DNA of 60,426 bases, filler included, from Basidiobolus ranarum (taxonomy: Eukaryota): NCBI GenBank assembly GCA_040143965.1. It is 4 parts of 4 records of this genome, joined end to end, with 100 filler letters (N's around TTAATTAATTAA, not from the genome) between each part and the next. Parts side by side here need not be neighbours in the genome. Positions count along the whole stretch, not along the records: positions 30,299 to 45,322 come from JASJQH010007273.1; 3 more parts are not named here. One strand, 5' to 3'. The notes beneath the pieces were generated by a model. It searched no databases. It had not been told where the DNA came from and saw nothing but the letters and a program-made list of their open reading frames with translations. A program made the translations under genes and the position numbers. Positions 1 to 60,426 of the stretch are shown here, in pieces (position 1 is the first letter of the stretch; the number at the start of each line of letters is the position of its first letter).

Positions 1-981
1 TCACATAATAATTATTGGCGGTTATATTTTGATTAGATTGCTTTTCCTCAAACGTAATGTTGAGTTCGTTTGGTTCGGGTGCTTTTGAAGCTATTTGTAG
101 TAGGTTATTAGCTCTAGCTTAGTATAACTTACCATAGGCTTTGAAATTTTCGATAGACATTGCAATTAAGTAAAGGTAAACAAATACGAAACTCCCAAGT
201 TACAGGAAAGAAGTAAAAAGGGGATAAATTGTAGGTAGAAATATATAATGACCTCGTCATTTTCATCATAAAAAAGAAACCTTTTTCCCAATTCGAAGTA
301 ATAATTTTCAACTGTAGCAGATTTTTTTTTCACCTTGAAATTTTTAATCACAAATATTATTGAAGATCACAATCTGGATGATTTGGAGCTTCAAGTGCTA
401 TCAAGCTATCGCAATACCTCTCAATTAGCATTATTATTATCGAAAAATATTATCTATGATTTCCGGATTGATATGTAATGACAGTAGCTTAGCCTGGCTT
501 AGAATTCTTGTGCTCACCATAGAAAGGAGCGACCTCGTGGTGGTTTGATTCATATTTAAGTATATAACAATTGAAGAAAAGGGCTGCTTTATCCAGTTTG
601 AATTATTAAATCAGGCCTGCACTACCAAACCCAAATTCTGAATTTTAGTGAAGAAACTGGCAGTATAGTTCGAGTAGATGAGCTTTCTCCAAATGGAACA
701 ACCTTACCAGAAGCCGGTTATTACGGAGGATCTATGCTAATAGATTTTAAGATTACAACAGTCAATGTGTACAAGTATATCTATTGGTACTTGAATTTCC
801 AATGGTTTGTTATCAGTTTGATACATCTGTCCAAGTCTTTTGAGAGATTTACTGACACTGTATGTACCAGATGCATACTCAAATCGCCTCTTAGATCTAA
901 CATGAAAGTATTAATCCAACATGTTCATCCTAAGTTGGCTGTTTCCTGCTACTTCAAGAAATGGATCCTTCACTGTAGAGA

Positions 982-1330
982 TGTTGATGTATTTTGAGAG
1001 CCTGTTGGTAGTGATTTGGAGAACTAGAAGAATTGGTGGTTTTCACTTATTGACTTATCGAGTAGAAAGTTGACATTTATAGTTTTGTCAAGATGTAAGT
1101 AAACAAACGTGTATAATATGTTAAGGAAGGTCCTAGGGACATGTGTGCAAAGTTTGGGGCTTCTAGCACAAGTTTGAAAAATCCATATATCTGAGAACTT
1201 CTAAGTTGGTGTCAATATTCTAAGTAAATTCCGATATCGAATAATGGGTAATATCTTAGTTCAATATAGGATAACTAAATACTAAGCTATATATGACTAT
1301 ATAGGTGTTTAGGCAATGCTAATTTCAACA
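982..1330 (-). mobile_element. Copia-type LTR copy (LTR family A), solitary, no clear TSD
   Basis: ~350 bp similar to the reverse complement of 19232-19570; termini TGTTG...TTTCAACA; flanks AGAGA/TTTAA do not match. Confidence 0.8.
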
Positions 1331-2659
1331 TTTAACACTCTAAAGCTTTGTCATATTACTAGAATAATGGGGTTGCACCAGAAATAAGATTAGGAAGCTT
1401 GCGGTATTTACCCTGTAATAGTTGAGAGACATGCTCAAGCTTCTTCACCTAGAGATTCATGAAAAACAAAATTTTCTTCTAGATAAACAATGTCTATGCA
1501 GATTATCTTGAGATTTGATTTTACATTAACATTCATTCCACTTGCTACATAAGGCTACTCTTGAATGCATGAGAAAGGCTGCATTCCTTTTGAAGCATAG
1601 TTTTACAGTGAGATGTGCTCTATTGGAGAGTGAAGTAATTTATGAGGGATTTTCGTAATTCCCAATCCCGCATACCTACCTTAATATTCATTGAGCTCTC
1701 CTGCAGCCATTCTCACTACATCGATGATGTCATGATTTAGCTCCCTGGAAGTTGAAATTACCTTTTTTAGGCTTGATAATCATAATGATCCTTTTATTTG
1801 CTAATCCTAGTTTGTGCAACACAAGGATCGTATTTTCGTCTACTTGCCTATGATATGAGAACGCCCATCTATAGAGGCAGACCTACCAGGATTCCGATTG
1901 TTCATGCGGCGGGTATGCGAAGTGTGGGTCTTTTGTGTGCATTAAAGTAAATATCGAACTTGTGCCAATTCGATTAAAGCACATTCGAAGTAAAAAGGCC
2001 AATTCATCAAAGCCATATATGTAGATAAATCCATCTTCTAGAGACACAGAAGTTACCATGGATCCGGTCATTGAAAGAAAGAAAAAAGGAATCAGATAGA
2101 ACGTGAGAAAGTCCATTTTTAGTGTATTCGTATTATCGGATGTAAGGTGGTCAAATAGCTTCCTTCATACTGACGTACTACCCAAGCGCTGCCGGAAAAT
2201 TGACTTGAAATATCGGGATATCGAATGATCAAATAAAAATAATGTTTGATTTCGTGTAATTTACATAGCAGATTTATTGGATCAGTGTGATGTTAGACGC
2301 TTTGTAGACACTGCCAAATGAACCATTTGGATACATAGTTGGTTTTGTGTATATTACGATGGTGTCGTAAATAATTGCTTGTGAGTACACTTTAATATAA
2401 GACTTGGGACGAGCGGCTTTTTAATCCATATTCACGGAATAAGTTAGAATAGCAGAAGTAAAGGAAAATCATATGCTAAGTTATAGAAATTGAATCTGTT
2501 AACCGCGTTAGATCACAAGCTTTGTTGCTTACGAAAAGTGTGGTAGAGGCCAAACACTCTAAGGCTTGATTGATGCCACTTAAAATCGCGATAAAGAATA
2601 TGCATACATTTCTTGCTCACACTAATATTCATAGCTATGTAATCATATCTTGAGTGGGT

Positions 2660-3821
2660 TCAGCAGAAAAGTTTCTGATAGTTTTTTCTCAATTCCGTAT
2701 CGATTTGACGCCTCTTGGTTTTCAAATTCTTCATTTGTCTATCGAAGTCGGGTTTAACATCTTGGGTAATAAGTTCATGTTCCTGAAGGAACTCAAAGTC
2801 TATCTCAGCAAGGTCAAGTTCTCCTTGATGTAAATATGCGACACCACGTCTAAAGCGGCCTTTGAGATTGTTCTTGTCTTCTTTGATCACCTGGCTACAG
2901 TGGTAAACTACCGAATCGTAATTGTTCATCTTCAGCTCACACGCAGCAAGATTTAATCGGCACAATATGAGTAATTTCTTGACTAGCTGTACATCAACTT
3001 CTTCTGGGTTCATTATATATATAGGCATACTGTCAAGCATGGAGATGGCTCGAAAGTAGAAATCTGCTGCTTGCTTGTATTCCTTTTGTTTGTAATACAG
3101 AGTACCTTGTTCTTTAAGTTTCGGGGCCTCTTGTATTTTTTCAAGTGCATTCATCTCCCATACTTCTTTGGTGAATTCTCCAGGATATTGAACATTTAGT
3201 AATTCGATTTCAAATTCCAATGGACAGTTCACCAAATCGTTCAAGTCCTGTACACGATGGGTAAATCCGTGTGAGCAACCAGCATGAATTTGATACTCTC
3301 CATTTTCTTTTTTGGCTTGGTCTTGGTAGAGTTCGCGGTCCTCCTCAGTTCGAATGAGAGATTCCAATTGACCATAGCCCTAAGATAAGTGGTAATACAA
3401 GTTAACTCAGTATATAAGAGTCTTGAAAAGGGAGAAGGCACTAGTAGATATCACTTACTGTACAGTATTGTGGGGTCATCCAGAATTTTGATCGTTCCCC
3501 AAGTTTCATGGATGCAACAGCAAGCTCCATACCTTTAACAGCAAATTGTTTACCAATTCTCAAATCATATGTTTTACCTCCCAAGTCGAGTTTTGTGTCT
3601 CTAACGAATTTTCGTGTTAAAACATGATCTTTACGATTTTTTACTCCTTCAGTATTATCTTTTTCTAATTCCTTCCAATTGATTGGTTGTCTCCTGTCCA
3701 GAGCATGTACGGAGAAATGAATAGTGGCTTTGGTGCCAACTGGCCAACTAGGGTCAGTAAGGGGAGAGCCTGCAATCAAAAGAAGTTTTACAACTCCGCC
3801 ATCAGGGGTTACTTGCTCCAT
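2660..3821 (-). CDS. AIP/AIPL1-like FKBP-type domain plus TPR co-chaperone (2 exons: 3821-3459, 3379-2660)
   Basis: N-terminal FKBP-like fold (DGGVVKLLLIAG...ATIHF...IGKQFAVKGMELAVASMKLGERSKF), linker PLEFEIELLNVQYPGEFTKEVWEM, three TPRs (LKEQGTLYY; LNLAACELK; KGRFRRGVAYL); GT-AG intron 3380-3458 joins the two ORFs in frame. Confidence 0.85.
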
Positions 3822-4136
3822 TTTTTTGCGCAAAATCAACACAAGTGAATTATGGTAAATATAATAGGAATTGAATTTCTAACGATTATAGGTGAAAGAG
3901 AAGTGCTTTGAACCTCGAAAATAGTTTATCTCGTTAGAAAGAAGGAATGTCGAACGACTAGTTTTTATACTAATAAAAATTTACCAATCAAGAGTAATTT
4001 AAGGGGGAGGGGCAGTAACAGAAACGGAATGGGGTTTTTGTGTCCAACCAGTCAGTGCTTTAAATGAATGAGAATAATATAATAATGAAGTAATGTATTG
4101 GTTTTACACTATTATGAGGATGTATGAGTTCAACAC

Positions 4137-5250
4137 CTATTTAACTATTTCTGGGTAGAGCATCACATCTATGTAGCTACAACATTTTATATGAGAATCC
4201 GTTTCTCTCCCTTGATCAGAATATTGATGAGGAGACTTCAACTTGAACTGTTCCAGAATTGATGGAGCACAGAGGTTTTGGAAACCGAGTGAATCCACAC
4301 GTAAGTAGATATCTCCTTTAACGCTATCTGGGAATAAGTGTTATACAGCATCAGTATATCTTAGAGCGATAGGCCATTTATATTACTGGACATGGCTTAA
4401 GCCTGTTTAATCCATGAACTTCACCATCCGGGGTTAATATGGAGTGCACTGATGGCCAAAACTCTACCAATCCATTTAACAGCCTCACACAGATGGTCTT
4501 GGGGGAAGAAGCATTCCATGGAAAGTACTCCGACGGCTTTCTAGAGTTCCGGAACTCTTTATTCTATATTTCTACATTAATGGTGATAAAAGCCAGGTGC
4601 TTGTAAAGCCTCCTTACCTCAAAATATGAGAGTTTCCAGCACATACGGTCTATAGAGACTTTCAAGTACCTTTCATATCATCCTATTTCATTACTGAATG
4701 GGGAAACCAAAGCTGGTCTGTTACGTATGGGCGTAAGTCATACCTGTGAGACACTGATTATCAGGATCAAGTGAAGCACACAGTTTCCAGCCATACCTTT
4801 TCAATATATTGGCCTCGAGTATAAGACTCTGGTTGGCCTTATCGAGGCTTTAGGGCGCAGTGGCAGTTCGTTAATTCCGACACAGGTTCACTTAGAGCTT
4901 CTTATTCAAAAGAGCCAGGTTTGACATGTATCCATATCTATACCTGATCTCATATTAGCTACGGAATGGGGTTGTAAAAACCACAGCATCTCTCTGCTTC
5001 TCTTGCTGCATACATATGATATACATGCCATATGTACATATCTCATCAGACTGCATATTGCAGCTTCTGGCCCGTGTTTTACCAAAGGATATGTCTTAAG
5101 CACATAAGCTGGAGTTAGAATTTAGTAACGTTATTGGCAATGATTTGTAGTATGCGCTTCAAATACGTATTGGCTATGCATTTAACTAAATCTGGTTTAA
5201 TGTCTGACTTTGTTTAAATACTAAGCAACTCATTACCTATATATACGTAT
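4137..5250 (-). other. Putative multi-exon orphan gene or pseudogene
   Basis: Series of canonical minus-strand donors (GTATGG, GTAATG, GTAAGG, GTAATA) and YAG acceptors that splice into an open peptide (LDKANQSLILEANILKRYDLRPYVTDQLWFPHSTVCAGNSHILRKPSEYFPW); 5' part could not be reconstructed and no family was recognised. Confidence 0.35.
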
Positions 5251-5624
5251 ACACATTATCTTCAATGTGGGAGCAAGGATCATCTTAGTAGAAACTATTG
5301 AGTTTTGCCCTCTTTTACTCACTAGACAAACAGCTATTTTGTATATGCTGATCAAGTAAGCCTTGAGGGTAAATGCCAGATATTAGTTGAATTAGTCTAT
5401 GATTTTTATGATGATAATGATACTTTCAAATTGAGATCAACTGCCGCAGGATTGAATCCGCAATTCGATTTTTCCCAACAAATCTTATTGTTGATATTGA
5501 TGATGATTGCCTGGTTCTCATAACAAAGAAGTCACTGGTTTTAACACAAAACAATTCCTGTTAAGAGTCATTCCGCTTTTCTTCTGACCTCGTGAGTAAA
5601 ATATCACAATACTCTGTTCCCTAA

Positions 5625-7081
5625 ATGGAAAACATAAATAACCCCGAAGTTATACCGAGTGGCAATATAGTCGAGAAAAAAGCTACTAATGAAGAAAACA
5701 AAAATTTTGGTGTAATCAGTCCTAAGCCTAAACGGACACAAACATTAGACGCTTTCTTCACCAGAACCCCCGTTAAGAAAAGAAAGGTATCAGAAGACAT
5801 GGAAAGTCCGGCCAAAAAGCTACAGAGCCTAAATGACACAGAGCCTGAGCCTACTTCAGAAGCTAAGCTTGCAGTTGAAAAAACTACAGGCACTACACAA
5901 TCTACTTTGGCTCCAGTGGTGACCGGTCCCGTAGATCCTCTTTTTGCATTGGAATATGAATCTATGGATCCTACCTGGCTGCAAGCTTTGAAAGCCGAAT
6001 TTACTAAGCCTTACTTTAAACAAGTACGGTGTTTCTTTCGAGTGTATTTATTTTAGCAAATTCTAACTTTTGTTATTAATTATTTCACACAGCTTAAAAC
6101 CTTTTTGGAAGCTGAACAGAAAGGCTCCAAAATTTTCCCACCTGGTACAACTATTCAACAGTTTTTCTCTATCCTTTAAAAAGATACTAAGTTACTACAT
6201 AATATACCTATATAGCGGAGGACATTTATAGTTGGTCTAGATTCACACCACTCTCCAAAGTCAAAGTTGTCATTCTAGGACAAGGTAAGGAAATATGTAT
6301 TTGGAGTGTATATATTGAATTTTCTCATTGACCAATATTTACATTCTTAGACCCTTACCACGGTACTGGTCAGGCTCACGGTTTGTACAGACATGTTTTA
6401 TCATGACCATTGTATGTAGTTCCTTATACAATCTTAGGATTGGCTTTTAGTGTCAAAAAAGGTGTCGGAGCTCCACCCTCTTTGGTAAATATATACAAGA
6501 CACTTCAGCAGGATATACCCGGCTTTACCCCACCAAATCATGGGTAAAGTACTCGTTTTCTAGATTTTTTAAATTGTGTTTGTTGTATATTTATCGACAT
6601 TTCGCAGATATCTTGCAGGCTGGGCCAAACAAGGGGTACTCATGCTAAATGCAGCCTTAACAGTTAGGGCACATCAGGCGAATTCTCATGCTGGTAAAGG
6701 ATGGGAAGAGTTTACAGGTAGAATAGTAACAATGTGGTTTATTCTGTTTTGGATGATGTGCTAACTAACATTGATATAGATGCCGTTATACAGTACCTAA
6801 ATCAGAACAAAGAAGGCCTTGTATTTATGCTCTGGGGATCATACGCCCAAAAGAAAGGCAAAGGGATTAACCAGGTGAATATTACATTTACTTCGTTACT
6901 ATTCTGATTTCATATTCATCTATTTTTTCAATAGAAAAAGCATTTAGTATTAAAGTCCGTGCATCCTTCACCTCTTTCCGCACATAGAGGATTTTTCTCA
7001 TGCCAACATTTCTCTAAAGCCAATAAGTATTTGAAGGACCATAGCAAGAAACCTATCGCGTGGGAGACCTTCGATGAATGA
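5625..7081 (+). CDS. UNG1: Uracil-DNA glycosylase, family 1 (multi-exon)
   Basis: Spliced catalytic motifs [47 protein letters not shown]-terminal PIP-box-like QTLDAFF; stop TGA 7079-7081. Confidence 0.96.
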
Positions 7082-7666
7082 TAGAGTATTTGTCCTCCAG
7101 TACCGTTACATGTTTGCTTGCCCAGTTACCTTGATCCTTTGTAGATAGTTCGAGTAGCTAATTTGACATTCTCTAGCAAATATGTCAGTAAAGAGTGAAG
7201 TTGGCAGAGTAGTATGATTGAGTATACAGATACAATATTTATCACGAATGGTTGGACTCCTGGAACCTCATCTCTTTAGTAGTATCTACAGCCCGCCTTT
7301 CATAGTGATTACAATAAATAAGAAAAACTATTTCATTTAATCACTTTCTTGGCTAAAACTTTCCTGGTTGAAAAACATTAGGATTACCTCTACTTGTATC
7401 AGCTCAAATCTACCATACTGAATATCAGGCAAGTAAATCAAATTTATTTGCAATTGCTAAGAGAGAGTTTAAAGTAAAATAGTGCTAGCTTGTAGGATTA
7501 CAAGAATCTTGCTCGTAATGATTGCAATTAGCAATATGTACTTCTCACTAGGTTTACCAAAATCATGGCCACAAACAGACAGTGGATATCAAATTACCGT
7601 ACATACTTTAAATTCGGATAAATATTTCTACGCGAGGTTCAGAATCAATATCACTGTTTTAGCGTT

Positions 7667-7750
7667 GAATAAATTGACAAGCGGTCTATTGGTAAGTTTT
7701 ACCAAGATGAATAAATTGACAAGCGGTCTATTGATAAGTTTTACGAAGAT
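7667..7750. repeat. Tandem duplication, 2 x 42 bp
   Basis: GAATAAATTGACAAGCGGTCTATTG(G/A)TAAGTTTTAC(C/G)AAGAT repeated twice. Confidence 0.9.
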
Positions 7751-7843
7751 GAAGGCTTGCGGAATAACACGCTGAGAATGATAGTCTAAAGTATCATTGG
7801 TCGTATAATCTTAGGCAGAATGAATGAAACGATTATATCACTC
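7737..7843 (+). repeat. Dispersed repeat, near-identical inverted copy at 14960-15066
   Basis: AGTTTTACGAAGATGAAGGCTTGCGGAATAACACGCTGAGAATGATAGTCTAAAGTATC...GATTATATCACTC is the reverse complement of the last 107 bp of contig 1 with few mismatches. Confidence 0.9.
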
Positions 7844-9235
7844 TTTATTTCCATCTAGCAAAGCCTCAGTTGTAACAAGTTGCCATCAAGCATGAGTAAT
7901 GCCAAGTTATTCCAACTCTACTGTAACTGTTAAAATACCGTTCCCTGATGGTGAACGATCTTGATATGACCAACAAATCTTGAATTTTATATTTTTTCAG
8001 AAGGGGCGCTGATAGATCAGAAATCACTTACTACCCAGAATGACTGTTAAAATACCCAAATGTTTCTATGCTAAGCCACACAAGTTAAGCTAAGAGCGGT
8101 TCATAGCATAAAGTAAGGTCCGGAAATCCCATTTATCACTTTGTCGCAATGACTTATAGCTTCAGTACAGCTCAGACACACACCTAGGGCTTCTAAAAGT
8201 AAGTATTGAAACATGTCTCATAAAGAAGGAAACAAATAAATGGGCGGAAATAGCAATGCAAGTGAATGTAGATATATCCGTTAATTCATTTCTTAATACA
8301 GCACATCCAATAAATAAACGTGATTGATGATTGCTTAATGAGTGCTGATTTAATTACATATGCGACATGCAAGTCCACCGACCTTTTGAGTGTATTTATG
8401 GGATTGGATACTTCCTACAATCTAGGAGGTACAAACTCGGCCACAACAGGAGCGGGTTCACAGGACTGAAAAAGTCCATCCAATATTGAATCTGGTCTCC
8501 CTGAACTCTACACTGTGCAAAAGGGATTGGGTGATAGAGTGTGATCAAAGTCTGATCTAATGTCTGCATCATTGCCACTTTGAAATCTGTTATATATAAA
8601 TTTTTTGCATGGCCATATTATGGAACTAACTTCAAACTTCTGTATTAAATACCATAGGTTGAACGCTATCTGTTTGTTGAGGACCTTTGAATGCACAATC
8701 GTATACTACTTTAACGTCGAGTTTGTAAGTTTCTTTATTGATTTCTAAATTTTATCCAAGCAAGATGTTTTTTACGGAGCTTCATTATCGATTTTATAAG
8801 CATTATTGTTTGTTTCTTCATGCCAATTTTAATGGTCTTTACTAAATTTCCTGACGTTTTTCCTTTTCTTCTTATACTTGGGCTTTAGCACATATATTTA
8901 GCCTTCAACACTTAATCGTTTTTCCTTACTGTACGCTTTTCAATTAGCAAAAGGTTTTTACAGTAATTCTCTTGTAGCTAAATACTCGGCTTGTTTGATC
9001 TCAACAACAAAGCACTGCTTTAGTTTTTCTAGTGTTGAGCACTTTACTACTTTATTGGTTTGCAACTTTCGCTTTGTTTGGCTTTATCTCTAGTACGTTT
9101 ATTTAACTTTTGACTTTTTTTCCGGATTTATCCGATAACTGATCTTACGATGGTTTGATATACTTATTCTTCTTTTCAAAAATATCCCCTTCTTGCTACA
9201 GACACTCGGCGTTCTTCTTTCACCATATTCTCGTC

Positions 9236-10916
9236 ATGAAAAGAAGCAGCGATTACGGAAATCACGCCCAGGATTCCACAAAAAAGGCCCGTTTTAGCCA
9301 AAATTATAGTTACCCCCCACTTCCTGGTGAAGCATCTCCTAGTCTAGGTCTTCCTGTCGGTTCTGCTGGCGATCTTTATAGTCAATATTCCATGAGTCAC
9401 CCCATGATGATACCTCAACAATATCCGCAAAGTATGTCTCAATACCCTGGAATGGGACAATACAGCAATCTCTCTCAACTTCAAGGTAGTGGTGCATATT
9501 CAGCGATTGGCCAATATCCTGGTTCACAAGGTAAATTACTTTCGATAAATCTAATTCAATAATGGACCTCATCGCTAAAAATCATTTATTCCATCAGGTA
9601 GAACCATATACATTGGGAATCTTCCATCTGATACACCTGTTGACGAAGTACTAAATCAAGTTAAAGGAGGACCAATCGAAAATATCAAAGTTCTACCGGA
9701 AAAAAATTGTATCTTCATCTCATTCTTGGATGGTACTAGTGCTGCGACATTTTACCATGAAGCTAGTACCCGGAAACTCTCGATAAAAGGTCAAGATCTC
9801 AAAGTTGGATGGGGCAAGCCTTCTCAAATTCCTACTAGTGTCCTTGTTGCTGTTCAATCAGGTGCTAGTCGAAACGTTTATCTGGGAAGTCTGGAAGACT
9901 CTATGACTGAGGAGCAGATCCGCGAGGAACTTTCTGTCTTCGGCCAAATCGATACCATTAAGATTATAAGAGAGAAGAACATTGGTTTTGTTCATTTCTT
10001 GTCAGTTTCCAATGCAGTCAAATGTGTTTCTACTCTACAAACTGATCCACAATGGGCTGGAAAACGAGTCAATTACGGCAAAGATAGATGCGCACAAACT
10101 CCCAAATCATTTCAAAACTCCGGCTACCTTGCCGGCGCTGGTATGGGATATCCAGGGTTTCCAAGTGCTGGTGGGTTTGGTGTAATGGGTTTCGATCCAT
10201 ATTCAGCCAATGTCATGGGTTCTGATCCTAGTGGTCAGGCTGGGTATTTTGCATCTGGATATGGCGCTATGAACCCTGCTGGTAATCGCACTATTTACCT
10301 GGGCAACATCCACCCTGAAACTACCTGTGAGGATATATGCAACGTTGTTCGAGGCGGTATCCTTCACCAGATTCGATTCATGACCGATAAGCATATTGCT
10401 TTTATCAGCTTTATTGATGCTAATGCTGCTATGAATTTCTTCAATCTGGCGAGCTACAGTGGTATTGTCGTCAAGAATCGTCGTCTCAAAATTGGATGGG
10501 GAAAAAGTAATCCACTACCTCCTGCAGTTGCTATGGCGGTACAATCTGGAGCAACTCGAAACGTATACATCGGAAATATTGATGATGCCATCGACGAAGA
10601 GAAACTCAAGCAAGATTTTTCAGTATTTGGAGAAATCGAACTAGTAAACATGTTGAAGGATAAGAATTGCGCTTTTGTTAATTTTACCAATATCTTGTCA
10701 GCAGTGAAAGCAATTGATGGCATTAAATCGAACCCAGAGTACAGCAATTTCCGTATTAACTATGGTAAAGATCGTTGCGGCAACCCTCCTAGACCACCGA
10801 AGAATTCCTCAGAAGGGGACGCATCTGGTGGATTACCACAGGGAAATGGAGAGGCCTATATGGGGGGATCTGCACTTTACGAAGGCATGGCTAATGGTGT
10901 CTCTAGAGGAGTGTAA
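9236..10916 (+). CDS. Four-RRM RNA-binding protein, S. pombe Nrd1(Msa2)/S. cerevisiae Mrn1 family (intron 9531-9597)
   Basis: Two tandem RRM pairs (RTIYIGN...CIFISF; RNVYLG...IGFVHF; RTIYLGN...IAFISF; RNVYIGN...CAFVNF) with family motifs KVGWGK/KIGWGK and NYGKDRC repeated twice; Q/Y/P/S-rich N-terminus. Confidence 0.9.
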
Positions 10917-13900
10917 TCTTCTTTGATTATCAGTGTTTACTACGCTCAACTTGATCCGCTACATATCTTCAAATCATACTTTAACCTTCCTTACTCAGCA
11001 ACAAGCCTTAAGCTATTTATTTGTTTTATCGTTTACATTGTTGGCTTCTAGTAAATACTTTTTTAACGCCATCCCTAACCTTTATTCAATAATTCGTCAT
11101 GTTGTATTGTAGAGTTGGCATACTATTGTTTGCTACACTTCGTTCTGCTCTAGTAAACAGGAAATCCATACAACCCGAATGTGTGTTGGTACTTTTCATA
11201 TACGCATGTACTGACTCGCAGCATGTATAGTTTCCAGATTTTGTTTTCATTCATTGGCATACCATCAAACTCAAAGATATACACATAAATGTCGTGGCAG
11301 AAGTTTGATGCAAGAGTGTATTTTTCCAATAATTTTGAACTTACGTATTAGCGCGGAAGTGAATTCATTTCCCGCCAAGTATTTCTGAGCAATTTCCGAT
11401 ATGTTGTAAAATATAACATGAATATTAGACTATGTATGAAGAGAAAGCCTAGATGGTAATGGTACTACATCCAGAATGGATTAAATTGAGCATTTAATAC
11501 TAAAGAGATTTACGATAGGTTAAGGAAAAACACAAAATGTGAGTACTATTTATTTACACATGCTTAGCCCTAACTGTACTCATAATATCCTCATTGTATA
11601 TGAAAATTATTCACGATTTGTAAGAAAACATTGTAGACAAATTATGGAGTTGTGCTCCCAATATTTGTGGGAGTAAACCAAACGGACTTGAACTACTTCA
11701 ATTTATACCATGGGAACTTTAAGATATTGAAAATACTTCCCAGATTTTCTTTTGAGTTTGATATATGAATTATAAGAATATAAAAAAATAGAACTAAGCC
11801 TAAGGCAAATAGATATCTTTTAGGGTTTGATATGACATTTAAAATATATTAAGCATTATTGAAGAGAGAAGTGGATACAGATAAAATAGGATCTTCGGAA
11901 TGTGAGAGTAAATATGTCTTGACATGAGTTGCATACCATGAGAGCACTGACTTCATATATTGATTCCTATCGTGTACAATAGTGAAGGTCTCTGCGAGGG
12001 ACCATGTGCTTAGAAATTTCTTAACTGTAAGAGAAAAATTGTAGGAGTGTATAATCCACAATATGAACTTTAGTATTTTAAGCTCTATTGTTAAGCATAT
12101 TATATATACGCGAACAATATAATAATGTACTTTATCTATAAGCTGTTATAACGTAAGCTCGAGACTTTCACCAGCACATTTACCGGAATATTATGTAAAT
12201 TTATTGGCAAGTAATCCAACCATGAATCATTTTACCTCAGATCTAGTGCACAATAGGAAAATATTGATTTACTCTCTGCTAGATTCTACAAAACTGGTAA
12301 CCTTGTGGTATTTATTAAAGGAAATGAACAGCAGATTTCTTTAAGCACCACACATCTTGAGTAGATGGCTTGTCATTTATTACTAATCCATGCACTAATG
12401 TCAATCACACCTTGTAGAGCGTCAATTCTCTATGAACAAATCAAAATGTAAGTATGGACTCATCGTACCCGTCAAAAAACACATTTACCCAAACAGATCC
12501 GTATTTATTTGCCCTTGTACCCTTATCATACCACACACGGCTATCCACACACCCCACAACCTAGGAAATCCTAATGAACTGCAAACAAGCGATCAGAATA
12601 CTCTTTTGGTGGCACAATTTGACTTCCAGATGTGCTTTGTAGAAATCACCTAGAGGCTTAAAGCTCACGGTACTCTCCGGAATGGGCTGAACTCATTTTT
12701 CTTACTCAAGCCAGCATCATCCCAGATCTTATCTCAACTATTAATAGCTCCTAAAACACCTTTTGAAAGCATCAGACTATATTACCTTAATATGATTTAG
12801 TCGTATAGTATAGTACTGGGTTATCAGGCATTTTGAAGAGCATCAGATTCTGCTCAAAGTAAGTAAGCAACACATCTTTAAGTGCTTCTCGACGAATTTT
12901 CTTCAGCAGCTAGGTGCCATATTGGTACTGGTCTGAAAGCATACTTTCAGTTCGCATTACAAAGCGAGATGAGTATTATTCGCACTTACTCATCACGAGT
13001 GGCAAAGTCAATTAATACAAGATAAGACTTTACGGTCTTGGCTCATTCCTCAAGATTTGGCTTACTATCAAATCCAATTGCGGAAGGATCTCCACCAGAT
13101 GTCACTTACGATGGCAAAGTCTGGCTAGAGCATAATTGGTATTGACATTTAGCTCTATAACATCGCTTATCTGACACTAGAGTATCTTTAACTTTATGAA
13201 CAGTATCATTTTTAGCGTTATAAGTTCTTGACTATGCATTAACGATCTAATGCTAGTGAAGGTTATGGCATGTATCAGGTGTTCTTAAAGTTGCTATTAA
13301 TATTAGAATTTGTACATACGCGATCTCAGCGGAGGTGATGGCGGGTTAAGTAGAACCTTTTCGATGATCTTTACTGTAAAAGAGATTTAAATGTGAAATA
13401 TGGTGTGGCATTTGCATAACCTACCTTGGTAAAAGACCAAGCCACCGTAGAATTCTCTTTCGTATTGATGATATTAAAGTTATTGGTAATCGTGAATGCC
13501 AAAATACTTATTAGGTGTGACATCCTTAGAGCCACTATGTCATATCCGCCAAGAGAATTCTCCGAGTATCCAAATAGGGCAATATCTCAAAGCCATCACT
13601 ACTTGCCAAATTATCTATAACTGCAGGCCATTCGGGTTTAACCAAATAACAAAAAGCCTATATTCTCAAGATGAAATTGATGAGTTTGGGGCACTTCTGA
13701 ACGCAGCGCCTTAGACCACTCGGCAAATCGGAATATTGGACAAAAAGTGAAGGCATTTTTGGAGACAAAATAATGTCCCAATCATCAAAATCATTCTCGA
13801 CTTTCACCAAATTCCATAGTACCCTTCCTAAACAACCTACAATCAACAAAGTAAATATTCAAACGCTCATATCTCAAGAGCCGCCTGGCAAAATATGACT

Positions 13901-14369
13901 AAATCTCAGAGTAACAATTTTCTATTATTATTCTATTTCAGGTATAAATTTCAAACCAGACAGACATTGGAGGCAGAAGCTAAAAGGTATTAGAAATTGG
14001 ACGTTGCTCCTACACAAGTTTCAAATTTGTAACGCTCCTAAATCAGGTAGGAGTGCCACTCGATTCTTTCCTGATTACTCCTATAAAAATATCAATTTTG
14101 CGATAATGTTAAGCAGTCATTAAGATTACAGTAGTTTGACTTTAAAAACTAATGCCTAAATACTGCTTAGTGTAGCATCTCCTAGTTTCAACCTTCCTCT
14201 ATAAAGCTTGGCAACTAACTACTTGGATGACAACTGATGATCATTGAGAATTTCTATGGCAAACCTACAGAGAATCTCATAAACTTGATTTGTATCCACT
14301 ATTGAATGAATTGCCAGAGGCATCACTAGTCAGTATAGTTACACCTTTTCTCAGAGATAATGCAGCCAT

Positions 14370-14757
14370 TGTTCAAGTATTTTGGGAGTTATTGGAAGTG
14401 ATTAGGAGAACTAGAAGGAATTGATGGTTTTCACTTATTAATTTATTGAGTTAACATTTATAGTTTTGTCTGTTGAAATAAGCATAGCTCAAACATCTAT
14501 ATAGTTATATATAGCTTAGTTAATCCATATTTCACTAAGATATCTCTCACTATTCTCAATAGGAATGTATTAAGAAGTTTGAAGATATATAGATTTTTCA
14601 TACTTGTCCTAGAAGCCCCAAACTTGGCACACACGTTCCTGAGGCTTTCCTTAACACACGCCACACGTTTTTTGTTTACCCAACTCTAAATGTCAACTCA
14701 ATAAATTAATAAGTGAAAACCATCAATTCCTTCTAGTTCTCCAAACCACTTCCAACA
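14370..14757. mobile_element. Two fused LTR family A fragments in opposite orientation (14370-14470 reverse, 14471-14757 forward)
   Basis: Both parts align by eye to 19232-19570; the second begins exactly at the LTR terminus TGTTGAAAT. Confidence 0.75.
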
Positions 14758-14959
14758 ACTACAACTGAGGCTTTGCTAGATGGACATACAGCACTATTAT
14801 ATTAAGATTTGGTAAGCATATTTCTCTTAGTCGATATAAAGGAACCTCAAATTTTTCGGCGAATCCATTATTCATGTCAAGTTCAGATGATCGGTGAGGT
14901 TACTAATCGTACTACCTTGTTTTGAAATCATGGAATATCTCGTATCTGTACATAATTTT

Positions 14960-15066
14960 GAGTGATATAATCGTTTCGTTCATTCAGCCTAAGATTATAC
15001 GACCAATGATACTTTAGACTATCATTCTCAGCGTGTTATTCCGCAAGCCTTCATCTTCGTAAAACT
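14960..15066 (-). repeat. Inverted copy of 7737-7843, truncated by contig end
   Basis: Direct sequence comparison. Confidence 0.9.
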
Positions 15067-15166
15067 NNNNNNNNNNNNNNNNNNNNNNNNNNNNNNNNNN
15101 NNNNNNNNNNTTAATTAATTAANNNNNNNNNNNNNNNNNNNNNNNNNNNNNNNNNNNNNNNNNNNN
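15067..15166. other. Artificial contig spacer
   Basis: N44-TTAATTAATTAA-N44, giving stops in all six frames. Confidence 0.98.
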
Positions 15167-15261
15167 ACAGCACAAGTAACAAAGTTTAATACTAGCGAAG
15201 AAACACATAAGAGGTTTTATTGATTCTATGAATTAGGAATATGTGAAATTCACCGGTTTAG

Positions 15262-15927
15262 CCACAGTATTTCCACGAAAAGATTAGTTTATCGACTCAA
15301 CGAGCAGAGCTTGCCGCCCAAAAAAGAAAGGAGGAAGAAGAACAATCAAAATTAATGGAATGGGGAAAGGGCCTGGTGCAGCGTCAAGAGGCTGTTGATA
15401 AGAAACATCTAGAGGAGGTGGAAAGGAAGAGGCCATTAGCGAGGTATATTAATTGTTGATGCCATAGAAAGTCAAGCTCTTATCGATTAATTTACCACCG
15501 TTATTTTCACGATCATAGATATAAGGACGATGCTGATTTGAACGAAGAACTCAAGAACAGAGATAGATGGAATGATCCAGCAGTCGGTTTCCTAACGGTA
15601 ATACATATATTATTACTCCATGATTTCGTTGCGGATAATGTTACTCATTCTTCTGTGTAATATAGAAATCAAAAAAATCAAAAACAAAGTGGCCGGTGTA
15701 CCAAGGGCCTGCTCCCACCAACAGGTTTGGAATTCGCCCTGGCTATCGCTGGGATGGTGTTGGTTCGTAGATCAAAATAGACTTTACAATTGAAATATAC
15801 GCTGACCATTTTATTGAAAAATCCTCTAGATCGTTCCAATGGTTTTGAAGAGAAGTACTTCCAACGTAAATATAGCAAGAATTCACAAGCTGAGGAAGCA
15901 CATAAGTGGAGCACCGAAGATATGTAG
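15262..15927 (+). CDS. BUD13: Pre-mRNA splicing factor BUD13/CWC26, 3' part only (5' exons not in contig or unresolved)
   Basis: Four spliced exons give [11 protein letters not shown]...[25 protein letters not shown]...[23 protein letters not shown]...KWSTEDM*. Confidence 0.92.
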
Positions 15928-16250
15928 TTATTTTTCGTTCATCGGAGACGTTTCCCATCAATATGTACATGCCTTTTTCTTTGAAAGTATCGTTGTATTA
16001 CTCCATAGGATTTCAATAAACTAGCTAGTAAAATTTGTGTTAGGAATATTAATACATAGGAAATCTTGGGAATAGTTTGGAATGCATACTTCAAAGCCAA
16101 AACATCCTTATCGAGTAGCGCAATCATTCCAGAAGTACTTGTATTATGCTTTTGGCGTTTATTTTTGGGAGGATGAAATTGGAATGCGCAACATATAGTA
16201 AGAACATGTGGGAAATATAACAGTAGAGAAGAGAGGGAGTTGGTTACGAC

Positions 16251-18043
16251 TTATTGTTGAGACTCATTGACCTTTTGATTGGTAGAATCATCTTTTGTTG
16301 TATCCTCGTTATCGAAAGCATCCTGGGGAACAGAATACAATCTTAGGAGAGGTCTGTTGGGATCCTTGACCAAAATAAACTTGCCCTCTGGCAATCCTAG
16401 GCAGATATCTACCATAGCTTTCAAGATACCCCAAGCATTTTGTAAGCTCAAATTCATCTGAGCAGCGAATTCAGCTGGCTTGAAAACTTGAGTACCTAAA
16501 ATGACATGACGTGTGTTGTCCTTAGGATGAGCACGGCTGACGTAGCCAAGTCTCAATTGTTCACAACCAGCAAGAACGGCTTGTAAGACCCAACGAGCGA
16601 GCTTAGAACCATTGTTCTTCATTTCAGTAGCAACAACGGCACCACGTTGGGTGTCAAGCTTCTGGCGCCAGTCCAAAGCACCACCGGAGCCGGGTGCACG
16701 TGAATCAAATTCATTCAAGGCCTTGATTGTAAGGAATGACTCAGTATTGCCTGTCTTGGCGACACCGTCGACTTCGGTACGGATGACGATGTTCAAAGGA
16801 TCTTCATCATCACCCAAGTTGACACGACGGTAACGATAACCTGCGGATGCAAGAGGTTCTGTATCCTCTTCAGCGTTGTAGAATGGATTGGGATTTTCAA
16901 ACTCATAGATTTCCTCCTCATTCAAGACTTGAGTACAGAAATTATTATTGATCTCTGTAGCTTCTACGGATAGAGCATTAGGGTTGTTGATATCGGTGCC
17001 ATCAAGAGGGGGATCAGCAGCATTCTCATTGACTGAAAGGAAATCAAATACACCACCATCACGCTTATCGAAGATCAAATTGTTTCCTTCTCTAGTGATA
17101 ACAATATCCCATGGATAAGCAGATCTAGGAGCGCTCATCAACAAAGCAAGGATATTATCAGTTGCATAAACGGTACCCTCATTCTTGTCCATCAAATCCT
17201 GAATGACTGGATCTTCACTGGTAGTGACATTGAAGCGAGCACGGTTGGTCTCTTGTAAGGGCTTCTCATTTTTAGAAACGAGGCGATCATAAGATTTGTC
17301 ATAATGATGAAGTCTACCATATGAAGCAATATCTTCAGGTTGACGAACATCATCTGCCAATTTAGCAAGGCGATGGAGTTCGAATTCTTCGACAACCTTC
17401 CATTCAGGGCCAACAGCAATGGAGGCATCTCTAGTGCGTTGAGGCTTCTTCTGATAACCAGTTCGATTGTAGCCACCGCGATTAGCTCCACCAAGACGTT
17501 GAAACTGGCCAGTACGTCCGGTTTTCTGGTATTGGTTTTGGTTCTGGTTGCGACCGGGGCGCTATAAAAGAAATTTAGTGGCTATTTACGATATTTTTAA
17601 ATTTCCAAAAGAATATATATACCTTAGTAGCAGCATTACCGCGGGAAGAGGCCTTCTTTTGAGCAGTAGTACGATTGTCAACGACAGAGAAACTAGATTC
17701 ATCTTCAGCATGTTGATAAACGAATGCACTAGCAGCATTACTACCATAACCTTGATAGGTGTCTGGGATTTGAGGAATTTAGTATTTGTAGTGAAGCTAA
17801 ATGTCATGAGATATAATATGCACCTTTGTAGTTTCTATAACCTTGACGAGCTCTATTGCCAGCGTCCTTGTTATCTTTAGTATCGGGAGCCGACCAATCG
17901 GCGATTCTACCTAGTTTATCACCTTTGCTATATGGTGCGAAAGGAATATCCTTATATTGTTCAGGGAGGTGAGATGCGGAGGGGCCCCAACCGCTTTCGT
18001 TATCGTCGATAGTAGATAAAACAAAGTTTGCACGTGTAGTCAT
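16251..18043 (-). CDS. eIF3d: Translation initiation factor 3 subunit D (3 exons)
   Basis: N-terminal WGP...DIPFAPYSKGDKLGRIADW; FNVTTSEDPVIQ; DWRQKLDTQRGAVVATEMKNN; GYVSRAHPKD; KFILVKDPNRP. Confidence 0.96.
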
Positions 18044-19231
18044 GGTGTTGGGTAAAGTGCAAAGAAACTATTAGCAAGAATATGCCAATATTCTAAAACA
18101 AAAAATTGACTTGGCGTTTGACCTATCCAAAGAGCCCACAATGGTGGAAAAAAAAACGATGAAATTGAAAAAAAAACAAACTCATGTTCTCCAGAAAATC
18201 GGTAAAATTTTAATTATGGTAATCACTTGAGTTAATTTTGTTAACTGTTTAAGTGAATTTAAGAGCAATTTGGACTAGAATGCATTAATGCTCAGCAGCA
18301 GAAGGGTGAATATATGATTCGAAAGAAGGCTCTCAATCATAGACACTTCGTATTAGCCGAATGCTTCACTAGTGCTGGTACCGAAGTACCTATTACATTT
18401 GGTAGTAGAATCGCACGGTTTTAAATATCGAGAATGCATTTTGTATACGTGGAATGAGTTATTGATTTATTCTGTGCTGATGTAACAATCATGTGTCTCC
18501 CCAGATTATATCCATCGACAAACTCATACGATATGCCTCACTGGATTTGGAAGTCACAAATCAAATGAGCTCATAGTCTTGCCCAACTTCGATGCTTTGT
18601 ATGTTGCTATTGATTGTCATCTCTATGTCACATTCTGGTAGCTCTCTAACGTAGGTATTCCAGTGCTAATTTAGTTGGTGTTCAGTGAGAGTACTGTCAA
18701 AATATGCCCACTCAAATCTGAACAGGTCACCAGAGTCTACGCTGAGTCGGTGCATCTATATATACACTGGCATTTAATCAAGAACGATTAATCAAAACAT
18801 ACAGTGTATCAATATTGCTTTCAGAATAAACAGCCTAGGTAGAGCCCTAGTCCATCGCAGCATGCATGCATCCAACCGGATTGGAAGGCCTCTTTCCTCT
18901 GCCTATAGTTGCTGCTCGAGAGTATAGATCCTGATAATTTTGTGCACTTTATCAGAAATGGACAGAATAACAGGAGCCTTATCACTAATACATGATACAA
19001 GGACTAGACGATCTTTTTTCGTTTCCTTCACTCCTGCTATTGCTAGCCACCTTGCTTATCGCTGAGCCACAGAACGACTTTATGCATCAAAGCAGTAGAT
19101 GGTCACTTGAAGAGCCAGTCATGGCAGAAGCAGGGGCCTTCAGAGATTAAGCGTTAGTGAATCAGCAATGTCTGCTAAGGGATATAGCCAACCTTAGGCC
19201 CAATAGCAGTTACTTGTAAATATCTTATAAA

Positions 19232-19570
19232 TGTTGAAATTAGCATTGCCTAAACACCTATATAGTCATATATAGTTTAGTATTTAGTTATCTTATATTT
19301 CACTAAGATATCACCCATTATTCTCATAAGGAATTTACTTAGAATATTGGCACCAACTTGGAAGTTCTCAGATATATAGATTTTTCAAAGAAGCCCCAAA
19401 CTTTGCACACATGTTCCTGGGGCCTTCCTTAACACATTCTACACGTTAGTTTGTTTACATCTTGACAAAACTATAAATGTCAACTGAATACTCAATAAAT
19501 CAACAAGTGAAAACCACCAATTTCTCTAATTCTCCTAACCACTTCCAACAGGCTCCCAAATACTTTAACA
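19232..19570 (+). mobile_element. Complete solo LTR (family A), 339 bp, with 5-bp TSD ATAAA
   Basis: TGTTGAAA...CTTTAACA termini; ATAAA at 19227-19231 and 19571-19575. Confidence 0.92.
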
Positions 19571-20088
19571 ATAAACACATGTGTCATCAAGTTTATGCCA
19601 GATCAATGATGGCTTGACTCTAGATGAATCAAATAGATCTCCTTGAGAGAGCCTGTAATCTATATATACCTTTGTTGCTACCATTATGAGAGATTAGGTA
19701 GGTTCGCTTGGACATCATCGTAGTATCCCAGTCACTTGTCTTGAATCTAAGTACGTTACTAAATGGTAATTGCTGACTTCTGAGTAGATCTAAATCCAGT
19801 TGAAGTTGATGTCCGGTATGTCACGTGATATATTTCGTGCGAAAATATTTGGATTTATAGTCGAGAATTAGATACATCCTCAAAATATCAATAGAAGATC
19901 CAAATAAGTATTTAGTATAATCTTGCCAGTCTCAAAAAACGACCGGAAATTGGAGAAAATTTTTTGATACTTGACGGACATTATACTAAATATTTGCGAA
20001 TATATCGACTCCTAGTAACTTACTCACAAGCTTGCTTTGAATCCTCTACTTCTGCTGTGATTCAATATCATATTACACGAACACCTCA

Positions 20089-22092
20089 ATGAGTACCTGC
20101 TCAAACCTCATAGTATCCGCCTGTTTACAGCAGAAAAATGTCACCTTTAAACCGTCAAATTTTATAAAACTTTCCTGTCAGGTACGAAAGAAATGGTATA
20201 CTTCACTGAATAACATAACTGTCTCGAACGTCAAAACGGTCTCTAAGAAACGTCCCCACTTGGCCAATTCAAAGAGCTCATTTGCTTCATTCTCAAGATG
20301 GCATTCGACTACAAGCTCTTTTCCTAACAAAACTACTTCTTCCAATCAGGAGGAATTGTCACCTCAAGTTGAGGGAAGAGGTGGAGTATTTAGGAAAAAA
20401 ATGTCGAATACGGCTCGGGCTGAAATGGAAGAAATCGTCAAAGCTTTCGAGGTAAAGCAATTCAAACGTGCTTTGGAAACTGGTGACTTTGAACTGGCTT
20501 GGAAACAGTTTAGAAATCTCAAGACGGATTCACAAGAACTACTTACCACGGAAAGTTTCGTGAAGTTCTTGGCTTTATTGGAGAAAAAAGGGAACTCCAG
20601 TGGGAAATATCAACGGTTTAATGAAGTTGTCAAGTTCTTCAAGAGTAGTAATATCCAATTGTCCACAGCGTATGAATACGGTGTTTTAGTTAGGCTTTAC
20701 GGAAAATATAGACACTTTCAACAGGCTAAAGAGGCCTTTTTGGAGATGCTTCAGCGAGGAATAGCCGCTGATGTTCAAGTATATAATGACTTACTCACCG
20801 CGCTAGGAAGATCTAGTATCGAAGAAGGGTTTGAGGTTTACGAAGCTATGCATGAGAATGAGGTTACACCAAATATCGAGACCATCAATTTACTACTCCG
20901 ATTCTCCAAAGAGTTCATGGATTTGAAACTGCTTGAGAAAGCGTTTAAAGAGATCTCAGCTCACCATTTAGAGGCTGATGTAAAAACTTACACCATCATG
21001 ATAGATGCATATGCCAAAGTTGAACAGATGCCGCACGCAATGGAACTATTTAATCTGATGCTTTCTAAAGGGATCTCACCCAATGTTGTAACTTACAGCT
21101 CCTTAATTAATGGCCACCTAAAACGAGGAAATGCTCGACAGGCCATGGACTTGTATTATGATATGATAGCCAAGAAAATCCCACCTACTATATACACCTA
21201 CAACACTCTCATCAACCATCACATCAAGCAGGCTCGCATGGATCTGGCAATGATACTTTACAACGATATTCGGGCGAACGACTTGTCTATCGATGTGGTC
21301 ACCTATAATATACTTATCAACGGACACATTAGAAATAGAGACATGGACCAAGCGCTCAGTCTATTCCTGGATATGTTTGAGAAAAACATCACCCCCAACC
21401 TGGTCACTTATTCCACAATCATCAATGGCCTATGCAAAACCTCAAATCTGGATTTTGCGCTCAAGATTTACGCTGATATGAAGGCCCGACGGATAGCTCC
21501 CAACATCGTCACCTATACCACTCTACTTAATGGTTTGGTTCGCGAGCGTAGTATGAGCCAAGCGCTTAAACTGTACGAAGAGATGATTCAGAAGCATCAC
21601 ATTCCAAATGTGGTCACCTATAACACGCTCATTCATGGCTACCTTAAGAATTCTGATCTTCCTAACGCAGTAAAGACCTTGTCGGAAATGAACTCACATG
21701 GTGTCACCCCTACGGTGGTCACGTATACCACTATTATAAGCGAATTTGCTAGCAGGCAAGACATGGCCTCTGCAACGAAGTATTTCCAAGATATGGAAAG
21801 CAAGGGAATTGAGCCCAATGTATGGACATTTACGTCACTTATCAGTGGGTACATTCGTGAATCCAAACTCGAAGATGCTTTGAAGGTATTTGGGGAGATG
21901 CGCGCTCGTGGAATCTCTGCGAACGTGGTAACTTACACCAGTTTGATGAATGGTTACATAAAGAATCAAGAACTTGATAAGGCAATGGAGCTTTATGCCG
22001 AGATGATTTCAAACAATATTAAACCCAATGCTAAGATGCTAAACACTCTAATCGAAGGTCACAAAATGAAGAGTCGAGCACTCTCTATCTGA
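20089..22092 (+). CDS. P-type pentatricopeptide repeat protein, probably mitochondrial, intronless
   Basis: About 13 tandem 35-aa repeats of type (P)NVVTY(N/T/S)TLING...A..L...M...GI; basic, Ser/Thr-rich N-terminus lacking acidic residues resembles a presequence. Confidence 0.93.
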   Translation: MSTCSNLIVSACLQQKNVTFKPSNFIKLSCQVRKKWYTSLNNITVSNVKTVSKKRPHLANSKSSFASFSRWHSTTSSFPNKTTSSNQEELSPQVEGRGGVFRKKMSNTARAEMEEIVKAFEVKQFKRALETGDFELAWKQFRNLKTDSQELLTTESFVKFLALLEKKGNSSGKYQRFNEVVKFFKSSNIQLSTAYEYGVLVRLYGKYRHFQQAKEAFLEMLQRGIAADVQVYNDLLTALGRSSIEEGFEVYEAMHENEVTPNIETINLLLRFSKEFMDLKLLEKAFKEISAHHLEADVKTYTIMIDAYAKVEQMPHAMELFNLMLSKGISPNVVTYSSLINGHLKRGNARQAMDLYYDMIAKKIPPTIYTYNTLINHHIKQARMDLAMILYNDIRANDLSIDVVTYNILINGHIRNRDMDQALSLFLDMFEKNITPNLVTYSTIINGLCKTSNLDFALKIYADMKARRIAPNIVTYTTLLNGLVRERSMSQALKLYEEMIQKHHIPNVVTYNTLIHGYLKNSDLPNAVKTLSEMNSHGVTPTVVTYTTIISEFASRQDMASATKYFQDMESKGIEPNVWTFTSLISGYIRESKLEDALKVFGEMRARGISANVVTYTSLMNGYIKNQELDKAMELYAEMISNNIKPNAKMLNTLIEGHKMKSRALSI

Positions 22093-22398
22093 AGATTTAT
22101 TAGTCTTAAACTTGGGCCATCCAAACCCTCTTCGAAATACCCAGTTCAGACTGTCAGTCGGCCTTTGTTTACTTTTTAGAATTCGTATACCCGTATTAGA
22201 TCATGTATTTATCTTGATGTAATTTGACTTTGTATATATTCCCTACCTTTTACGCTCAGTTGCATTCAACTCAATCAGTTGGCTTGTGCCGTAACCCATA
22301 TTCTAGCCAGCAAATCCATGGATGTTCAATGTCTGTTTTTGAAATAAGGCACTTTCTATTAAAAGCATGTTACTGGTGTGAATACAGCAAACTTATTG

Positions 22399-22478
22399 CA
22401 ATGCGGTATATTGGTAGAATAATCTGTCCAAGAGCTACAATGCGGTATATTGGAGTAGAATAATCTGTCCAAGAGCTA
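22399..22478. repeat. Tandem duplication, 39 + 41 bp
   Basis: CAATGCGGTATATTGG(AG)TAGAATAATCTGTCCAAGAGCTA repeated twice. Confidence 0.9.
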
Positions 22479-22743
22479 GATAGCATTTAATTTCAATCCT
22501 AAACAATCAGTATCTTAATTGATTGCCGTTTCATGCGTTGTTATGAGATAGACACTATCACTACACCACTATGTTGCCATGAAATTTCGGCCAATTTACG
22601 CTGCTAGTAATTCACGATTTTCAAAATTAATACTTCTTAACACTACAGGCTAAATTTTTTGAATTTTCTTTTGTACTATATATACCAATAGAGGTTCAAT
22701 CTGCATAGTCCAACACTTTTAGGAAAGTGCAGTGTCCATACCT

Positions 22744-25700
22744 ATGTTAGATATTGCTGATTCTGAGGATGGATCACTTTCCATCAGTAACCTTTTAAAG
22801 TACTTGGAAATCCACTTGACTTATCAGCAACATCAAACTCCCCCCAACGCGAAGGTCAAGCGTAGAAAACTAGAAAGGGAAACCATCGCCAGCAATACAC
22901 AGGCCATACTGATAAACACTTGGTCTCTTAAAAGTTCTTCAAGCTTAAAACAGTTTGTTGACGTCTATGAAACAATTACCTCTGGAACGGTTGTAAATTC
23001 CTTCGAGAACTTCGTATATGTAGGAGCAGTTAAAGTTGCTCTGAACCTTGATAAATCCGAGTGGGATGCGCAACTGGCAAACTTGAACTTATCCCACGAA
23101 ACTTTCAAACTACCTGTTACTTTTCTTTTTACCAGGAAAGAAGGAGAGCGTGAAAGTCTTTTCATATATAGTGTTGATCACCATACTCATGCTTATCTTC
23201 CCCTACTTGAAAAACACTTTACCTTAGAAACGAAGAAAATCTCCACTCTAACCGCACTTTTTAGAGAGGCAACGAAAGGAAACCATTTGAAAGTGCAGGG
23301 GTTCCTCGAATTCGACTTTATTACTTCAAGTTGTGAACTTTTATTTGATATCTACTTGCTGAATTCCCTTTTATCTTCGGAGGAGAGTGTTTCCATAGAT
23401 TTTAAGGAGATTCTGAAGGGGTTATTCTGTCAAAACACGACTTTTACAGAAAATGAACTTAGCGATACCTCCACTTTGTACTCCTACTTAAACACCTCTA
23501 ATAATTTACAATACAATGGGCAGGTTTTGAACGAAGAGCTTCTAAATGATCTTAAAGTAACTTTATATCCATTCCAAAAACGGTCCATACAATGGTTGCT
23601 CAAACGGGAAGGGATTTATTCAACTACTCAAAAGATGGAAATGATCCCAGTTTGGTGGAAGAGAGTCCACGAAGAAGACGGATCTTCAGTGGATTTCCAG
23701 TTCAACGTATTAACTGGTAAAATCACCCGTGACCTATCACTGGAAGATCAACACACAGTTCGTGCACCAAGAGGCGGAATTCTGGCTGAAGAGATGGGCC
23801 TTGGTAAAACGATTGAATTGATCGCGTTACATTTACTTCATCGACCCAACCCTCAAGAAATACAAGCATTCAATACAGTAGCGGATTCCGAGAAGTTACT
23901 ACCCTCTTCAGCAACCCTTATTATTACCCCACCGACCATATCCCAACAATGGATGTCCGAAATTCAAACTCATGCACCTTCCTTACGATGCGTATTGTTC
24001 GAAAAGGATAATTTCTCCACGGAAGAATTAAGTCGATATGATGTTGTAGTGATAAGCTTTGATATTTTAAGTAAGCAACTTTACTACGCTCAAGAGACCA
24101 AGTCAAGATCTCGCAGATTCCCGAGCAAATATAAATATTCTCCTAGCCCGTTGGTGAAAATTCTTTGGTGGCGCGTTGTGATCGATGAAGTACAGATAGT
24201 AGAATCCTTGTCTAGCCGTGCTGCCGAGATGGTTTATCATATACCAAGGATCAACAGTTGGGTCGTTAGTGGAACGCCGATTAAACATAGTAGAAATGAT
24301 CTGGTGGTGTTATTGAAGTTTCTGAAGGTTGAACCTTTCTGTTACAATGTATCCCAATGGAAAATGTTGATGGCCCCTGAGAATTTCGAACATTTCCTTG
24401 CTTTGTTTGGGAGTATAATGCAGCGTACATTGAAATCTCAGGTTGAATCCGAACTCTCTATTCCTGCTCAACACACGGAATCAGTTATGTTGCAATTCTC
24501 AGATGTTGAACAATATTTTTATGAGAGTCTTTGGAATTCATGTGTAAATGAATTGGTTTGGTCATCAACAGCAGAAGAAAAAAAGTCGAAGATGAGGGAG
24601 TGGCTTTATAGACTACGACAAACATGCTGCCATCCTCAAGTCTGCTCAAGAAATCGAAGAATTTTAGGCGGAGCTCTAAGATCTATCGACGAGGTGCTAG
24701 AGTTTATGTTCCAACACTCTCGTGCTGATGTACAGTCCTTGGAGCGTATGTATACTACATCCAAAATTAAACGGGCCCAAATCCTCGAGTCGGATGGGAA
24801 GTTGGAAGAAGCCAGGCTGCTGTATCATGAGATACTAACCACCACCCAGAACCAAATAGATCTACTGAAGAAAGAGATAAGCCCTGTAAGTACCCTGCTT
24901 GCAATTGTACCAGACGAGACGCAGCTGAAAGCCACGTCCCAAACAGACGTCAGAGCAGATCAAACTCCAGATACAACCCATCCTGACTTGCGTGCAGAGC
25001 AAGAAGACTTGAAAAATATGAAGTTGTGGCTGCACTTGTGGAGAGAAATTGAACATCGACTTTTGTTCTTTCTAGGATCTATATACTTCAAAATGGAAAA
25101 TGAAGCAGAGGAAACTAGCTACTACGAACTGGCAGAACAAAGTCGAGTAGAATTATTGAGGCCACTCTCCGAAGGATTCCAGTTGGAACTTGAAAGATTC
25201 AAGCGGTTTAGAAAAAGTACGGAAGTGAATCTCGCACAACCTTCTCCAATTTCAAGTAGTGCATTTACTGGTGGTGTCCTTTCACGTGACCTATTTGAAC
25301 GGATAGAGAGTGTGACAACTGCCTTGAACGCTCAGAATGAGCTACTCAAATCGTGTCATGATATTATTGTAAAGATGTTGATTTCAAATCTATGGGATGC
25401 CAACGACAAGGATGCCAATGGGGAGGAATTCCAGCAGTCGCAACTCCAACAAGAAGAGGCTGACGTCTATCAGGACGTTTTCATGCGGATTATCCGTGAC
25501 CGACGTCAGTTAGTTCAGGGAATTGTTATCGGGGCCGGAGACTCGAAATTGAAGACAGCGTCAGATATGACCGAGAATTTAGGGAAGTTTCGAAGGGAGT
25601 ACGTCAGGCCACTTGCACATGGAAATCTCAAAAGTTATTTAGCCGAGCTCAAGCAAATATCAAACAAGCCAATGATCCAAAAGGAAGAGGTCGTCATAGT

Positions 25701-26841
25701 TGAGCAAGAAATACGCCGACTCTCGAAGGTGGTGGAAGAGCTGTCAAATGTGATACAGTTATATGAAAGAGAAATTGGTATGTTCCGCAAGTTGTATAAT
25801 TCCCGTATTGAATACTACCGTCAGTTGCAGAAAATCTCGGACGATGTAACTGAGTTACAATGCTATGATCACAAAAAAGAATTAGAGATATGCAAGGAAA
25901 GCGAGCACAAGCTTCAAATGGAAATTGTACAGTCTGAAGGAAAGCTCCGATATCTACGCCATTTGAAGGAGACAACAGGGACCGAAAAACAACAGGAACA
26001 AGAGAGACTCTGTTTAATTTGCCAAATGCATTTCGATACCGGAATGATTAATCCATGTGGCCACATATATTGTCTGGAGTGCTCCAAAAAATGGTTCGGC
26101 TTGCATTCGAAATGCCCAACATGTAACACAATAGTAGAGAAGACTCAACTAAACAACGTCTGCTTTGTACCAGCCAATATAGAGCATGAGGAGAATCATA
26201 CATTTAACCAAATGTTGCTGCAAAGGATCAAGAACATCAATGTCGATGGGGGTTTTGGGACTAAAGTTGACATGTTGATAAGACATATCAAGTACATTCA
26301 CCAGTGTGACCAGGAGGCTGATGGCCCTGCCTCAAAGGTGATTGTGTTTTCTCAATGGGATTTGGTGTTGAATGTGATAGGCCTAGGTTTAGAAAAGAAT
26401 GGAATCCGCTTCGTGCGGCTCACCGGAAAAGACAAAAACCATACAACAATGAGGTTTTCCAATGACAATAGTATCCAAGTGATACTTCTAAATGCTAAAA
26501 GTCAATCCAGTGGCCTGACACTCGTTGCTGCAAATCATGTATTATTTTGTGAGCCATTAGTCAATCCCGGTCTCGAACTTCAAGCAGTAAATCGTGTGCA
26601 TCGAATCGGACAGACCAGAGAAACGCATGTTTATTGGTACATCTTACAAAACACCATTGAAGAGAAAATCTATGAGCGGTACCAGCAAAAGTCTAAGAAT
26701 TTCACCGAAAACCACTTGAACAATATGTCAGTGTCTGATATTCAGCGAACACTGCTAGACAAAAAGCGAACGGGCTTTGGAGAGATCGTTGGTGATGATG
26801 ATTTGAAATATTTTTTTGAGAGTCTTGGGGTTGATCTCTAA
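22744..26841 (+). CDS. SHPRH/Irc20-like SNF2 helicase with RING E3 ligase (start uncertain; an upstream exon is possible)
   Basis: LYPFQ, GGILAEEMGLGKT (motif I), WWRVVIDEVQ (II), SGTP (III), LRQTCCHPQV, long helical insert, C3HC4 RING (CLIC..CGHIYCLEC..CPTC), HELICc with QAVNRVHRIGQ. Confidence 0.92.
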   Translation: MLDIADSEDGSLSISNLLKYLEIHLTYQQHQTPPNAKVKRRKLERETIASNTQAILINTWSLKSSSSLKQFVDVYETITSGTVVNSFENFVYVGAVKVALNLDKSEWDAQLANLNLSHETFKLPVTFLFTRKEGERESLFIYSVDHHTHAYLPLLEKHFTLETKKISTLTALFREATKGNHLKVQGFLEFDFITSSCELLFDIYLLNSLLSSEESVSIDFKEILKGLFCQNTTFTENELSDTSTLYSYLNTSNNLQYNGQVLNEELLNDLKVTLYPFQKRSIQWLLKREGIYSTTQKMEMIPVWWKRVHEEDGSSVDFQFNVLTGKITRDLSLEDQHTVRAPRGGILAEEMGLGKTIELIALHLLHRPNPQEIQAFNTVADSEKLLPSSATLIITPPTISQQWMSEIQTHAPSLRCVLFEKDNFSTEELSRYDVVVISFDILSKQLYYAQETKSRSRRFPSKYKYSPSPLVKILWWRVVIDEVQIVESLSSRAAEMVYHIPRINSWVVSGTPIKHSRNDLVVLLKFLKVEPFCYNVSQWKMLMAPENFEHFLALFGSIMQRTLKSQVESELSIPAQHTESVMLQFSDVEQYFYESLWNSCVNELVWSSTAEEKKSKMREWLYRLRQTCCHPQVCSRNRRILGGALRSIDEVLEFMFQHSRADVQSLERMYTTSKIKRAQILESDGKLEEARLLYHEILTTTQNQIDLLKKEISPVSTLLAIVPDETQLKATSQTDVRADQTPDTTHPDLRAEQEDLKNMKLWLHLWREIEHRLLFFLGSIYFKMENEAEETSYYELAEQSRVELLRPLSEGFQLELERFKRFRKSTEVNLAQPSPISSSAFTGGVLSRDLFERIESVTTALNAQNELLKSCHDIIVKMLISNLWDANDKDANGEEFQQSQLQQEEADVYQDVFMRIIRDRRQLVQGIVIGAGDSKLKTASDMTENLGKFRREYVRPLAHGNLKSYLAELKQISNKPMIQKEEVVIVEQEIRRLSKVVEELSNVIQLYEREIGMFRKLYNSRIEYYRQLQKISDDVTELQCYDHKKELEICKESEHKLQMEIVQSEGKLRYLRHLKETTGTEKQQEQERLCLICQMHFDTGMINPCGHIYCLECSKKWFGLHSKCPTCNTIVEKTQLNNVCFVPANIEHEENHTFNQMLLQRIKNINVDGGFGTKVDMLIRHIKYIHQCDQEADGPASKVIVFSQWDLVLNVIGLGLEKNGIRFVRLTGKDKNHTTMRFSNDNSIQVILLNAKSQSSGLTLVAANHVLFCEPLVNPGLELQAVNRVHRIGQTRETHVYWYILQNTIEEKIYERYQQKSKNFTENHLNNMSVSDIQRTLLDKKRTGFGEIVGDDDLKYFFESLGVDL

Positions 26842-27078
26842 TTAGTAATGGTTACCTTGAAATCCCTCAGAAAGACTTGTTCACTAAGAGTAGTATCAGG
26901 CTAGTTAAGGTACAATTGATGATGTAACTGAAATCATATATGATGCTAATTGGCATGAGGAAAGTTTTAGAGTAAAATGATTAGATGGCAGTATTGTAAA
27001 AATTACACATGTATACTTATTAGTTAAGTTTGGTGAAGTTAGGAGTATATCATTCATTAAATATTTCCATGATACTGT

Positions 27079-27759
27079 TGTTGAAATTAGCATTACTTGA
27101 ACACCTATATAGTCATATATGTTAAAGTATTTGGGAGCCTGTTGGAAGTGGTTTGGAGAATCAGAGGAATTGGTGGTTTTCACTTATTGATTTATTGAGT
27201 AGAAAGTTGACATTTATAGTTTTGTCAAGAAGTAAACAAACTAACATGTGGAATATGTTAAGGAAGGTACCAGGAACATATGTGCAACGTTTGGGGCTTC
27301 TAGCACAAGTTTGAAAAATCTATATATCTGAGAACTTCTAAGTAAATTCCAATTGAGAATAATGGATAATATCTTGATGAATTATAAGATAGCTAAGTAC
27401 TAAGCTATATATGACTATATAGGTGCTCAGGCAATGCTAGTTTCAACAATATATAGCTTAGTATTTAGTTATCCTCTATTGACTAAGATATTACCCATTA
27501 CTCTCAATTGAAATTCACTTGGAATATTTTTACTAACTTGAAAGTCCTCAAATATATAGATTTTCAAACTTGAGCTAGAAGCCCTATATTTTGCACACAT
27601 ATTCCTGGGGCCCTCCTCAGCTCTTTCTACACATCAGTTTGCTTACATCTTAACAAAACTATAATTGTCAACTATTTATTCAATAAATTAATAGGTGAAA
27701 ACCACCAATTGCTCAATCACTTGAAAACACTTCCAACAGGCTCCCAAAATACTTTAACA
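27079..27759 (+). mobile_element. 5' LTR (family A) interrupted by an inverted solo LTR of the same family (27120-27448, TSD ATATA)
   Basis: Removing 27120-27448 and one ATATA restores GTCATATATAGCTTAG, colinear with the 19232 copy; host LTR ends CTTTAACA at 27759. Confidence 0.9.
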
Positions 27760-27771
27760 GGTTATGAGCCC
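27760..27771 (+). promoter_or_regulatory. Primer binding site complementary to the anticodon arm of initiator tRNA-Met (Ty5/copia half-tRNA type)
   Basis: GGTTATGAGCCC immediately follows the LTR-terminal CA and is the reverse complement of GGGCUCAUAACC of fungal tRNA-iMet. Confidence 0.88.
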
Positions 27772-27782
27772 CAAGCTTGCAG

Positions 27783-28200
27783 TTAAGGGGGATAAAAGCA
27801 CCAGGAGGGGTGGACTTTATTTAACTTAGATACTAATCTAAACTTAGTGACAATCAATATATCAATCTTTTAAGATATTGTGACAATATTGGATCATATC
27901 CATGCATAACTTGATGACCAATGTATTCAAGTTCCAAGGTTATAAATGTAGTGTTAATGAGCAAAGGTGGTATGCAGAAATGACAGTCTAGGGTATAGAT
28001 GTTGTGGTAAGGGTAAGGATGAAAAGAAGGGGTCTGGGGGACACAGTCCTCACAGTATAAAAAGAAAGCCAGGGGTTTGGGGCATGCAATCCCCCATGTA
28101 CATTCCTCCCCCACAATAAACACAACTTACCAGTATATAGGAAAAATTTGGCTTGCCCAAATTTTCCAAAGGCCTGATTACGGACCAAATTTCTCAACTT
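27783..28200 (-). mobile_element. Fragment related to the 3' end of the adjacent LINE
   Basis: 27783-27960 aligns with 28651-28825 (AAAAGCACCAGG..GACTTTATTTA..CTAATCTAAAC..GTGACAATCAA..GGATCATATCCAT); distal boundary approximate. Confidence 0.6.
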
Positions 28201-28651
28201 AATATTGACCTACAATTGATTTTCTTCCAATGTGCAGGTAGGTCACTTCCAACATTTTCTTAAATAAACCTAAATACTTGGAGTTAAAATTCTGATGTAA
28301 AAGTCTTTATTTATTAATAGTTGATGCACACTTACTTGCTATCCTAAAATTCTGAAGATTAGCAATATCCAAATAGTTGGCTTCCTTCTTTTCTCGAATA
28401 TTGTATTTGAAGCTAGATATTAAAAAAATGTTAAATAAATAATAAAGAAAGTAAAGAAGAACTTGAGAAGTGTCAAATACAAGAAAGATTGTGGAAATAT
28501 CTATAAGCAGTAATGAAGTACAGAATTGGGCATAGAGTGAAAAAACATAACAGCAACATACTTAGAAACAATCTAATTGTAAATAAAAAGCCTGCTAATT
28601 TAGTTTGCTAATTTGGCTTTTGCAATAATTATATATTAGCTGTATATTTCT

Positions 28652-29925
28652 TAGGGGGCATGAAAAGCACCAGGTGGTGTAGACTTTATTTAGCTTATAC
28701 ACTAATCTAAACCAAGTGACAATCAAAATATCAATCCTCTCAGATATTGTGACAATACTGGATCATATCCATACTTCACTTGATGACAAATGTAATCAAG
28801 TTTGGGGGATGTAAATATGGTGTTAAGGGGCACAGGTGGTAAGCTGAAAGGAAGATACTGAATACAAACCAAATGGGCAATAGGACAAAAACCTAGAATA
28901 ATGGGGATCAAAAAAGGTGTCTTGGAGGCAAGGTATTGCTTCCAAAGGTGTACCTGGAAGTCTATAGCAGCAATTTTGGGCAAGGGAGGGCTTCTCAGTT
29001 TGTTCTATAAAGGAAGCAAATTTCCTGACTTCAGGATCTCCCAGCAGTATTCTCCAGCAAGAAGGAGGATCATAGAGGTGGGAACCTCTCCAGACACAAC
29101 CAGAGGGTTCTGACACTTGCAAATACTGATGAATATTCTGGTCTTTGGATAGAGTAATCTAAGACTGTATGGTAGTAATCCAAAGGCATCAAGAATGGCA
29201 TGCCTGTAAGGGCACTCAGGCAGATGGGAAATTAGGGAAGTGATACACCAAACTACAAAGCCATCTAGTTTGGTGGAGTGCCTGGAAGCGAGAGAAAGAA
29301 GAGGTAAGCCAGATTCTAGAACTGGAAAGACAAACTGTTTGAGGAGCAGTGGACAACTGGGAGCAGAAGTTGTAGGGGGTGTAACAGCTAGTAGCTTGTG
29401 AAATGCCTGCCTTGCCAAAACCATTTGTTTCTTGAGGTGAGCAGCACAGTCATTAGGAAGGAAAGGGAATCCAAGATAAGTAGCTTAGTTCCAAGCAGAT
29501 ATAGTTGAGCCTTTCAGAGAGTGAGCAGCCTAGAGGAACAGTTTTGGTCAAAGAGAGCTGGAGATTATTCTGCTGGAGATAACTGCTGATAGTGTCAGAG
29601 TCTTGTTGGATATTGGAGGAGGAGATTCTGATATCATCAGCAAAGAGAGTCATTGTGGAGCACAGGGAGAGACTGGGGAAGTCATTCAGAAAGACAGTAA
29701 ACAGAATAGGGCCAAGAACAGACCCTTGCACTACATCATTAGGCACAGAGTAGATAGTAGACTGCTTAGAAGGATGGAGAATGTTTGCTTGTGGGTCAAG
29801 GAAGAGTGATCTAACCAGGAGAGTGAGAGAAGGTCAAGAGAACTGCTGAAGCTTGAACCAGAGTAAATTCCTGTCAACTGTATCAAAGGCCTTGGTAATA
29901 TCAAAGAGAACTGATGAATACCTTG
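28652..29925 (-). mobile_element. Degenerate 5'-truncated non-LTR retrotransposon (LINE) reverse transcriptase
   Basis: RT motifs SVLFDITKAFDTVDR, VVQGSVLGPILFTVFLND, TLFADDI, LQLSLTKT; frameshifts and stops. Confidence 0.88.
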
Positions 29926-30198
29926 CAGTCACAATAAGGAACTGGACAAGGACTGGAAATAAATGACAAGAGACTAGAAGGCAGGAGAGTACTTGGGTGT
30001 AGATCACAAGTCAAGACAAGACAAGACTGGACTGGGAAGATACTTTGGCAAGAATCTTTATTGATAACTGGTGTTGATCAGACCTCAGTCTGATCAAGGA
30101 ATACATGGGGCTTATATAGATATTGCAAGATGAAACATAATATACTTAATAGGGAATATACTGTGGCAAGTTCGAGAGTTGGGGTGTTGGGGACTGCA

Positions 30199-30298
30199 NN
30201 NNNNNNNNNNNNNNNNNNNNNNNNNNNNNNNNNNNNNNNNNNTTAATTAATTAANNNNNNNNNNNNNNNNNNNNNNNNNNNNNNNNNNNNNNNNNNNN
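30199..30298. other. Artificial contig spacer
   Basis: N44-TTAATTAATTAA-N44. Confidence 0.98.
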
Positions 30299-30475
30299 AT
30301 CCGTGATGAAGATAAGGCTGATCTCGCCAAGTTGGTTGACTCTGTCAAGGCTAACTACAACGAGAAATATGACGAAGTCCGCAAGCACTGGGGTGGTGGT
30401 ATCATGGGAGCCAAGTCCCAAGCCGCTACTCTCAAGAAGCAAAAGGCTCTCGCCAAGTCTGCTGGTAAGGCCTAA
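30299..30475 (+). CDS. RPL8: 60S ribosomal protein eL8 (L7a/L8), C-terminal fragment
   Basis: [42 protein letters not shown]...KSAGKA*; strongly biased codons. Confidence 0.93.
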
Positions 30476-31136
30476 ATCATATAGATTATGGAATTTACCT
30501 GAAATCGATACAAATAAACTATGCGACAATTGCACATTTAATACAAGCAAAATACTTATTATATTTGAGCGATTTAATATTCATTCTTGGTAAAGGATAG
30601 AAGCCTATATAAACGACTTGTTGAGCCACAAAACATGTTATAGCTAGATTAATATATATATACGAATGAAAGCAATGCACTTTAACAATTTTCATCGAGC
30701 ATTTCGTAGGGCATAGCTTGTAATCTTAAGAACCAGGTTAGTTTTTCTTTTTCATATCAACACAAATCACGTGATTGAATTTATGGCATATAAATAGTAG
30801 AATTTGACAAGAGCAACTCTCGCCACAACAACATTGTAACTTGCGCCTAGTCTGAGATATTTCTAATACAAGGATGACTTTTAGCCAAATCCTATGTAAG
30901 AACTCGTTCTTTAATTGAGGAGAAATAGCAATCCTGAGATTGTATTTACATGTTGTTGTGGTTATGCTTCTTCGTTCGAGTTTTACTTGATGAAGAGGTG
31001 GATTGTTTTCACAGCAAGGATGAGTACTGAAAAGATATGTAAGTGTTGGCTTGATTGCGCAACAAATGATACAATTTATGGATACTGCTGAGCTGATGAA
31101 ACGAATCTAAATATATTTTCAACTATTTAATATCCT

Positions 31137-32044
31137 TCATAACTCTAATTCGATTTGGTCTAGAAAAGTTCTCATGAAATCATGTCTAGCTACTGCCATA
31201 AGCTTTCCTTGTTCAGTTTTCATCGTATCCTTAAGCTTTAGCAATTTTTCTGTAAATACATTAGTTAGAAAGAATTAATAAGAAATAAGATAAGATAGTA
31301 CTCGTATTTACCATAAAAATGACCAATGCAACTATCCACTTCGGCAGGGCTATCGCCAAATGTTTCCGACTTGTAATCAATATCAGAACCGTATAGTACG
31401 ATGTTTTTAACTCCACTATAAGCTGCACATCTCATGATCCCTGAAGAATCATGGAAAATGAAAATCAACACCAGTAATATATACTACTTTGTACAAGTAT
31501 ACTTACCAAAAGCACCCATAGCTTCAAGTTTATCGGCATCTTGGACTCTAAGTAGATGTCAGTATTGGTTCATGTATGAAGTGAAATAAAGTGTAATACA
31601 TATGTAATTCCAGACAGTTTTCTCTCCAATGATCAATTTCACCGAGGTCTTTATACGCTAATTCCTTACGATAAGATACGGTTTGAACTATTTTATGTAC
31701 TAAAGTGCTCATCTCCAACGGATAACCTAGAGAAGTTAAATACTCTGAAACATTGAAAGCTTCTGAAGACTCTTGATATTTTGTATCATTAAAATCGTGT
31801 AACAAGGCAGAAATCTCAACAACTTGCAAGTCAAGATCCCCATCTATCGAGGTAGCTATTTTTAAAGCTTTAATAGTTATGGTAAGCAAGACAGGTCTAA
31901 GAAAATTGTCTTATATAGATAAAGTATTGAACCTATATTTCTCACTCTGTTTACGTGTTCCCAGTCGTGTGAAGGATCATACTTGCTCATATATACTTTC
32001 ACGAATTCCTCGAGCTTCGGAAGTAACAGTTTGTGCTGAGACAT
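31137..32044 (-). CDS. HD-superfamily metal-dependent phosphohydrolase (multi-exon)
   Basis: DPSHDWEHVNRV, ALLHDFND, VQDADKLEAMGAFGIMR, HFYEKLLKLKDTMKTEQGK..A..RH. Confidence 0.9.
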
Positions 32045-32291
32045 GGTGAATATGAATTATGCCAAGTGCAACTAAACAATGTTATTTAGAGGCTAAGCCC
32101 TCTGATACAGAATCTATTAACTAGAATTCTAATATTCATTATGACTACATGGTCAATAAATTCGAACAGTTAATGATATCCACCAATCAATTCATTTCAA
32201 TATATCGTTTTTTTTCATCTATTCTTTTAAATCTGGTTTTTCTATAATACTAACGGGTTGGTTTCTAACATCATAGAAGCAGTACAGAAAG

Positions 32292-33522
32292 ATGTCCAGC
32301 CTAACTGTTGAGCAAAGATTAGACATTATCAAACGGAACTTGCAAGAAGTTCTCGGTGAAGAGGAAATCAAGAAGATTTTGGCTGAGCGTGACTTGAAGC
32401 TCTACTGGGGTACTGCACCCACTGGTAAGCCTCACATTGGTTACTTCGTACCTATGACCAAAATCGCAGATTTCCTTTCTGCTGGTTGCGATGTGAGTAT
32501 TTTTCTTCAGTTAAATTCCACAGTTTAGTTGAACTAACAATCCACTTGAATTTGTTTATTAGGTGACTATTCTTTTTGCCGACATTCATGCTTTCTTAGA
32601 TAACATGAAGGCACCTTTGGAGTTGGTTGAATACCGTACCAAATATTACGAAGCTTTGATTAAAGCTATGCTTACTTCCTTAGGTGTACCTTTGGAAAAA
32701 CTTCGTTTTGTTGTTGGTTCTTCTTATCAACTTACCAAGGAGTTCAACATGGACAATTATCGACTTTGTGCTACTGTAACCGAGCATGATGCCAAGAAAG
32801 CAGGTGCTGAGGTAGTCAAGCAGGTAGATTCAGCACTTCTTAGTGGTCTACTCTATCCTGGATTACAAGCACTTGATGAGGAGTACCTCGGAGTAGATGC
32901 ACAATTTGGTGGTGTAGATCAACGCAAGATCTTCACCTTTGCTGAGAAGTACTTGCCACATCTTGGATACAAAAAGCGTGCACATTTGATGAACCCAATG
33001 GTACCAGGTTTAACCGGTAGCAAGATGAGTGCCTCCGATGTCGACTCCAAGCTTGATCTTTTGGATGAACCTAAAACTGTGGAGAAGAAGATCAAAAAGG
33101 CATTCTGTGAAGAAGGAAATGTTACTGAGAACGGAGTACTTAGTTTCGTCAAATACGTACTCTTACCAATCAGTTCGTTGAACGGAAAGGAAGCCAGCTT
33201 CACCATCTTAAGACCCGAGAAATATGGTGGAAATGTCGTTTACAAAGATTACGAAGAGTTGGAGAAGCAATTCGCCAACAAGGAAATTCACCCTGGTGAC
33301 TTGAAAAAGTCAGTCATTGAAGTGTTGAATAGCATGTTAGAGCCTATCCGTAAGGTCTTTGAAGATCCTGAACTGAAAAAATTGGCTGATCTCGCATATC
33401 CAGCTCCAGTTGCTCCAGTTAAGGTCAAGAAGGAGAAGAAGAAGCACAACAGGAAGCCAACCGACGTTGACCCAGTCATCAATGAAAAATCCACCCCAGA
33501 GACCCCCGCTGAAACCAACTAA
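32292..33522 (+). CDS. TYS1: Cytosolic tyrosyl-tRNA synthetase (intron 32493-32562), no EMAP-II extension
   Basis: [15 protein letters not shown] (HIGH), [16 protein letters not shown] (KMSKS), HPGDLK. Confidence 0.97.
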
Positions 33523-33952
33523 TTTATTCTCCAATTCCCCTGACCCTTACCCAACCCTTCGCCCAAATAAACAAATTCTTCAGCATTTATGGTTCTCAAG
33601 ATCATGTGATAAGAAGCAGCCTTATCAGGAAATAGTGGTTGAATTTACACAATCTCTGGAAGCCAATCACACCAGAGTGCTTGGTAGAACAAGATAAGGT
33701 GAGCATTTAAATTAGTCAAGATTTGGAATTCAAATTCTTTAAATGTTAAATTCAATTACCACGAACCAACTGATCACCAAATGGTGAGAACGGTGGGCCA
33801 ATGTTACTTACAATTAGCAAAATGCCCCGGTGATATTGGACTCGGTAATTGAATTGAAATTGCAGTGGCCCTGGAAATCAAGTAATCCATTTTTTATAAA
33901 GGTGACGAACGTTAGCCATCCTTCTGCTTTTACTATAACCATTTCTAACATT

Positions 33953-34529
33953 ATGGTAAGTACCATTGAACCTATTCACTCTTCCAGTATGTATTTTAAC
34001 CCTCCCACCTAGGCCACCCAACTCAACGAAGAACAAATTGCCGAGTTCAAGGAAGCTTTCTCTCTCTTTGACAAAGATGGTGATGGCAGCATCACCACCA
34101 AGGAACTCGGAACTGTTATGCGTTCCCTCGGACAAAACCCTACTGAAGCCGAGTTACAAGATATGGTTAGCGAGATTGATGCCGACGGTAACGGTCAAAT
34201 TGACTTTACCGAGTTCTTGACTTTGATGGCCCGCAAGATGAAGGATACTGACTCTGAAGAAGAGATCAAGGAAGCCTTCAAGGTCTTCGATAAAGATGGT
34301 AACGGTTTCATTTCTGCCGCTGAACTTCGTCACGTCATGACCAACCTTGGCGAGAAACTTTCTGATGAAGAAGTTGACGAGATGATCCGTGAAGCTGATG
34401 TTGACGGTGATGGTCAAATCAACTATGACGAATTCGTCAAGATGATGGTAAAGTTGAAATAGTCATTCGTTATCTGCATTGCATTGCTTTCTTACTAACT
34501 CATTTTGCTTTCAACAGATGACTAAATAA
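33953..34529 (+). CDS. CMD1: Calmodulin, 149 aa (exons 33953-33955, 34013-34447, 34518-34529)
   Basis: ATG-only first exon; four EF hands ([48 protein letters not shown]); ends MMTK*. Confidence 0.96.
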
Positions 34530-35196
34530 ATCAATCAGTAACCACTTTTATATTACAATTAATCAATTATCCAGCATCCAATAAATCTTCATATTCCTTG
34601 CACATGCTATCGTCAAATGATTATTAATTACAATAACTGTGTATGCAGCTGCTTATGTTGACTGTTCTTAAGGGTATATCTAAATTGGCACCCGGCTGTT
34701 ATAGTATCGGTATAGATTTATCAATCGACATTTCTTGCCTAATCTACCAATAATCTCCCAGGTTCTCTACTTCATTACGCGGGGGCTTTAATAGAGTCCC
34801 AAATATATCCTGGTAACGCGTAACGAATGAGCATCCAGGAAACTGCGCTATTTTATCTCACTAAACTATCCATTTCCAAAACCACCATCAATATTGGATT
34901 AAGAGCGGCTATATTTAGAAGTGTTCTCTATATTCAGACTAATTCTGAGACATGTCTAGAATCCACATTTGAGAGTATTAGTACCGTATCCGAAATACCC
35001 TTCTGATTTTCACTTATGGTTACACTCATGTGCACTAGATCTATTATACTTGCGAATTTGGTTGATTGTTGGCTTGACATGTGGCTGAATCGATTAGTGA
35101 TAAACAAGTAACCATTCGGTAAGTGGTATATATATATACATCAAATCAATTTACCGAGCCATAACATTCACTTGTTTCACCAGAACCCTTTACCAA

Positions 35197-36551
35197 ATGT
35201 CCTCTCAACAGTTCAACCAAGTTTTTCAGTTACAGTGTAAAACACAAAGTTATGAGTGGGGCAAGTTAGGTATTAAAAGCAAAGTAGCTCAATACGCTCA
35301 ATCTATTCCAGAGTTCAGTGTAGAAGCAGATAAACCATATGCTGAGGTATTTTCGTTTATCTTGAAGTGAGAGGGGAGTGTTTCTTTTTCTTTTATTTAT
35401 GTTGATTTTTGGTATTACTTTAGTTATGGATGGGTACTCATCCCAACGCACCATCTATCGCCATTTGCCCCGGAAAAGAGTCCGTATCACTTAAGGACTT
35501 GATCACGGAAAGAGTGGAACTGATGACAGAGAAGATCTACCAAAAATATGAAGGAGAATTTCCTTTCTTATTCAAAGTTCTATCCATCAATAAGGCGCTA
35601 TCTATTCAAGCTCATCCGGACAAGAAATTGGCCCAACGTTTATTCTCAGAGCGTCCAGACCTTTATAAAGATCCCAATCATAAACCGGAGATGGCCATCG
35701 CATTGACACCTTTCGAAGCTCTATGTGGATTTAGACCGTTAACAGTGATCAAAGAACATTTGAAAGAATACCCAGAGTTTTCCGAATTAATAGGTGAAGC
35801 ATTAGTTCGTAAGTTTAATGAAACATTAGAAAAGTTTCCTGAAGAGGATAGTGAGATAGGTGTAGTGGAGAAGAAAGAAGTCTTGAGAGGTTTATTTGAA
35901 GCGGTTATGACTCGAGATAATGATTTCATCCAAGAACAATTGTCGAAATTGTTGCTTAGACTCTCCAAGGATTCCACGAAACCAGAGATCTTTGAGTTGT
36001 TGAATCGGTTGAATTCTCAATATCCTGGTGATATAGGTTGTTTCGCGGTGCTATTTTTGAATTATACCGTCTTAAAACCTGGTGAAGCTATCTTCCTTCA
36101 AGCCAATGAACCTCACGCGTACATATCTGGTGATTGTATTGAATGTATGGCCACCAGTGACAATGTTGTTCGTTCTGGATTGACACCCAAGTTTAAGGAT
36201 GTTAAAGTGCTAGTAGATATGTTGACATACGAATCCTACGATATCAAAACCAAAGTAATGTATGGTGAAAGCTACAAGGGTCTAGAACATTCTCTGCTTT
36301 ATGATCCACCCATCGATGAGTTCTCAGTTCTTCGTACTGAGCTTCCCTTGAATAGCAGTGAAAGGGTACCTGGAATCCACGGACCTAGTATCTTGATCGT
36401 GACCAATGGAAATGGTACCCTTGAGTATGCTGAAGAGAAGATCACTTTAGAACAAGGACAAGTGTGGTTTATCTCACCAGATACTGAAGTGGTGTTACAT
36501 AGTAACTCTGAGCAAGCGGTATTTTACCGAGCTTTTAATTCAGAGGAATAA
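35197..36551 (+). CDS. PMI40: Mannose-6-phosphate isomerase type I (intron 35347-35423)
   Basis: YEWGKLG, PYAELWMGTHP, PFLFKVLSINKALSIQAHPDK, YKDPNHKPEM, EPHAY, SDNVVRSGLTPK. Confidence 0.97.
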
Positions 36552-36666
36552 GTGCTTCATTGTATAACATGTGTAATTCAATCTTCCTGTAATCATCTCG
36601 GTTTCCCACCTTTGTCCCACCTTTCCCCACATTCTCCTGTATCACCATAATTTTGTTGGAATAAGT

Positions 36667-39600
36667 TTATTTACATTGAACAAGTAAATCATATGGTTCA
36701 TAGCAATATCCTATAAGAACTGTCAATAGAAGATGTTTAGTTGCAGATAAGTGACGGTCCATGATGGTTGAATTACCTCTTGGGGTAGCTGAAGTTAATT
36801 GCTTCGCGTCAGTATAAACCAACACCAATTCATCCATTGGTTTCAAAGCGACTTCGTTTCCTTGCCCGATCAGTTTGCCGTTAACAAAGGTTCCATTGGT
36901 ACTGAAGTAATCTTGGTCAGCGAATGGGATCCAATAAGGGATAGAGTGGGAGTGGGATGTACTAACCTATTGTCCATTAGATAAACGGTATTTCCACGTT
37001 TTTCAAGTGTGCAGTCTAACAGCGACTGGGTTAATACTGGGATGCAGTACGGTGTTGATTGAAAATACTTACGAATATTACTAACTCTTTGGTCGTTGTA
37101 TCTTACTGGAGTAGGGCATGCTATAAAGAGGTTTCCATCAATTAATCATCTATTCACTCAATGAGAAGGGGATGCTTTATACATGTACGTCTTCCAAAGA
37201 CCAGCTGATATTCTTTCAACCAGACATTTGGATAGTTCATATGAAGTGATCTAAGTCTACCCCAGATCGTAACTTCACGAGCTTGTGAGCTTTCAGTGGG
37301 TTTTTTCCTCTTAGTTGTAGGGGATTCTGGAGAGCTCATAGGGTCTTGTTGAATATTCTTGAACATCACTTGGTAAGCGTTTCAAACTAAAGACTCCAAT
37401 CAAAGGAACATACCATGATTCGATTCTTTTGAGGAGATGGAAGCGGAATCCGAAATACTCCCATGTCTTGTTGTCCAGCGGACTTGGGAAGATAAGCTGG
37501 GTTTGACTTGAAGACATACTTGATATAGTCTGAAATGAATGACAATCCGGATTAAAAGCAGATTCTAGTAGAGTCAAGATATGTTCATATACCGTTAACA
37601 TCCGTATCATTGATGATGATGCCAATAACATCATTATCATCTAACGTGATCACTTTATCTTTACCCACTGGATGCCCATTAACATAACAGCAATTCGCGC
37701 TAAATTAAATGGAAATAAATTCAGTGTTTCAATCATTCACCAGATACATTGTTCCTTACCTGAGATCTTTTAAATAAACGCTATGGTCTGAGCTTTTCCA
37801 AATTTTACAATGTTTTCCACTGATTCTAGGTTCTTGTATTTGAATTTCATTTGCTAATGAATGATCCCAAAAAGATGGTTGAAGATGTCAATGTGATGTT
37901 GACAAGAAAAATTACTCAAAGATGAATATGCTTACTAGAGCTTCTACCAAAAAAGTAAGTATTTTTATAAAGTTCAACATCCTTTCCGGTACGACTTCCG
38001 GGAACCAACTTGAGGGTTCCCCAATGTTGAAGGGGTTTATCTGGCGAGTAAATGTTAGAAAATTGCATTCGTAAAGAAGTTTCGGGAATCAATCATTCAT
38101 TCACTTGATTACCTGTAGCATCACAATTTTCGAATGAGCTATTATTAATTGAATCGGTTCTATCCGACCCATTTTCAACTTTGATGGTAGTGGTGGCAGT
38201 TGGTGATTCTAAGGGCCTTTTACTTGGAATTTTCACTTCTTCGGTATCTTGTAGGGGTTCCTTGGGTTTTTTGGGTTTTTTCGACTGTAAAACATGGTCG
38301 AAGAACATCGTTATTTGGATGAAATTCTCATATGAAGATTGGTAACTAACTGCTTACTCTAAACCAAGGATGATCTAGTGTTTGGTCGATATTGATTCGT
38401 TTTTCGGGATCTTCAGTTAAAAGCCGTGTTAAAAGGTTCTTGGCTGTAGTAGTAAGTCAGTGAGGGTTTATAGGTTACATAAATGAATCTCATGTTCACC
38501 ATACCTTCATTACTGATATTTGGGTGTTCTGGGAAGGTTAAGATCCGAGGGGTTTCTATTTTCACGAAGTGTGAGTCTGGCGAATCTGAAGGGGAGAATG
38601 GAAAACTTCCGAGTAACCTAAATAATAAAGATGTCAAAAAAGTGGTTGCCTCAAATAAAGGTTCAGCAGAGGAACAATAATTATACATCAAATACAAGAT
38701 TATTCCACAAGACCAAAGATCTACAAAACAGAAGGAAACAGCTCGCGTCAGATGCATACCAATCTATAATTTCCTTCCAACGTTTCTACTAACCGACTGC
38801 CTGGCTATAGCTCTTCTGACTATTTGCTGACATGATCTCTAATAAACAATCAGTTAAGACCTATTGATCCTTCGTTGAATGTTATGGAATAGTACAATTA
38901 CCTGGGGCCAAGTACGTCAAAGTTCCACACATGGTTTGTAATATGGATTGCTCACTTACTACCTTTGCAAGACCTTTGAACAATCATTGTAAGTATAACT
39001 CAAGATTTATGGAGAAGTTCAGCGAATAGAGAATACCCACCAAAATCCGATATTTTCACGGTGTTTTTCTCTTGGTTGATCAGCAAAATGTTCTAGAGGA
39101 AGCGTTATACAAAATAATGTCGATCCAATTGAGTGAGAAATATAATGCTTACCTCAGGTTTCATATCACGATGAGTGATTCCTTGATGGTGCAAGTACTA
39201 AAGGATGTCAATGAAATCTGAAGAAGCAGTTTGAATGGTACTGACGTTGCTTACCTGAAGAGCCAGACATATCTGGTGAAACAATTGCTTACACTCGGCT
39301 TCAGGTAGAGTTCCTTTCTCAGTGATATAAGCGAGAAGGTCTCCACCAGTGACTAGCTCCATGACAATCCATAGCGTCTCCTCATTGTCGTAACAACTGA
39401 CGAAGGAAACGATATGCGGCTAGATCTACGAGTGAGTATTTCATCAATGTGCTCTTTGAATCATAGAATCTTACATGGTTGAGATTCTTCAATATTTTAA
39501 CCTTGATTCGGATGTGTTGAGAATGATTACTAAAATGTTGACCACTCATCTTCGCGAAGCAATAGAATCAATTTACCTCTCTAGCAAAAGCTTCCTTCAC

Positions 39601-40630
39601 TTTAGGTTTCATGAAGAATCGAGTCTTATCGATCACTTTACACGCGTATCTTTCTCCAGTTTCTTTATCGACCACCAAATGAACTGCCGAGAAGTTCCCT
39701 CTAAGAAGAAGAGGATCAACATGAATTATGGTACAAGCAAGTCAATTGTATTATGCCGCAATCACGTACGTGCCAAGAATATGTCTGAATGAATATTTTT
39801 CATGAACGGCCGAGAGTTTTTTCTATAGATTCCAAACACTACTATCAATATTCAAGAATCTCCAAATATCTTTTAAAAATGGAGGATTTCTTACCTGGTT
39901 CACCTGAACTTCTGTACCATGGTTGGTTATTTGAAATAGATAGTCTACAAATGAATGGCTTTAGCATATAATTCTATTCTAAAAAACCCATGAACGGAAT
40001 GAAAACCCACGATTTTCTGAACGACCACTAGTTTTAGGTAAAGTACCAAAGGAAATTTCGTCTCCATGAACTAATAAAATTTTCTTCCCTTTTCCCAAGA
40101 GTTTCTTGCCGATAAAGGTACCGTTGGAACTATAGTATATGTATGTATAAGGAGAGGAGTTCCCTCGAATATTCAATAATCAATACTTGAAATTCGCTAT
40201 ATCATTGAGTTATACCTGAGATCTTCGATAAGAATGGAAGTTCCGTGAATGGAATTCTCGTCTTTATATGGCTAAAGAAGAGTGAGAATAAGTGTAAATA
40301 CTCCAGACTTTTTAAAAGGATTTTTAATGGTGCATCGGTTTGATTCAGAAGAGTGAAAGGGTATAGACTACAAAGGATACGTACAGTAAATATTCTACAA
40401 TGTTTATTACTGATCCTTCTGTCATCGGGGGAAACGATGTCGCACTCTGGATGTCTACCGATTAAATAACCACTCTCCAGTTTTTCTTTGAACAAGTCGA
40501 CGGGTGGAAAATGAGGCGACAAAGGGATTAATTTGGCGAGGATTGCTTCCTGACTGATCGAGATTTCTTGTGATTGTGGAGTTTCCTGAGTACTTTGATC
40601 AGGTTGCGTTGGCTGAGTTGCAGAATCCAT
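36667..40630 (-). CDS. Rad53/Chk2/Cds1-like checkpoint Ser/Thr kinase: SQ/TQ cluster, FHA, kinase, FHA, FHA (many exons)
   Basis: N-terminal TQ/SQ cluster; FHA1 IGRHPEC..ISNKHC..SSNGTF; kinase LGTGNFSAV, ACKVI, HRDMKPEN, DFG, CGTLTYLAPE, DLWSCG; two further FHA-like domains after the kinase (see findings). Confidence 0.9.
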
Positions 40631-41016
40631 AGACTAAGTTTAAAGAAAGGTGGAGTTCTTTCTTGAAATGGAAAAGTAGCAACTAAAATATTAATACAAG
40701 TCCTGATGTTCGCCTCTATATACTCATAGCTACCTTGGAAGGGGATTCTATACCAAGTCAATTGACAAGTGTCAGCGCATAAGCAAATGCATATTGGTTA
40801 AAATTAACCTCACTTTAATCAATTCGATGTAAAATAATTTCCTTAGCCACAACAATGCAACCAATGGATTGGCTCAAAATGTTGTTTATTAAAACAAAGA
40901 AGAAAAAGTTGATTAAAATGATCTATAGAACATTACCAGAGTGCTTCAATAGAAGGGGTGAGATATGCTTAGTAAAGGAAATGGCCAAGGCAGTAGCGGT
41001 AGTAATAGCAATAGTA

Positions 41017-43656
<2,640 letters not shown>

Positions 43657-44025
43657 GGTCAAATGTGGAACTGAGAATAGCTCTACTGAACAGTGTATGA
43701 AGACTTGAATTAATTCAATGAGATTTATTTAGTTCCCAATTCAAGAATACCCATACATTTTCGATTTAACCTCACCAACATTATAGTTTTTGGTGACAAA
43801 TGAGTATGGAGATAGCCAATCGTAATTGCTCTATGGATCAATGGAATGATCTAATTCAGCCGTTAATCAACTAAATTATCTGTTTTAATGAAGTCCAGAA
43901 AGGGGCAGAAAGGAAACTGAAACCAAATGGGTGGTGTAAAGAAAGGGTACCTTCCAGGCTATATTGGCTTTAGGTATGGCTGTTGAGGACCGATTATTTG
44001 TGCTATTATATTATGCTGCTACATA

Positions 44026-45322
44026 TCACAGTTCAATTTGTTGGATTGAGTTTGCCAACTCATCTACATCCTTACTCTCTTGAGTAGTCTTTTGCTTGTA
44101 CTCTGTCGATAGCATCGACATTATTTGCGCCTGTGTAGCGTATGGATTAGAGTCTTTCACACGTTTGAAGTTTTCCTAGCAAGTGAGATGCGTAAGTATA
44201 AGTCAGGATATACATGAATATTATTCAGACGTACTTTGACAAACAGTTGATATTTGTTGGGCTCGCGCTTCTTATAAGGTGTACCATCTTTTTTTAGCCT
44301 TTCCATTTCACGCAGTTTACTAAGGTGAATCATTCAGTTAGCTGACATACCAAAGAACAGAAAATAAAGAGTTGTTTACCTCCGACAAACTCCGCACGCA
44401 TGTCTATCTGTATCAATGGATTTGGAATGTCTACCATAACTAGAGAAGGGGTATTATTAAGGGATCTCAGTTTATCGAGCAAAGCTTATTGATACTTACA
44501 CTTTCTTACAAACTGGATTAACACACTCAAAGTAATACTTGTAAGCGATCTCGTATGAATGACATGTGGTGATGTTGAGATCTGGATAGACTTTCATGAC
44601 CTTCTGGGCCCTAAAGAGAATAGTTGGCTGATTAGCTCAATGTATCAAAGCAGCAGACAAGCAAATACCTACCAATATTTAAATTCAGCACCGTGAGCTG
44701 GTCTGGAGATATGATTGATAATCCAAGCTGCGCAATGGCACAGCTCATGTGCTAAGGTGTTTCTGAGGCGGTCTAACACAAGAGTTTAGCGAGAAAAATA
44801 AGTAAACGAGAATGAAGCAGCTCAAAACTACCTATATTATCTACGACTTTAGTGGACAATTCCACTCTAGACGTGTAGCTCCATTCGTCAGCATATCTTT
44901 GCCTGGAACACATACGAATTGTTAGTGGACTTTTTTCATTGCTTCGTTAGTATGCTACCGCCGGCATTACCTGTGAGAAATTGCTCGTCCAGCTGTTGTT
45001 TTCAATGTGACGGACCAGGTAATTTTCATTTCTTTCGGTAACTTGCCATCGAAAACCTTTCGGTTGTATTCATGAAAGAGTTCCCTTGTCAAATGCTCCC
45101 GATATTTCTTGAAATGTCTGGCTGCAGTGGTCTTTGTGGCTGAATAAATTAGTGTGGCTGATTGAGGAGTTCTAAATGGTGTTCGCGGGACACTTTCGTT
45201 AAAATTCGACGGAGTTTCAGGCGTGGGGGGAGGCTCCATCCAAAAGGAATCGTCATCTTTAATCTCAATCACGCGATAGGTAATATTTCCTTCGGTGGAA
45301 ATCAAAATATTAATATACATTA
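44026..45322 (-). CDS. SprT-like metalloprotease with zinc ribbon and C-terminal HMG-box-like region (GCNA/ACRC-like), 5' truncated
   Basis: LFHEYNRKVFDGKLP..ITWSVTLKTTAG, LRNTLAHELCH (HExxH), HGAEFKYWA, TTCHSYEI.YKY.FEC..C, YGRHSKSID..CGVC, NKYQLFVKENF. Confidence 0.9.
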
Positions 45323-45422
45323 NNNNNNNNNNNNNNNNNNNNNNNNNNNNNNNNNNNNNNNNNNNNTTAATTAATTAANNNNNNNNNNNNNNNNNNNNNN
45401 NNNNNNNNNNNNNNNNNNNNNN
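45323..45422. other. Artificial contig spacer
   Basis: N44-TTAATTAATTAA-N44. Confidence 0.98.
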
Positions 45423-46200
45423 TAAAAACCACAAAGTTGCTATACAGGCCATGACAAGCAATAATGCTGCAATATTGCAATTAATGCAGCATTTGGAAGC
45501 AACTAGTCAACAGTTAGAGAGTCACTTAGCAACAATACAAGACCTTCAGAATGCTGTACTTGAGCTACAGCAACATGCTGAACCCTCCATCCATTCTCAT
45601 ATGGGATTTCAATCAATCCCACACCATACATGTGAATGTCACTGAGACAAACTAGCAGAACAGAATATGTGTTGGACCATTAAGTCTACACAATGACCCA
45701 AAATTGCTTGCACACATGAGAGTAGAAATCTCATACAAAAACCAGAAAACCAAAAGACTCTGAATGTCACAACTACCATCACTTGCTCTGATGATGAGAG
45801 GTTTAACATTTTGGAAACTGTGCAGAAACTTGGCCAAAATCACCTTGGCTTGAGCCAATGGTGGAAAAACCAAAAACCAGGCATTCCTCTGAAGTTTCTT
45901 AACTTATTTCATGTGGCTCATTATGGGTTTTTGCAAGCAAATGGTAATTGGGCTAGTATTGGCCTCTTCATGAAACATCTCAAAAATGTATAGAATTATT
46001 GCCTTAGAAACAAAAGAAAAGCAGCTCACAAAATACTCAAGGAGCAGGAAGTTGGTAAACCTCAAGGAAAAGCAAAGAAGACAGTGAGTTTAGGCTATAC
46101 TGTCCCACTTATCAAATTCTTCACACTGTTGTGAACATCTGCATTTCCAGAGTCAGATATACTGGCAAAAAAGCTTGATTTTACCATGGAACCAGGTACA
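45423..46200 (+). repeat. Decayed ORF-bearing repeat, inverted homolog of 50530-51312
   Basis: Shared MTSNNAAI start and ANG(N/H)WASIGLFMK(H/Y)LK peptide; DNA similarity visible throughout. Confidence 0.8.
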
Positions 46201-46249
46201 AAATGGATTAAAAATGTCACAGTTTTCCCACAACTCTATTGGAAAAGTG

Positions 46250-48400
46250 TTATGAAGCAAAGAGTCTTGCTAATAGACTCTTTCTCAGATGAAAACTCTT
46301 CAATATAAAGATGGAAAAGTCTGAAAGCATGGTTACTCATATTGCAAATGTGAGGTCTTTGGCAAAACAACTGGAAAATATTGATGCAACTTTACAAGAA
46401 GAAGATGACATTACGACTCTTATATGTAGGCTTCCAGAACAATATTCAAACTTGAGCACAGCTTTAGAAGCAAGATCTGACAAGTTATCATTGGAGTTTG
46501 TGATGGCAAGGATAATGGTTCAACACAACCAGAAGTAAGAATTTGGAAAAAGAATCTGTGAAAGTGGCTCTTTTTGGAGCTGGAAGACATAGCTTTGGCA
46601 AGTACAAAGGTAACAGAAGAAGGAAACCAGGTTTATGCTATGGTTGTGAAAAACCAGGACACCAGTTAAAAGATTGTAAATCAAGAAATTACAACAAAAA
46701 TCAGAGGTCAGAACAAGCAAATCAGGTTTAACCAAGAAAGAAGTTTTATTCATTTCTACCCTATCAGTAACTGCTGAGTAAGACTCTAGGTTGTGGTATA
46801 TTGATTCTGGAGCCTCTCATCATTTTTGTAATAATAATAACTGGTTTAAAACACTCAAAACTTACATAAACAAGAAAGTTTTTATAGGAGATGACTGGTC
46901 ACTAGAAGCTCTGGGAGTGGGAGAAATTGAAGTAGATCTTGGGAGCATCTTTGGGGACATGTATGTGACACTGAAAAACATGCTCTATGTGCCTGGGATA
47001 GCATAAAACTTGTTATTGGTTAGTAAAGCTATATCTGAGGGATAGCTTTAATTTTGATCAAAATGGCTGTACAATCAGGGATTAAAAAGGGTATTAAATA
47101 GCTTTTGGTGTTAAGAAAAAAAACTTGTATAGACTTCATTATATTAGGCCAATATATGAACAAGTTAATACTGTCTCAGCTATATAGATAGAAAGGAAAA
47201 TCTGGTATAGAAGATTGGGTCATCTAGGAGCTGAAGATATCAAATCAGCTCAGAATTTAGACAAGATTCATTCTGTCCAATATGGGTCTTTGAAAAGCAT
47301 CTAACTGGGTATTTAATAGCCAATATTGATGACAAACAAGATATATTAAGGTATTCTCTTTCAAATCAAATCTGAGGCCTATGCTACTTCAAGTGCTCTC
47401 AAGCAGTGGTAGATGTACAATCAACACAAAGAAAAGGTACTCAGGAGTGATAGGGATGGAGAATACTGCACTAAAGACTTCCTTTGTTGTTGCACCTAAT
47501 ATGAAATTAAGCAGTAAACTCTCTATTTCTGTTACCTCACATCACAAATGAGTTGCTAGTATGATAATAGGACAATGCTTGTAATTGCATCACCAATATT
47601 GCATCTTTAATAGCTAGATTATCAAGATTGGGATTGATCTGTGTTTACTGCAGTCTATATCATGAACAGATGCCTAACAAGTTTGTTACAATATTGCACT
47701 CCCTTTGAAGCCCTACATGGATCAATACCAACTATACATTCATCCAGGATCTATGGTAGCATAGTATATGGCCAAGCTCTGTAGAGTCTGAAGCAATTAA
47801 TGTAGGAAAAAGCTATGTCAGATTAGTTTTCTTCCCTCAAGGGCAATAAAATTTGGATTGTAAGCCTGCTACCAGCATGGAGAAAGGCAATAGGGTGCAA
47901 ATAGGTATACAAAGTAACATACAAATCTGCTGGAACCATGGAAAGGTACAAAGGAAGGTTAGCTTCTAAATATTATACCCACAATCTGGGAGTTCATTCT
48001 ATAGAAAGCCTTGCTCCTGTTGCTGGATATAGCTCTATCAGCTCAAACCAGGTACTCGCAGCCATCCATGACCTTGATTTACATTAATGCAAAAAAACAC
48101 AGCCTTTGTGAGTACAAATCTAAGAAAAGAGGCCTAAATGGAGCAATCAAATGTGTGGGTTGGCCCAAACCACTTGATGTGGTTTGTAAGTTGAAAAACT
48201 GCAATATGAACTCAAGTAAACATCTCAATTGTGGGACAGCAAGTTAGGTACCTATGGGAAATCACCGGAATTTAAACAATGTGTAGAAAATAGCTGTAAC
48301 TATCTCTAAACAACTACAATTAGGATGCTTATCTTGACACCATAGGTGGTGTAGTTATTTTAGGGCCTAAACAACAATTATTACTGCAATATCCTAAGGG
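46250..48400 (+). mobile_element. Degenerate Ty1/copia internal region (gag, protease, integrase, partial RT)
   Basis: Gag UBN2-like MVTHIANVRSLAKQLENI..LPEQY, zinc knuckle CYGCEKPGHQLKDC, protease WYIDSGASHH, WYRRLGH, LRSDRDGEY; many stops and frameshifts. Confidence 0.9.
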
Positions 48401-49661
48401 TTTTATGAGATGTCCAAAGAATGCTATAGCTATGGTTGAATAACACTTGGATGTACTATAACAGGGGTCTGTCTCTTAGCTATTTGGTCTTGTGACTGGG
48501 AATCAGGACTTTAGAACTGTCTAAGGACTGATAAGCCACAATGCAATGTCCAGCTTTCTGTTAGCTAATATGCTGGCAGCTGACAAAAGAATATACTGGC
48601 TTAACTGTCCTTTGCAAATGAATAGTTAAAGGGGGATATCCAATCAAAACCAAATGTAAACTCAGTTGGTATTGTGTTGAACAAGGATGCTCAAGTAGTG
48701 ATTTATCATGGGATATCAAAGGTTCCTTGCCTATGCAGTCAAAGCTAAGGAAAAATATAAAGCATCAGAACTATAACACGTACCTGTCAATACTTCCCTT
48801 GTGCAAGTCAGGTCCATTCTAGTCATAGAGTATTCTGTAACTGTCTCTAGTAGTCTCTCTTGAGCTTGCTCTTTAAAGGTCTTGTAAGAGGTCATGAAAA
48901 TAAGAGGTGATGACATGTAGGAATTGTTACTTAAAAACCAGGATGATTTTTATCAAAAAGATGTGGCTACTAAATATACTTTTCTGAGGATAGGAATGAT
49001 TATTAATGAGAATTTCCAGTAAGTTCCAGAGAATTTTATTGGTGGGGATCTGGGGATATAATATCATCATATATCATAAGATTATTAGTCCATGGAATTT
49101 TCAGGTAGTTTTAGATTTATCTTGAAAGTGATGGAATATTCTGGCAAAATCAAGTTTTGATTGGTCAAAATTCAATCAATCATCCAATGTTCCAAGAACC
49201 TAGTGAAATGTTTTGGAATTTTGAAGATGTTGATAGAAAATAACAAGGCTAATGTGGAGTAATACTGATTATTCTGAAGTAATAGGGCATAGTACCAATG
49301 GTGATACATGATTGATTAGTAGAGTGGGTAAGTGAAATATGGATAATATAATAGAAATTGTGGAACAGTAATGATATTAGCTAAACATGGAAGTAAGTCA
49401 AGCTGCCCATGGGCAGCAATGCTACCCCTATATAGTAGTTGACCTGATCATAGCCACAAATGATTAAGAAGCATTCAATCTGGCTAAAATTAGCTTATTA
49501 AACAAATTTCAGATCACTGATAATAGTGAATTTGGTTATTTCCTAGGAATCTAAGGCAAAAGAAGTAAACCCAATTATATAATCATGCTGAATTCAAGCC
49601 AAGTCAGTCTAGATATATCCCTGACAGAAACTTGAGGGTTGCTGGTATAAGAAAACAATCT

Positions 49662-50008
49662 CAATTAAATCCATTTTGGATTGACTCTTTACTTACCATC
49701 ATAATATTGTTAAGTTAGATTAATCCATTTTTCAGGTTTAGGTGTGAAATTTCAAGATCTTGCAAATAGTTTCACATAATTGGCTACAATCACAGAAAGC
49801 TATGGATCAACACATGTGCAAAAAATGTAACTCAAATTTTACATATGTATCACTTGAGCACTAATTTATCACCTCTGAAATCCCCAGTTTCTTAGATAAA
49901 TTCTCCTTAATATTTGTACAGAGTTCTTCATACTCAAGGTTTAGCTCCTATCCAACTCAAGTTTGTATCAATATCTCCATCAAGGCCCACCATTGTGTTA
50001 ACATTGCT
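49662..50008 (+). repeat. Non-coding dispersed repeat, direct copy at 59950-60303
   Basis: Shared blocks ATTGGCTACAATC, GGATCAAC, CTCAAATTTTACA, CAAGTTTGTATCAATATCT, GCCCACCATTGT. Confidence 0.85.
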
Positions 50009-50054
50009 TTTTAACATTCTTCACGCTATCTGGTAGATACCTTGCAAGATTGTG

Positions 50055-50260
50055 CCACTCTATTTTAAGTTCTTCCCAGATATCTGCATGGTTAACAACA
50101 GACTGAACATCAAGTTGAATGTTCTTCTTCTGATGTAGCTTTCTGCATACTTGCAATATTGGCCACTCTGTTTTAGGTTCTTCCCAGATATCCACACAGT
50201 CAATGCTTGACTGAATGTCCAATTGAATGTTCTTCTTCTGAAGTAGCTGTCTGCATACTT
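50055..50260. repeat. Tandem repeat, about 2 x 108 bp (36 codons on minus strand)
   Basis: GCCACTCT..GTTCTTCCCAGATATC..TTGAATGTTCTTCTTCTGA..GCATACTTG twice; peptide QVCR.L.QKKNIQLD.QS....DIWEE.K.EW twice. Confidence 0.85.
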
Positions 50261-50389
50261 GTCTGTGATCTTCCACTCATACTTTTAAAATTACTCCTCT
50301 ACAACGTTGACAATTTTTATACATCCTTGTAGTTTGACACTACTGAGGGTGCTTTATGGTGTTTGTGTGGCTTTGTGCTTGCCTTTGAG

Positions 50390-51312
50390 TTAGGGGCCAA
50401 TTTTGACACTTTGAAAAGTACCAGTTATGGTTGATGGGTCATGAGTGTTATTTGCTTGTATTTTTGCTTGCTGAGAGGTGACAGGTGTTGGATAAACATC
50501 TAAATATAGCATTGTTCCAAATGGCATACTTGGTTGCATAGGCAAATTTAGTATTTTTGCAAGTATAAATGCTGGCATATGTGACTCTGGGAACTTAAAT
50601 CTTTCTGATGCTGTGAGTAATTTAGTAATTGGGGCAGTAGAGCCTAACCTCACTAGCTCCTTTGCTTTTCCTTTGGGTATACTAACTTCATGTTCCTTGA
50701 GTGCATCTTTAGCGGCTTTTCTTTCTTTTCTAAGTTGATAAATGTGTACATGTTTGAGATATTTCATGAATAGGCCTATACTGGCCCAATGGCCATTTGC
50801 TTCCAAAACCCAGGATAAGCCACATGAAATAGTTCAAAAACCTTCAGAGTAATGCCTGTCTTTTAGTTTTTCACAATTGTCTCAAATTGAGGTGAATTGG
50901 GCTACATTCAACATAGTTTGCAACATATAAAACTATTCATCATCAGAGCAAGAGACAGCACCTCTGACATTAAAAGACTTTCAGTTTGCTGGTGTTCCTA
51001 TGAGATTTGTACTTTCATGTCCTCAAACCATTTTATGTCATTGTGTAGGCTTAATATTCAGACGCATATTCTGCTCTGCTGTATTGTCTAAGTGACATTC
51101 ATATATATTGAGTGGGATTGATTAAAAACCTATATGAGAATGGACAGTGATAGCAGCATGTTGCTGTAAATTAAGTACATCATTCTGGGAGGTCTTGTAG
51201 AATTGATGAGTGACTCTGTAACTGAAGATTAGTTGCATCAGAATGCCGCCTGATTTGTGATATTGCAGCATTATTGCTTGTCATGGTCTGTATAACTACT
51301 TCATAGTTTTTA
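50390..51312 (-). repeat. Decayed ORF-bearing repeat, homolog of 45423-46200; possibly an accessory ORF of the CACTA-like element
   Basis: See 45423-46200; stops and frameshifts. Confidence 0.75.
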
Positions 51313-51678
51313 CTTCAGATTTCATATAAATCATTATGGTGTTCTACCTGAGATTCTCTTGTTATACTGATGGTATCCAAATAGTCTATAGAGAGGTGTC
51401 CTGATAAAAGTGCTTAGGGAATTGGAAGTGTATTGGACCAGCATTGGATTTGTGATTTGTCACTTAAGTGTTGTTGAATTGAATATGTCCTCTTAAGAAT
51501 ATGCTATGGAATAAGACTATTGAACCTTCTTAGATCATAACAAACATGCCTTTTAAGGTAGTAGACAAGTTAATTATATAATACTCTATTGGTTTTCTAA
51601 TAAAATAAGCCTAAGATCTCTATGCTTTATTAGAGCATGCAATTTATGGTTTTTAGCTAATGAAATGCATCTTTGATT

Positions 51679-53430
51679 TGATAAGTGTTTAGGGGATTTG
51701 GAAGTGTTTTGGACACAATTTGGCTTTGTGAATTAGACATCTCAGTCTTTTTGAATTGAATATGGCCTATTTGTAGTTTACTATGAAACAGGACTATAGG
51801 ATGTGCTTAGATCTTAACAACCATGCCTGTTAAGCATGGGTGAAAATTTGAGGTGATTTGGAGAAGTCTTGAGAAAATAGTGAAAATTGGTAAAAGTGAT
51901 CTGATTGATATTTCTGTCAACTAGAGCAATAAGCACATATTTTTGAATGGCAGAATTGAGTGCTAATTAATCAGAATATGAACAAACTAACTACAAAATA
52001 TTGAGTTGCTATTTACCTAATTTTAAAATCATCCAATTTTCCAGCTGGTGTAGCTAGATTTTAGTCCAAATTGAGCATAACTGTGCACTTACCAACTGCA
52101 AATAGTGCATCATCATCACCTAAGTTGACTTTACTTTTTCACATGGGTTTTAAGCTTGAAACCAACCTTTTTTGTCTGACATATGCTGGGAAGCTCCTGA
52201 ATAGATGTACCATGTTTCTAAGTCTCCCTTAGTAGTTACTGATAGGGCAGATACATATAGATGTTCCGTATCAGTGTTGACTTAATTTTCTTGTTTTGAT
52301 TTTAGCTTTTTGGCAAATATCCTTTATGGCAATCTTCCATTAAATGTCCTGGTTACTTGCAATGCCTGCAAATGATTCATTTCCTATTAGAGGAACCATC
52401 TTTAAAGTCTGTTGGACATTTTACAGCTCCAAAAAATGCCTGCTCTGCATTATTTTGCTGAGAATTTTATCTCCTTGATTCTTCATTCAAAATCCTAGCA
52501 CCAACATGTTCAAATTTAAATAGCTCTGATCTACTAGATTCAGCAGAAATAATGAGATTCCTAAACTTGTCTGGCAGGCTCCCAAGTAGTGTCATGACTA
52601 AGTCATCTTCACTTAGAGGTACCCCAATGGATGAGAGCTGATCAGCCCTAGTTTTAACTGATTTGTATGGTTGATCATAAAATCATCAGAATTCATCAGA
52701 ATTGAGAATAACTTTCACTCAACATATGGCATACTAGCCAGACTTTTAGTCTCATCACAAGTTTGTCAAGTGTTTCCCAAGTAGCTTGGTTGCTCTGAGC
52801 TGAGTGTATTTGCCTCAATTGAGAGTCTCTGAAATGTAGAGAAAGTGTAGAGAAGGCTTTCTTCAGCTTCTTGATGGAGGCAAGAATAGCTTGTAGTGGT
52901 CCCTTTGGCCCTGTTTTCTTCTTCTGTGACAAATCCCCAAAGGTCTTTGTCTTCTTCACCATTTGCATATTAAACTTCCAAAGATGAAAGTCTTCACCAT
53001 CAAACTAGTTTGCGGATGAAAAAAGTTGTTAATAACACTGGTAGACATTCCCTTAACACCTAGCTTGGGGCTCATAATTGATGAATGTGTTCAAGGGATT
53101 TGGAAGTGTTTTGCAGAAGATTTGGATTTGTGAATCAGACACTTCAGTTTTTTTGAATTGAATATGGCCAATCTATAGTTTACTATGAAATAGGACTATA
53201 GGATGTGCTTAGATCTTAACAACAATGCCTGTTAAGCATGGGTGAAAATTTGAGGTGATTTGGCGAAGTTTGGAGAATATAGTGGAAATAGATAAATGTC
53301 ATCTGATGGATAATTGTATTGATCTGAGCAATAGACACATGTTTTTAAATGGCAGAATTGAGTGCTAAATAATCTGAATATGAATAAGCTCACTGCTACA
53401 TAAGGAGTTGCTATTTAACTAATTTCAACA
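51679..53430 (-). mobile_element. Internally deleted copia element: LTR (53079-53430), PBS, decayed gag, LTR (51679-52028); LTR family B; further partial LTR at 51402-51560
   Basis: Two ~350-bp diverged direct repeats; minus strand reads LTR-CA, ATTATGAGCCCC, then ATG and gag N-terminus FDGEDFHLWKFNMQM and LSEDDLVMTLLGSLPDKF. Confidence 0.82.
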
Positions 53431-53459
53431 TTTTCAATCATTGGCAAAGTAAGTATACT

Positions 53460-56100
53460 GGAAACTGATAGTCTAGATAGTGTTTCTGTTGAACTTTACT
53501 CAACAATAGATATACTATGCAATTGGAGTATTACAATCACTTCACTTGCACTTTTGCTAGAAAGGAACACATTTGGAAAATTGAATAATGCCTCATCAAT
53601 TCTTAAGTAAGTTTCCAGCAAGTTAATGCTTTCTGAAGTGGATAGTAGATTACAGCACTGCTCATCAAATAGGTCCTCTGTTCTTACCAGCTTTTTTCCT
53701 TGTGTACCATCAGGCTTCTGCTTGGAAGCCAATTTTGACTCGGATTTTGAATACTTTTTAAGTGGCATTGAAATTATCAGATAATCAACCTGGTGTAATG
53801 AAATTGCTTAGAAACAGCATGTTGTTTTCTGTTTCTGACAGTTTTGTTTTGGATTTTGAGTGCTTCTCAAATGGCATTGAAATATTCCAATGGTAAACTC
53901 AAAGTATTGTCAACACTGCTGAATGTCCTGATATTGTGGAGCTACCAAAGTTATACAACCAGAATGTCACACGTAGAAATGCAACTTTGGCCAAATCAGT
54001 AAGTCCAGACAACTTTTAGGATATGGTTATTTATTTCAGTAATTCTGGTGGTCTATCAGAACATCAAAAAGAAGACAATGGTTTTGTTATTGACTCATTG
54101 TTATTGGCAAGCATTAGTCCCCTCATAACACTTACAGTAAAGAAAGCTGCTTTTATTATTGAGATTCAAAGAGTTCAATATAATTTTAGCAACCGGATGT
54201 TTAGACGTTTTCTTACACTTTTACCACAGTTGATTAGCAACTGTTGCTTGCCACAGCCTGGTGCAAGTGGAAAACACTGGTCAATTGTATGACTCTTAAT
54301 CCTTCAGTAATTAGACTACCTATATGTCTACATAGTTGTTTGCTTTCACCAGTGATCCAGAAAAACATGAAGTTAAATATTGTTTGCACATAATTTCAAT
54401 CACTGAGTTAGGTAACTATTGCTCATATTTAGCATACTTATGGTTGATTCTCTGTCTTAAAGTATTGACACAAACCACCCTAGTATAAATCATCAATCTA
54501 TTACCAAATTACCCACCATAAAGCCAATGGTATTATTGATATACATGATGGATATCACTACCAGAATATGAAAGGTCAAGGTTTCTTTGAGAATGCACAT
54601 GATCAAGCATTTGCATTGGCTCTAGATATTTTCTCACCAAACAAATATACTGCTGCAAATGCTTGTAGGCCAATAATTTAATCAACTTAAATATGCATCT
54701 TTCTGAACAATATAGGAGTAATTACATTGTGATACTATCTATCACATATGGGCGCACATCACCAGTGCTTATAGATGGCTTTTTGGATTGTTTGATTGCA
54801 GAATTTGAACTGTTGTCTAATGGAGTTCAGATGGGTGAAAATATTTTATATAACTAATATCATTGTAAGTATTGGTGCCACTCCTGCCATCAGTAAACTT
54901 GGAGGTTTTTATGGGCATAATTCACTATCTTGTGGTAGGTTAGGTCAAGTCAATGGTGTTTACTCTACCAGTTGTACATATTACTACTATCCAAATACCA
55001 CACTTAACTCCTTGATGTGATTATCAAGAGGCCTATAAGATGTTAACATACTTGCTGACATCTATTCACCAAGGAATCAGTCTAACATCAAACTTGTGAT
55101 AAGCTGTAGGCCTAGGTTTATATTGTTAAAGGGGATCAGCTGGAGCCAGAGCTTCCCATTGGACACTAAGTACTTACTATTCTATAACATTCAAATTTAC
55201 TCACTCAAATGCATAGTGGAAAATTTAGTCCGAATGAGCCATTGGAGATAGGATCAAAGTTTGAATTCATTGTGAAAAAGTTGAAAACATCGAGATAGCC
55301 TCATTTTTTACCAGAACTCCCATCAATATCAATCATCTAGGCTTTTATTCAATTGGAAAAACTGGAAGTGTTGGATTTTTATATATTTAAGTGGAATCTG
55401 GAAAAGATTTCTGCCTGATAAGTATGTGAAACATTGGGAGTTGTTTGTGGATATGGTTAATATATTCCTGTGGCATCAACTTACATTGGGAGATATCAGG
55501 CAGATGCAGCACCTATGTGAATATTTTGTAATTGGACACAAAAAGCTTTATATACAGGTTTAAAGAAGATAGATCAAATCTATGCTGGTAGTCAATACAT
55601 TCCCTGCTGCATCTCTTCCAATGCTGAGGGAGTATAGGCCCATGCTACACACTCTGGGAGTTCCCAATGGAGTGTTCCTATGGTTAAATGATGCTCTCTG
55701 TGAGATTGTCAGTATTATTATATGCTAATCTGATGAAAAATGTATCAGCAAAGTCAGTTATGGATGTAATGCAATGGGTTGAGGGCATTCAAACTATATT
55801 AACCTTCCAACAAAGGGCTCTTTTCAATGTGGTCAAGGGTTTTTGCATTGTATGAGTGCAATCATAGCACTAAAACCCAATCTATGGACTCAGAGTAAGT
55901 ATCTCTATAACTTGGACTAATTTTCTTGTGTGTCAATCTGACAGTATTTCCAGGGAAGCTGCAAGACAGACTTCTTGGTGAGATACATCAAGATATGCAG
56001 TATTATTTGTTGGAGGATCTTCACATAATGGGGGTAGACTTTGTGTAATAGAAGCAACTTATGATAGTGTGTTTTAGGTACTTTATTCTTTAAGAGTATA
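53460..56100 (+). mobile_element. Degenerate CACTA/EnSpm-like (Transposase_21-type) transposase
   Basis: Fragments DQAFALALDIFSP, INLNMHLSEQYRSNYIVILSI, GATPAISKLGGFYGHN, ENWKCWIFIY..LPDKYVKHWELFV, PCYTLWEFPME resemble conserved Tnp2-family blocks; boundaries approximate. Confidence 0.75.
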
Positions 56101-56298
56101 TGGTTACTTACATAGTAGAAAAGTAAATCAATTGTCTTACAAACTCAGGAGTTTGTGTAATAAGATAAAATAGATGAGTAGGGTTAATAAGACATACTTG
56201 TTTTATAGATACAGAGATATTTCTATTTAAAATATAGGGGCTACAGATATATTGCTTTCTGTGTCTGATTTATGTATTATTACAAAAGTTAACTAAGA

Positions 56299-59200
56299 TG
56301 TTGAATTAATATTTATTATCCAACACTTTCCCTTATTTCTTATTTAGCATTGCGCTGATATTTACTAACGCCTATGCCTGCTCCTAACTTCTGAATGCTT
56401 GAAGTTTCAATGGTTATGTTAGTACATCTGCAAGCATGTTAGCAGTATTGCAATAAATAAAGTTTACTTCTTTGTCTTGAACTTTCTCTTATGTGAGGTG
56501 ATGTCTGTGCTCTATATGTTTCATCCATGAATGATGCTCAGGATTTTTTAGTAATCTGAATACAACTAATGTCATCCTGATATATAGGCGCAGGATTAAC
56601 TTAATCATATCCTAGTTCCTTGAGAAGACTCCTTTGCCATACAGCTTCTTGAGCAGCCATAGAGCTTTCCATATAATCTGCTTCTGTAGTAAATAATGCA
56701 ACAGCTTGTTGCTTCTTACTAATCCATCCTGTTGGCCCACCTTCTAGCTCAAGCACATATCAAGTTCTGGACTTACGGTCTTCTGTTTTGTGAACCCAGT
56801 CTGCATCAGCATATCTTTCCAAAATAAGTGACATGCTGTATTGCTTAATAAATTGAATTCCATGATGTATTGTTCCTTTCAGATAGGGTACTATCTGCTT
56901 CATGGCTATCCAATGTTCCATTACAGGATTTGACATATATTTGCCTACTATGCTTACTATTGTAGGAATATCAGGACTAGTACCAGCTGTTGCATATATG
57001 AGACTTCCAACTGCACTAAAGTGAAGATTATGTTTCATGATTTTACTATCTAGAGTGGTCTTTGGTTCCATATCCTCAATGTGTTTCAGCATACATAGTG
57101 GGTTTGAAGCTGTTCACCATTCTGCCTTATTGAATCTGTTTAAAACATCTCCTATATATTTTTCTTGTGTATTACTGAGTGTTTTGTTGTTGTAATTTTG
57201 ATATATCTGCTTTACAAGACAATATGCCATTGATCCAAGATCTTGCATTATAAACTTGGTAGATAGCCAGGTTCAAGTGTATTTTGTCAGATTTGATAAA
57301 TTAATGACTATGATGATATCATCAGCATACAGAGCAAGTATGACTTTGGTGGCTTTCATAGTCTTGAAGTATATGCAATGATCAGCTTTGCTACCATGGA
57401 AACAATGTCTCAGGGAGATCTGATTGATTTTAGTATTCCATGTGGAAGGAACCTGTTTCAGATCATATAGACATATCTGTAGTTTACCTGCTTGATGTTC
57501 ATTTCCTTTTGCAATATATCCCTTTGGTTGTTTTATGTATTAATCTTCTGAGTTAAGTTTCAGTTTCAGCATCCATCTGTTACCAATAGTTTTTCTTCCT
57601 ATAGGTAAGTTCATAAAGATCTGTGTGTTTTTCTTGATTAGAGAGTGAATTTTGTCATCAGTGGCTTTTCTTGATTCTGTTGCTTCATCAAATTTCAGAG
57701 CTTATGTCAAATTTTCTGGTTCAGAAAATCCTATATGTGCAGATATGTTCCACCCTTTTTAGAATTGAACCTGTTGATTTCATGCTTGGATTTAAGCCAT
57801 CCAAAGTCCTTTGTAGAATGGTCAGATGTTTAGCTTACAGGATGTTTTGGATTTACACCTAGTAGGTTTATTGAACCGGATTGCCAGAGTTTTGTGATTC
57901 ATTACATACTTCCAATATATGAATGCATCCACTATCAGCCATATGGAGAGTAGGATATTTCTTGGCTTGTTTCTGAGCCCAACTTCCTGATTCCAGGTTG
58001 GCTGGAATCATAATCTTTTTCTGATTACCTTTTTTTTCACTGACTGAGATAATATGCTGATTTCCAGAAGGTGGTTCCAAATTATCAGTATCCTCACAAT
58101 AAATATCAGGTTTCCTGGTATAAATTGGTGCATTTTCAGTGTTGCCTAATGTTTTACTACTTGTATAGGTACTTGATTCCAAAATATCATATAATAGTTT
58201 GTTCTCTTTAGTGTTAGTATTTGTAGTGAAGTCTGAAACCAGATTATTTCTTCTTGGTTTTCTGCTAGGAATATTCATCACAGGGATTGGTAATTATTTG
58301 AGCTTTGTCAAATATTTATTGGTGGCTGATGTTTTAGACCTTCTCCTAGATGTGATATTTTCTAAATTTGGATGATGTTGATAGATAGTTTCAGATCCAT
58401 ATTTTGGCCTAATTCCAGTATCTAGTTCCAATGTTTCATTTTCCAAGTTGGTTTCAATATTTGATAGCTCAAGAATGGCTTCAGAACTTATTAACTTAGA
58501 GTTTAAGTTGTTGATAAATTGCTTTTTAGCCGAAATCAATTTCCCCAAATTAGAAGATTTGAAATTTTCTCCAATCAACATAGTATCTCTGGAGTTAATG
58601 ATTTGATTCATGCCAGCAGTAAGGAGACAATAGCCTTTGTTCTGATATCCTAATAAGATACATATAATTGCCTTTTTGTCTAATTTCCTATGCCAAGGTT
58701 TAGGAGTATATAGCCTATACTATTGATCCAAATATTCTGAGATGTTACAGATCAGGCTTGGTGCAGTCCAGATTTCAATAGAAGTTTTAGAGTCATGGTT
58801 GCTGCATGTTGGACTTCAATTTGGAGATATATAGCTGTTAAAATTGCTTCACCCCAACAAGTCTCAGGCAGATCTGAATCAATCAGCATTGTACATGCTT
58901 TCTCTACTAAAGTCCTATTCATCCTTTCTGCAACTCCATTATGTTCTGCACTCTATGGAAAAGCAAATTGCTGCTGAATTCCCTTTGTTTACAAAAGCTA
59001 GTCATAGCTTCATTGCTATATTCAGTTCCATTATCACTGTTTAGGTATTTGTTTTTCTTCCTGTTATGGTTATGACCGTTGCCTCATTTAACTTGAAATA
59101 TTGAGACACTTCTCCTTGGCTCAACAAAAGATATGAAACTGTGAAGTGAGATATATTATTAATAAAGATGAGTAAATATTGTTGCTTACTTGGTGTCAGA

Positions 59201-59880
59201 GTTTGCTCTGGGCCCCATAAGTCTGTATGAATAGGATATAATATCTCTTTAGCTTTGCCAGCTCCTTCCTTTGGAAATGGTTTTCTGATGATTTTCACTT
59301 AAATGCAGCTCTCACATTTAATAATATCTGAGGGCTTAAGATCCATTCCAGTGCATAGGCTATTGTTATACAGGAGTTTCACACTACTTTATCTTAGATG
59401 ACCCAAGCACTGATGCTAAGTTATCAAATTTCCAGAAGTAATTGTTGCAATGTTTGAAACAGTGTCAATTATGGGTGCAATATCCAGGTGATATAGGTTC
59501 TCATTTCTTGTTCAAGCTCCTACTATCAGGCCTTTTGATTTGTACATAGTTGCTTTCCCTTGGCTAAATTTAAAAACTTAATGTTTCTCTTCAATTACTC
59601 CAATTGAAAATATAGTTGTTGTAAATGATGGTATATATAAGAGATCTTCTAAGATCACCATTATACTTGTTGTTTTGTTTATTTGTAAGTCAAGTGTTAC
59701 CTTTCCCATTCCATATGCAGCCAGTTTGTTTCTTCCCACTGCCATGATGGCCTATTTCTGTATAGTCAGCATTATGTTTCTACAGAGACACATATGATCA
59801 CTTGCACCAGAATCCAGAATCCACACATCAGCAGGGTCATTTCTTGACTTAGAGTCTGCAATAAGTACATATTGTTCATT
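56299..59880 (-). mobile_element. Degenerate Ty1/copia pol (protease, integrase, RT, RNase H), PPT and LTR remnant
   Basis: WILDSGASDHMC, IHTDLWGP, ILALYADDIII, SAVGSLIYA, YADADW..DRKSRT; polypurine tract AGAAATAAGGGAAAG abuts TGTTG at 56325. Confidence 0.9.
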
Positions 59881-59949
59881 TCCTCCCTTAATGATGTTAT
59901 ATGCTCCCTAACAAAAATGTTAGGATAGTTATTGTAGGAAAACCATCAC

Positions 59950-60303
59950 AATTTTAATCCATTTTTGATTGACTATTTACTTGCTGTTGTAACATTGTTG
60001 AGTTAGACTTGATTTTGATCAATATTTTTGGTTTCAGGAGTGAAATTTCAAACTCTGGCAAAATAATGCACATGATTGGCTACAATCTCAGAGAACTACG
60101 GATCAACCCATGTCCAAAAAATGTGTCTCAAATTTTACACTTTCACACTTGCATGCTCATTTGTCATCTTTGAAATCCCTAGTTTTTTTGATATATTCTC
60201 TTGAATATTTTTTTAGAGTTCTTTGTACCCAAGATTTAACCCATATCCAACACAAGTTTGTATCAATATCTTCATCAAAGCCCACCATTGTATTGACATT
60301 GCT
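59950..60303 (+). repeat. Direct copy of 49662-50008
   Basis: Direct sequence comparison. Confidence 0.85.
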
Positions 60304-60426
60304 GATTCAACACTCTTCCAGCATTTGGGCAGCTAGTTGAGAAGTGTTGGATAAACCTCCAAATTTATCACTCTTCCAACTGGTGTACCTGGTTACTTGG
60401 TGAAATTAAACCGTTTTGCGTGTATA

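Follow-up and report, generated by a model that had tools for sequence, protein, structure and literature searches.

Here, we report a Rad53/Chk2-like kinase of Basidiobolus ranarum with three FHA domains, one ahead of the kinase domain and two behind it, predicted from a 60,426-nucleotide stretch of joined genomic parts (the window). This three-FHA layout is probably ancestral, and yeast Rad53 would have originated from it through the loss of one domain. In the explanation that we consider likely, the layout is older than the divergence of chytrids from other fungi, FHA2 and FHA3 originated by tandem duplication behind the kinase, yeast Rad53 kept FHA2 and lost FHA3, and other lineages lost both; the Basidiobolus kinase would then belong to the checkpoint effector kinases on the fungal Rad53 branch.

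The predicted gene model runs from a start ATG at 40630 to a stop TAA at 36667 on the minus strand (Table 1). All 24 introns are 55-113 nt long, zero internal stops occur in the spliced frame, and the largest gap between kinase and FHA exons is 113 nt. The product is letter for letter the public B. ranarum model KAK9711583.1 (P0001) with the donor of intron 21 at 37182. An alternative donor at 37188, giving 774 aa, was dropped, because 37182 agrees with the public model and places the intron at the aligned codon of FHA2 intron 17. The exons are presumably joined in a single transcript. A six-frame PF00498 search of the organism's own genome, which is blind to splicing (cut-off 20.7 bits), also detected the FHA2 region (42.9 bits) and the C-terminal exon of FHA3 (23.1 bits), and the FHA2-FHA3 stretch has one match within this genome. 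The proposal of the earlier note that minus-strand GT-AG splicing adds two FHA domains after the kinase is thus borne out by the open frame and by both kinds of Pfam match, and the FHA motifs, coordinates and linker features that it quoted were all found in the sequence.

Table 1. Predicted gene and domain features within the window
Feature	Positions	Strand	Description and basis
Whole gene	36667..40630	-	25 exons, 24 GT-AG introns; 776-aa SCD-FHA1-kinase-FHA2-FHA3 protein
N-terminal SQ/TQ cluster	40550..40618	-	T5, T8, T14, S20, S26; predicted ATM/ATR sites; sequence
FHA1	39928..40543	-	~residues 30-146 (G58 R59 S74 H77 N103), exons 1-4; Pfam 55-129; own-position profile
CAMK-group kinase domain	38361..39795	-	Residues 167-428, exons 5-15; Pfam; invariant columns in alignment; PDB matches
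Kinase-FHA2 linker	38024..38360	-	Exon 16 + introns 15 and 16; disordered; sequence, AlphaFold2
FHA2	37504..38023	-	~residues 493-597 (G518 R519 S533 H536 N555), exons 17-20; Pfam, profiles, AlphaFold2
FHA2-FHA3 linker	37265..37503	-	CDK-type site SPQK + basic NLS-like patch KRKK; sequence
FHA3	36694..37264	-	~residues 659-768 (G682 R683 S699 H702 N720; canonical NGT), exons 21-25; Pfam, profiles, AlphaFold2

A PF00498/PF00069 scan of the spliced protein returned one Pkinase match (residues 167-428, 263 bits) and three stretches of PF00498 (166 bits in total). Positional FHA profiles derived from 15 relatives and excluding Basidiobolus scored each domain highest at its own position (FHA1 110.9, FHA2 97.9, FHA3 88.8 bits). 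AlphaFold2 (pTM 0.50) gives three confident beta-sandwiches with low-confidence linkers between them, 10-residue blocks being mostly at pLDDT 75-95 over 491-600 and 661-770 and pLDDT being low over residues 1-26; all three FHAs are therefore predicted to have the beta-sandwich fold. FHA domains are marked by conserved G, R, S, H and N residues, according to the accessible text of PMC4037201. All five are intact in each of the three domains, including the GR, SxxH and Asn positions that had been noticed in FHA2 and FHA3, and the domains may bind phosphothreonine ligands. The kinase domain, which follows FHA1 intact and has Chk2 and Rad53 as its best PDB matches, retains K196, E216, HRD-K-N, DFG and APE as well as T326/T330 in the activation loop, and is probably active. 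Five SQ/TQ sites lie ahead of FHA1 within residues 5-27, a feature of the Rad53/Chk2 family, and by analogy with Rad53/Chk2 they would be phosphorylated by ATM/ATR kinases, the kinase being putatively activated after DNA damage. In the FHA2-FHA3 linker, SPQK occupies residues 620-623 (37437-37426) and KRKK residues 643-646 (37312-37301); a KR-containing patch is found in this linker in 17/18 relatives with a permissive pattern and no control run.

Among the 150 best relatives from a full HMMER scan, 15 have the FHA-kinase-FHA-FHA order, and Pfam gave three FHA stretches in 14 of these 15. Fourteen of them are from chytrids, Dimargaritales or Calcarisporiella, and the layout spans Chytridiomycota, Kickxellomycota and Calcarisporiellomycota, which rules out a species-specific expansion; what the earlier note called an expanded architecture is not an expansion within this lineage. 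With the layout present in several early-branching phyla, it is yeast Rad53 that is more plausibly viewed as reduced. The public three-FHA kinases have 31-39% identity to P0001 and very variable linker lengths; they carry the automatic names CAMK kinase, Checkpoint kinase 2 or RAD53, are uncharacterised, and the 15 relatives are gene predictions as well. Other searches added little: among 728 candidates of similar length, a word-index search with the FHA2-FHA3 region gave 6 hits, including P0001 itself but no fungal relatives, and among 258 shorter candidates it gave two unrelated tandem-FHA proteins; metagenome scans for DNA of three-FHA proteins gave 0/48 and, in a second scan, kinase-only matches (16/396); the ESM Atlas returned generic FHA clusters only. 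The earlier note would have taken it as a refutation if the architecture proved common and already described. Common it is among early-diverging fungi, and the proteins themselves are already in public databases; a description of the architecture was not found in the literature accessible to the search, though kinome supplements may list it. The phrase "three FHA domains" in the accessible text of PMC4037201 refers to three different proteins; it also occurs in PMC3146460 and PMC8079451.

In the FHA tree, FHA2, FHA3 and the C-terminal FHA of Rad53 form one group against all FHA1 domains (support 100/99), and leave-one-out profiles sorted 35/36 FHA2/FHA3 domains to the right position. One intron, by position and phase, is common to all three FHAs and a second is common to FHA2 and FHA3. 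A third candidate (introns 19 and 24, both phase 1) matched by eye; it falls in different alignment columns and was therefore not counted. Tree and intron positions suggest that FHA2 and FHA3 stem from an old tandem duplication. The post-kinase FHA of Basidiobolus is, judged from the FHA tree, homologous to Rad53 FHA2. FHA2 has N-C-C where N-G-T is expected, as the earlier note had pointed out for its SANCC motif; this is not just a local defect, as the Thr after N-G is missing in 18/18 family FHA2 domains and in 6/6 Rad53 C-terminal FHAs. A dead FHA2 is likewise unsupported, since its signature residues are kept in nearly every relative (G 17/18, R 17/18, S 18/18, H 17/18, N 17/18). FHA1 is degenerate in some relatives, with the Arg kept in 13/16.

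Yeast Rad53 FHA2 would most likely derive from FHA2 rather than FHA3, although this is statistically unsettled. The Rad53 C-terminal FHA groups with FHA2 of P0026, P0132 and P0094 (92/92), and when the six Rad53 C-terminal FHAs are compared with P0026 and P0132, the nearest three-FHA kin, FHA2 scores higher in 12/12 pairs; by profile, too, these kin favor FHA2 (87 vs 43 and 88 vs 37 bits). The solved yeast FHA2 (1qu5/1dmz) aligns to P0026 FHA2 (E 9e-5) and weakly to P0001 FHA2 (E 0.014-0.02). Loss of the Thr that follows N-G is confined to FHA2 and the C-terminal FHA of Rad53, the residue being present in 16/18 FHA3 and 13/16 FHA1, and a basic tail follows the last FHA in 6/6 Rad53 proteins, at the place where the FHA2-FHA3 linker carries its basic patch. 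All this weighs against an otherwise identical history in which FHA2 was lost from yeast Rad53 and FHA3, or an FHA2/FHA3 recombinant, was retained. We regard that history as unlikely, even though the AU test does not reject placing the Rad53 C-terminal FHA with FHA3 (p=0.40 and 0.24), profile scores favor FHA2 in just 4/6 Rad53 domains (the FHA3 profile gives the higher score for P0115 and P0155), and a profile of the Rad53 C-terminal FHA prefers FHA3 in 11/18 proteins and FHA2 in 7/18; FHA3 is the more canonical domain and may thus attract generic scores.

The FHA1+kinase tree (65 of 103 FHA-kinase rows; unrooted, no outgroup) places two-FHA Rad53 among the three-FHA kinases. P0026 and P0132 group with six two-FHA Rad53 proteins (100/99), a group identified as Rad53 through a record that bears the name Rad53p and through P0155, which scores 487 bits against yeast Rad53 and 203 against Chk2, and the genome's two single-FHA paralogs fall elsewhere. 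With groups named after the trees were seen and under LG+G4 without a mixture model, the AU test rejected a clade of three-FHA kinases that leaves out Rad53 (p=0.0003), as well as a grouping with those paralogs (p=0.018). Single-FHA proteins are also placed inside the Rad53 side of the tree; one of them, P0129, may resemble Cds1, a likeness that the ESM Atlas did not confirm. That post-kinase FHAs were gained more than once, the chytrid and Basidiobolus three-FHA kinases not being Rad53 orthologs, would fit the modest support (90/53) of the branch uniting all Rad53-side kinases in a tree with no outgroup, and the raw similarity of P0001, which is higher to human Chk2 (228 bits) than to yeast Rad53 (205 bits). 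We find it very improbable, given the position-specific FHA2 and FHA3 across phyla, their grouping with the Rad53 C-terminal FHA, the three-FHA proteins inside the Rad53 group, and the separate single-FHA paralogs with which grouping is rejected. Of the two origins raised in the earlier note, an independent one is thus disfavored; distribution and trees together argue that the post-kinase FHA is older than the budding yeasts and Saccharomycotina Rad53, with yeast Rad53 a reduced form.

Least probable of all is that the main Basidiobolus product ends after the kinase by intron 15 read-through or early polyadenylation, the FHA2-FHA3 exons belonging to a minor isoform or to another gene. In favor of this, the two B. 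meristosporus models (ORY02520.1 and ORX67724.1; 467 aa) stop just after the kinase, a retained intron 15 would bring in a stop at codon 433, and an in-frame ATG lies inside this intron. Against it, intron 14 is also read through in the B. meristosporus models, leaving 20 extra residues in the C-lobe of the kinase, which points to faulty annotation; intron 15 (GTAAGC...TACAG) is only 73 nt, with little room for a terminator plus a promoter; 15 other public proteins (gene predictions too) join all four domains; and word-index searches at similar or shorter length found no separate FHA2-FHA3 protein of the genus Basidiobolus nor, as weak evidence, any stand-alone FHA2-FHA3 relative among shorter proteins.

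Returning to an ancestral three-FHA kinase, a working scheme can be drawn from Rad53/Chk2. Mec1/Tel1-type kinases would phosphorylate the N-terminal TQ cluster, FHA1 would bind the phosphorylated TQ sites of a second molecule, and the kinases would activate one another at T326/T330. FHA2 and FHA3, on flexible linkers, may engage a mediator phosphorylated on several Thr residues (Rad9/Crb2- or Mrc1-like), gaining avidity from two points of contact. The basic patch in the FHA2-FHA3 linker, which adjoins CDK-type SP sites, probably drives nuclear import, and the kinase is accordingly a candidate nuclear protein. With slight preference only, we further propose that the ancestral fungal Rad53 had three working FHAs, the tandem post-kinase pair reading two phosphothreonines of a mediator at once, that yeast Rad53, Cds1 and Cryptococcus Rad53 are successive truncations, and that the Rad9-specific FHA2 and trailing NLS of yeast are what is left of FHA2 and of the linker between FHA2 and FHA3.

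In the usual picture, Rad53 is Chk2 with an extra yeast FHA domain. Within fungi, the opposite direction is indicated, a three-FHA kinase losing domains in several lineages with a separate single-FHA paralog persisting, which bears on the choice of fungal kinase for comparison with human Chk2 and provides an origin of Rad53 FHA2. The finding revises the past of a well-studied protein rather than adding a system of a new kind. Spizellomyces, or laboratory yeast with swapped domains, would allow a direct test of what the third FHA contributes.

Compared with known kinases, the Basidiobolus protein resembles S. cerevisiae and Candida Rad53 in its N-terminal SQ/TQ cluster, FHA1, CAMK-type kinase and post-kinase FHA followed by a basic patch; the top Foldseek match of its model is Rad53 1-466, and both kinases fall on one side of the unrooted kinase tree, at a branch with 90/53 support. 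Saccharomycotina Rad53 has a second SQ/TQ cluster between kinase and FHA2, which is absent in Basidiobolus (0 sites in the 69-residue linker). The Basidiobolus kinase further differs in its 24 introns and its third, C-terminal FHA, and so does not match an architecture of exactly two FHAs flanking the kinase. Its FHA1 loop RISNKH is similar to RLSNKH of Rad53 FHA1, in which Arg83 selects Asp at pT+3 (accessible text of PMC4037201); yeast FHA2 binds Rad9 and the NLS of Rad53 is C-terminal (accessible text of PMC2064674). Human Chk2, the best PDB sequence match, shares the SCD-FHA-kinase core, and QTMCGT of the activation loop aligns with RTLCGT, but no FHA follows the kinase in Chk2. S. pombe Cds1 and Cryptococcus Rad53, called Rad53 orthologs, have a single N-terminal FHA and no post-kinase FHA (one FHA in C. 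neoformans Rad53, two in ScRad53 and CaRad53, in the accessible text of PMC6315099), which we infer to be secondary loss. Spizellomyces KND04321.1, Calcarisporiella KAL1925668.1 and Tieghemiomyces KAJ1912629.1 have the same domain order and position-specific FHA features as the Basidiobolus kinase.

Splicing the minus strand from the ATG at 40630 to the TAA at 36667 gives 25 exons, 24 GT-AG introns (55-113 nt) and a single open frame, and, with the intron-21 donor placed at 37182, the product is identical to the public B. ranarum model P0001 (KAK9711583.1, 776 residues), which was retrieved by searching with one kinase exon. Pfam assigns to P0001 a kinase (167-428) and three FHA stretches; the Rad53/Chk2-like kinase with three FHA domains that an earlier note had read from this DNA is real. 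A six-frame, splice-blind PF00498 search of the same genome gave 42.9 bits for the FHA2 region and 23.1 bits for the last FHA3 exons (cut-off, 20.7 bits), and the DNA of FHA2-FHA3 has one match within this genome. The residues G, R, S, H, and N, conserved in FHA domains according to PMC4037201, are all kept in FHA1 (before the kinase) and in FHA2 and FHA3 (after it). AlphaFold2 (24-sequence alignment) predicts three all-beta domains and the kinase joined by disordered linkers, and with a pTM of 0.50 the model defines no fixed arrangement of these domains.

Intron 15, which follows the kinase, is 73 nt long with ordinary ends; its retention leads to a stop at codon 433, and a short isoform ending after the kinase may be made from this gene. 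Both B. meristosporus models, P0002 and P0008 (ORY02520.1 and ORX67724.1, 467 residues each), end after the kinase and carry a 20-residue insert at the intron 14 site, which looks like an intron read-through in that annotation. These models look truncated via intron read-through after the kinase, with the FHA exons downstream probably left unannotated.

HMMER, run in full against 1.84 billion cluster representatives, matched 22,457 proteins at E <= 1e-30. By a local FHA profile applied to 159 collected proteins, the order FHA-kinase-FHA-FHA is found in 16, i.e., P0001 and 15 among the best 150 of the 22,457, a list that favours multi-domain proteins and is no census; the same profile and set gave two kinase-FHA-FHA fragments, nine FHA-kinase-FHA and 73 FHA-kinase proteins. 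Pfam confirmation, run on 32 chosen proteins, gave three FHA stretches in 14/15 of the FHA-kinase-FHA-FHA relatives, all of them gene predictions; Synchytrium P0148 shows two, its FHA1 being degenerate. Fourteen of the 15 relatives are named and come from eleven chytrid genera (Spizellomyces, Cladochytrium, Blyttiomyces, Irineochytrium, Zopfochytrium, Borealophlyctis, Nowakowskiella, Fimicolochytrium, Physocladia, Chytriomyces, and Synchytrium) and from Tieghemiomyces, Dispira, and Calcarisporiella. Four taxa checked in NCBI taxonomy fall in four different phyla, the phylum placement of the remaining carrier genera being presumed. The main idea of the earlier note is borne out; its direction is not, as the three-FHA kinase is an old fungal layout and not a local expansion. 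Tails of this kinase family vary: the single-FHA matches P0005 and P0035 carry other C-terminal additions (PF02825 and a PBZ finger, respectively).

Public databases already contain three-FHA proteins, with names assigned automatically. According to PMC6315099, Rad53 has one FHA domain in Cryptococcus and two in Saccharomyces and Candida. No three-FHA Rad53 is described in the accessible parts of PMC13451438, PMC2838846, and PMC4037201, and no description was found in the literature searched, main texts with incomplete coverage.

Positional profiles built free of Basidiobolus score each Basidiobolus FHA highest at its own position, and leave-one-out sorting by such profiles was correct for 35 of 36 FHA2/FHA3 domains; by profile, the three FHA positions are distinct lineages. 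A tree of 64 FHA domains sets FHA2, FHA3, and the post-kinase FHA of two-FHA Rad53 (C-FHA) apart from all FHA1 (support, 100/99). Within the B. ranarum gene, introns 2 (in FHA1), 18 (in FHA2), and 23 (in FHA3) coincide in aligned codon and in phase, and introns 17 and 21 share a position common to FHA2 and FHA3. At the first of these positions, the four further FHA loci that a motif pattern caught in this genome, out of all those with a PF00498 match, have no intron and read straight through. An origin of the FHA domains by internal duplication would fit. Among solved structures, the CHFR FHA is the best sequence match to FHA3 of both P0001 and the unnamed three-FHA-type P0026, which may be a mere sign of a canonical FHA. 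Three chytrid members (P0148, P0104, and P0061) have lost the Arg of FHA1 and retain it in FHA3, as well as in FHA2 where that domain is aligned, a possible sign that function shifted to the C-terminal pair.

Kinase trees were built from FHA1 plus kinase only (103 rows in FastTree, then 65 chosen rows in IQ-TREE), which kept the C-terminal domains from influencing the topology. In IQ-TREE, Coemansia, Dispira, and Tieghemiomyces form a group with Basidiobolus (99/96), the chytrids form another (100/100), and P0026 and the fragment P0132, both unnamed and three-FHA-type, join six two-FHA Rad53 and two single-FHA proteins (100/99); two members identify this last group as Rad53, P0112 by its record name Rad53p and P0155 by its 487 bits against yeast Rad53. 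These three groups split from other single-FHA kinases at 90/53 in a tree without outgroup. AU tests, with groups defined post hoc from the tree already in view, rejected two arrangements: three-FHA kinases as a clade without Rad53 (p=0.0003), and the Basidiobolus group joined to the single-FHA paralogs of its own genome (p=0.018). These two paralogs, 43-45% identical to P0001, are sisters (100/99) and hold the FHA and most of the kinase within one long frame, versus 24 introns in the three-FHA gene. Foldseek ranks Rad53 first for P0001; against a Rad53-side reading, P0001 scores 228 bits to human Chk2 versus 205 to yeast Rad53. The three-FHA-type P0094 adjoins long-tailed single-FHA kinases (97/86), and P0026 and P0132 nest beside Rad53; these placements suggest that C-terminal FHAs were lost several times separately.

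The yeast Rad53 C-FHA quite probably descends from FHA2. The FHA tree joins it with FHA2 of P0026, P0132, and P0094 (92/92), all 12 pairwise comparisons with P0026/P0132 score higher on FHA2, and a search with the yeast FHA2 of solved structure gave an alignment to FHA2 in P0026 and a weak one to that in P0001. The Thr after N-G is missing from all 18 FHA2 and all six Rad53 C-FHA and present in 16/18 FHA3, so the SANCC that the earlier note had singled out in FHA2 belongs to a family-wide context. A basic patch (loose pattern, without control) follows FHA2 in 17/18 family members and occurs in 6/6 Rad53 tails. A descent from FHA3 is left unrejected by AU tests (p=0.40 and 0.24); family profiles favour FHA2 in only four of the six Rad53 C-FHA, and of 18 proteins scored with a profile of Rad53 C-FHA, only 7 had FHA2 as the preferred domain.

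The three-FHA gene has unrelated neighbours: upstream lies a gene for cation efflux, and on the other side a phosphomannose isomerase gene in convergent orientation; no link of the gene to these two or to the calmodulin-like frame was seen.

Features flanking the three-FHA gene, elsewhere in the window, and paralogs in the genome
Feature	Position	Strand	Remark
His-rich cation-efflux transporter	about 41017-43200	-	upstream flank
Phosphomannose isomerase	35424-36551	+	convergent, ends 36551
Calmodulin-like frame	34013-34462	+	flanks three-FHA gene
SNF2 + RING + helicase-C, 1372-codon single frame	22723-26841	+	likely another DNA-repair gene of the window
SprT-like frame	44967-45374	-	adjoins assembly gap
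Broken reverse-transcriptase fragment	29005-29833	-	probably a decayed retroelement
Single-FHA Chk2/Dun1-like paralog G000:C8060	L024:746-2080		
Single-FHA Chk2/Dun1-like paralog G000:C7585	L025:1480-2817		

In the standard Chk2/Rad53 scheme, ATM/ATR priming is followed by FHA-mediated pairing and trans-autophosphorylation. P0001 has five SQ/TQ sites at its N-terminus and activation-loop T326/T330 aligned with Chk2, which, together with FHA1, would fit this scheme. By analogy, ATM/ATR priming would lead to FHA-mediated pairing and then trans-autophosphorylation in P0001, the FHA2-FHA3 pair may bind, with two-point avidity, a mediator phosphorylated at several sites, and import could be controlled by KRKK with its nearby SP sites. 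Rad53 S774 is phosphorylated by Cdk1, as stated in PMC2876151. Several Rad53 proteins have SQ/TQ between the kinase and FHA2, whereas P0001 is without it.
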